Assembly (NCBI GenBank): GCA_020536535.1
Contig: JAHLWZ010000879.1
Location: 1 to 61,934 of the forward strand
DNA from: Pelomyxa schiedti
Taxonomy: Eukaryota > Protista > Evosea
DNA: 61,934 nt
Reading direction: 5' to 3'
The notes below the pieces were generated by a model that saw nothing but the letters and a program-made list of their open reading frames with translations, was not told the origin of the DNA and made no database searches. The position numbers and the translations under genes were made by a program. Every line of letters begins with the position of its first letter. Position 1 is the stretch's first letter. Of this stretch, positions 1 to 61,934 are shown piece after piece.

Positions 1-221
1 CAATTTTTATTTTTCACACAAGAAACAGCTCCACGGTCCCGAAGGGGCACGAAAGGCGGAGACGACGCAGGCGTGTGGGTCGCGGTGGTTGCTCCAGTTA
101 TGGGTGACTTACTGCCGCTTTGACTGAGGCACAACGACTCAGACATTACAAAATAACAGCGGAAAAAAATCAAACAAATCGCTGCGGAGACGGCTCTCTC
201 GGCGGCGTTGCCTGGCGGTAG

Positions 222-3023
222 ATGTGGAGGTTTTCCCACAATCAAGGGATGCCACTATCACTTGTCACAGAACACGGAAATACGCGGAATTGTGCTTGCT
301 TGGTGGAAATTTGGAGTGTGTGGAACTGCTTGACAGGAACCACAAAAACCCAAGAAGTTGCAACTGCGGAAGCTGTCTCTACACTTATTTTTGCATGTAA
401 GTCTGGTTCCTTTCCAGAGTTCAAGTACGTGATGAATAATATTGGTACACCGCAGACTGCCACATACTTTAGGCACTGGATACTGCAGCTTCTGTGGGTT
501 CTTTGGAAATATGTGCGGACCTGACAAGACCGTAACTTTTGTCTTTTTTACATCTCTCGAGTTGCACGGGATTACCTTCTTCTCTGAGAGCAAGTGGGTG
601 GTGTCTGGGAGTGGGTTACCCACGACAATGGGGACACCTCAAATTACAGCTATCAGGTAAGCTTGATTGTGGAGCAGAAACTGCCCATATCGCCATTTGA
701 GGAGTTGCCTTCTTACACTTTGTGGGTAGCTTCCAACCGAATACTCCTTAGCCTTTCTCAAGGCACCAACTCCAAGACTACAACTTGTACGGCACCCCAG
801 CTTGCACACGTGAAAAAAATTCAAAACCAAGTTCCACAAAAAAAAGAAGTGAAAAAAAATTGTCACTTCAGGGAGAGGCATTCACCTTTACCTTTCTTAA
901 GAGGGTTATCGGCATGAAACAATTTCCAGCTTGCCGGCATCATTGAGCACCAACCAGTCACTTCCAAAGTGTCCGAGTGCCGGTCTCAGAGAACTTTCTC
1001 TGGTGGAGCCAAAGTCTCGGTGCCGCAAGGTTGCGAGTGGTTGGAGCCATTGACAACCAGAACATGTTGTGGTTGAACACCGGATTGGTTACGAAAGTGA
1101 ATGGGACAGAAGACCTGAGCGTACATTGTGATGGTCGACTTCCAAAAGGGTAAGCTAGTGGCCAACAACTTGGGAACATTGCTGCATAAGTTGGGAACTT
1201 GTTAGAAGTTGCTCGGAGTATTTAACCTAACAGGGCTAAATGTATTATTTACAGAAAAACGTACATACGGTGCACAACACACACGACAACAAAAAAAAAG
1301 GGAATACCTGATAATATCTGAATGCCAGGAAGAAAAAGACAAGCAACATGGAGTGCATCAGTGCCCCAGAATGAGGGACAGACCACAGAATACCCAGGAT
1401 ACAATCAAAGAAGCCGCAAGGAAAGTGCCACCAACAGAACCAAGACCCGGAATTCAGCTGCATACAATTCAGTCCCCGCCGGCCCCTCTATGAACACCCC
1501 TGGGTCCCCTGGTGCCTCCGCGGCTGCTTTATCTCCCCCAATCTCACCTTTGTCACCATCCCTCTGCTGCTCTGGTTCACCCTGCCCGTGTTCTCCTCTT
1601 AAAGGGAGTCCACAAAAGAAGAGGCCTGAGGCTAGGTTGAAGGAAAGGATGATGGATATCTTTAACGGTGTTCAAATTCGGCTGCCTGTTTCTGGATCAG
1701 TAAAGGAATACAGGCCCACTAGGCGCCATCATAATTATATTCACCTGATGAAACTGATCAGAAAAGACTCCAATGTGGGCCGCAATAGAGCAAGCCGCTC
1801 TGTGTTTTTGCCTAGGGGAGCTAGACAGATGATAGTACTTGGAACCAAAGAGGGGATACGTGACTTGCAGAACAAGAGTAACACTGTGGAGCAGATAAAA
1901 GTTGACTACAGGCAATGGGAATTACAGGAAACACTAATCCCAGACCTGTATATAAGTGTAGTTGGTATGTAACGAATTTTTTCGTTTTATCTTTGAAGTA
2001 ATTCGTATCAGTGCAAAATACGGCTACTGGCGAGCTCCCGTTCATATACATTGAGAATGCAGATCACACAACAAGTGTCGGCGAACTGAGTCTCAGGGTT
2101 TCCACAAGGAAGATTGATGGAACTTGGGAAGAACAGTTTATCAGTATCGTTCCATTGTTCCAAATTATGTGTAGAATTCTCATGTAATTCCAGAAGTGCC
2201 GCCGAAGTGGAAGCCAAGACATGAAGTACCAAAGGAACCTGTATACAACAATGCTCAAGGTCCTGAGGAAGAGATACTCCAGCCAGCCCCTGAAATGGTC
2301 CTACAATCACCGGCAAACCTGACAGAAGACAGGAATCAACAACCAGAGGTTAATTGCTGCCGGACTAGTCTCTATATGCAACCTCTGATTCCTCAACCAA
2401 TTCCGTCGCAGCAATATGTACCACCGGTGATTCCCCCAATCTGCCCCGCAGTTGCAATGACGTCACTAGAAACGCAAGTGATAGAGGAGGAAGGCCACCC
2501 GGCTCTTAGAGACGTAGACGCCGACGAAACTGCTGCTGCCCCGGCCGTTGGAATGGAGGACGACTTAGTCGCTAAGTCGTCCCACAATAACAAAAATAGC
2601 AGTGCTGTTGGCGCACAACAAGATTGGTTTCGTGGTGGTGAAAATCATAGTGTCTCCGAAGACGCTCTCGCAGTTGCATCGCCGTTACCTCTTCCTCTTG
2701 CCGGCGATTATGACGGCGTCTCTTACGAAAACGAGCAAGTTGCCGTGGTTTTTTCTGCCCCCAACGACGATGTCGTTAGCGCTTCCCGCGAAAACCCAAA
2801 TCAGAGCTCTGATTTTCGCGAACTCTATCATCATGATGAACAGGATACGATTGGGGAACCAAACGGTGGCTACCGGGTAGATGCACCACCCATCCCCGCA
2901 GCGTTTTGGGATGAACTCCCTCCTATTTATGGACCATTGGGGCTCACTAATCCATTGTGGCATGACATCTTTCTCCCCGAGTTCCTGTTTGACAACGACC
3001 CTTTATTTCCATGTCACATGTGA
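222..3023 (+). CDS. Probable multi-exon hypothetical gene (possibly more than one gene); Pro/Gln/acidic low-complexity C-terminal part
   Basis: Long + ORFs 1322..1972 and 2196..3023. The 1322 frame can be continued through a GT..AG intron (~1966-2010) into an open exon VQNTATGELPFIYIENADH. No recognisable family motif; 5' exons unresolved. Confidence 0.35.
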
Positions 3024-3557
3024 CATATAAATGCGCTTGCGTCTGTTTGTGTTAAGTAATTTAAAATAAAAAACCCCGTTTTTGTGATTGGTTTATGGCG
3101 GCCAAGGCGTTACACAATTCTTTGACTGTGGGAGCCCAAGGTATATGTTGCAGTGGACACCCCAGGTTTCGCAAGATACAACCAAGCCAAACTTTCTTTT
3201 TCTAATTTCGTCTCCTATCATAAATCCCATCCACCTTTTCACGCATACTCCTCAATACACTGGGACATACAGAATCCATACAATCTGGCACAAGAACAAC
3301 CCACAAAATCCAGACTACTTTGCTTCATGCACTGGGATACAAGGCTACTCCTACAAAGCAACAACCCAAAAAGTGCCATGGCAATGATGTTTGTGGTTAC
3401 GTATTGAAAGACAAGAAAGTTTCTCAGTCACGTTAACTATCCAGTGCACAAAAGCTGTTTAAAAGGCAAAACAATCAAAAAAATTTTGATCCCTTAGTAA
3501 TCACCACCGGCTTGTCTGTCGTCAAATGGCTCCCACCCACAATAAAACAAAACAGCA

Positions 3558-4613
3558 ATGCCCGGGGCAGGCTACATAGCAATGGTGCCGCACGACTACG
3601 CGAAGGCCGTAACTATCGAAGAGATCCGAGCTGCGTTGGCGGGGAGGGGGTTTAGCCCAAAGCGTGCTGCGAGGGTATTCTTCAATTCATTCGTTTATTT
3701 GTTGTATGCCGTGCTTGTTGCTTTTCGTAGCGAAGCTTTGTTCCCTTTTTTTTTTTTCCCCCCATTCCCACAATGTTGATTCCTGCTAGATAAAGGATAA
3801 ATTGAGAGTGGTTGTGGAGGGCGGATTGTTTCCTGGGTATTCCGAGGCCGCTGACGATGTGAGTTTTATCTATCACTGCCTCATTCCGCGAAAGTATAAG
3901 CTGGGGTCTTGGACTACACACTATGTGTGCTGTTATCACTATATCTTTATTCACCGTATTCATTATCTCCTATAATCAGAAGGAGAACGATGACGTCATA
4001 TATTTCTTGTCTCATAAGAAAATGCAAAGCCTTCTGAAGAACCCCTCTTTCAGTCAAGCGGGCACAGAAACTGACACCTCAGAAACTGACTCTTCAGAAA
4101 CCGAGTCATCAGATACTAGTGAAGATGAGGGAAACCACAGTGTACCAGGTCTCCTTACAACATTCTTATTCTACAACTCACAACATGCAGAGCGATCTGT
4201 CACCAAGCACAAGCAGGCAAATAAGAAGGGCCATTCTTCTACTTCAAAAGCACAAGGTGCGGTGACGAAAACGGTCTCAACAGTAAAAGAGAAGGCCCAC
4301 AAGAGCAATAGAGCTGATAAACACCCAACAAAGGAGAAGCACCATGAGAAGGAGAAGCACCATAAGCCAGGTACAACCCTCATCACTTCACAACAACTAA
4401 CAACACAACACAGGAGCAATCCCAACCAAGCAGAGTGTCCCAACAACAACCTCCTCAAAACCAGAACATGTGGTGATCAAGAAGAAGGACAAGATAAGTC
4501 CCGAGGAACCAGAACTTCCCATCAAGAGGCCAAGCAACAAGAGTGATAAAACAAAAGCAAAGGCCCCAGCACCCAAACACTCTCGCCATTCCCAAGATTG
4601 GCCATTCACCTGA
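3558..4613 (+). CDS. Hypothetical multi-exon protein with Ser/Glu- and Lys/His-rich low-complexity C-terminus
   Basis: ATG 3558 after an A-rich leader; several GT..AG introns join open exons (MPGAGYIAMVPHD.., IKDKLRVVVEGGLFPG.., KENDDVIYFLSHKK.., ..KHSRHSQDWPFT*); stop TGA 4611-4613. Confidence 0.5.
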
Positions 4614-4697
4614 CAAATGAACACTCTGCCCTCCATTACCAACTTGAATGTGATCCTTAATAAAAAAGAAAAGAACAAACACTCCAACTTTTTGTTG

Positions 4698-6314
4698 TTA
4701 TCTGTGTTCTGACCACATTTCTTGGCTCCACCACACACCCACATATCTCAATACAATCTGACCAGTTGCAGCCTCAGTTACTGTGAGGCTTCCTGGCTGG
4801 TCCATTACACAGCCATATATCTGAATGATGAACCCTTGGTCACCTTTGGCATACACACACCCTGAGATGTTGTCGATAACCCTCAGTGGTTGTTGTGCTC
4901 CTGTGGTGTTGCAGTCCCATATTTGCAGCAATGGAGTATTGGGATGATTTGTAAGTGGTGCGTATACACAGAACAGAGTGTCATTCAGCTGGCTCACTCT
5001 AGACTTGCCAACCAACTTCTTATTCTGTTTGTCGGCTTCACTCTCCGACTCTGGGTGTCCATGCTGGATTTTGTGCCAAAGGCTTTCTCTTCCACTAAAT
5101 GTGTTTACAATGAAGATACTGTCCCCAGTTTGCTTCCCTTTGAAGAAAATTGCATAAGGCTCCTGATCATACAACGAAGAGTTCCACACTGTTGTATTGA
5201 TGACAGCCAAGGCGCCATTATGATACGAGAGCGGTACATTTACTTCAACAAAGCGCCATGCCGATCCACGAGGGTGACGAGACACGTAGTCGACGAGCAC
5301 TGCTCTGTTAGGGATATACTTGCTGAAGATAATGCCGTGGTGGGGCTCATCAGACAGGATTGGGTGTCGGCATACTACGGCACAATTTAGTGATTTATCA
5401 CAGAGGTCCACAATCAATACGCTTGCGTTTGTGCGCCTGACCCACCATCTGCCATGAATAATCTGACATATGGAGAAATGGAAAGGAAGAGCTACCACCT
5501 TTTCTTCCTCGGTGGGTACATCAACAATTGCCACAAACCTTGTTTTCCTCGTATTGGCAACCCTCCTTTTTTCCGTCGATGCGGATGTTGTTGCTGATAC
5601 TGCCAAAGCTCCAGCAGAAGTAGCATCAGTACTTGCACTTGCATTAGGATTCCCTTGCCTATCAGATATAGGGAGAGTGATGGCCTGTTTTTTAACCATA
5701 TAATGGGTTGGGTCTATCCACAGCTGAAGTTCACCCTTGTCATTTTTGAGCTTCTTGCAAAGTACCCTGCAGCGAAGCACTCCCATAAGCCAGGGCGAGA
5801 TGCAAATGCTGAGCACGGTGCATTCGCCGCCGGGGCAGCGACACGTGGCCTTGAGCCCATAATCCCGCCCCGAGTGGCAGCAGATCTGCCGGAACCAGAC
5901 CCCGGCGCCGCAGCACAGCTCCCATAAGTACCTCAGAGGCAGCGTCCCCGCCCTCGCCTGCAGCGCAAACAAGGGGCTGAGGGCGCCGCAGCGCGGGTGG
6001 GAGCCGAGGGCCACGGCGAGGAGCTGCGCGCGGGCGTCGAGCAGCACGGAGAGGCTGTCGCGGGAGTGCGCCCGCGCCCACGCCCGCGCGAGGCCCTCGT
6101 CGTCGTCCTCGTCGAGGAAATACTTGCCCAGGTTGCTCTGGTGCACATCAGCGAGCGATGACGACGGCGGCGAGGAGGAACCATAGAAGGAGTAGGTGGC
6201 TTCGGTAGTAATCGTTGCTGTTGTAGGACCGTTGTTTGTCCTCGCCCTCTTCGGTTTGTGCAATGCCAAGGAAGTAGGGTGCATTCTAATGCAAGTTTGG
6301 CAGCAGGGGTCCAC
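4698..6314 (-). CDS. Intronless 538-aa protein of a lineage-specific family (motif AR.QL.A...HPRCGA.SP)
   Basis: Uninterrupted 538-aa ORF with GC-rich 5' part; N-terminal motif ARAQLLAVALGSHPRCGALSP is shared with the ORF at 33734. Confidence 0.75.
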   Translation of the reverse strand: MDPCCQTCIRMHPTSLALHKPKRARTNNGPTTATITTEATYSFYGSSSPPSSSLADVHQSNLGKYFLDEDDDEGLARAWARAHSRDSLSVLLDARAQLLAVALGSHPRCGALSPLFALQARAGTLPLRYLWELCCGAGVWFRQICCHSGRDYGLKATCRCPGGECTVLSICISPWLMGVLRCRVLCKKLKNDKGELQLWIDPTHYMVKKQAITLPISDRQGNPNASASTDATSAGALAVSATTSASTEKRRVANTRKTRFVAIVDVPTEEEKVVALPFHFSICQIIHGRWWVRRTNASVLIVDLCDKSLNCAVVCRHPILSDEPHHGIIFSKYIPNRAVLVDYVSRHPRGSAWRFVEVNVPLSYHNGALAVINTTVWNSSLYDQEPYAIFFKGKQTGDSIFIVNTFSGRESLWHKIQHGHPESESEADKQNKKLVGKSRVSQLNDTLFCVYAPLTNHPNTPLLQIWDCNTTGAQQPLRVIDNISGCVYAKGDQGFIIQIYGCVMDQPGSLTVTEAATGQIVLRYVGVWWSQEMWSEHR

Positions 6315-6553
6315 AAGGTTTGTTCGTTGTGTCGCTTAAAACCAAAAAAAAATTTGGTGTTTGTCCGGCGATCCTTCTGGGTAGGAAGGTTTTGTTTGGG
6401 AGATCGAATGAAGAGACAGGGGTTCTCATAGCGGAGAGGCTCCAGAAATGCTTCTAGTTCCTAACAGCTCGTTCGGTCCTCTTCGATCAAAAACGTTCGT
6501 GCCCCAGTTTGTTTCATTATTCGCTCCTTTGTTTCCCTTTCTTTTTCGGCGAG

Positions 6554-9500
6554 ATGCAAGGGAGTACAAGGGGAGATGAGCGATTAGTGGAGGTATTACC
6601 GGGTGTGCACAACAGCAGCAGTGCGTGTTGGAGTGTGTCAACGTACCTCCATCACCTGTTCTTGGTATCTTTTTTGTGTTTTTTTTTTTTTATTTCGGTT
6701 TTACTGGCTTTTCTTTTATTGCTTTTGTTGTTTGTTTGTTTGTTTGTTTGTTTGGGCAGTTTTCCCGTTGTGGGTGGTTTTTTGTTTTTGCTAACTGGGT
6801 ATTTAAGGCATATGGGTGTGGTAGATCGGTGGTGGTTGTGTCTGGTGCACTTCGGGTTATGCACGTTTTACACACGCCAGCTATTGTGAGGTGTGTGGCT
6901 GCATCACCAACTGGAGGCAAGGTATGGCTTTTCTTTTAAATGTGCAACACAATTTACATTCGTTCACACCTATTCCTATTCTCCTTTTCATTTCTTTTTG
7001 CAATTGAACTGTTATTTAAGATTGCTGCTGGTGCTGCTAAAAAAGTCTTCATTTTCACACCAAGCCCATTCCAATTTCAGCCTCCTTTAGGGACTGAGGT
7101 ATCATTTTTAACAATTTGCACAAAATCCTTCTGATTTGTTTGAACCTCAGGCAATCCAATGGCAACACTTCCTCACCATCGAAGAGCAATTTGATGTGTA
7201 CACAGTATGCTGGTTCAAACACCCCATTCATGAGGTTTCATCCTCCACTCAAACCTCAACTCCAGGGTCACCACCACCTTCTTCATCTCCTTCTAGTCCA
7301 GAGTCACCACCACCTATCACTTTAACCACCACTACAACAAAAACAACGACTTATTCTCTTGTACTGGGTGGTTCATGGATTTCTCTTCATGAGATTGAAG
7401 AACGGAGACTCAAACGAACTGGAAATCTGTCGAGTGCACATAAAGCCCAGCCCCCTCCAACAGTGTGTCTTATATGTCCCTTCAGTACAATAACGTGCCC
7501 CTTTTCGCAGTCAAGACAAATATGGTGCCGTGAGCTGGCGCGCCCTATCGTTTTTTTATCTTGCTCTCCTGATGGAAGGTAATATTGTTCAGACAGATTT
7601 CACTTAAGATTGGCTTTAGGTATCTTTCATCAATAGGAACATCGGATTCTCTTCTTAAGGTTTGGTATGCCTCCAAAAGTGAGCCCACTTCTATCAGTGA
7701 GGTGTCTAGTCAACCTGCTGCAACTCCATCTACAGAGCCAGAGCCCAGTCATTCTCCCAAAACAATTTTGCAGTTTCAGTACTTAAACCATCCCGCTGTT
7801 GTTGTCCAAGCAACGTGGAGAAGAAGAGTGACAAATGATTGGCGAGCCAATGTATTACTTACCAACAGCAGTGATGGGGTCATAAGATTGTGGTGTGAGC
7901 ACCAGCCGGTTGAGAGTGTTGCATCACCAATTCCACACTATTCACATCCAAGATTTTATCTATGTTGCACTATACCTCTCAAGATTGGTTCACTAGTGGA
8001 CTGGTTGGCACCATCATCGTGGACACGAACCAAGGGTGGAGTAAACGCCTGGGAATGTGTTAGTGCATCCGAGGAGGTGGAGGACATTCAGGATGATAGT
8101 ACCACAAATAGCAGCTTGGACAAGTCTGAGGAAATCACTGAAGAATCGTGTGTTTTTGCCAATCGTTTTTATTTTATTTTATTAAATAGGTTTTTACAGT
8201 GAAGGGAGCTCTCATTTAGCCCAGAAATGTGTTGGAAATCCAGAGGATCGGCCAGCTGCAAGTGGGCCTGGCTAATCAAGTCATTTTTTGCATTAAATTG
8301 TATGTTCAGGAAATTTGCACCCAAAAGCAGTTGATTGGTTTGTCGCCATTCTCGCTGACGGGTCTTCTACCGTGTGGAAATTTCGTTATGTTCCTTACCA
8401 AATGCCAAGAGTCACTGTTTGGGCTCACATGGTTACCTCTGAACTGTGTAACCTATGTTTTAATCCAGTTTTTAGATGCTACAAGGAGCCTCTTTACATG
8501 CTGCCAATATTGTGTCTATTCTTCCTGTGTGCTACGCAACAAGTGAGCCGGCAACTCCATCTTCAAATCCTGTTGGAGTCTGGTTGTATACCCAGAGCAC
8601 CACAGGCACTCTTTCGTGCTGTACACTCAAGCGGCAGGGTCTAACTACCCCTGTGTATGAATTTTGCCCCAACCTTCCTTGTTTAATTCTATCCCAAACA
8701 GAAGGATGTCAATAGAAATTTCCTCTCAACTGTATGGCCACTACAACAACGTAATTGCTGTGTGTGCTCACAAATCCCTTCCGTATGTTGCTTCAGTGGA
8801 TCACAAGCATAATATTGTGTTTTGGAAATGTGCTGATACAGTGGTACTTTCTATTTTTTATTCTACTCTCTTTGGTAATGAATTACCATTCAGGCATTTT
8901 CACAGCCCCCCTTCCTTAAAGCTCTTTCTGTTTTATTTCCTTTCCCAATAGTTTGCTGGTTCCCGACTGGTTTGTTTTATTTTCTGTTGCCGTAAAACTA
9001 AACAAAAACAAACAAAAAGATCCTGTTATTGCTCTGTCAAATGGCTCACTTATATTCATTTATGAACTTTCACAAGAGGTATAAGTTCCACTTTATCTCC
9101 CCTGAAGTCCAAGTAATTTTCCATTTTCAGAATGAGAATGCTTCTCCATCTAGCCTTCCTCCGCACAACATGCTCGGAACCCTGAACCATACAGCTCCTC
9201 TCTCTGGAATTGAGCAACTCATTTCCATTCCAAGTTTAAAGGCCCAAGCTTCCCTAGTTGTTGCTGTTTCGACTGCATCTTCTCAATCAAATGGCACCCA
9301 AGCCTCTATGATTACTGTGTGGGAGGTAAATGTGCATCACGGCGGGGTCCAGCTGCAGTCGAACACTGTATTAACACATACTCTACAACCTGATGAACCT
9401 CAAATCACATGTATAGCACCAGCACATGGCTCCCGTTCCCCTATTTGTAACACATTTTCTGTTGGTTTTATTCTGACAGGTTTCTCTTGATATAAATTCC

Positions 9501-12500
9501 TATTGATTTAATGCTGGATCCCAGGACACCAGAATGGCACTGTAAAAATGTGGGGTCTGAATGAGTCAGCTGATGCACTTACACTGCTCACCACAACGAA
9601 TGTGTGCAATTCTCCTGTTCCCTCTTGTGTCCAAGCACTGAAAGTTTCCTTGTATGGAAAATTTGCTTGTGCCTGCGGACCAGAGTGCAGCATTTGGGAA
9701 CTGGAGGCAGACACTCCACACTGGCACAAAGAAGGAACAATACCTCTTTCCAAGTCTCAACCACATGTTTCCTCTACATCAACACCACAGGGTGTCGTGG
9801 CACCCCGCTCCAGTCTCACTACATCTCTTGCTTTCCCACCCACTTCCACCCCTCAACAACCAAAAGTCCTAATAGATTGGGTACCTCTGGATGATGGTAC
9901 CTCTCTTTTAGCTCTGGTTTGTGGTTCTGCCATTTCAGTGCATGCACTCACGCCATCCACTGGCTTACATGACTTCTCATCCATATGGAAAGAAGTTGAT
10001 ACTACCAAACTATTTACGCTTCCTTGTGGTGCAATAGCGTGGACTTCCGGGGGAAGTCTTATTGCTTCATCAGGACAACGTTTGTTTGTGCTCTCCAAAT
10101 GGTCACCCAGCCTCAAGGCAGCTATCACTCTTCCTTTGCCAACACAAACCACCAACGAAGTCCAATCAGCACCCACAGCAGCATCACCCCCAATAGCAGC
10201 ATCCCCACCTATCCCTTCATCTCCGGCATCAGAAGAACCACCTCAAGTAGCTGGAGAGCCTTCTCTTCTATTTCGGCGCGTCAGAGCACAACACCACGCA
10301 CTCCCACTCTACCACCCCAAAATTCTCATACAGTACATCAACTCTGGTGAGTTGGAACGTGTGCAACTTATTCTGCGATATCTTCTCGACTTTTTGAACT
10401 TGTGCTCGGATTCCAGTAAAATTGCTCTTATGGCTGGAAGACCCGAGTTTCATATTCCTCCTGAGAGTCTTGCACAGTGCAAAAAAAGTGGGATGCAGTT
10501 TTTCTTACCTGCTGGTACTTGTAATACCGCTGTGCCAATAATTAGTGCCAAATCCCCAGTCCCACAAACAAAAAAACCCAGTGGGAGTGAGGATGAAGAA
10601 GAATTCTCCATTACTTATGATGACGACGAAAAAGAGCAGTCATTGTCCACAAGTACATCGAGTACTTCCACTCAATCCACTGTCCCTTCCTATGATCTTG
10701 GACAGACAGAGGCACCGTCGAAAAATGAACGCTGGCTCTCCCAAGAAAACATCCAGAGTTTACGAGAGACTATGAGTACAGTGGCAGTGCCAGATATAGA
10801 CCGTATTGAACAAATGCAACTAATGTCAATTCTTGATACGCTTGGCCAACTTCTAGGGTAGTACCCAACTCTTGCTTTCTGCTGTACTGATACATATTAG
10901 AACACAAGGAGCTCTTGATGCATGTGGTCTGAGGTTCCTTCTTGCCTTCAAAATTTTCAGCCACTTGCGGTACAGTTTGCCCAAGTCCGTACGGCCAACA
11001 TCGTTACGAACTTCAGACATTGCATGGGCGTTACATAGTGAAGCACAAGAAGTGTTACTTCAGGTTATTAATTTTCTTCCTAATTGGTAATTGGTTGTAA
11101 CTGGGACTATAACAGGAAACTCTTCCTCTGGATTCTGATTGGGAAGCAGCAAGATCACTTGGTGTTGGATATTGGCTTACGAACCCCACTCTGGTTTTTA
11201 TTCATTTATTTTCTGTTTTAATTTTAGTTTGTTTCCCTTCAAATTCTAAATTTCTTATCTAGTGCCGAACGTTTGTGGAGAGATTAGCTAAAGCCCATTT
11301 CATGAAAGCCAAGAATCCTGCTGACTCTGCTCTCTTCTACATATCTTTAGGTACGCACCCAAACCTGGCAACCAACTTATTATGACAGGGAGGAAGTCTG
11401 CATTACAAGCACTCTATCGAGCAAATAAAGATTCTCGTTTGGCAACTTTTCTTAGCAATGATTTTAATCTACCCAAATGGAAAACAGCTGCTGCCCAAAA
11501 TGCCTTCAAACTTCAAGTATTGAGCAATTTTTTACTGATTTAAATTAGTAATCTCCTATTAGGGCCAACACCGGTATCATCTTTAACACTCTTTTCCGCA
11601 CTCACTTCACTAGCTATGAACTTGCTGCCGCTTTCTTTGCACTTGGAGGGGGCCTGAAAGATGCTGTAGTTGTGTGCCTCCAAAAATTGGAAGATGTGCA
11701 ACTCGCACTTGTACTGTCAAGGCTTATGGAACAGCCTGCCGGTGCTGGCCCTGTGTACTCGTGGGTTCTTCGAGAGCACTTACTGAAGCTTGCTGCTGAA
11801 AAAGTTTGCTTCTAAGCCACACTTGTGCAATCTAACGAGTTTTAGAGGGACCCATTCTTATCTACTATTGGGCATTGGCTTCTGAAAGAACATGAAAAAG
11901 CTCTTGCAACACTACATCCTTCAGCTTCAATGAGGTGTTCTGATGCCGGGGAACAAGATACACAGTATTTTGATCCATCACTGTTACACTTCTTCCACTA
12001 TTTACGGGATCACACAATGCTCCGTACAGCACCCACTCACATCAAAAGAGACACAGAGCTTCTCAAACGAACACTGGTATCGTATGCCAACTCAGGCTGC
12101 TCTGCTCTAGCCGTTGACTTAATACCAGAGCTGCAGAACGGAGAACAACTATTACGTGAAGAATCCACCAAGAGAATTCAACGAAAGGTAGAACGGGAAA
12201 TTAGACGACGAAATAGGGAGGAGAAGAAGAGATTGATCAAAGAAAAGAGAGAGAAAAAAGTGCAACTGAAAAAGCAACGTGAAGAAGAGTTGAAGAAAGA
12301 GCAAGAAGAGAAAACAAAGAAAGATGGTGGTAGTACAGTTTCAAAACCTGCAACAACAAAAGACGAATCTTCTGATGAGGATGACTATTCGTTCATCCCC
12401 AAACCCAAGCCTCCTCCAAAACCAGTGGAAGATGATGATGATGATGACGATGATTTTTCTTTCATTGTCAAGCGCCCTGCTGCACCTCAAAAGACTGATG

Positions 12501-15500
12501 ATTGGGGTGATTTATTAGGTGGTGGTGGCAATTCCTCAGCAGCATCAACAGAAAAGCCCAAAAAAGAGTGGTTTGAAGAAAGTGATGATGATACTGACAA
12601 GGCTGGATCTGATGAAACTTCCTCCACTCCTAAACTTAGTGAACCTGAGAAAAGAGATTCAACTAGTAACAACCTCACTTCTCACACGGATCCCCTAGAA
12701 TCTGAAGAAGAAAGTGACGAAGATCCAGTGGACCCAGTAACAGATGAAGAAAAGAAAGATGTGGACGATGCCTGTGATGAGTATGAGAAATGCTCGGTTC
12801 TCCCTGCCATGAATACAGAGTTCATTGAAGAAATACGTTTCAAAACAGCACTCAACTTGTCTGTCCAGGTTGGCAGTAACCTCACCATTACTCCCTTCTT
12901 ACAACTCTTTGAACTTTCAATTTCTTAGTCCCTTGTGTCACACACTGCCACAGTTGACGGGTGCACAGAAGCTGCTATGCGTGCTCGCGATTTTACGGGC
13001 ACCTGGGCCACCCAATTAAATGTGGATGTGGACAAACTCCGGAAAGCCGTTTTGAAATTTTGTTCTAGTCACGGATATCTTGGCATTGCTTCTGCTTTGC
13101 AAAAGGCTGGATTTGATACATCAACTACTGCAAGTTCGGACCAGACCGTAGTTATTCATGAGTTACTTGGTCATTTCAAGAGACTTCCACAGCTATTGTT
13201 ATCACATCCACTTGTACATGCTTCTGCAGTTACACTAGGATTTATCGCCCAGTATTTGCAATTTTTTCTTTTTTTTAAATTTCATTCCCTTCCCTTAGTG
13301 AATTGAAGTTGTGTGAGCAGTTGATTCCTCCAATCCCAAACTCTTTGTCCCAGACTGTAAAGAATAAAGTCAAACTTTTCGTATATGTATGTTGTATTTT
13401 CACCACAAAATCACTTTCTTTTTTCACTATATAGGACCAACTTTTCTGTAATCTAGGTAGGCACATTCCTTTCTGCCTGGAGAGACCACAACTATGAAGA
13501 TATGGCTATCCTATTACAAACACAAGACATTGTTGCAAACACACACACCTTGTTTCGGAGGAATATTATGCAGAGTTCTCAATGCCAAATTTCTCCAGTA
13601 CTTCATGAGTACCTCCCAGAAGACACAGAGCATGTAGACGAAGAGGAAATTACCGTCAAGAAAGAAACACCTGAAGTAATCCTTGTTTCAAAGATTTATT
13701 CTAACAGTATCAGGAAAAGAAAATTGATCTCTTTGTGTCTGGTCTGATTTCTCTTTTAGCCATTAAAGCAATGATTTTTCGGATTTCAAACTATTCTGCT
13801 GTTGACCCAATATTCAGTATGAATTTGCCCTATTAATTTTTTTAAAAGAAAAAAATTTTCATTTTCACTTCTGAAAAGTGGTGGAAGAGATTCGAAATTG
13901 GATATCTGGAATGTTACAGTGGTCTCAAGTTCTACAAAGTAGAGTGAGTGAGTTGAACCCACGCACTCCCAGCACACCACTCTTTACTGCTTCGTCTACA
14001 AGCAGCAGCACTAGCAATAGTCCATCCCCATTTTTGAAAGAAGTGAAATTACTGGTGGAGCAGGCGAATTGTGTCAAATCTTCTTCTCAGATGCATGCAT
14101 TCTGGTTATTTTTGAATGCTCAGCTTCCCAGTACCTCGACAGTTGAACAGCTGTTATCTGTGTTACCAGTGCGTAGCCTGCCTCGTTTTTTCCCCAAGTC
14201 ATCACCTTTGTTGTAGAATGAATCAACTTTGCCTGCAATCTCCTTTGAAAAGGAGAATGTCTTTTTCCAGTACAAAGATTTACTCCAATCATTCTGTATA
14301 TCTGTAATTCTTTGATGCCTTCTTTATAAAATTGATTTGGGATAGAATGATCGGAAGTATGTGGCAGCAGCTTCTCGAAGCGGAATTAAAGAAATCAACA
14401 TTGCAGAGTCTCGGCAGGTACAAGATGATGATGACTTCGTCTTGGTATTTATCAATTCCAAGGATTTCTTTATCACCAAATTGTCCTGATTTTGAACAGG
14501 AAGACTCTCTTACATTACAAAATGTTTCTGGAAATCCATCAAAACCCATCACGGGGTTCCCGTTACAAAGTTGTCAAGTGGGCAGCTCAGCCTCAGAACC
14601 AGTTTGGCACATCACTCTAGTTTTCTCCAGTTTTAAAAAACCTAGGTTCTCAGAACAGGCTTTGTTTCAAATTGGCTTGAGGGGCACCCAATTTACCCCT
14701 ATTGTTTGTCAAAGACCCAACAAAATAACACTAAAAACCCGTAGATATGTCTGGTTGTGCTGATGGGAAAATACACCTCTGGCAGTTTCAATGTCCCAAC
14801 AAATTGGGCACCTATGCTGTTGGGGGTACTGCTGAGGCCATACTGCGATGCAGATTTAGCCCTACAGGGCAGAGATTTGCAGGCTGCGATAATGCAGGAA
14901 ACATGGCTTTATGGAGTTTAACTTCAGGCGATATGACACTTGCTCCCTTTTATGTTTGTATCCTTTTTTTTTTGGTTGATGATCCGGCTACCCGTGATTT
15001 TAATGCACTTACAGAGACTCCGGGCTCATAATCGTCAATGTAATGACCTTGCTTTCCTCAACTTTGGCAGTTTCGTGGCTACAGTTGGTGCTAGCAAAGA
15101 TCCCTCGAAGTCCATTTTCCTCACATAAAATTGTATCTCGATATAACTATTCTCATAGTAACATATGCCTCTGGGATACACTTCTTCCACCCCACCAAGC
15201 GTGTGTCATGGCTTCATCTGCCTTGATGACAACAGCCACGAGCTTAGTGTATTCTCCCAGACATCAGATGCTAATCTGTGGTGACAAAAAGGGGCAAACG
15301 TGTATGATCCCATTCTATTAATATCTTCTCGGAACCTCACCGGAAATAGACTCATTCGACATCCGCAAGTTCGGGGTATTGACAACCGGAAAGCCGCATG
15401 CCTCGGCCGTCACTTCCCTCGTTCTTGATCCCTCTGAGAATTACGTTTTGTCAGGATCAACTGATTCCTATATCAAGGTCAATCAATCCACACTTCCAAA

Positions 15501-15797
15501 TGCACAACCCAAGGAATCCCACAATTAACTTCAAACCAGGTGTCTTCGCTCCCAATGCTGGCACCAGCCACGGAGTGGGCTTGCCATTCCCGGCATTCAT
15601 TTGTAAAACCAGCCGCCGGCTTTTGGAATGTTGTAAATACTGTTGCAGTCACAAAGGTACAAGGCCCCACCCCAGATCAATCCATCAAAATCCCAACTCA
15701 ACATTCTTCATTTTTGCAGTTGGAGATTTGCCAGCATTATCTGTACTCATGTGGTGCCGATGGCCGCCTCGTGGCTCGTGAATTCACCCTCCACTGA
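6554..15797 (+). CDS. DMXL2: Rabconnectin-3 alpha / DmX-like / RAV1-like V-ATPase assembly factor (N-terminal WD40, Rav1p_C region, C-terminal WD40)
   Basis: N-terminal AYGCGRSVVVVS..IAAGAAKKVFIFTP resembles the DMXL start; central LDACGLRFLL, DIAWALHSEAQE, SDWEAARSLGVG, KWKTAAAQNAF match the Rav1p_C region; C-terminal WD repeats SGCADGKIHLWQF, NICLWDTLLPP, LVYSPRHQMLICGDKKG; many GT..AG introns; stop at 15795-15797. Confidence 0.9.
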
Positions 15798-15938
15798 AAA
15801 CTGGAACACCCAAACCACATCGGGGAAGCATTTTTCTCGATTCCACCACCCACTGTTTCTAGATTCTCCTTTCCTCATAAACAAAAATTGCGAATTTAAT
15901 AAAAACCAATGTCTTAACAACCACACAGCACCCACGAC

Positions 15939-17244
15939 ATGACACGAAGACGCAAGTCACAACGAGAGCAAACCGAGACGCCGGGAACTGGTGCCTCTGG
16001 AACTGAGGGAAAGGGCGAGAGCGTAGCCGCGTGTGTGGAACCAGCAGTCGTAACTACACAAAGTAGCGCCTCGGTATTAGATTATGGGCGCACTGTTCCG
16101 CCCTCTTGGGCACCTCTCGGAAAGATGAGGCTTTTGGTTCAAGATAGCGACTCTGAGTCTTCAAGTAATGTGGGCGAGGAGACTAACACGAGAAGAGACG
16201 GCAAACCATGTTAGTCCTACATATCAATTAAAGTCAACGCTGAGATTGGAGCGGCGCAACAGTAATAATTGAAACGCCTGCCAACTTACGGAGAATGCAG
16301 CTTTATCGACAACTGCGGAAGAAGAAGCCGAGTTTACTCGCTGTATCCTGGCAGAACTGTATTTCGGGGGTGTGCAACAAGTTCTCAAAAGTCAACAGTA
16401 CATTGGTGTGACTGCTAAACAGGGAGAAATTGTGGATCCAGGTTCTCATTCTTGTATTTACGACCGGGATTCTAATTCGTTTTTTCCTTCAGACCTAGGA
16501 GAAATTGATGCCCAGGTTATTGTCGACTCTGGTGGGGAAATTTCTTTGCAAGAAATTCTGCCCGGTGATGCCCTTGTGGTGCAGACAAACTGTGGCTCTC
16601 GAATACAAACTGACACTGTTATTCATGGCCCTTCCAGTATTATAGTGGAGGTAAAGGCCTCATTTCCCAGGTGCGGTGCTTCCCTCATAAAGTTCGTTTA
16701 ACATTGTAAGGCCATGTGTGGTGCGATGGTCAACAAAAACGGAATGCTTCATTGCCTTTCTGGAGAGACATCCTGAACTCCAACATTTCAAGTATTTCAA
16801 CTTCTTTTTTTTTTTTTTTTTGCTCACCAAAATAGGAAATATGTCGTTGTATTGTTCGATGGGAGCAGAAGCCCGTCAGCCCCTCACCCACAATGTTCAG
16901 GACAAACCCAAGAAAGCCGATCCACGTTAAGGGCAAAGGTTTCCCTTCTTTCATTCAAGGTAACTGTTCACTCGTACGTGTAGGTGAAGAAATTCTGGGA
17001 GTCTGTACTTTACTGTGCAGTTTACACTTCCAGAGTAGAACTTATGCATTGGCCATGTGAAGTCCTGGAAAAAAGGTTAACCAAAATGGGAAAACTGGTG
17101 GACACAACAGCAACAGAGGCAGAACCAGAAAGAGTGGAAGTGCTAAAAAAAGTACCAAAAAGGAAGAAGAAAGGAAAGAATAACCCTAAAGGAGCACACA
17201 AGTCAAGAAATAGTAGAAACACCAATAAGAAATGTTCCTGCTAG
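15939..17244 (+). CDS. Hypothetical multi-exon protein with a possible PD-(D/E)XK nuclease-like segment
   Basis: ATG 15939; open exon ~16310-16670 ends in IQTDTVIHGPSSIIVEVKASF, splicable to WSTKTECFIAFLERHPELQHFK and KYVVVLFDG; Lys-rich tail to 17244. Confidence 0.45.
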
Positions 17245-17600
17245 CTTCCCCACAAATCTCTCCAACCACCTGCTGTTCAATTAGACTACCACCCATAATG
17301 CCACAAAGCCTCCCTCAGGGAGAGCCACCCCTTGTGAGTGGAACAAAAACAGAAAAAGGAAACTTTGCCTTTTCCGGCTGAAGGAACAAGGGTAGATCGA
17401 GACTAGTCTTGTGATAACAAAGACTTCCGTTCCTTTGGGAAAAGGGACTCCTCCGCAGAAACAAAACCTTAGACCATCGAAGCGATCATCGAACCAAGAT
17501 GGAGATATGTCATCAAAACAAAAGGCAATAACACAACAACGGAACCTTTTTGGTTTTTCCTGTAATGCGCCATCAGCGTGGGTCGTTGCCCGTGGCCGAA

Positions 17601-20600
17601 ATGTCCCGATCACGCGGCTTTTCTTCGTTGTTCTCGTCGTCTAAAGGAGACCCACAGCCTAGAGACGGGGCGACCTCCCCACAACAGCAGCACAACCAAC
17701 AACAGGAGGACGTCACACAAAAGCAACTGCAGGAACAGCAGTCTCGGCGGCAAGCCACGTCGCCGTCCCCGTCCCCGGTTCCACCCCCAGCACCGACGAC
17801 GTCGTCGGCGCCTGAAGGCGAGGTCGCGCCGACGGCGCCGCTGGCGGTGCCTATCGCGAGGCGCGGGAACGCTGGCGGGGCAGGAGCTTCGATTATGGGT
17901 TCATCTTCGCCTTCGTCTTTCTCTTTGTTGTCTTCGTCGGCGAAGGGGAGCTTCACGACTCTAGACGCAACCAAAATTGGCACCGGCGCACGGCCTATTT
18001 CTAGCACTACGCCCAATCTCCCGAGTGTGATTCTCGTAGATTGTGAGTTTTCCTACTGTATTGGTTTAGATGGTTATTTATATATATGCTCTTACCTTCC
18101 AATGAAAAAGATTCAAAACTGTCACCTTCTAAGACTTTGGTAACTGTACCACCAGGCTTTATCCATCGGGTAAGAAATTGGAAATGATCTTTTATGTTAA
18201 CATTCACAAAAGATTCTCTCATTCTTACCTGTAAGAGACATTATCTCTGTGTCTCTCACGTGCAAGTACTTATATAACGTTTCTTTGGACGATGCATTAT
18301 GGTAAGCAAAAGCATTTGCAAAGAAAACACCAATGGAAAGTGCAGGAAGGTACTTGTGCATAGAATGCCTCTGAAATCGGGTGCAACCCGTGACATTGGG
18401 AATGGTCTTGACTGGCATGGTCTTTTCATCCAACTATGTCTGATTCTTTTTTTGTGTAAATTCAAGTGACGTTCTTATTATAGACTTCTTTGGTGGTTCA
18501 TCTCTATCTGAGGTCGGTGTCTTCCTCTCCTTGTTTCCTGATACACTTGAATATGAACGAGACAAAACTGATCTATTGGAGAAAACGATGGCAACTTCCT
18601 ACTTTTTGCCAACTTTGACTCACCATTTCTTCTTGGGTTTTTTCAGAGGTACTGCAAATTTTTCAAGAAATGGGAGCCCCACAAAGATTGCATAAATCAG
18701 TTGTATAAAATGCATGTTGCCAACAAGGCCCATGTGGAAGCTGGTAACTGCCAGTTGCAACTGGCTGCGGATCTAGAGTGGGTTGACGAACAAGAACAAT
18801 TTTCCAGAAAGGAACGTCTGTTGAAAACTGCTTTGAGACATTTCTCTGATGGAAGGTATTGGGAGTGTTGCTTGGAAGTGTTACAGCAACTGCGAAAGGC
18901 CTGGCAGCCTTTCCCAACCATGTCAGTTAAGACCCTTGGATTGCCAGTATGTTACTGGAACCCCTTACCTTCTCTTACTGGTGACAAGCCTCTTGAAGAG
19001 AATTATCGTACCTTGATCAAATCCCATGCAAATCAAAGACTCCCATACCAGTACTTTTTTGTCGAATTTTCTGGTGAATGTGATGCATGGAGTAAGTCCG
19101 TTCAGGTAAGCACTAAAAGAACTGCAGCCGTGTATCTGAGACTTTAAAGAACAGAAAGTTCATTGTCAGAGGGGCCGAGGCTGAACGTATATTGCCGTTT
19201 GTCAATAATCTTCAAAGACGGTTTCCCAAAGCAACAATTATTCACTCAAACACGCAGAAGCCTGAGGGAGAATGTATTCAGTTGTGCAGTGGCCCGCCAC
19301 ACAACTCACCCTTTGTAGGTATTTATGTGCGTGCTTGTACTCCTGTACGTCTTCGAGAATCGATGGCCAAGGAATATGGATTACCATTCTCTGTTCCAAA
19401 ATTTCCCCCCGACAGTACTTTAATTGTACTGTAACACATAGTATACTAATTAACCTTTTCCTCTAAGTGCTCGCCGAATCTGAGGTGTTTTATCAGAACC
19501 ACGACGTGAATACATTCTTTTACAGTTCACCTTTCGTGAAAGAAGGAAAACTTGGAGGCGCCGATACATTTAGTGTATGCTTCTACGATGTAAATTTTTG
19601 TATCTAAGTTTCGCCCGTAGAAACTCTGGATATGTCAGACATATGCTGTCTCCAAGACACATTTTCCGTCTATCTCACGGTGGTGTGAAGTTATTCAAAT
19701 TGTCAAAGTAACTTCTCTGACGTCTCTGGTGGCTCACTTATTCTAACCTACTTAACAGGTAGAGAAGTCTCCTTTGGAAAATGCCTACGAAGCTGTTACA
19801 GTTAAAAATAAGGATATTGTGTCCGTAATGGAAAAAGTGAAATCGGATACAAACTTAAAATATGTTAGTGCTTTGTCAATGACCCTCTCAGGTACCACCA
19901 TTGTAATCGATACCTCCAACACTCCACAGGGGTTGTCGATGCAGCTGTTTCAGGGGGAATAAAAAACTATATGGATGCGTTCCTAACAAGAGAATTTGTA
20001 TTGGAAAACAAGGATCAAGCTCCCCACATAGCCAAGCTTATTGTACCTTTCCTCTTCATCCCTTCTTTTTTTTTACCAAGCACAGTCAACCATTAGAGAA
20101 CAGAAGGAAATTCTTGCTAAAGCACTGGCCAAGCACGCCACTGTTGTCAGTGAAAACATGAAATCATTTCATGAAAAACTTGAAAGTGTATCCTACTTGT
20201 TTACTTTCTGCTGTTTAATTGAGGTATCCCTATTCTATAGCGTGCTTTGCAGAGTGGAGTGGTAGTGTGACAAGGATATGCAATGAAGCTGAAGAATTCA
20301 TTTCTCAAACACCAGAACTTGTACCTGGTGACAGTAGGCACAAGGTTCACTCACTCAACTATGGAGAAATGGATAGTCTCAAAGAAATTATAGAACAAGT
20401 ATAAACGCAGCTCGCACATAATGTTGTAGTAATTCAAGACAGGTTGAAGGACAAAACAAGAATACCACCCATAATGCAACGCTCAGTCAGCAAGTATGTT
20501 GTTTAATTTGTGTTTGCATACTGAGTTTTCTTTTCAGTGCACACTCATTCTGGCAGCAGCTAAACAAGCTCCTGATCCAGCAGTAGCCACTATGAACACC

Positions 20601-23115
20601 CCAAGTAACGATGGACCAGCTGCCCAGGAAGTTGATAAAACTCTGTCTGCTTTAATTCCTGATGTACCCGATTCTGGTGCCTCGGGGCATTTGTAAGCAC
20701 CCCAATTTCCCATCCCTCCAGACTCTCTTCCACCCACTGAAATAGGAATTTGCCAGCGACTCGTGGGAGACGCTCTAAGTCACTAACTCGAAACGGGAAC
20801 CGAAATCATGCAGAGGTACCAAACTCAATCAAATTAGACAAACCTAACACTTGCATCAGAAACCAGGGGGCCGAGAGGTCCCTCCACGCGGGAGACCTCG
20901 CACTAGGGAATTGGCCAACACCAAAGGAAAGCCCCATGATCCTTCCAAGGTTATTGTTTTTTTATTCCAATATTTTAGCATCACATTTGAAGATCCATGT
21001 TCAGCAAAGACGGGACTCCCCTATATTGTGTGCTCATTCTTCTTTTTAAAAAAATCCTCACAGAATTTGCTTTTTTTGTTACAGGTCACACAAACCTCCT
21101 CCTGATGTATGCCGTCTCCTTTTTATGTGCAATTAAACCAGAAATCACAGAATCTAGCAAAAAGTTCCTGCCTCTTTGAGCCCAGTGATCCAGATTATAT
21201 TGTATTCTAATGCACTGGCTTGTCATTTTATTATTTGCTCATTTTATCCAACAGCCACCACCACCCATTGAGCCTCCTGTTGACGGCAAAGAGAACAGAA
21301 GTCTTTCAACTTCTCCTCCCAACACGATTAGAGATGACATGATGGCTACTTCACCAGTCGCAGTAAATGTAGCTGATAAACTTGGCGTTACGAATATTCG
21401 ACACGGTCGCCAAGCTGGTCCCGGAAAACCCAGACAATCAACAGACATCAACAAATCTACTTCACAAACAAATTTGCATAATGGAAGAGCAAATGATGGT
21501 TCTTTGTCACAGTCAAATTCTCGTGTGCCATTAGAGAGTGATGGCGCAAACCAAAAGTTACGGATAAACTCCTTACTTCATGAGGTATTTTTGCTGATAT
21601 CTTGGTGATTTGTCTAATTTCCTTTAAGAATAAACTTTTGAAGCAACAAATTGAAATTCTTACCTCCACAATTTCCGAAAAATCTGCCATTATTAGTCGG
21701 TATTGATAAGAAACTTCTACACGTAGAATGACACCATAATAAGATATGAACTTGAGTTACGTGAACAGGAACAACGTATCCAGGAGGGCTATCAACGGGA
21801 ATTGGAGGAATTAAACACCCTCCACAAGCGTCAAGTCGTGGCATTGGAGCAAATGAACTCTGACTACAGGCACCGAATGGATGAAATACTTGGCGAGCAC
21901 ATCCGTCTTCTTGCCCAGATTCAAGCTGAGCACCAAACCCAGCTCAGAGATTTTATTCAACATAGACAAGTACACCAAAATCAAAGAAAGCTTCAGCCTA
22001 AAAAATCGGAAAGCGCAGAAACCCCTCAAGCTCCATTCTCATCTAGTGACTCACGATACTCCGCACCAGGAAAGGAGCTTCTTATCACACAACAGCCTTC
22101 CCTCCAATCATCCACACCCCCTGCAGTACAACCACCATCTGCAGTTAATGTTACATCTCCGTCGGCACCTCCCTCCCAGTTACCACCGTCCACAGACAGG
22201 AATAATCAATCTCCACCAAAAGTCCCACCTGTCCAAACAACAAATAGACGTACCTCTGCATCTCAATCCTCCAAGCCACAGTTAACAACTAAGATTAACC
22301 CCCAAGCAACCCAAGACCCCCACAAGGTCGAAAGCTTGTCATCGTCGGAAAAACCATCCAGCGTACAAGCTTTGCCAGGCTCCTCTAAAGACTCTGCACA
22401 TATACCTACCCCCTCGGAACAGCGATTCTCCGGGTAATTCCTTCTATTTTACTTTATGGATCTAAAAGTGTAATGTCCAAGGTCAAAGGAAAACCCAAGT
22501 TTCTCCAGGTCTTTTTTCTAGTAGTAAAATTGCATCTAATGACATCTAGTGATTCTCATGTTAGGCGTGGGGATTCATTAAGTGAAACACTTGATAATGT
22601 ATGGAACTACTTCCCCACACAAGCAAAATATGTTTTACATGGAAGTAACTTCATTTTCTTACCCACAGGATCTGCACAGCCTTCTCTCAACCACCGGTGG
22701 TGGTACCATCCATAGGAGGTCTTCATCATCCTCAGCTCTCTCTGAACTATCTGATACACATATTCGGAAAAAGCCCCCGAAGAATCCCGCCGTCTCTGGC
22801 GATCAGCCACACACACCTCCTCTTCATAGCGGCATTAACACCCGGCCCTCCGGCCCAGCGTCATCAAACAGCAGCACACCAACAAACACAGCACCTCGGA
22901 AGCAACACCCTGTACACTCCCCTTCTGTACACAAGAGCCTCACTACCAGCAGCATTGCACTGGGCACTGGTGCAACAACACTAACTACAACCACAACACT
23001 TACCACAACAACTACAGTACCCGTAATTCCCATCACTCCAGCAACACATACACACAAAGCATTACACAACCCAGTACCACCATCATCAGGTTCACCACAT
23101 TCCAACATGAGTTGA
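17601..23115 (+). CDS. DOCK-family Rac-type guanine nucleotide exchange factor (DHR-2 domain) with long low-complexity and coiled-coil C-terminus
   Basis: KMHVANKAHVEAGNCQL..RKERLLKTALRHFSDGRYWE, QYFFVEFSG, ENAYEAVTVKNKDI, and spliced LSMTLSGVVDAAVSGGIKNYMDAF are DHR-2 hallmarks; downstream exons remain open to 23115 (linkage of the 3' exons is less certain). Confidence 0.8.
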
Positions 23116-23234
23116 CGAGCCACTCAAGGCTACTACTTACTGTAATGTATATGAGGCACATTGTGTAGTAGGTTATTACTGGTTGAAGATAAGAACATGA
23201 GTTTTGTTTATCTTTGGGTGAAAAAGAAATTTTT

Positions 23235-26200
23235 TTATTGTTTCATTCCACCCGCGAAATTGATTAGTGCTAGAGTGGTGTTGAATAGGTGTTCTAAGTG
23301 ATTCCATGAATGTGTCTGTGTTTCCAGTATGGTGTCTACCAAACCTACAACATTTGTTTTGCTGGAGGTAGTGTTTGTCCTGTCCTCCAGTATGGATGAC
23401 AAGCTCAGTGTCTGCTGCAACACTGTTCCTTTTTCCTTCTGTCCAATTTGAATTATTGCGTCTCCATGTGCCTATAAATGGTTTTTTAGTGTTTTGAATG
23501 TCTTGTGAATAATAGGTACCCGGAAAAAAACGTCGGTGAATGCCTGAATAAGCTCGAAATCTCTATTCAGTTTGAGCCAATGATGGAGGAAGGCTAGCAT
23601 GTGCTGGGGTTTTTTTTAATTATAACTCCCACTATTTTGAAGAGAAGGAAACCTTCAAACTCTCGTGGTCATTCTCTGGAGTCAATGCCCGTATTTGCAT
23701 ATCAATAGCAGAAGGGCCGAGCTGCTTAAGATACTTCATAACAGGCACATCTTTTATAAGTTAAACAACAAAAAGAAACAATAAGCCTATCATACAATCG
23801 TGAGTACCATAGCCCTGGCTTAGAAGATCTTCCAATTTGGTTTTTATGGAGACAGAGGGTCGGGGGCCACGGTTTTGACCTAAAATATGTGACTCCCCTA
23901 TCATCAATTCACTTTTTTCGGGCTGAACAAGGAAAAAAGGTGCCGCTGAAGGTTTTTTTGGTGGTTCAATGGGCTTATTTCTCTCCTGGATGACTATAAG
24001 GTTTTTCCAAAAGAAAAACTGTCCTTACTTTTATGAGTTCCAAATTCTTAAGGGGCTTCCAGTGGGATTCGGGAACACTTGATAAAGTGACAAGATCAAG
24101 CTGGGTACAAAGGTCATCCTCTGCTGGGATTTCAACAACTGAGGACTTTGGTGTTTTTGATTTCTTAACTGAAAAGGAGGTAGTGATGGGTGGAGGAGGA
24201 CCAAGAAGCAGTGGAGTGTACCAGTTATTGTTTACCCTGGTTTCCAAGTTAAACGTTTTTTTTTTAAGAGGTTAATACCAAATCTGGATGGAGCGCTGTC
24301 CAGTGCAGGTAGTACACAAGAAGTTCCCAATGTTGTTGAATACTAGGGATGTTACAGGCCGCTTCAACCTCATCCAATCCAAGAGTTTTCCTGGTTTTTA
24401 ATGTTAATGTTTAGCAGTTAAATCACCTGTCAAAAACCTGATGGAATGTCCCACACTCTTACAGTTCGATCCATTCCTGCTGTCAGCAACCAATGGCCTG
24501 AAGGGAGAAAAGCCTTCCACGAGTTTGAAAATATACATTGTGAGTTGACTAAGTACCATGTCGTTTATCTGACTAGAATGTCCAGTAAAATGACGCACAA
24601 CATTCTGTGTGTCGATATCAAATACCTGTACAAAAATTGAAGGTTACTTCTTTTTTCCCCCAGTTATACTTGCCTTTACAGAGCCATCATCAAGAGATAT
24701 TGCTAGCAGGTTATTATCTCTATTCAAAACAATTTGAGAGGGGGCTGATCGAAATTCCAACTCTGATTCAATATCGCCTGATGCAAAATCCCAAACCTGA
24801 TAGACAATAAATGCACGGTAGTTTGTTTGTAAGTATACTCGCAGGGTTCTATCAAGGGAAGTAGTAATGACATGCTTACTGAGGTTATCACAAACAATGC
24901 CAGTTATCCCCCTTGTGTGGTCTGAGTATTGGTAAACATTTTGGTGCCGCTTAAAAAGTAATTTTACATTCAAATGTTTGCCTCAGTAGTCCGGATTGAA
25001 TGTTGAACTTCCCAACCCACCCTGCAGCAGTGCCAACGAATGCGAAATTACCACAGTAACTGATTGCAACTGCCTGAACGCCTTTTAATAGAAGAGAACC
25101 TCAATGCCGATACACAAACTGTAACATTTCTAGGAGCTTGCCCTTCAGCAACAAGTTGCCCATTCAGTCTGCGACTGCGTACACTCCAAGTGGCAGCATA
25201 CTCTTTATTAGAATGGGCAGTAACCAAACTATCCCAGAGATTGTCTTTGAGTGGCCCTGTACAACAGTAATTACTTTGTTCCCACAATAATGCAGATTAC
25301 ATGCATCCAGGGCTACAATACGCGGAAGGCGAACAGGAGCACCTTCATTTGACGCCGCGTAAGATGATTGAGACAATTCAGAACTAATAAGGGATCAAAA
25401 TTTTTGGAGTTTTCTTTGATAAAAAAAACCTATTGAAACCAGCAGTAGGGTCAAATAAGCGTACAGAACCGTCAGCACTGCATGTCATCAGTTGGTTTGT
25501 GTACTGCCTTAAAAATGAATGTTAATGTATGTTATGAAATTCCAAGGGTCTCACCTCACTCGCTGAATAGGTTTGGGATGCCCAGAGCGATAACGAAGTA
25601 GCCTTACCTCCCCTATGTTGCCTGGATTATCAAATATCCACATCTTTCAAAGTTTAACACCACACCATGGAACGCACTTACCATACATTCATAGCGTTAT
25701 CAGAACCAACACTTAATAGGATAGGTTCCCCGTATAAGAAGTAGAGAGAAGAAATTTTCCCTGCATGAGCACCTTTTTTGAACGCCTGAAGGGAACGGTC
25801 CATGAGGTTCCACATAGCAAGAGAACCATCTTCACCTCCTGAGACAAGAAGAGGATGAAGATCTGCAGTGAACAAAAAAGAAAAATAAGTAAAAAAGAGT
25901 AAATAACCCAGAACGGTGGGCAAACCTGTTCTAAAAGAGAGAGATGAGATTGGGCTTCCAGATTGTGTAAAACTGCAAACCGTCTGGTCCATCAAAAGGT
26001 TATGAACGTATATCTTTCCAGAGGCCAAGCCAATAGCAACAACATCAATAACGGGAGACTGAGCCAAGCAAGTAACTTCTGCTGACCATCCTTTTCATGA
26101 TTTAGTGGCTGGACTGTGTAGTTGTGGAACTACTTGTAGTTCTGAATCAGATACCTTTAAATTCGTAGATGATGGACTTTGTATGAATATTTACAAGCAA

Positions 26201-27604
26201 CAACTTCCCTTGTTCACTTCCAAGTAAAACCTGTTTAGTTATGGGTTTTCCTTTAAAATGAAGAACAAAGATTCATCTTACCTTGTTCAGGTATGCATCT
26301 GGGTGCAGTATGCAAGTAGCAGAGAAATCTCTAGGCAAAGGAAACCCTTCACACTCTTTTGCGCGAGACGTGTCCCAGATCCTGAGAGCTTTTCCAGCTC
26401 CCCTCTCCAACGATAGTAAATGCGTTTTTCCAAAAAGAAGTAAATGTGATATACGACCAGTATTTCCAGTAAATGTGCGTTTCTATTTGGGAAACAAGTG
26501 TTTTAGACTTGAATGGCTCATAGGGAGACCTACTAGATAAGGGCCATGCCACATGTATATTTTGTTCCCTGCAGCAGTATAAATGGCAGTAGAACTTGCT
26601 GCAACTGCTCTAATTTTTTTGGGGTGGAGACCTCCAACTATGAGCCCAGTTAACCGAGATAACTATTTTGTTCCAAATGTGAGCAAAATCAGTACCCATG
26701 GTAGGGGAGCACTCACGTCATAAACACGGAATATGTGATCACAGGCAGTAACGCAAAAAGCCTGTGTGCCGCGCTTGTAAGTGCACACTGGCACATCAGT
26801 GGAGTACACTCCAACTTCCGTTAATCTGGTAAAAATCCTGCCAAGACAAATGCCTCGCTCTGTGTGACGTTCGTCATCAGGAACAATCTCGACGTCGTTC
26901 CCAATGTCAACATCATTATTCGTCTCCACGACCTCCCGCCCTTCGTCCTGGCCGACATCCACTTCATCTTCCGTCTTGATCACAGCAGCGGAACTCTTTT
27001 TTGGTTTGGCTTCGCCCTCCAAATCGGCGTCGCCAACTTTCGCAGTTGCCTCCACGTCATACTCGGGCTCCGAATCTGAAGACTGTGGCACCATAGCGGG
27101 GTCCCCTACTTCAATGTCCTCAATGTACTCATCGCCCGACGCGATTTCCTCGTCGTCGTCCATCGCGCGCTGCACTCTCAGGACTCTGTGAGGGTCTCCC
27201 TTTGACACCTTTTTCCCCTTTTTCCCCGCCTCCTTCTTCTCGCTTGGTGCGGGACTCTCCTCGTCGCCTCCCATAATCGCCTCGTCCTCTTTTGCGCCGT
27301 TTTCGTCGCTTGCGTCGCCTTGGACGGCGTCATCTTCCTCGCTTTCGCCGCCGTCTCCGTCCCCGTCTTCGTCTTCGTCTTCGTCCGAGTCGGAGTCGGG
27401 GTCTTCGCGTTTGATTGGGGTTGCATTTGCGGCTGCTTTCACCTCCTGGAACATGCTCAGGAATTTCTTCCTGCGCCGCGACGTGTCGGACTCGGCGGAT
27501 CTGGAGGCCGACGCGGGCTTCCTCGAGGAGAGCGCCGCGGCCGTCATGTCGTCCTCGAGCGACTGTGTCGACGGCGCATCGTTCAGGTCTTGGTGCCGTA
27601 GCAT
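23235..27604 (-). CDS. WDR36: U3 snoRNA-associated WD40 protein WDR36/Utp21 with acidic N-terminal extension
   Basis: GRIFTRLTEVGVYSTDVP..RGTQAFCVTACDH, QSPVIDVVAIGLASGKIYVHNL, HAGKISSLYFLYGEPILLSVGSDNAMNVW and C-terminal DLVTLSSVPESHWKPLKNLELIK match Utp21. Confidence 0.9.
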
Positions 27605-28329
27605 CGAAAGTGGTCTTTAATTAAGATTGTGCAACTGCGAAATTGGATTGGCCCGATTCCTTTTGGGCCCCGAAGGTGCGCCAAGCCGGATCCTTATGCA
27701 GGGTACACCCAGGACGCCGCATGTACGTTCCTGAGGATTCACCAACGGACTTGTTTTTAGTTTGGGCCAGCAGTGGACCACTTTCAACGAAACAAACTTG
27801 GGTCAATTGACGTTGGGGGAGATGACTCGTGCAGTGTCGCGTTGTGGCGAGGAACTACGCGCAACTTGACACGTCGACGTTGTGCCAACGCGTTTTCTCA
27901 TGTCATAACACCTGCTGGTGTCTCTATCAACAACACCACCGCCCGAAAATAACTCTAGCTGACAGCACCACATTATTGGCCTCCAGATATGTGCTGGTGG
28001 TTGGTGAGAAAGTGTCACGGAAAACGCTCTGAATGGAGATGAACCTGCACGAGGAATCGTCACGTGATCAATCATCAAATATACCTGGGAGGAAGTCTTT
28101 TAAGTCTTTGACTACAAGTGGTTATTACTCCACTGATCCGCACCTTCACTAAGAATCCAGCTCATATTTTGTTACACCGACTTCAGGAATACACGCATTT
28201 GAATTATCGTATTGAACAACAACTGCTAAAAAAATCAACCATGGCTAAGATAGTTTCCAATTCCTTTTTTTAATTAACTTCGGTCGTGTTGACTCGCCTC
28301 CGTTCATTTGACTGAGAACACCTCAGAGT

Positions 28330-28560
28330 GGATTATATCCATTACAGAGAGGATTGATTATCCATATTTATTAGATTCTATCCTTTATCTTGACTGTATC
28401 GATTACAGAGTATATTCTATCCTGGTTTATCTTATATCCATTACATTTATTAACTATCTTGTATCCATTACAGAGTAGATTGATTATCCAATTTTACAGA
28501 TATTGATTAGATTCTATCCTGGTTTATAATATTTAGTAGATTCTATCCTAGGCTTTTAGA
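28330..28560. repeat. AT-rich mosaic minisatellite built from TATCCATTACAGAG, GATTGATTATCCA, ATTCTATCCT and CCTGGTTTAT modules
   Basis: Each module recurs 2-4 times in shuffled order within ~230 bp of intergenic DNA. Confidence 0.6.
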
Positions 28561-28822
28561 GATGCTTTTAGAGATTATAATAGATTAAGTACTGCATTAG
28601 CCTTTAGTAGTATCCTTATTCACATTTGTACAGTATCCATTCATCGTCATATCCGCAATCTGAAATTTAGGTATATTTCCTGTATCCTGTAGTATTATCC
28701 CCATACAATGTTGATTCATTAAACAGAAAACAACAACCACCCTTATCTGATCTGCTCTGATCTGAACTTGCGGTTGTGCTGCTCTTGCTGCTGTGCTTGA
28801 TCACTTATGTGATTTCCAACCA

Positions 28823-28852
28823 TCAGCCACCAGCCACCAGCCACCAGCCACC
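28823..28852. repeat. Short tandem repeat (CAGCCAC)4
   Basis: cagccaccagccaccagccaccagccac read directly. Confidence 0.8.
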
Positions 28853-29339
28853 ACTTGTTGTTGTGCTGCTTGTTGTCTGTCTCTCACCTCACCACACCAC
28901 CCGCCTGTGTCTGTCTCTGTTTCTCACCACACCGCCTGCTTATGTTATGTTGTGCGTTTTTTTTTTACTTATTTTTGTGTGTCATAAGAACCCACATAAC
29001 AAGGGAAGGGAAAGCAAAATTTCATTTTTTCCCAAAGGCGCCCCCGAAAAACTTTTCGGGCGTTACGTCAACGTAGATTGGGGAGGAGCGGTACTTACGT
29101 CCCCCAAGGTGTTTCTGACTGGAGGTTGGTTGGTTGGTTTGTTGGTTGTTTGTTTGGCACACACGAGGATTTCACGAGGAAATTGGGTGATGATTCGACC
29201 GAATACGCCACCACGTTGGTGTGTCGTTAGTTGTAGTAAGTAACAACTACATACACAGTTGCAGCAGGTTTTAATAATCAATCAATCCGTTGTCCAAAAA
29301 ACCCAGACTTACATTCCCTAGTGTAGCTTATGTGTGACA

Positions 29340-31313
29340 GCATACAACAACTGATAAAACTTGTGGGACCACACCTTAATCCTCAACCAGATATTCACTC
29401 ATCATCTCTTCCACTGCCTCCTCCCAAGAAGGCGACCTTGTGCTCTTTGGAAAGCGTGGCTCACACTGGCCTGTGCTAAAAGTCAAATAGGCGCTGCAGA
29501 GATGGTCTTCATCACTTTGTTGCAGTTTGTGGAAGATTACAGGTGCTGGTTTGATGTGACAAACTCTCTTCTGCAGAATTTCTTGACTACGGCGGCGAAA
29601 TTGGCACTTATCCAACAACCCACCATCTGCAACGACAGACAATTTGCACACAACTCATTATAATTGAATTTCAACCCTCCAATGTCAAACAGCAGGTTGT
29701 ACTGCAGAAATAGAAGCAGTTGGCTCTTCCGTTGGCTTCCCTCCTAAAACGGCCTCTGCAGTCACACGAATTGGCTGAATACTTGCAAATCGACAAGCGT
29801 TTACTGAAAAGTTCTCCCGGTTTTACATGTTTTGGAACGCAACTAGCCAGCAATTAAAAATGGCATGGCAGTCAATGAATCTTGAAGCCAGGCTAGTTCG
29901 TGAAGAGAACGAGAAAAGACAGAAGCTGCTTGCACTCAGAACTTGACAGACAATGCATGCTCTGAACGGTTCATTGGCCAATCAGGTCATGGCATACCTC
30001 CAGCAAAATGAATAAATTCCTGTCGATGGTCTGGGATGGATGAGTGGTGGCCTACTACAAAAACCTGGGAGATCTAAGGGTGGAAATCACAAGTGATTAC
30101 TGGTCACAACCTGTGAGATACCTTGTGATGCATTTTGTTCCATTTACCAAGCTCCAGCAAGAAACTTTGAGGCATGTATTGAACAGTGCCAATACACAAG
30201 CCAAGATCCCGGAAAGGCACAGGCTCACCTCGTAATGTCCTAGAGTAATCTTCACAAAAAGGCATACAAAAATCCTCTTCTACTACATTCACATGCTTTG
30301 AACTTCGATCCATTCCTCCAGGTGGTTCATTCAAGTATCATTATCTTTTCAATGCTGAACTTGTTAGGTTCCCGGAGATGTTTACCGGTTTGCTTGCTCA
30401 ACATTACCAAGAAAATTATCAAACTATCAAAGCAACTTACCTGTAATGATTCAACACAAGAAAGAAGGTTACAAACCATTTTGGGGGGACACGGAAGGCA
30501 TTTCTCTTTCCCTACCAAAGTTCTAGACTCGGTGAAGCAATGGCGGGTAAGGATGGGCTCCAATTGATTAAACTGACTTTTTTTCTTCATAGAAAAGATG
30601 ATGTGCCGCCGAAGTTCCTTTCATTGGCCAATCACTTTACAATCTTTACCCAGGTTTGTTTTTTTTTTTACTGAGAGTAACAGATAACCTGACCTTTTGT
30701 GTACAGACTTGTCTGAAGATATTATTGTTCTTTGTGTTGGCACTATTTGGTGGTTAAACTATATTTCTTGTGAGGAGCCCAGCCCATATTGGTGTCCAGG
30801 ATTTGATAGAATCTTCCAGAAGGATTTTGAGGCTTTTCAGTCTGTGTTTCATTTCTGTCGATGCGTGCAAGGTTTCCCTTATGGAATTTTTTCCCCAGTA
30901 ACGTAAGTAATACAGGACAACACCGTTTTCTCTTGACAGACATACTGAGGAACGATTGCAGCACGAGATTGGACTCCTTGGAAAGCGTTTTGTTGGGAAG
31001 AATGCCCAATTTATTTTGGAGCAACAAAGTTCAGCAAAGGATTACTTGCCTCCTGGAAATCATGTGTGTATCAACAAACACCGGATTTCTTCTCATAAAC
31101 CTCAGACAGTTACGAAACCACTCAGCAACACTCCTACAAAGTGTCCCAACTGTACGGAATTTGGGCTCAACCATCGAGGGAGGAATTTCACATAAACCAA
31201 CTGTAACCGAAAAAAACCACTCCACCAGCAGACAGACAAGTCTCCAACAGTTTCATCCTCTTAAATTAACGAGCCTCAAGAAGAAGCCCAGAAATTCAGT
31301 GGGACCAGATTAA
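29340..31313 (+). pseudogene. Degenerate or unresolved + strand gene
   Basis: Chain of protein-like + ORFs (29361, 30044, 30298, 30697, 30861..31313) and + strand GT..AG intron-like segments, but in-frame stops that I could not splice away. Confidence 0.3.
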
Positions 31314-31388
31314 GGTAACACCAACAAAACCTCAAAAGTGTCTTTTTTTGGTGTCTTGGAAAATCGTTCTCTATTTCTATTTACCAAA

Positions 31389-33445
31389 CTACACATTTGT
31401 ATCGTAGCCGCAGACTGAACTGAGAGCAGTGAGGTGCACAAATCCGTGACCGTCTGTTACGCGTTCAGTGAGTGCAAGGGAAGAAAGAAGGGTACTAACC
31501 ACAGAGTTCGTGTTCCCGTGACAGCCACTCTGAACAATATCGGAAAAACACTTCAGCCGGCATTTGTGGGTCCACTTGGTCACAGTTTCCACCTGCCTGC
31601 TCCCAGACTGCCCTTGCTGCTGAGGAGAAGAGTTCCCTGCGTATTTGTAGGATGACCTTGTCAATGTAGTCCATAGATGGTGGCCGCTGGTGGAAGCTAT
31701 TTAGAATTGAAAGGAAGAAGTGAGCAGCATGCATTGCTTTCATAGTATTGCCAACATCGTTCGATAAGTTCCTTCTATGTTACGTGAGGGGAGGAGATCA
31801 AGAAGAGAAGACTCACAAGGGGAAGTGGGACTGGCGTTTTTCCTACCGCCTGCGGGATCACCGGGCGTATTCCCGCCTGCAGCGTATCCAGCATCGTCTA
31901 GGGTGTGAGAGGGGCTTGTAGCAGCTGGCACGTCACAGGAACTCCTCTCTTCTGTGCATTGGAGTATGGGGGCTCTTGTGACAAGATCGCTGTCAACAGT
32001 ACGCCAAATGACCAACTAAGGTCAAGTGAGTGTGTGAGGTGTGAGGGGAACCTCTTACAAATCACTGCGCTCAGAGAGTTGGCCATACTTCAACACCTCA
32101 GGAGCCAGGTAAATAACTAAACACTCGTGAGAATCGAACTATCGGGAGCCACTTACGTTTTCCACGAAGAGAACCAGTGAAGGGTTGGCTGCGGGAATGC
32201 CCAGATGGGATTTGTACACTTAGGCCAAAATCTGCAAGCTGTGAAGAGTCAGGAAACGAGGATGCAGCAATACAGGCCATACCTTACAAGAAAATTCGAA
32301 GTCCAGCAGGAAGTTGGCTGGGTTCACGTCACTGGGGAATTGTTGGGGGAAAAATTAGAAGTGAAAGTAAACTATGCCTACCAATGTATGATACCGGATT
32401 CGTGGGCGGCATTGATTCCAGAGGCCTGCAGGTGCTTAGTGAAGTTTCGTGTTACAGTTGGCCACACACCACATAATGTGCAGCCCAGAGTCGGTTCAGT
32501 AAGTTGAAGGGTTTTGTGTATTTATACAGTGAGCACGGTATCTCGTCAGGCTTGTAAAGTACTGTCTCGAGATCGCACAACATTGGTTCCAAGACCATCC
32601 TCCACTCGTTTGAACAAGAATAGGCACCTTTTTTTGAGTAATGAAGCACATTCAAAACGGAAAGGACAAAAGGTACCGTAGAGAGACACAACATTTGGGC
32701 TTGCGGATTTCCTGAGGGCACGTAAGAAAAGGTGGTGAATGACAAAAAAAGAACCGTAGCATTGATATTTCACATAGTACCCCAGCCTGAGAGGCGGGGT
32801 CACTGAACTCGGAAATTTTAATCGTGACAGGGGCTTCTTCCCAGGTGCCTAGGAATTACAAGGTAAGCTGATAAAATGCAAAACACCGAGGTACCTATGT
32901 AGACTTGCCCAAAGGTGCCCGACGCAATTGGCCTGAAAATCTTCACAGTACAGGGATCTATCACTACTTCTTTCGAAGCAGTTTGGGATCCCACAGTGAC
33001 GACAGGTTGTTGCACTGGCTGGGGGGGAGGAACTGAGTTTGGTAGGTACTGTCCATGTGGAGATTTATATTTCTCCCATGCAAGTGGCACTTCTGTGGCA
33101 ACTTCAACTCCTTCACACTTGTTTGTTGCCGTAAACAGCTCCAGTGCTTTGTTCAAGTCCTCTATACACGGAAACTTCATGTATGTGTATCTGTGCTCCT
33201 CTATCCTGGATCTGGCGCTACCTTGGTTAGATTCTCATAATGAAAATCCTAACCCTCCCCGCACACAAATAGTTGTACTTACGATCTTATGGTGGAAGGA
33301 GGTTTACAACATCTGACATCGCCCGTGCTTTTTTTGTAACTACAATCACGAAGTCCTGGCAATTGGGATAGTCGGCGAACCGGTAGGGATCACGAGTGTC
33401 TACTACGCTCTCTTTGCTCTCTGTCGTCTCGTCAGTGGCCGACAT
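31389..33445 (-). CDS. TKL-like protein kinase with atypical catalytic loop
   Basis: Spliced motifs IASGTFGQVYIG, VTIK, LCEISMLR, HCDVNPANFLLD, LADFG, RGKLIYLAPE, WSFGVLL, KELIERCW; start (33445) and last exon are predictions. Confidence 0.8.
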
Positions 33446-33733
33446 TTTAGAGTCGAGGTTAAAGAAAGTGGTTGCTGGTGATTTGAGGGTAGACTTGTTT
33501 GTATTAAGAAATGGACAACGGTTGGTTGGTATAAAAGGGCTTGGTGCGGTCTCGTCCCATCAGCAGATAGTTGATACAGTTGTGCGTCTCTCGGGCGTTC
33601 CCCTAACGGAAAGTCAATTCTGTTGATGGCTAATGATGATGGCGTTTGGGAGATAATGCCAAGTCAAGATAGTGCCGTTGTTGACCGAAAAATAACTGGT
33701 TGTTCTGGACACATTTTTTGCTGATCACTGTCA

Positions 33734-34782
33734 ATGTCTTTCCCACTCTTTTTGGGTTCTGCAACACCGATGCCACCGCCCAGCCACGTTCCGTGGGCAC
33801 GGGACCAACTTGTGGCGTGGTGCGCCGGCGGGATTGTGGGACGGTGCGGGGCGCGTTCGCCAGTGCGTGAGCTCCCGAGGCAGCTGTTGTGTGAGATAGG
33901 CACGAACTGGATAATGGGTGTGGCAAGGAGCATTGTTGTGGGGTCAAACGACAATAACTACGGGACCCTCTGGTTTGTGGGGATCTCGCGCACACTGGGT
34001 GTGGTTGCAATTGAGCGCAATAAGAAGGTGACCACGAGTTTCCATTATGGGTGGTTGGACAGTCACCACTTGGCAGCTCCAATGCTGGGCCATGGCCACC
34101 CACACTCAGCTATTTTAGACATAGAAAAGAGAGGGAGCTGCGGTTTTATTCGTGTATTCTTCTCTGTGGTGGTGAGCAACGAAAAGTGGCAAGTCGCGTA
34201 CTCTGATTTTTCGACAGTTGCAATTTGGCCGGAAACCAACAAAACCAGAGCATCATATGATGTGAGGACCCTGTTCGTTGGCGATGACGACTATAGCCCA
34301 CCAGATACTCGCATTTGGATTGATCTTCTGAGCACAGGCAATGGCAACATTGCCGCTGTTTCAGTGGTGATGAAAGGAGGGAAACCGGTGGTGTGGTTTG
34401 TTGACTTGGAGGAAACCCACAGCAAAGCTGCGCTTTCCATCATTCAGGAGTTCCACGTGGACGCAGCCGAGGACCTTTATTGGTAAGATCAGCATGGGTT
34501 CATCGGTGCACCCCAGTATTTACAAACTCTTGGCTCGGAAGAACTGCTACCAGAGGATCATCCTGTGCTGCTGTGGAAACAAACAAGATAGGCAAAGCTG
34601 ACAAGACCCACTTCTATGAGGTTTCTTGCACCCCTGGCACTGTGAGTGTGTTTGCTGCTGTAAATAGCCAGGCTCCCTGCTGTGTGTTCCACTTCGACCC
34701 CTCAACCGACTACCAGGTTTCGTTTCGACGGAACATCAGGAATCAACGAACCGTTAGTCCCGGCCGTTTTTCTTCAGATTAA
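33734..34782 (+). CDS. Second member of the lineage-specific RCGA.SP family, apparently frameshifted or truncated near 34480
   Basis: ARDQLVAWCAGGIVGRCGARSPVRELP motif; ORF stops at 34486 while a different frame stays open 34480..34782. Confidence 0.55.
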
Positions 34783-34784
34783 TC

Positions 34785-37700
34785 ATGTTTTGCCCGTTGT
34801 GCGGCAGGTCGGTTGTTGACGCCGTTGTGCTCGACTGCGGTCACAATCTGTGCTCGTGGTGTTTGGATCTGCTGGCGAAATCAGCCCTCCTGGGGCTGGT
34901 GCAGTCCCCCGCTGGTCTCTTCTCCCTCCTCGATGCCTCCTCGTCCTCGTCCTCATCTTCGTACTCGAGCTCCAACTCGTCGTCTACGTCCACGGCGCTT
35001 GGGGACCTCGTGAACCCGTCGGCTCGCGTGACGGTCCAGGTCGCGTGCCCGCACGGCTCTTGCGGCGCCAAGACGAAGATCTCGGGCACTCTCGAGTCGA
35101 TCACGTCGGTGCCCAGCGGGACGGCCGAGCCCGCGATCGCGTCTGGGATGCCGCGGTGCTACGGCGCGATTAGCGGAATCGGCCGAGGCGGCGGCGAGAA
35201 GTCGTCTCACGAGGGCGAGGGCGAGGGCGTTGACCAGCCCGAGCCGAGGGAAGTCTTTTTGGGTGTGTGGGCTTTTTACCGATTGGGATGTTGCTCTAAT
35301 GTATTGTTGATTTTCAGCAAAGATCAGGCAAATTGTGACTGAAGAGACCAACCGAACTTCCAAGCCCACCCCTTTGGATGAAACACTTTCACCAGTATGC
35401 GTTATATGATGTTACCATACAATACACTATTCTAACACACACTTTAGAAAATCGCATCGTTCCAAAATTTCATCACGGGACTACAAACCTCTCTTTGTAA
35501 GTTCCCTTGTTTTTACATGCTGTTTACTATCTAAAAGCAACAATCTTGAGCATTCAAGAGAGCACACACGAATCTGTTGTTTTGCAACTGAAATCTATTT
35601 CTTCTTTTGCTGAATCAGAATTGGGCGCCGCTGAAGAAGCTCAAGCTTCCCTCTCCCAGTCTGTCGCTGTAAGTCATCCACTGCCCACCCAGGAAGTGAC
35701 TTGACTTAGGGACTATGTGAAAGAAGAGATTATCTTTATAAACCTGTATGCCTTCGTGAGCTGGAGCACCTTACCTGCTTGGATCACAGTCGATGGTTCG
35801 TAGAACAAGAATTGATAAAGATGCTTCAATCTGCTTCCGCCCACAAACAGTAATTTATTCACTTCTACGTTGCGCGTAACATTGAAATATGACTGCTCCA
35901 GTAAGTCTCATTTTACCATAGAAAACCTCTTCCTGGGTCTATTTTGTGTATAGATTGTATGGCAGATTTTCGATCTATCTGCCCCACCCCTGGAAAAGCT
36001 AATATTAGGCTATTTCTCGATAATCCCATTCTTACAGTTGCTGTGAAACAGCACTACTCTGGCCCGAGTATTCCTGCACCATCCAAGGACTTGAAGTCAT
36101 ATTTATTCTTTGAATTTACCTACCCACTTGACATGCCCGATATAGCCTCTGATATTTCCGACTTCATTGAAGTCAAATCTCTTGGTGAACAGAAATATCA
36201 AGTGTGGTTCCAAATGCCTGGCCTCCTTGCGGGTAAGATCAGTGACATCTTTAAGTACGTGATTGGAGATCATCAAATTTCGGACGTTGTCCCCGGCTAT
36301 GCTGTGTGCAGTATATCATGTGCTTCCATACTAGGGGCTCTAGGTGTAGTTTACTCTTTGAATGACCTTAAGAATCAAAACGATATTCTGGCACTTTTTG
36401 CACTTATTGCATTGCAAGCTCAGCTAACTTGGGTTGGTGCTGTTCACTCAGTGGCGGAACTTTCCATTCATCCCGTGGTCCCATGTCCATGGCTTTCTCC
36501 AGTTGCAGTTCTACTCCTGAATCAAGTCGCTGCCAGCACTGGCTTACAAGTTTTCCCTGATGGTACTGCCGTGGAGGACTTGTCCAGCTTCAATTTTATG
36601 GCACAGTTAGCACAGAGAGTGGAGGGAAAACCCTTATCTTCACTAGCAACTTCATTGCCATCTCCTATATGTTCCTTCCTGCAGCCTAGCCCTGAAAATT
36701 TCCAGCCTAGTACCGAGGTTGAGAGCCAACTGAGAAAACTGCTTGACGAAGCAGCATTAACCCGACAGTTTGTTTACTATTCGTTCTAATAATTATACAT
36801 CAAAGTTGTTCCCCTAAATTACTCGTAGCATCCCCTACCCTGGCGCAATACTATGTATTGACTGTATGGCCGATTTTCGTTTACTTTGCTCCGAGAAAGC
36901 TGGAAAATCTGACCTCAAGATATTTCTTGAAAATCCCCTCATTCCTGTAGCAGCCAAGCAATCGTTCTCCCATCCAAGTCTTCCTACACCTACGGCGGCC
37001 TTTCTCTCGTTCGTGTACCTGGAATTGGAACTACCTTCGAGCTTTGAATTTCCTGAACTACCTTCTGAACTTCAGATGGAAATTAAGAAAACTGGAGGTC
37101 TCCATCGTTTGTGGGTCCATACCCCAAAATTAGGTGACGTTCGCCAAGTACTTGCTCCAATGAAATATGTGATGGGTGATACGAACGCCTTTGGCACAGT
37201 GACTCCAGGCCACGCTGTGGTGAATATTCCAGCAGCTTCTCTTCTAGCCTGCACTATTCTCGTCGGCCTGTTGACACTTGACACGTTGATGAATAAAGAG
37301 CCTCTTACGGTTTTTGCCCAGATTGCTTTCCAGGCAGTAATACATCGTATTGGTGTCTCCAATCCTGTGGCCCAACTTGTTTTGCATCCTCTGGTACCAT
37401 GTGCATTCCTGTCTCCTGTAGCTGCGTTTGCTTGTTCAGCCGATTATACAAATGATATAACAGCACCTGACGGAACGTCCTCAAAGGAAATGAAGGAGTT
37501 TGACATAAAGGAAAAGCTTGGCCAGAAGGTCGGCGGCGAAGTAGCAAGCCCGCCCGAGCCTACCCCAAATACTGAACAAGATACTGTAAACTTACTAGAA
37601 CCACCGAAAGTACCCTCTGTATGCAAGGTCATTCTAATTGGGGATGCTGGTTAGCCAATACTCCCTACAATCAAAAATCTAAACAAAAAAGATGTTGGAA

Positions 37701-38371
37701 AAAGTTGCTTTCTGTGTCAATTGACTGATGAAGTACGGAAAAGCCCAACTAATAAAATTTGAGAAAACTTTGAAATAGAGGTTCATCCCAACTTATGATA
37801 CGACTATTGGCGTCGAATTTGGATCAAAGATAATGGAAATCGATGGCTTCTCACTCAAAGCTCAAATATGGTTGTAGCTCCTATATCATTTCCTCTATCT
37901 AACTTCTTCCAGGGATACCGGAGGTCAAGAAAGGTTCCGCTCCATCACTCGCTCATGTAATCATCCAGAAACGATTTTCAAGCTTCTTTTCTAATACAAG
38001 GTTTTCAGATTTTAGAGGTTCTCATGCAGTACTTCTGTTTTACGACGTCACAAGCCGCCAGTCATTCAGTGGTCTCGATAACTGGGTACAAGAAATCCGC
38101 TCTTTGTGCTTACCAGACACCCCTGTTCTAATTGTGGGAAACAAAACCGACAAAGACTCCATGCGTTTGGTCACACGCAATGAAGGAGAAACTTATGCCA
38201 ATGCTGCAGGTCATAATACCTTGTAACCTTAAACTTACACGGCTAATGTAATTCGAAATAGGTGTCGAATTCACTGAAACATCAAGCCGCAGCTATACAG
38301 AGGTAGTTGCGGCAATGACAAAAATTCTGCAGAAGGTAATGTCCAAGTTCAGTACTGCCTCTTGCCTCTAA
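34785..38371 (+). CDS. RING finger - coiled coil - two tandem unknown domains - Rab-type small GTPase fusion protein
   Basis: CPLC..CGHNLCSWC..CPHGSC RING; duplicated domain starting PG(S/A)ILCIDCMADFR; spliced GTPase motifs GDADVGKS, TIGVEFG, WDTGGQERFRSIT, IVGNKTD, ETSS; ends TASCL* at 38369-38371. Confidence 0.8.
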
Positions 38372-38593
38372 AGCACAAACAACCTTGTATTGACGGGAAA
38401 AAAAGAACTTCACTTCAAATCTTGGAAACAACTTGGCACTTTGCCAGATTAAGCTTTTTGGTCTGGTCTGATCTCGGCATCCTTTAGAAGAAAAGATTTT
38501 CCTCTTTCGACAATCAACAGACAGAATAAATAAAAATCCAAGCAGTACGGAGCAAGCCACAACCGCCGGTGCGGATCTGCGTCTGGCGTGTCG

Positions 38594-41478
38594 TCACGAC
38601 AAAGCGTTATTGGCCGGCGTGGCCAATGACGTTCTGGAACTAGAAGCCGTCATCTCTGAGGACAGTGAAACGGACTTGTCGCGAGATCCGGAACCAAAGC
38701 GACGGTGGTTGTTGGGCTGGTCGATTTTGAGGAAGTCTTGCTGAATGCAGTGCTCGTCGAGAATCGAGAGTACCGCGGAATACGGCTCCATGCAAGGCTC
38801 CGACTCTGCGAGAGAAATCGCCTGCGTGGATGCCTTGTAGTCACCCAACTTGAGCGACCTCCTTATGTTCAGCATTAACTGCGATGCTTTGATTTGCTCC
38901 GGCATTGCTTCACTCTTTTTGGCCACCAGGTGGAATACGTGAGTGACTCTGGCTTGATATCCGCGGAGCACTACAGCGTCCAACCAAACGCAGACGAAAT
39001 CGGCCTTGACTGTCTTGTAGATTTGGCCACTGACCAGTGGAGATACGCCATATATTTTTCCAGCCTGCTCCAGTCGAGCAGCGAGGTTAGCCACATTTCC
39101 ACATACTTGAGAGACTAAATAGACGAAAATAGTAGCGGGCAGTTACCAGTATAGTTAATTCTTTGTTCATAACCAATGTTTCCGACCAAGAGATTTCCAG
39201 AGTGAATACCTACTCGACACGATAACTGCAGGAATTAGAGCATTCCAGCAAATATTTTAACGTACTTGTGGATACTTCTCTGGAAAAGAAGCATTAAGGT
39301 TCGCAAGAGCTGCATTAAATTCAATTGCAGTAAGGCAAGCAGCTTGTTCTGACATCTCCAGGGGTTCCGGGGCTCCCCAAATCGCCATGATACAATCCCT
39401 GGCAAACATTTAACTTCTCAAATGGAATATGGTTGTTACCCTATGTATTTATCGATGCATCCATTGTTCTTCATAATGACTTCTGAGAAGCATGCAAACC
39501 ACACCCTCAGTATTTCAGCAACAATAGCTTTAGGGTATCTCTCAGATATTCCGGAGAAACCCTGGACCAAGTCTCAGATTATAACATTGAAGATAGTTTA
39601 CTTGAATGTCACAGAACATAATAGTGAGGTGGGCTGGCTTCATTGTGAGTAAATCAGTCACATTACTTGTGAGAATTTCTTTCACTAATGGCTTTGGAAC
39701 GTATTTTGTCATTGCAAAAACACCTGGACTCAGTTACAGTGCGTACATGTAAGAAGGTGTACCAGTTCTTAAACTCGAGAAAGTAGATATCATGCCGTTG
39801 ATCTCTGACACTCTGGAAAATTGGGGGACAGGTGAAAAATCCAATCCAACAACTGCTCGCATAGCTCGTTCCACTGACGAAAGTGGCTTACTGACTTGAT
39901 ATGTGACCAGTGTGAATGTAAAAGCAACAAAGACCAGAGTAATGAGTATGCTAACAACAGGGAACCTCCAGTCTGCACTTTTGAAGACTGGTTCATCAAT
40001 AGCAATTACTGACCAGTTTACGCATGGCCGAATTAGGGGCACAGCAGTTGAGTATACTTTTGCAGTATAAGGCAAGAGAATTTCTCTTTTACATACTTGA
40101 AGAAGTAACCCATTGACTAAATCCATGTTCTGCGGCATTAAACCAAGTGCCGTACTTTGCTGTCACCAGAGCATTTGCCTTCTGAACCTTGGGAATGTCT
40201 ATATCTGAAACTTCGATGGGTACTTCAAATCCGTCCAAAAGTTTGAAGAGGCTTATTGAGCTATCTGTTACCCCCCATACTCGGTTCGCTTGGTCTACGA
40301 GAAGAATAATCCCCGTATCTATTTGAAAAGTCTGTGTGCCAATAAGCACACGCTTTAACAATATGCATCCGGGAACCTCTACGACATGTTGCGTTGTCTC
40401 CAAAGACAAGTCCAATCCAACGACACCAAGCAGTTGGTTGTCTTGAAAGGAAGCATGAGAATATGAAATCATAGTACTCGAGGAGTAAATGTAGGGCTCT
40501 GTCCAGCACTCCGATCCTACTGGGGGAGAATCACACAAAATGAAGAAGCACAACGACAGCTTACGTTCTGGCTTTACAACTTGATACCAAGAGCCTTGAG
40601 AATTATTGTAGTCAGAAATACTGTCCAACGTTATGGCCGACGAGTCCTTGCAGTATGTATATGTATTACCGTCTTTCCACGACCAGAATCCGGCATTGTA
40701 TTCCTGCCAATATTACTACACAGACTGAGTCAGGAAGCAACACACATTACCACATGTGGAAGTATACAATCCCTACAACGAGTAAGATAAAGTTGGAGAA
40801 GCTAATACTCACACCTTTTTCCCAGCAAATGCTCCAAATAACCCCTGAATGGCTGTTAAAAAGAATCAGGTAATAAAAATGACCTACACCCTGTTTCGTT
40901 GTTAACCAGACTGCTGTGGAAAGGTTGAATCCGGTCAGGAAGTCCTGTGCCACTTTCACAGTAAGGTTTGTATCACTCATCCCCAGAGTCTTTTTTAAGT
41001 GGGTTTAACAGTGAGCATCCAAGAACTTGGCAACCTTGGAAAAGAACATGTTGTCCCAACCTTTGACCACCATCTCGGCATCTTGAAAGTCCCGCGTTAC
41101 ACTGGTACGAACCTCATGCAATCTCATCAAGGAAAAAGATCCTTCGTATTTTCTCACGTCTTTCCCGTACGTAACAGCTTGCTTAGGTGCAGTCAGGGTA
41201 ATAACATAAGAGCGTGTATGTACCATTATTATTCCCACAGCAGTAGGAACCCAAACCGCAACGCATATCTATGGAGGCAACAGTTTCAACACCTTCGCCA
41301 TAAAGCACAAAATACTCACCATTACAATTATAATACAACTCAGTGGGAAACTTCTCCCAGGTTCTTTTTAATGGTGCCGTTAAGTTCTTCCGTCCTTCTT
41401 TCATTTCCCCCTACCTTTTTGTCTGTTGCACTCTTGCTCCTTGTCATCCACTGGGCCGACAGAGTTCTTCTTCGGCAT
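38594..41478 (-). CDS. Membrane receptor adenylyl cyclase: TM - Cache - TM - HAMP - class III cyclase
   Basis: Spliced motifs TIMFCDIQGFS, IDKYIGDCIMAIWGAP, RVGIHSGNLLVGNIG, NYTVCGNVANLAARLE; Cache-like WTEPYIY..MISYS..LLGVVGLDLSL; HAMP-like VSKPLSSVERAMRAV..SEINGM. Confidence 0.88.
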
Positions 41479-41725
41479 TGCGTGTTTCCTGTTGTTGGTT
41501 TCGTATCTAGATTTGTGCGTTTCGCTTGGTTAAGGAAAACGAGGGCAGTAACAAAATAACCGAAACACATTTTTAGAGCTGTGTCGCCGTCGCAGAACAG
41601 AAAAGTTCCAGGGCTCGCGGTGAAAAAGAAATGGAAAAAAGAAACAGTTACGGTAAACAAACACGTGTTATCACGGGCAATTCGTACTTTGTACAAAACC
41701 GGTAGGTTTTCATAGGTAGGTTTTG

Positions 41726-43240
41726 TCAGCTGAGAACCATTCGGCCACGTTGCTTTACTATTGCCTCAGAAGAGTTACAGCGGACCAGGTTCTTATTTTT
41801 GGTAGACGTTGTGCTGGTGGCAGCGGTCGCGTGTGCTGCGAGAACGGATGCGCGGTTGAATGTTTGATCCTATTGTGTGGAGAGAGTGGTGCCAGTTAGG
41901 ACGGAATGGAATGGATGGACATGCACACCAGTTTATCTGCCCCATAGGGTGAAAGGGGTTGGAGAGGGAAATACTCCAAAGAATACTTCCTGATCCTAGT
42001 GTACAAGTCCACATATCTGGAGGAGTAAAAAACCGAATTCCTAGAAGTACAAGTGAAAACCGGGAGCGGCTGACCCCAACTGAAAAGTGCATCAAGTTGA
42101 GAAATTCCATCTCCAGAAGATTTAAATCCTCTACTGAAAGCTGGTCAAATGAAGGTAAGAAATCAGCCTTTTAGGAATGAGTCTCAGAAAAGGAGGTTTT
42201 AATATACAGACATTCCAAATGGCTTGGTCTTCCCAAACCTAAATACAGGTTAGGACACAGGGCCGACCAACCAGGTTCATACCTTGGATGCAACCATAAT
42301 ACAAGAGAGTGTCAATCTACGCCAAGTCTCTGCGCACAAGGAACAGCCAGCATCAAACAGTGACTCCACGTAGCTCTTAAGAGATTTCAAAATGTTATCC
42401 AGGAGGGGTGTGTAGGTACCAATGACATTATTGCAACTTCGGGATCGAGCTTTGTTAAAGAATCAATAAGACATAATGAATTCAATAGCTTAACACACCC
42501 GCATGGCGTGAAATACAGTTTGGTAAAACTTGTGTATTTCATCTTGTGTTGGTTCTCTGCTAAGATCAACACTTATCTATCGATTGTTGGGAAGTAGTAT
42601 GATGTGGAGAAAGTGCACTGTTATTGTCAGAGGGTGCAACTGTTCAGAAAATATTGGAAGGACCCGTTTATCCGGTGTATTCCTTCTTAGCAAAGAAAGC
42701 AATTCCATGGCAGTGCTGAGCTCGGTTAGGCGAGAGATTGGAATTGGCTCCAAAGTACCAAAGCAATAACTGTTCGAGGTCCGGTGCTGTCAGCACAGTC
42801 TTGCAGTAGAGAGAACTAGTAGAGTTGGACAAATGGGTTCTTTTCAGGGAAGCAAGACTGTCACATGTTGAGGACGGCGATCTGAGGACACATAAACCTC
42901 GCGCTTTGACAATAATGTTCCAAGAAGAGGCATTATAGGTAACACAAAAAAGGACGTACGTTGGGAGTTCCGTCGGGCTAGAGGGAGTGGGAGGTGTGGC
43001 ACATGGAGGAGCTACGAATATTGTTAAAAAAAAAAAAAGGGAGAGAAGTCCAGCAATTCAAAAAGACCAGACGCAGTGGAGGCATTTTGTTTGTTTGGGT
43101 TTTTTATGGGAGTTGTAGAATTCGATCGGTTCATATGTTTGACAATGGCAGGCAGGCAAGTGGTGCCAAAGTCGCAACTCACATTCAGAAGTCTCTTCCT
43201 CAATTGGGATCGATTCGGTGAGAGCCGCACGTCGCGCCAT
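41726..43240 (-). CDS. CCNY: Cyclin Y-like cyclin
   Basis: Spliced LPIFSEQLHPL, EIHKFYQTVFHAMRLDPEVAIMSL, WRRLTLSCIMVASKVWEDQAIWN, VEDLNLLEMEFLNLMHF, FPLQPLS..KL match cyclin Y; start codon uncertain (43240 or ~43085). Confidence 0.85.
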
Positions 43241-43360
43241 ATTGGTCGGCGAATTTACGAGATGTGGCTTTTTGATGAATTCGTTCGGTCGGTCTGATCA
43301 CAGATCTTCTAGAGAAAATCGAAAATCCCGAAAAAAAAGGAAAAAAAAAACCCGAGCGCA

Positions 43361-45705
43361 ATGAGCAACAACACCGCGGACGCTGGGAGGGAAGACAACA
43401 AGGCCAGATCTCTGGACAAACAACGAGATCCGGTTCATGTGACCACCACTGCTAGTGCTACTGCTTCGCGTGCATCGGCAGATTCGTCGCCGACTGTCAG
43501 CGGCGGAACCACGCGCACTCTCGTTTTTCCTTATGTTTCACCTTCTCAAAATCGCCTGCCTGTTGCATCGCAGGAGCAGCACCAGCGGCACAATTCCACG
43601 CCCGTGACTTCGTTTTCTCTGACAAATGCCATGAACGCAATCAAGCGCTCGCTTACGCCTGTGGCGCCCACGGTCGTGATTCCACCTAGCACCACTCTCA
43701 ACAGACCACCTCTGCCCACTCTGGCGCCAATATCCACGATCCCGACATCTGCTTCCACGGTTGTTCATAGTACAAGTCAAGCCATGACCCACAGCTGTAG
43801 CACTGACAGCATCAGTGGAAGCGCTAGTGGGAGTGGCGAGAGCGGGGATGGAAGCAGTTGTAGCAGCACTAAACGTGCTCACCCTGGCTCACCTACACAA
43901 ATACGAAGTGCTGCATCATCCCCAACTATTGGGAGTGCCGAAGGTACGAGCTGTGGAAACCGCAGCTCTGTAAGTGATAGAGAAAATGCACATGCTCCCT
44001 CTTCCACATCCACAACTTTTTCGGCACCTCCTCCACGTACATCCACATCATTTGAGATTTGGAGGCGCCCCAATTTACAGTTTACCAACAAGCTACCAGC
44101 CACCAAGAAGTAATTCCTCTCAAGTTAGATGAAATTGATCGCCCATCCCTTTTAGAAAAGAGGATACAGCCCCATTTCGGCTTTCAGCTGCACAACTTGC
44201 TGCTCTGCATCCCACACTCACCCCGGATATTATTGCTAAAAAAAGGAGTAGGTTTGAAGCTTTACTAGCAGAGCCAATTGTCAACATGAGTGTGTTGTTC
44301 TCCAGTGATTTCGTGTGTAACAGCTACATTTTGTAGCTGCTTTGAGGAAAATCAGCTGGAGTGGGATTTTCTCAGATTTAAGACCTGTTGTTTGGAAACT
44401 TTTGTTAGTGCGTTCCAGGAATGACCCAATTTCTAATCCTCACTTTTTTTCAGGGCTATCTTCCAGCCAACAAAGAACGACGAGAAGAGAAATTAAGAAA
44501 TAAAAGAACTGAATATCATGATGCTGCTCGTGCTCTTTACTATCATACAGATAGATCAAACGCGGAAGAAATGATTTTACGTCAGGTTTCATTATTTTCC
44601 TTCTCTTTAAAGAGCTGAAATTCGAAGATCAGAATGGATTTGCCCCGCACATGCCCAAGCACTGAAATTTTTCGTAATCCTATTGTAGAACATGTAAGGA
44701 TTTTTCCTTCATTATTTTACAAAAATAAATCTTTCCTGTAAGTTGTTAGAGAGAGTTTTGTATATATGGGCCTTGAGGCATTCTGCAAGTGGTTATGTGC
44801 AAGGGCACAATGACCTCATTATCGCTATTTTTCTTATCATTCTTTCTGAGCACACAAGTACTTTTCTTTACGCTCTTTAATGCACTGTGTGACGTCTTCC
44901 GTAGAAATTGCAAACTTTGACAAGATTGAAGATGTTGTTGTAACGCACCTCACAGAAGAAAACTGGTCTGATGTTGAAGCCGACTGTTACTGGTGCTTCT
45001 CAAAACTCTTAGACGGAATCCAGGTTTAGGTTATCAAAACCTCCCTCAGTCTAACAAATTCAGGCGAACTATATCTTTGCGCAGCCGGGCATCCAAAAAT
45101 CTGTTCAGGAAATGGAAGAACTCACAACAAAACTGGATGGTGTGTAAGTTGAATTTCCACTGCCCTCCTAATCGTGTAGGTCCCCTGGCAAGACACTTTC
45201 AAGATGAAAGAGTTTTGTATATTCAGTTCTCATTCAGGTTTTACATATTCTGTTTGTGGTGTTTCCTACTCCCCAGTAGGTGGTTTAACTGCCTGCTACT
45301 GCGGGAGTTTCCTCTGTCTCTTGTTTTACGGATGTGGGATTCATATATGTCCGAAGAAAAGTGTGTTTGCTGACCTTTTTCCGCGTACTCATGTCCCTAG
45401 CTGCCAAGGATTCGCAGTTCTTCACACATACATGTGCACAGCACTGTTATTAAGCTGGTCTGAACAGCTAATGTGAGTACTTGAACTTCCTTTATTTACT
45501 TCTCAATTTTCACCAACAGGGAAAAGGAATTTCAAGATGTGATGACATTTTTGCAACACATGCCCACAGACAACTGGACAGAAGCCTCCATAGAAGAGCT
45601 TCTCTCAGCAGCGTACGCACCCTTTGTCCCTCAACACCACCTCACAATCCTATCAGATATACCATACAAGTAATGTACCATGATGCCCCTAGTCACTTAC
45701 ACTGA
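43361..45705 (+). CDS. TBC1D22: TBC-domain RabGAP of the TBC1D22/Gyp1 family with Ser/Thr-rich N-terminus
   Basis: SWSGI..RPVVWKLLL, GYLPANKERREEKL, IRMDLPRT, GYVQGHNDL, VEADCYWCFSKLLDGIQ, QFSFRWFNCLLLREF, KEFQDVMTFLQHMPTDNW. Confidence 0.92.
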
Positions 45706-46171
45706 CTACAAAACCAAACGTTGTTTTGGGGACTGACTGTGCCAACACACGTCACATTTGTAACACCCCTCTGTGAGAAAAGAAAAAAAATGTCTACATC
45801 ACAAAATTCTCTCTTTGTCTCTGCGTCCCTAAAGCACAAGGCGATTTTTCGCCCCGTGACTCGGCAGGTAAAAAAAAAAACCGAACCAGTGATCTAAGAT
45901 ATCACCCTTCACGGAAATCCAATGCACCAGTACGCAAAAGATGATATTTGAGCGACTGCATGCACCTGTGACGTAAAGAGTTCATATTCATCTTTTTATT
46001 AAAAAATGCACCGGAGCAAGAATCATCAAATAATTTAATAAAGCGTACACTCGAAAGGCCGTAAGGCAGCACAAACAAACCAACAAACAACCAATCCCCG
46101 CTCTCTCTAGTACCCCGACAACCAAACCAACCCCTGAGAAATATACTCTGGTTTAACCACATCGAAAAAAA

Positions 46172-48683
46172 ATGTCATCCACATCGTCCACCTCCAAGTC
46201 CAGCTCCGAATCCGATAACGAGGCCCACTACCGGCCCAGCAGCAAGCGCGTCCCGCACAGCAGCGACGAGCACCCCCACGGCCACCACAGCCACAAGCAC
46301 GCCTCGCAGGACGGAGGCCGCAGCACCAGCCACCACCACCACCGCGGCGCCTCGCCCACCAAGAAGCCCGCCGCCTCCGCCGCCCCAGCCCCGGCTGCCC
46401 CCGCGGCCCCGGCCGCCTCACGAAGCCGGGCTCGCAGCGCCAGCCGCAGCAGCAGCCGAAGCCCCAGCAGGAGCCACGAGAAATCTGACGAGAGCAAGAG
46501 CGAGACCGGGACTGAGGAGTCCTCAACTTCCTCCTCCTCTTCTTCGTCGAATTCCTCTTCCTCCTCCGACTCGTCTTCATCATCGTCTTCTGGGAAGGCC
46601 GCTGGATCTAAACACCACTCCAAGTCCAAGGGGGCTCACAGATCAAAGAGCCAGCCTCAGGCCGACGGCAAGAAACAACACCATCACAAGAAACACCACA
46701 AGGCCTCTCCAGAGAAGTACGTGAATGACACTAAGAAGCACACTCCCGAGGTCGACATCGAGCTTCAGGACGTCAAGCCCAAGTCTTCGGTGAAGACTTT
46801 GAATGTCGACGCTCCTGTGGCTTCTTCTTCTGTGGACTTGAGCCCGGCGGAACATTCTGAGCCTCCCAAGAAGAAGAAGGGGAACCCGTTGAAGCAGATG
46901 ACTGTGAGGCAATGGTTCTTGATCATAGAGCTGATTTTCCTGTCTGTGGCAGTCATGTTTGTGGAGCTGTGCTTGGTTCCTGCTCTGCCGGAAATCATGA
47001 AGCAGTTTTACGACGATGCTGACTGGGTGCCTTGGATTTTGTCCATTTACAATATTGTTGGTGCTGTTTGGACTCCAATTGCCGGTTCCCTTGCAGATAT
47101 GTTTGGCACAAAGTGGATCACAGTGGCCAGTCTTTGTGTTTACATGGTTGGACAAGTTATCTGCGCCTTGAGTTCAAGCAGCATTTTCGTGCTCATTGCT
47201 GGACGTGCTCTTCAGGGCTTTGGAATGGCTGTATGTCTAGACAACTTTTTTTTTATTCTCCTTACTGACTCGTGTTTAGATCTTTGTGCTGGCCCTAACC
47301 ATTGTCCGAACAGCTTTCCCTGACGAATTGGTCACACCCTTGATGGGAATTATCTCAAGTATGATGAGTGTTGGCATGAGTGTGGGAATTGTGGGTGGTG
47401 CCGCTGCACTGGAGTCAATCCAGTGGCACACTGTTTTTTGGATCACATTCCCTATCATCTTTGTTTTTACCACGGCCTTGGCTATTACCATACCCGGTGT
47501 GCCCAAATTTGTCTACTCTATGCCCTGCTTCAAGAAGTATTGGCCAGAGGAAAGTGAAACCTCATCCCCGGCTCCAAACGCAGATGTAGAAGCTGGCAAA
47601 CATGATGAACATGCCCAAACTGAAGCTAAGAAGGAAGGACCCTCAACATTGAAGGACAAGTTCTTCAAGATGGATTTGGTAGGCGCATTTTTGCTCGCTG
47701 CTGGTGTTATCATGATACTGATGAGTTTCACATTCAGGTTCGACATACTCTTCTTTCTTCTTTTCTTTGCTAATTCCCTCTACAGTAATACATGGGGATG
47801 GGAAGATGCCGGCACAATATGCCTGGTTATTATCGGTTTTGCGCTTCTTGTTGCTCTGGTGTTCTGGGAGCTTTGGGTTCCCCGCCCCATCATCCCTGTC
47901 AGGAGTCTGATGAACCGAGACCAACTGGTCCTCATTTTCATTTCCATCACATCTGGACTTGTACAATTCGCCCTCTTCCAGATGTTACCTTACCTGTACA
48001 TGGAGCCGTCAATGCCATTCCAGGTTTAATTCCTTCTACCACCAAAATCCCGCAAACTCACGTATTCTTTCCAGGTTGCAGCCGACGATATGCTTCAAGT
48101 CGGATTGTACTTGCTTCCATTTGGCGTTGCCATGATAGCAGCCATGCCCGGTGCCCTTGGATTCGGAATGACACTGGGCTACCCTGTGGCCAACGTGGTG
48201 TCAGCTGCCGTCTCTCTGCTTGGAGTAGGCCTGATGATCGAGTACCACGACACCTCTGCCCAGACCGTGATTCTCAACACCATCGCTGGTGTGGGCCTTG
48301 GAATGATGACCATCGCCATCATAAACATGATCACAGTCATCAGCAAGGCCTCCGAATTCGGCGCCATTTCCGGCGCCAACCTGTGCCTCAAGTTCGTCGG
48401 AGGTTCGCTGGGCCCAGTGCTGGTCACCATCTTCCTGAACAAGCACTCATATGTGATCAACTACTCTGTGCCTTTCAGTGACAGCAGCGATGGCGTGGAG
48501 ATTCGTTCATACACCGGATATTCGGAGCAGTCATTCCGAGACTCCTTCATATTCTTGACTGCTGTGGCCGGTGCCGCTTTGCTTGGGGCTTGTACTCTGT
48601 CAGGGATGTTCAAGTTCCTCACGGCAAAGGGCAGGAAGGAAATCAGAGACCTTGCGAAAATGAGCAGTGCTGGTGGTCATTGA
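46172..48683 (+). CDS. Major facilitator superfamily transporter, DHA2 (EmrB/QacA-like), with long hydrophilic Ser/His-rich N-terminus
   Basis: VPALPEIMKQF, WILSIYNIVGAVWTPIAGSLADMFGTK (motif A-like), LIAGRALQGFG, MDLVGAFLL and many TM segments over four open exons; stop 48681-48683. Confidence 0.88.
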
Positions 48684-48885
48684 GATACACCATGAAATCG
48701 GATCAGAGGTTCTGGACCAACATCAAGGTTCAGGCTCACATCAACACCAGGGTGGATGCTGTTCACTCTGATCAATTTTGTTTGTGAATAGACGAAAAAA
48801 GAGTTTGACTTTAGGAAAAAAGAAAACAATTTTTCCTTCACTTTCCAATTCTTTTCGTTTTATGGGCATGGGCACAAACGAGTGA

Positions 48886-51800
48886 TCAGTAGTAGCGGTT
48901 GTCTATGCTGCTCTTCATACCAATGATAGGATGGAGGAAGGCGTCGTCCTCTAGAAGTTGGGTTTGAGCCTGAAGCCTCTTTGTGATATGCCGGCCATCA
49001 GCAGGAGCCAACGGGGATATATCTGCCTTGGGTGGTTTTGTTTCAGATGTTGTTGAACTTGATGAGGTAGTCGAAGTTGGTTCTGCTACTGTTGTTGCTG
49101 GTTCTGGTTCCGGCTTGGGAGTAGGAGGTTCTGGTTTTTCTTCCGGTTCAGGTGCTGGCTGAGGTGTTGGTTCAGGAGGTGGTACCGGTTTGCTCGAGAA
49201 GAATGACCAGATGGAACCGAGACTACTGAAAGCGGCGGGTGTGGAATTGGACTTGGGGTTGGGCTTTGACCTCCTTTTTTTGTCAGCCTTGCTGCTGGTC
49301 TTGGTGGGTGGCTTTTCTGGGGGAGGACGGGGAGTTGGTGGGGGTGCGATGTAGACGAATACACATTTGTTGATCATGGCCGTGCTGACTGGTTCTGGGT
49401 TGACGAGATATGGAGGGTTGGGACGGTACAATCCAACCTTGTAATGTGATCTTGTCGCCTCTTCATGCATTCGTTCATGGGCTTTTTTGTCTAAGTCGGC
49501 CCACTGTTGTGCAGGTTTTCAGTATAAAATAAAAGGGAGTTATGGTATGCGAGAAGGAATTTGATTTGAACCTGACAGACAAGTGGCTTCTCGTACAGTG
49601 ATAATGCTTCCCTATGATGAGAACGAGACTCTTCACTGATAACAAACCTTGGAAAAGGTTAAAATTGAATGAATGTAACTAGCTAGGTACTTGTCAAGGA
49701 CACTGGACAGAGCGTTGGCTGTGGAGACAAACATTGGCCCACAGTTAGCAACGCTGAGTTTTCTTAGTTGAGTACAGGTGGCATCAAATGTAAACTTATC
49801 AATAGCATATGGCTCAAAAAGCTTTTTGTTTGAAATGAAACCGTAAGTAAAAATTTGTGGGGATTGTACTAACATCCCAAACTGCGTATCCCTCCTTTCG
49901 CCATAGAAAGTAGCCTCTCTTTTTCCTTTCTGCGGGAGCAGCAGCAGGGTCTAACTCCTTCTCGTGCCGAACTCTAGAAATTTATTGTTTTTGGCCGGGA
50001 TGGATTGTCTGAAATGGGATGATATACCTCGTAACAGATTCCTTAATATGTTCAAATCCTAGCAGTGAAATCCCTGTGCATCCGTCTAGATACAAAACCT
50101 TAAGGACAGGAGCGGCTCTAATAATTGCAGCCACATTTTCTCCATTGATTGCTGAACAGTTGAGGAGGCGGCATTTGCGCAAGCGTGGAAGTTTGCATGT
50201 AAGTGGTGCCGCAGAGGAATCGGTACATTCAGCAGTGACTTCTGGGGTTAAAGAGGGTTTCGATGCAAGTGTAAAGTCCTCAATTGAACTCGACACTGAG
50301 CTTAACATCGCCATGCAGAGATTAGGAATGATTTGCGGGGAAAGTGAGGTCACATCAAGGAATAACGTGGAAAGGGCGGGACAAGTGTGGAGTGATGAAA
50401 ACAGTATGCCATCCACTGGGGGAGCCAAACAGGATTCTGATAGTTTAAGAGAAAGGCAGAAAAGTTGGGGTAGCTGTGGGAGAGTTGAGAAAATCTGCGG
50501 GAATGGGGTTGAAGAAGAAGATGTGGATAACAGAGACAGTTTACTAAGAGACGTTGATGGAGAGAAGTGAAGGAAAGGAATTTTCAGTGATGTAATGTTC
50601 TTCGGCAAGGAAAAAGAAGCAAATTCAGCAGGAATGAGACTGTAGCCCCACTAAGTGTAATTTTTAGTCCCCACAAGATGCAATAAAGAAGTACATCAAA
50701 ATGCTTTAACAACTGGAAGTCATTGATGATATGTATAAAAGTCGGGAAAGTAAGAGGGGTATCGGCAATGCTTTGGTACAATATTAAAAAAGGAAAGAAA
50801 AAATCTTTTGTCATACAATAGGGTTTCAAGTGTCTTCGCGGAGGTTTGCAGGCATTCGACTATATTTTCCTCCCTTATCTTTTTGCATCCAGCAAGATCC
50901 TAAAACCATCTCCGTTAGAGGAACGGAATCATTGTAGAGTAAATGGAATGTACCAATTCAACCAGGCCAGCGTGCCCAACGACCAGAGTTTCCAAGTTAA
51001 AACAGTTGCGAAGGGAAAGGTACTGCAATGCGGTAGATGTTATTTTGACATTGATAAGTCCTTGAGCATTTTGAAGAGATAAAGCTGGAAAGCTTGTATC
51101 GAAAATAACAGTCTGGAGTGCTGAAGTCCAGTCGTCTGGCCAAATTTTAAGTGCAAGTCCCCACTTAATTCTCTTTTCCTCTTTGGCAGCTCTGGTTCCT
51201 TCATACACACTTTGCAGCCAGGGCCTTTGTTCAGGAGCAAATTTATGCCCAAGTACACTGTCATGAATCTTAAAATCCAACATAGAATTACACTGTAGGA
51301 TTAGGGAGCTCAGATCTGCTGGGATCTTAACGTGAGGTCCTATATTAAGGGACCGGAGTTCTGGCATGCAGACTCTGTTAGGGAGTATGTTGGAGCCCGT
51401 ACAAAGATGAAGGTGCTTCACATGGGGTAAAGTGAACAGACCATTGAACAAATTTTCGTCTAGCATGGTTTCTGCTGTTGGCGTTTTGGTTGTTGTGTTG
51501 TCATCTGGAGTCTCTTCGTTTTCATCTGTTGCTTTAGTTTCTTCTTGTGGAGTCTTTCGACAGCACCATATTGTGACAGCTTCAAGAGAAGGTTGGTTAA
51601 GCAAATTATCCACTTGACAAAGGCCTTTGCATTCGAGGGCATAAAGTTCCATTAAAGCGCCATTGTTTGGTAAAATGACACTTGTGAGGTCTATTAAGTT
51701 TCTCAACTTCAGTGATGCGAGCTTGGGTAAGCTCGTGAGATCAATCTGAGGCCCGCAACCAGGTCCGGCCAGCTCTAGAGTGGTGAGCTGAGTGCATATT

Positions 51801-53295
51801 GTGGTGAACAGCCGCATGTCAGAATAAGCCTCTGTACATTGTAGTATGGACAAACAAGTCAAAGTGTTCTGGGAGCCCCTTGCCATTGCCTCCGCCAAGT
51901 TGGCTTGTACTCTGTACTTGACGTTACTTTTTTTTCCCCAGTTTAAGACAGTGCATACTCTTTGGATATCTTGCTTTGATTTTTCAGAACTAGTTTCTCC
52001 AAGACTCTGAAGAAAGTGAGAATTGGGTTGAATAGAAACTGGTCATACAGAGAACCACTTGGAGGAGGAACTACCCCATCAAGAATTGTACTATCAAGAA
52101 CAATTTCTCTCAAGTTGGTACGCTCGGCAAGGTTGAGAGTAAAGTGTGCATAGTTACCTGAGACTCGGGTGAGGAAAAAGGGAACGAAGGGTGGTAGTTA
52201 CCATGACTAAGCTCCACGCAACGAACAGTTGGAGATGAAATAGCGAGAGTGGTTGGGGTGTAATGGCATGATGAGTCCAGTCTTATTGTAGTAAATCTAG
52301 TGCACACAGTTTGGACCCTTTCTAGAACATCAAGTATTCCTTTCCAATCGGTTCGGACGTGAACAGATTCCAGAGAGGGAGCAAAGGATGTCAATAAATT
52401 TTCCAGAACTGGGGGAGTCCATTTACTGTATGAGGTTCTGCGCAACGCATTAATTCATCTCAATTCTGGTTTTGTGGGAGAACACTACACTATGGAGATA
52501 TCTTTTACAGCAGGTAGAGGAACGGAAGCAGTTTCCACAGTAAGAATTGTCTTTGATGACAAGCAACGTAATCTGGGACACCCAGCTAGTAGCACCTACT
52601 TTCCTGATCAGCAACGAAAGGAAGGTATACGGCTTTCATTTACCCTCACGCCGGCCTCTACATATTCTGGCTGTCCGTAGTAGTCCACACCCTCTGCATA
52701 CTTTGCAGCCGAAATATGAAAGACTTCGAGGTTTGGACAAATTAGTTCCAAGGGTCGCATTGCCTACTGCAGGTGAACCCAAAATTGAGGAGAGAAGGAA
52801 CGAACTTTGCGGGAATCGTCACATTCCACTGTACATTCGGTCACACGAAAGTGAATGAGAGACTTGGCTTCAAATCTCCTTGGAAGAGTGACCGTATTGA
52901 GAACAAGTGTGGTCAAAAAAGGGAATTCTTCCACCAGCGGAAGAATGTTAATAGCCTTCCTGGAGGACACATGCCTCACAGTAGATGAAGATAGCCCCAA
53001 GGAAGATAAATCTCCAAGGAATCCCGATGGGAAGTGCACAACAGAGTACTCGCTGCGCTACAATAACAAAAAATTAAAACACCAAACAGAAGCCAAAAAA
53101 AAAAAAAAAAAAAAGCAATTTCAATTGGCATACCGAAGATACAGATGACAAGTCATTGAGAACAAAGCACTTGAGGTAAGGCTCACAGAGTGATCTCATC
53201 ACCCTGTTGGTAAGGGCCAAGTGCAGCACATCAAAACTACTCAGGTACCTCAACAAGTACCTCGACACCTCCCTTTGCTTCAACAACGGCTCCAT
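48886..53295 (-). CDS. F-box-like / leucine-rich-repeat protein with Pro-rich C-terminus
   Basis: N-terminal LLRYLSSFDVLHLALTNRVMR; repeated LxxLxL motifs (LTTLELAG, LASLKLRNL, LKVLYLDGC); the 48886..49470 ORF joins in frame via predicted introns (VLDK-FVISEES..CQ-WADLDKK). Confidence 0.75.
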
Positions 53296-53483
53296 TTCGT
53301 CCCACTCTTCTGCCTGCGTTCGTTCAACGGGTTTTTCTTTTCTTTCTGTTCTTCAACTGGCTTCCGCGACCATCAACGGCGTTTTGGGTCGGTTTGTTTG
53401 TAACAAAGCCCCTGGGACACAAAAAACAGGAACAGGAAAGAAAGTGTGATGAAGAAAATTCTGCTATTAGAACGAATTCACGC

Positions 53484-55071
53484 CTACAAGCGGAGTGTGT
53501 ACTCCTTCTGGAGACACTTGATGCCCTTCTCATCGTACTCGGACTTGAGCACCCAGAATTCGGGCTTGTCCTTCATGATGTCTGCAAGCACGGCACCTCC
53601 GAGGAACACCATCTGCGGAAAGGGTTAGAACAGGAAGAAACAAATGAAGAAAGGTGATACGTGTTTGCGGCGAGGTGGGTCCTCTATGCGGCACTTGAAG
53701 CGAGCAAGGTTAGCTCTGTTCCCATTCAGAACGTGCTTGAGGTAAAGCTCCCTCACTTCTTTCTCAAGCCTTGAAGGAAGTCCGGGGAACATTGTTGTTC
53801 CACCACTAGGGAATCGTGAGTCGAAGACGAAAAAAAGAATGTGGAAGACCTGAGCACAATGTGGCTGTAGAAAGCGGCACGTGTGTCTCGGTCGGCTTTG
53901 TTGATGGAATCGAAGAGCTGTTCGGCAAGCCCGGGTACATCCTTGCCAATCATGTGGGGCTGGAACAGAATCTCGGGAGCCATGTACCTCTCCTGGCCAA
54001 CCTTGATGATTCGGCCATCGGGAAGAGCGAATGTGTCTACGAGAACAGTAGTCTCAGTAGCCAGCTGCTCTTCGATGTGGAGGTCATAACCACAATAGCA
54101 GAGTTTTTCCTTTATTTGTCGAACTGGAAAGGATGTAAGAAGCAGTAAGACTTCAAATGTCACAGACCTGTCTCAAAGTCGGCGGTGCTGTTGAAAGCAT
54201 AGCCTCGAAGCAAAAGCAACTTAATGAGATGCTTTGTGACATCACTGCCAGCCACATCAAGACGTCGGACAAGATGCTTCAACAGGAAGCCCTCGTACAC
54301 AGGGATAATGTGGGTTACACCATCACCACTGTCCACGACAACACCAGTGAGCAGACCTTGAGCGTACAATACAAGTACGGCCTGAGAAAAAATTAAGAAG
54401 AGGAATGACCTAGGGGAACACAAACCTGAACAGCAACGTAGACTCCATCAAAACCGTAAGTTTCGAACATTGTCTGGACCATCTTCTCTCTGAAGGGTTG
54501 TGTGAGGCACATAAGACACCAAAGTTGACACACTTGTTTGGAAGAGGGTTCATGGCAGCTTCGGTCAACAGAATTTTGCACTCGTGAGGATTGACGTGCA
54601 ACTTCTCGGTGAATGTGTAGTCCCAGACGTGGCACATATCTTCCCAGTTCTTGACAATACCGTTATCCAGTGGATAAGTGATCTGAAGGTTGGCGCGGAG
54701 CTCAGCTGCAGCATCTCCCACCATGATCTCCTTCAACTCGTGATCTCTAAGAATGTTGAGCACGAAAACTGGTAACATACAAGACCTACCCAATTCGCTC
54801 ATCAGATCGAATAATGGGCCTGCCAACCATGGACGGGAACTTCAACTCGGTTAGAAATACGATTTTAAACGAGCACGGGACTCACAATTGTAGCAGGGAA
54901 GTTAGCACCCGCAAATCCAGCCTTCAAGAACCCTGTAAAACCGCGTCAGAAAAAAAAAACTACGCCAATAAGCGTCGCCCCACGAAATAAGTTGTTTGTT
55001 AATACAGTACCAGTTCCGTTATCAACAACGATCGTCCTCCTCCTTGCCTCCTGTACTTCGTTGGCTGCCAT
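53484..55071 (-). CDS. ARP2: Actin-related protein 2 (Arp2/3 complex)
   Basis: [94 protein letters not shown]. Confidence 0.97.
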
Positions 55072-56090
55072 TGCCGCAGATCTTGTTTTTTTTTTTTTTT
55101 TACTTTGTTTGGTCGCCGTTGGATCTTCTTCGAACCGGTGCACCGTTTCGGCAGTTGCATGTTCCTTAATCTTTCTAAGCTATTGTTCTAATATGAGGAT
55201 GATACGGGGGAAACAGCTCAGTACTCAGAGAGCAAGTTCCAAGAATCATCGGGAAACTTCAGAAAGATTGTAACTGATAGTGTTATATCCCTCAAGAGCT
55301 GTGGCAAATGACGAGACCGTAGGTGCTGCGGGAGGGACTTGTGGGATCACAATGCCATCTCTGTTCGACGCCCAGCCACCCATAATTGACACCACAGAGG
55401 ACTCACTGCCATAACGCTTGGGGCCAGAGTCCCAAGAGGCGTCGGGTTTGGTCTCCCAGTACGATTATAAGCTTATTCCACCAACGCTCTGTACAGTTAT
55501 ATATAAAGCAAGAAAAGTTTCACTGTGATATCCTTTTAGACTACTACTGTTGAGCGCAGCCCGTTGGTGACTGCTACTGCGCAGCAACACCCTGCCAACC
55601 TGACAGCAATGTGGAATTCGCCGGGAGCTTGAACTCAAGTCGTCTCCGTTGTGACTGCAGTGCACCCACAGTCCCAATCCGCAAGAAGAGAACTGCCGGC
55701 AGCCACCCAGCACCGCAATTTGGTTCTGTTGAAAAAAGCTCTGCTTGCTGTCAGAGAGGCTTCTCTGGAGATGAGCGATGTCCAAATGAGGAAGTTTCAG
55801 AATTACTAGCTAGTAATTTCTTAGACTGTGCTAATGAGTTGCTGGACTGCAGGGGCACTGGTGAGGAAGCTGACGAGAAAGAATAGGAGGTGCACCACCT
55901 TATCCACCCATTAAACTGAAGCAGAAACTCAATGAGAATCTTTCTGCCCAAACTTTTGATTTTTCCATGATGCTAGATACAGTGACTTTTGAGAAGCAAG
56001 TGTTTTATGGCCAATGGTTGGGAGAATGAACGCAGCACAGCCAGCACCTCAGTGGGTGGTGTGAGGTGACACTTTTTTTGTGTGTGTTGC

Positions 56091-56711
56091 TCATATGCCC
56101 CTCTTGCGTTTGACCTTGACTATCCTCCAGGTAGTTTCGCCACTTGCGAGGCTTGCATTGAACAGAGGAAGCCCGCGGCCGGCCTTGTGCCCCAGGCCCA
56201 TGGACAGTGCGCCGTCCTCGACCTTGTGCTGCCTCGCGAAGAGGTCCTCGAGAAGCCGCCGCGGGGCCACGAATTCCACGACCGTCGTGGGGTTGGTGTC
56301 CACGTGCTTCTTGCCGTTGAGGTATTTCTCGGCGTAGTCGCGCCCCACGGAGCCTTGTATGATCGCCTGGTACGGCTGCGTATTTGGAAGCTGGTTGTTG
56401 TTCACGAGGTACAGCACTTCTTCATCCTTGTTTTATTATGCTTTGTTACTTAAGCAACACAACGACATTGGGTTACTGGCGAAAAACGAGGCGGAAAGGC
56501 GTGTAAAAAAAAATGCAAGTGGGACTCACACCCATTGGACGATAGGCGGTGTCGTGGGTCGGGGGAACGGGAACGTAGCGAGGGTCGGCGTCAAGCCAGA
56601 CCGACGACGCGCCGGGGTGCGAGGTGTCTACGAGGTGGCCCGACGACACCAGGAGTCGCTCGTGAGGAAGCAGCAACTTGCTCTGCCCGGTCACTTTCTT
56701 TGCACTCGTTT
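56091..56711 (-). CDS. Exons 2-3 of a predicted 180-aa protein (YRPMGDEE..TQPYQ..YAEKYL..DTNPTTVVEF); exon 1 predicted at 61424-61400 beyond the inserted elements
   Basis: Exon 56711-56530 and exon 56426-56091 are joined in phase by a GTGAGT..AAG intron; strong GC-rich coding bias; no in-frame ATG in exon 2. Confidence 0.7.
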
Positions 56712-56736
56712 CTGTTGGCCAATAAAAAATTAACTT

Positions 56737-59090
56737 ACACCGGTGTGCAAATGTGATGAGAATGAGGCCTTCATTTCGTCAGGCATGAAGCCCCAAATTT
56801 TGAAAAACCACGGACAAAAAACTGGAGCTGGCAGGAGTTTTTACACTTGGGAGGGGTTGTTTGTTTGCGGTTGGTATTGGGGGAGGAAAAAGGAAAAAAA
56901 CAAAAAAACAAAAAAATCGATGGTTTGGGTTCACTATGCCGGTGTTTCATGTGCTTGAGATGTATGCACTCCACTTATTGCCAGTTTTCCTCTTCATCTC
57001 ATACTTCACAGTTTTGGCCTTTCAATTCCAAGAGGGCTCCGCTGTCGGTATGGCTTCTTCCTTTCTTGTTTATTAATTTAATTTGATTTAGACACCTGAG
57101 TCCGTACTTTCTTATATTTCAGATAAGTAATTATTTAAGTTTGTTTTATTTCGTTTTCGTTCAGTTTTGTTTTTGTTCTTGTTCTCACATCAATACAGTC
57201 ATTGAAGATACTGATGCGGAGACGTGGGTACAGTTGTAGGTTTCCATTTATCTTCTCTGTTTTTATTTTTCGAGTTCTCACATTTTATAACCAGGTGGTA
57301 TTTTAGAGATTCGTTGAGAGGCAGACAGGAACAGGGAGGCAAAAGCAGGCGCACACCCAGAAGAATGTGCGTGCAGCTCCATTCCTCCGGTATTCCTCTT
57401 CTTTTAGTCCCCAATATACTCACCTCCAATCTCTAGGTACTTTCCTGTATTCAACCTACATGCAGTGAGAGTGCCGACATTGGGGCCCTTTTGACTTCCA
57501 GCAGCTCAGCCACTGGTATGTTTCTTATTTCTTATTTTTCTCATTTCACCTTGTACAGTAGGTGCTGGACTTGCCATGGTACATCCCCTCTCCCTTTCCA
57601 TCCTCACCCCACTCAAACATGATAGAATAAGTAGCCCAGACTGACGGAATGATGTGCTGCTCTGCTCCGCTTTTCGTCAGGTTTGCACCCGCATTGTCTC
57701 CCCAGTATTTCCTCACTTCCAATCCCAGGCTTTTTTTTTTTCTTGTTCCCACACTCAACTTGTGCTGAAATGGGTATTCTGCATTTCCGGTGGGTATGTG
57801 ACTCCTTCTTTTTTATTTGCTCCGGTCTCACAGATAATATTTTTTAGGTGGCAACTTACTGGTTTTGGAGCAGAGACCTATCACCAATGTACATCCCCTC
57901 TCCCTTTTATCATACCCCCACTCAACAGGTACCAGGGATTTAAGAAGGACTGACGAATTGAGTGCCTGGGGCTTCCACCTTCCACCTCCCCCTCTCTTGC
58001 CACTCCAATACTACACACTATCTCACATCTGTGCTCCAACACGCCAGAGTCCACTTCTCCCCCCTAATGTGCCCAGGCCTGAAGTCAAAAATCGACTTCA
58101 GGGAAAAAAAATTTTTTTTCCATGATTAAAGCGCTGGGATCCAAATTGGCTCGTGCTCCAAATTGTAATAGTTTTTTCCTCACCGAGAGTCTGCTTTGGA
58201 ATCACAGTGGTGGAGAGCAGGCTTGGACTGTGAGTGTCAGTGGAGGTCCGGCCTAGTGAGGTAACTATTATTGCTGAGTGGGGTTGGGGTGATTATAAAA
58301 AGGAGCCTGTACCTTGGTGGCATCCTCTCATCTCAGCCAGAAATTCCACAACCTAAATAAAGTATTTGAGACTGAAGAAAGAAAAAAAGAAGCAACACAT
58401 ACCAGTGCCGTAAATGCAGAAAGGATGTGGTGTATGCAATGCTGTGGAGACCCTGTGATGTTCTGGTATACACAGGCAGTCTGCCTATCTGGGGTACCTA
58501 TTCTGCCTGAGTGGTGTGATGATGGCGAAGGGATGGAGCATTTACCTCAGCTGGGCCGGCAAGTCCATCACCTAGTAACTGGGAAAAAGAAGAAATAGAT
58601 ACCAGGCCAGCTGGAAATCAAAAGGCCCCAATGCTGCCACTCATGTTCTATGGATTAGGTTGCCTAAAGAGAAGATGAGGGCATGGAGTAACAAGTCATT
58701 GGATAACTTGCTTGATTGCCGGCTCTGCTCCTTGTTCTCTGTCTGCAACATCCACAAAAAGAGCTCTGTTTTAAGGTGGGAACCTTGCATTGGGGAAAAA
58801 AAAAAGAAAAATCATGCCTGAGATAACAAGCACAATCTACAAACACCTCGAGTACTTGGAGCGACACCCATACACATGACACGATGTGACGCCAGCATGG
58901 TTTCACCAACACACGTTTTTTTTTTGTTGTTCTTTTTTCTCTCCCCCAAGTTCCAACCGCAAAATCACGAACCCTGCCAAGCGTAAAGAGCCCTTCAAAC
59001 TCCAATTTTTTGATGGTGGTATCTTCAAAAATCGCCTCCTCAACCTGTGATTTCTTCTGCTCCATTCTCCGTTCATTTGCACACCGGTGT
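56737..59090. mobile_element. Non-autonomous foldback-type DNA element, copy A (~2.35 kb)
   Basis: Ends ACACCGGTGTGCAAATG and CATTTGCACACCGGTGT are perfect inverted repeats; degenerate inverted homology continues inward; collinear with copy B; no transposase-length ORF. Confidence 0.8.
58077..58103. repeat. Central hairpin of copy A (GCCTGAAGTCAA-AAA-TCGACTTCAGGG)
   Basis: 9-bp perfect stem CCTGAAGTC/GACTTCAGG followed by an A-run. Confidence 0.85.
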
Positions 59091-59097
59091 GCAAATG
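59074..59097. repeat. Perfect 24-bp palindrome at the A/B junction (CATTTGCACACCGGTGTGCAAATG)
   Basis: Read directly; the left 12 nt are the reverse complement of the right 12 nt. Confidence 0.95.
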
Positions 59098-61405
59098 TGA
59101 TGAGAATGAGGCCTTCATTTCGTCAGGCATGAAGCCCCAAATTTTGAAAAACCGCGTACAAAAAACTGGAGCGGGCAGGAGTTTTTACACTTGGGAGGGG
59201 TCGTTTGTTTGCGGTTGGCGTTGGGGAGGAAAAAGGAAAAAAAACAAAAAATCTATCGTTTGGGTCCACTATGCCGGTGTTTCAAGTGCTTGAGGATGCA
59301 TGCACTCCCACTTATTGCCAGTTTCCCTCTTGCACAATTTTCAACATCCCTTCTTAACGCCTTTTCACTCTTCATCTCATACTTCACAGTTTCGGCCTCT
59401 CAATCCCAGCAGCGTACCACCGTTTTCAAGTTTCTCCTCCTGAAAGGGCTCCGCCATTGGTATGCTTATTTATTTATTAATGTAATTTACTTTAATTTAA
59501 ACACCTCAGTCAGTATTTTTTTTGTTTCTCACTTTGTCTCCTGCTATTTAAGTTTGTTTTATTTCGTTTTCGTTTTTGTTTAGTTTGGTTTTGTTTTTTA
59601 TTCTTGTTCCCACATCAACACAGGTCCTTGAAGATAATGATGCAGGGGCGCTGGTGCTCTGGTAGGTTTCCATTTATCTTCTCTGTTTTTCTTTTTCGAC
59701 TTCTCACATTTGATAACCAGGTGGTGTTTTAGATATTAGTTGAGAGGCAGACAGGAGCAGGGAGACCTGAAGGCATAAGTGGGCACGCACCCAGAAGAAT
59801 GTGTGTGCAGCTCAGCTCCATTCCAGCGGTATTCCTCTTCTTTGAGTTACCCAATATACTCACCTCCAATCTCTAGATCCTTTCCCGCACTCAGCCTGTA
59901 TGCAGTGGGAGTGCTGGCATCGGAGCCCTTTGACTTCCAGCAGCTTGGCCGCTGGTATGTTTCTTCTTTTCCTCGTTTCACCTTGTCCTACTTGTACCAT
60001 GGTAAATCCCCCTCTCCCTTTTCATCATCACCCCACTGAAACATAATAGGTACCCTGGACTGACGCCGCCCAGGAGAATGGTGTGCAGCTCTGCTCCGCG
60101 TTCCTCAGGTTTTCACTTTCAGTGTCCCCCCAGTATGGCCTCACCTCCACTCCCAGGTTTTTTTTTTCCCGCATTCAAACGTCTTCGATGCATTTCCAGC
60201 ACCTTCCTCACTTGGCCCCTACATGCCAGAGTCCACTTCTCCCCTGATGTGCCCTGGCCTGAAGTCGATTTTCGACTTCAGGCAAAAAAAAAAAAAAAAA
60301 AGCGTCATTAAAGTGCTAAACTCCCCTTCTCCAAATTGGTATTGTTTTTTTCCCACTTTAGAGCAGGATTGGAGTGTGAGATTTGGGGGGCACGGTGTGG
60401 GGAAGTAGAGTGAGAATGTGGGTGGGTGAGTGGAAGTCTGGCCTGGTGTGATGCTCATTCCAGCAGTGGAGGTAACTGTTATTGCTGAGTTGGGCGATTA
60501 GAAAAAGGGAGACAGTACCTTGGTGACATCCTATTCTCAGCCGGAAATCCCACAACCTAAATAAAGTATGTCAGACTGAAGAAAGAAAAAAGAAGCCACA
60601 CATACCAGTGTGACAAGGTGCGGAAATGCAGAAAGGATGTGGAGGAGGAGCCCACATGTTTCCAGGACCTGGCATGCACTGTCTGTATCTAATAGCCCTG
60701 AGTGTGGTATGCCGACACAAAGGGACAGGAACGTTGACCTCAGCTGTCATCTCAGTAAGTCCATCATCTAGTACACAAGGTGAAACTGGGAAAAAGAAGA
60801 AATAAGAAATATACCAGTGGCCACTGGAAATGAATGTGGTCCTCTGGATTAGGTCATCTAAAGGGAAGATGAGCGGCATGAAGTAGAGAGTGATTGGATA
60901 ACTGTGGGCTCAATTGTCAGCTCTGCTCCCTGTTCCTGTCTGTGTCTGCAATGTCCCCAGCACCAGCTGGTTTTCAAATGTAAGAACGCGAAAAAGAAAA
61001 ACAGAGAAGGTACATGCAGTTCCAGCTTGGTCCATAGAAGTCCCACAGCCAACGGTGTCATGTCACCAACTCTCTGTTTTGAGGTGGGAAACTTGGAGAG
61101 GGAAAAAAAAAGAAAAAAAGCATGCCTGAGGTAACATGCACCGTATATAAACACCATCACGTTGTACTTCCGCAACACCCACACACATTGGCACGATGCG
61201 TCACCAGCATGGTGTCACCAACACACCTGTTATTTTTCTTTGTTTTTCTGTTTTCTCTCCCCAAGTTCCAACCGCAAAATTGCGAACCCCACCAAGTGTA
61301 AAGAGCCCCCCAAACTCCGATTTTTTGATGGTGGTATTTTCAAAAAACGCCTCATCAACCTGTCATTTTTAATGCTCAATTCTCCGGTCATTTGCACACC
61401 GGTGT
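59081..61405. mobile_element. Non-autonomous foldback-type DNA element, copy B (~2.32 kb), tandem to copy A
   Basis: Same termini and internal order as copy A, with many substitutions and reciprocal indels; shares the 10-bp core 59081-59090 with copy A. Confidence 0.8.
60257..60283. repeat. Central hairpin of copy B (GCCTGAAGTCGA-TTT-TCGACTTCAGGC)
   Basis: 12-bp perfect stem, 3-nt loop, followed by a long A-run. Confidence 0.9.
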
Positions 61406-61934
61406 AGGGGAAAAAGGGATGCATACACCAACGCGATACAGAAGCGTATTAAGTTAACTGGAGTGCAAGTCAAAGGAGAAAAACAGAATTTGTTAGTGAG
61501 TAAGGCAGTGTGAAGCTGCCCGATTTTGCCGGGAGTTGTTGGGCGGTTGGTGTGGCGGCAGCGCGTTGAATCGGGTCTCACAGCGGCTGCGCGGCCTTGA
61601 ACATAAATGGGTTTGATTGTTCAGTGGCTTGTGACTTTTTATTATCATCACAACCACCAAAAAAATCGATGAGGGGTGGCCATGCCAGTAGTGGACAAGC
61701 AGTACTCTCCCATTTGCTTTTTGTTGTCTTCTTCACCACAACTGTTCTATTTGCTTGTTTATTATTTTATGTATCGGAGTGGTGTTTTTGATTTTATTAT
61801 TTAACAAATTATTTTTAAATAATTATAATGTATGAACTTCTTTATAAATAATTTTAATTACCAGTTCTTTTTTCCCCATTCCACATTACACCAGTATTTA
61901 TGGCAGCTTTCCACCAGTATGTGGCTTCTTCTTT

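Follow-up and report, generated by a model that had tools for sequence, protein, structure and literature searches.

Two diverged foldback units sharing one palindromic core in Pelomyxa schiedti, possibly paired by double insertion of a non-autonomous mobile family

Introduction

How could two units that are clearly diverged come to share one identical 10-bp palindrome between them, with a further copy on each outer side? This question is raised by an array in the amoeboid protist Pelomyxa schiedti, at positions 56,737 to 61,405 of a 61,934-bp stretch, here called the window, which is a whole contig of this species. A sequence-only reading of the locus had proposed two site-specific integrations resembling att-site recombination, with Mutator-like or Tc1/mariner-like target duplication as alternatives. 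The genome paper of P. schiedti is silent on repeats and transposons (PMC8887013), and the stretch defines a repeat family of this species down to its exact ends, its palindromic junction and its setting next to a host gene. Our preferred but tentative explanation, with a probability of about 0.45, is that the two units, A and B, have diverged but belong to one mobile family of the foldback type, which is dispersed, multi-copy and non-autonomous, and that they were paired by double insertion. We infer the mobility of the family and the order of the insertion events.

The core palindrome and the unit boundaries

The core ACACCGGTGT occurs at three positions and nowhere else in the 61,934-bp window, as listed below.

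56737..56746, no strand: core 1, left edge of unit A, preceded by T
59081..59090, no strand: core 2, common to A and B, centre of the palindrome 59074-59097
61396..61405, no strand: core 3, right edge of unit B, followed by A

By chance, 0.05 occurrences would be expected in place of the three observed, and three or more were obtained in 0 of 100 shuffles of the window. The geometry described by the sequence-only reading is confirmed: the start-to-start spacing of the cores is 2344 bp for unit A and 2315 bp for unit B, GCAAATG or CATTTGC is found on the element side of the core at all four element ends, and the A/B junction (59074-59097) is a perfect 24-bp palindrome, CATTTGCACACCGGTGTGCAAATG. 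The junction contains a single copy of the 10-bp repeat, identical to both outer copies, and the region of core 2 folds as DNA into a hairpin with a 10-bp stem (-10 kcal/mol, z = -4.6). The empty site TACACCGGTGTA can also be deduced from the sequence as proposed, with T|core as the left outer flank and core|A as the right one.

The invariant end was earlier given as the 7 nt GCAAATG, which are indeed kept, but the conserved block is longer. It consists of 17 nt plus GAGAAT, and the terminal block ACACCGGTGTGCAAATG-N4-GAGAAT is invariant at all four arm ends, whereas around it the heads of the L type and those of the R type agree at only about 70%. To judge from the sequence, such invariant ends amid diverged heads show the pattern of a putative protein-binding terminal repeat. 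Because the terminal 10 nt are self-complementary, a 10-bp direct repeat brackets every unit, whatever moved it. TA is present at both outer flanks, where the ends can be read as CACCGGTG, but not at the A/B junction, and in this reading the termini of A and B overlap there by 8 bp. We also considered the core as a general promoter motif and rejected this, since CACCGGTG occurs only twice elsewhere in the 62 kb, both times inside ORFs.

Foldback anatomy and transcription of the arms

The tandem layout is real, but its first description left out that each unit is itself a large diverged palindrome. That is, each unit is a foldback whose two arms of ~1.15 kb face inward and meet at a short hairpin, and the array consists of four half-units in alternating orientation (> < > <).

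56747..58076, + strand: A_L arm, head GCAAATG-N4-GAGAAT followed by a gene-like spliced unit; RNA contig on the arm
56949-57634: NCBI gene in the A_L arm, 82 aa
58077..58103, no strand: tail-to-tail hairpin of unit A, loop AAA
58104..59080, - strand: A_R arm, homologous to the L arms, reversed; RNA contig on the arm
58126-58568: NCBI gene in the A_R arm, 83 aa
59091..60256, + strand: B_L arm, transcribed, annotated as Pelo_13363 (160 aa)
60257..60284, no strand: tail-to-tail hairpin of unit B, 12-bp stem, loop TTT, then A18
60285..61395, - strand: B_R arm, transcribed on the - strand

The terminal inverted repeats are 86% identical over 28 nt and about 70% identical out to about 230 nt. For example, A_R resembles the L arms at about 70% in the terminal ~175-230 nt and in patches further in. 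Similarity between L and L arms, or between R and R arms, is far above that between L and R. Two other origins of the alternating pattern were rejected: a hairpin-telomere or rolling-hairpin concatemer, in view of this ranking and of a junction formed by an R head and an L head, and an inverted chimera produced by multiple displacement amplification (MDA), in view of arms that are only about 70% alike. An Rfam search of 55500-61934 at E <= 1 returned no RNA family; therefore, the conserved blocks do not represent snoRNAs or comparable RNAs of a known kind.

All four arms are annotated as genes and carry RNA contigs, and in the B arms, which are both transcribed, convergently, the contigs resolve the splice joints. 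The introns are of the GT-AG type and 43-164 nt long.

59460-59623, 59662-59720, 59829-59876, 60002-60049 and 60109-60156, + strand: GT-AG introns of B_L
60476-60518 and 60557-60605, - strand: introns of B_R, CT..AC as read on the + strand

No reading frame is conserved between copies, and the introns of the arms are conserved better than the exons. The four small hypothetical proteins of the arms are probably not real proteins. With the arm protein as query, an exhaustive HMMER search recovered two small paralogues and no others; two further weak matches were dismissed as unrelated. Protein-word searches with the head ORFs returned the window's own protein and no further match, and exact look-ups of the element ORFs found none on record. 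Arms that are spliced transcription units, with tiny introns better conserved than the exons, are unusual among foldback elements, and so is a perfect palindromic core that seems to recur at other loci.

Divergence and copies elsewhere

The alignment of units A and B gives 80.8% identity (2,020 aligned columns, 639 gap columns), while their three cores are identical, as the sequence-only reading had stated. The reciprocal indels that it described are also present, with extra sequence in B near 59327-59367 and 60949-61049 and in A near 57818-58017. The A_L and B_L heads begin with 73 identical nt, against an arm average of about 80%.

Other copies do exist, on two further contigs, one of them being a B-like unit on JAHLWZ010000511.1. 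This copy is 86-96% identical to B, whereas B and A are 76-83% identical, and neither A nor B is the closest relative of the other. However, the copies are mosaics, as seen in the R head on JAHLWZ010000511.1, where an A_R-type 35-mer lies inside a B_R-like arm, and similarity ranks therefore give no clean history. The copy on JAHLWZ010000511.1 has lost the core or never had it: its left head is truncated, with about 55 nt missing, and a retroelement cuts the right one; on the same contig, an arm-like gene and an L arm stand head-to-head across an ordinary spacer, again with no core. The proposal of two independent integrations of a non-autonomous family is borne out as far as the family is multi-copy, dispersed and non-autonomous; the closer similarity of B to the JAHLWZ010000511.1 copy fits it too, though between mosaic copies.

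In two DNA runs, 266 and 212 contigs with 90-99% identity fall on 5.2 kb, and the left flank is covered by one unique contig, compared with hundreds on the element. Of the unique flank contigs, the left ends at 56764/56765 and the right begins at 61378, which is 1-2 nt past the prediction from what A and B share. From these break points, T(T)+core and core+AG would seem to be present in other copies as well, an indirect signal to be read with the caution that MDA chimeras could create such breaks. If the core were invariant genome-wide, the family would integrate with a strict sequence specificity that is rare in eukaryotes, whichever enzyme is responsible. Exact scans of viral and metagenome contigs for the terminal 27-mer, and a metagenome scan for the conserved 35-nt head pattern, gave no match. 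The right flank was considered as a fifth, diverged family member and rejected, with no significant similarity.

Then, could a single unit have been duplicated in place, by unequal exchange or template switch at the 10-bp repeats, and have diverged afterwards with partial gene conversion? Any single unit has 10-bp direct repeats at its ends, and the 73-nt identical heads against ~80% arms, together with the mosaic copies, show conversion between copies. However, A resembles B far less than a copy on another contig does, 10 bp is little homology for unequal exchange, and a divergence of 19-25% with many indels needs long residence, yet the three cores and the four 17-nt ends are identical. We consider this origin unlikely.

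It is also very improbable that the array is an assembly artefact, in which A and B from different loci or haplotypes were joined via their shared head by SPAdes. The genome was assembled from phi29 MDA products of seven cells, with subsequent RNA scaffolding (PMC8887013), and such amplified single-cell DNA is a possible source of error. Indeed, the other family-bearing contig is an inverted chimera, JAHLWZ010000511.1 shows a scaffold gap together with a duplicated piece of an arm, and contigs at k=31 are too short to bridge the 73-nt identical heads. On the other hand, A and B are 19% diverged and hence not MDA copies of each other, the largest assembly k-mers (121-127) exceed the exact stretch of 73 nt that they share, and both runs reproduce the sequences of the A and B units.

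Enzyme and mechanism of pairing

No recombinase or transposase was detected in the 10 proteins scanned, which include seven long ORFs of the window and the arm protein. An autonomous long copy encoding a tyrosine recombinase or a DDE transposase, suggested earlier as a check, was not present among the relatives found. The Crypton-like mechanism itself gained no specific support, given that the 10 proteins contain no recombinase and that the units have terminal inverted repeats. Cryptons encode their own recombinase, have short, non-palindromic boundary repeats and are not known to carry terminal inverted repeats, whereas the units have 28-nt ones at 86%.

Autonomous members of the Mutator/Foldback superfamily encode a MULE (MuDR-type) transposase, and their target-site duplications of 9-11 bp differ between insertions. 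The long terminal inverted repeats of this superfamily are found in the Pelomyxa units, and a 10-bp repeat lies at the unit edges, although, to judge from the contig ends, other loci may carry it in identical form. A duplication of 10 bp would fit the Mutator range, the duplication being 9-10 bp in, e.g., Tm1 (PMC3169594). As in Drosophila FB, Mutator/Foldback elements and Galileo, long inverted arms make up most of the element, copies are mostly non-autonomous and the arms are dynamic. Galileo, a foldback-like member of the P superfamily, has a target motif that is a 15-bp palindrome and contains its duplication, the palindrome GTANTAC (PMC4168063), although its duplication is 7-8 bp long compared with 10 bp here. 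Unlike those of foldback transposons, the Pelomyxa arms are not tandem subrepeats but intron-bearing spliced transcription units; they are only about 70% alike, and no MULE or THAP transposase was found. Tc1/mariner-type MITEs are similar in the TA of the outer flanks (CACCGGTG ends), a terminal repeat of ~26 nt and non-autonomy. However, Tc1/mariner elements have TA at every boundary, which fails at the A/B junction, and the 8-bp overlap of the ends of A and B would need a secondary 10-bp deletion or another origin.

Tandem dimers formed by double insertion are documented for the P element, hobo and R1 (McGurk and Barbash, 10.1101/158386). Those of DNA transposons have one target duplication in the junction, form where a preferred, palindromic target motif is matched best and are found near transcription starts (10.1101/158386). 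The Pelomyxa array is likewise a direct tandem with one target duplication between the units and one on each outer side, and it too lies close to the 5' end of a gene. It differs in that the pair is 19% diverged, foldback and without transposase, and in that the sequence shared by the units, a perfect palindrome of 10 bp (12 bp with flanks), seems recurrent at other loci. Given these dimers and the palindromic target of Galileo (10.1101/158386; PMC4168063), ordinary DDE behaviour explains core-A-core-B-core as well as att-site recombination does.

Under double insertion, the palindromic outermost 10 nt of each integrated unit would recreate the target palindrome on both sides, and a second family member could insert into one of the regenerated sites, which would leave one core between the units. 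We lean towards a DDE transposase supplied in trans, which might have cut a strict palindromic target with a stagger of 10 bp or, by a second route, might have duplicated TA with CACCGGTG ends, followed by collapse of the junction. Few eukaryotic DDE elements would be expected to have a strict target of 10-12 bp, and the route by TA duplication needs the extra 10-bp junction collapse. Also against double insertion, no transposase or autonomous copy was found, and the one other readable copy is without core.

In the att-type alternative, each unit would form a circle with the junction CATTTGCAC-ACCGGT-GTGCAAATG, a tyrosine recombinase acting in trans would swap strands inside the core with the chromosomal site TACACCGGTGTA, and a second circle would accrete at one of the two resulting hybrid sites. 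Core-A-core-B-core would then arise in one step per integration, with neither spacer nor extra event, and the geometry is the same as in Crypton and prokaryotic att-site tandem accretion, where an arm-core-arm junction meets a core-only target. The junction is laid out as arm-spacer-arm like a minimal recombinase site, the target shares 10-12 bp with it, and the contig ends suggest identical T+core and core+A at other loci. However, unlike the case of Cryptons, no recombinase has so far been associated with the Pelomyxa family, as neither the scan of the 10 proteins nor the relatives found contained one. In addition, the units have the terminal inverted repeats that Cryptons lack, a fully palindromic core gives no directionality, neither a circle junction nor an empty site was seen among the contigs, the JAHLWZ010000511.1 copy is without core, and documented DDE behaviour accounts for the identical product. 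We regard this alternative as quite unlikely. Equally doubtful is its most specific form, in which a 2.3-kb circle with a 24-bp palindromic junction recombines with a 12-bp palindromic site and accretes like prokaryotic integrative elements, and in which the convergent spliced arms could also yield hairpin RNA.

The host gene and the gene-cluster alternative

The array lies at the 5' end of a conserved gene, Pelo_13360, at most 26 nt from its RNA-supported 5' end.

56091..56710, - strand: Pelo_13360, exon 56091-56426, intron 56427-56529, 5' exon from 56530 to at least 56710
61399..61424, - strand: speculative first-exon candidate for Pelo_13360, with an ATG at 61424 and the donor G|GTGTGC within core 3; no RNA contig support seen

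The conserved N-terminal coding frame of Pelo_13360 is open to 56736, with no ATG on its side of the array. In unspliced models of the empty site, whether the core is retained or TA only, no in-frame ATG is obtained for the gene. The exon that uses core 3 is nothing special as a first exon, being one of 91 in-frame combinations of ATG and donor.

Could there be no mobile element at all, but a cluster of fast-evolving small genes in divergent and convergent pairs, whose palindrome is a bidirectional promoter spread by segmental duplication? All four arms are annotated and have RNA contigs, every core lies between divergent transcription units (the flanking gene included), head-to-head arms with an ordinary spacer and no core recur on JAHLWZ010000511.1, and introns are better conserved than exons. 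However, homology ends exactly at the palindrome on both flanks, the 62-kb contig does not have the core as a general promoter motif, reading frames are not conserved between copies, and the array appears to cut the conserved neighbour Pelo_13360 off from its start codon. Such a cluster is decidedly improbable. As for Pelo_13360 itself, its annotation is about 70 residues too short.

Cores and foldback structure

The array of two adjacent 2.3-kb units, A and B, is real and more elaborate than first described. The sequence-only reading had placed the 10-bp palindrome ACACCGGTGT (the core) at 56737, 59081 and 61396, and a scan of the window returned these three copies and no further site, compared with 0.05 expected and with at least three in 0 of 100 shuffles.

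Sequence contexts of the three cores
56737, left boundary: ...AACT-T-ACACCGGTGT-GCAAATG...
59081, middle junction: ...CATTTGC-ACACCGGTGT-GCAAATG...
61396, right boundary: ...CATTTGC-ACACCGGTGT-A-GGGG...

The 24-bp palindrome at 59074-59097 is correctly read from the middle junction, as is the inferred empty site TACACCGGTGTA from the outer flanks. An alignment of unit A (56737-59090) with unit B (59081-61405) gives 80.8% identity in 2,020 aligned columns and has 639 gap columns; the large indels lie where they had been reported.

In self-comparison, the left and right parts of each unit align with each other in reverse-complement orientation. Therefore, the array consists of four half-units of ~1.15 kb, in the order A_L>, <A_R, B_L>, <B_R (left and right arms of A and B). 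Their outer ends (heads) meet at the cores, while their inner ends (tails) meet at short hairpins. The left and right arms match at ~70% over the terminal ~175-230 nt, and some internal patches match more closely.

Inverted matches from self-comparison, and tail hairpins
57245-57338 with 61016-60926: internal inverted match
57469-57640 with 58642-58488: internal inverted match
57509-57572 with 60821-60757: internal inverted match, 86%
58077-58103: tail hairpin of A
60257-60284: tail hairpin of B

Aligned together, the four heads share an invariant ACACCGGTGTGCAAATG, followed by 4 variable bases and an invariant GAGAAT, and the remaining head sequence is ~70% alike between left and right types. 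By comparison, A_L and B_L are 94% identical over the first 171 nt, and A_R and B_R 83% over the first 173 nt. Like arms being more similar than unlike arms, the left/right inversion predates the A/B split.

Other copies of the family

Public Pelomyxa schiedti sequencing runs were mapped to 56000-61934. The left flank is represented by a single unique contig in each DNA run (X1 and X2), while the element region is fragmented into pieces of 200-700 nt in the DNA assemblies; in the two runs, 266 and 212 contigs of 90-99% identity map to the element, and some of them are internally deleted or are A/B mosaics.

Queried with the annotated B_L protein, an exhaustive HMMER search returned two paralogues, both on other contigs. 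One contig, JAHLWZ010000511.1 (L002), carries a third unit, whose two arms meet at the same tail hairpin and which is closer to B (left arm 93-96%, right arm 86-92%) than A is. The core is absent from this unit; its left head has lost the first ~55 nt and adjoins the start of a neighbouring gene, and its right head is interrupted by an LTR retroelement. The right head also holds an A_R-type 35-mer inside a B_R-like arm, so family copies swap segments. The LTR-retrotransposon-like sequence (11806-13774) extends to the contig end and contains, near 13240-13290, a CX2CX4HX4C-type gag zinc knuckle. At 8806-9392 of the same contig, an R-arm fragment occurs again, nearly identical, after an N scaffold gap, and is joined in frame to another first exon (MRRAVGVYVV...); the 550-aa gene annotated across this gap probably arose as a scaffolding chimera.

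The other contig (L003) consists over its whole 1.1-kb length (1-1134) of two B-like tail segments in inverted join, a typical signature of phi29 (MDA) chimeras. The genome assembly is based on Illumina and Nanopore reads from seven single cells whose DNA had been amplified with phi29, and was scaffolded with RNA (PMC8887013). Given the L003 chimera, caution is advisable with small contigs in this assembly; for the array itself, mis-assembly is very improbable.

Read from left to right arm, the loop of the tail hairpin has the sequence TTT in B, in L002 (10554) and in both L003 copies (424, 852), and AAA in A alone (one of five copies), which may be a simple substitution.

Transcription and splicing of the arms

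Single-cell RNA contigs contain GT..AG joints on the + strand of B_L, and joints reading CT..AC, that is, minus-strand introns, in B_R. The boundaries were verified. A_L and A_R are each covered by RNA contigs as well.

Introns supported by RNA contigs
59460-59623, 59662-59720, 59829-59876, 60002-60049, 60109-60156, + strand: B_L introns
60476-60518, 60557-60605, - strand: B_R introns

In the RNA-supported B_L transcript, the longest ORF does not exceed 83 codons, and the arm protein matched no Pfam family. Frame-shifting indels separate A_L from B_L in the first exon, and the NCBI gene models use different frames for the two. We read the arms as spliced units, probably non-coding or decayed rather than conserved protein genes. 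A cluster of non-mobile gene pairs is a quite improbable account of the array.

A_L and B_L share 95, 96 and 89% identity in introns 2-4, compared with 71, 87, 79 and 86% in exons 2-5. The tiny introns (48-59 nt; 59460-60156 versus 57048-57740) are conserved above the intervening exons (89-96% versus 71-87%). In other copies among the contigs, exon 3 is wholly replaced and intron 2 retained.

Origin of the array

The foldback-type family of A and B is undescribed, and its lineage has been little studied; its spliced arms and its perfect palindromic shared core are both unusual. Since the terminal 10 nt are self-complementary, any single unit is bracketed by a 10-bp direct repeat, whatever the insertion mechanism, and each insertion restores the palindrome on either side of the unit. 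The core-A-core-B-core layout can then be reached by three routes: second integration, circle recombination and unequal exchange.

The resemblance to att-site recombination noted in the sequence-only reading holds for this layout. However, it is not diagnostic of a tyrosine recombinase, because several routes, one of them documented, give the same product; att-site recombination is thus one among several fitting interpretations. Site-specific integration of a circle by such an enzyme is improbable, as a scan of 10 proteins (7 of them long window ORFs) returned neither a recombinase nor a transposase, and Cryptons, the named analogue, are without inverted termini, whereas the Pelomyxa units have inverted left and right ends. 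In-situ duplication, for example if the two repeats bracketing a single unit recombined by unequal exchange, would also yield the layout and is possible, although unlikely.

The best explanation, at a probability of roughly 45%, is the double insertion of two family members, by an enzyme that we leave unspecified while leaning to the DDE type. In this account, a second member would integrate into a regenerated site. This route is documented for other transposons. For example, dimers of the P-element and others retain a single target duplication at their junction, and are sited at the best target-motif matches, near transcription starts (10.1101/158386). The foldback-like Galileo has a palindromic duplication inside a longer palindromic motif (PMC4168063), and target motifs are always palindromes reaching past the duplication, according to earlier work cited therein.

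From A/B sharing alone, the unique left contig was predicted to end at 56766, and it ends at 56764 (X1) and 56765 (X2); on the right side, the unique contig begins at 61378. These positions indirectly imply other copies carrying T(T)+core+L-head and R-head+core+AG. They speak against random 10-bp duplications, and fit either a strict target or palindrome-containing ends with TA duplication. No empty site occurs among the mapped contigs.

Host gene and flanks

The gene on the left, Pelo_13360 (- strand), identifies the window as the entire 61,934-bp contig JAHLWZ010000879.1 of the P. schiedti assembly GCA_020536535.1. It is annotated with 113 aa, compared with 170-190 aa in its homologues. Its conserved N-terminal block (KLLLPHE...G.L..TH.GSSSIWLEA), shared with homologues of many eukaryotes and of a giant virus, is encoded in frame by ~69 extra codons upstream of the annotated start (56530-56736, - strand). 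This frame is open to 56736, the final base before the core, with no ATG on the gene's side of the array, and the 5' exon in RNA contigs reaches at least 56710. Therefore, either the gene model lacks its 5' part or the gene itself is truncated, and the array, at the extreme 5' end of this conserved gene, either parts it from its start codon or provides one. A speculative candidate first exon lies just past core 3, with its donor within the core; it is one of 91 in-frame ATG-donor combinations, and no support for it is visible in the RNA contigs.

The window contig terminates in the right flank, at 61934. This flank (61406-61934) has a second, ~5% diverged version in X2, which differs by substitutions at several positions and by 6 nt inserted after 61424, and high-depth variant contigs in X1 too, suggesting that an allele has diverged or that the locus has a paralogue. 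Elsewhere in the window, the ORF at 9548-10861 (+ strand) encodes a Rav1p_C domain (RAVE complex) and belongs to a long multi-exon gene at roughly 7.1-15.8 kb.
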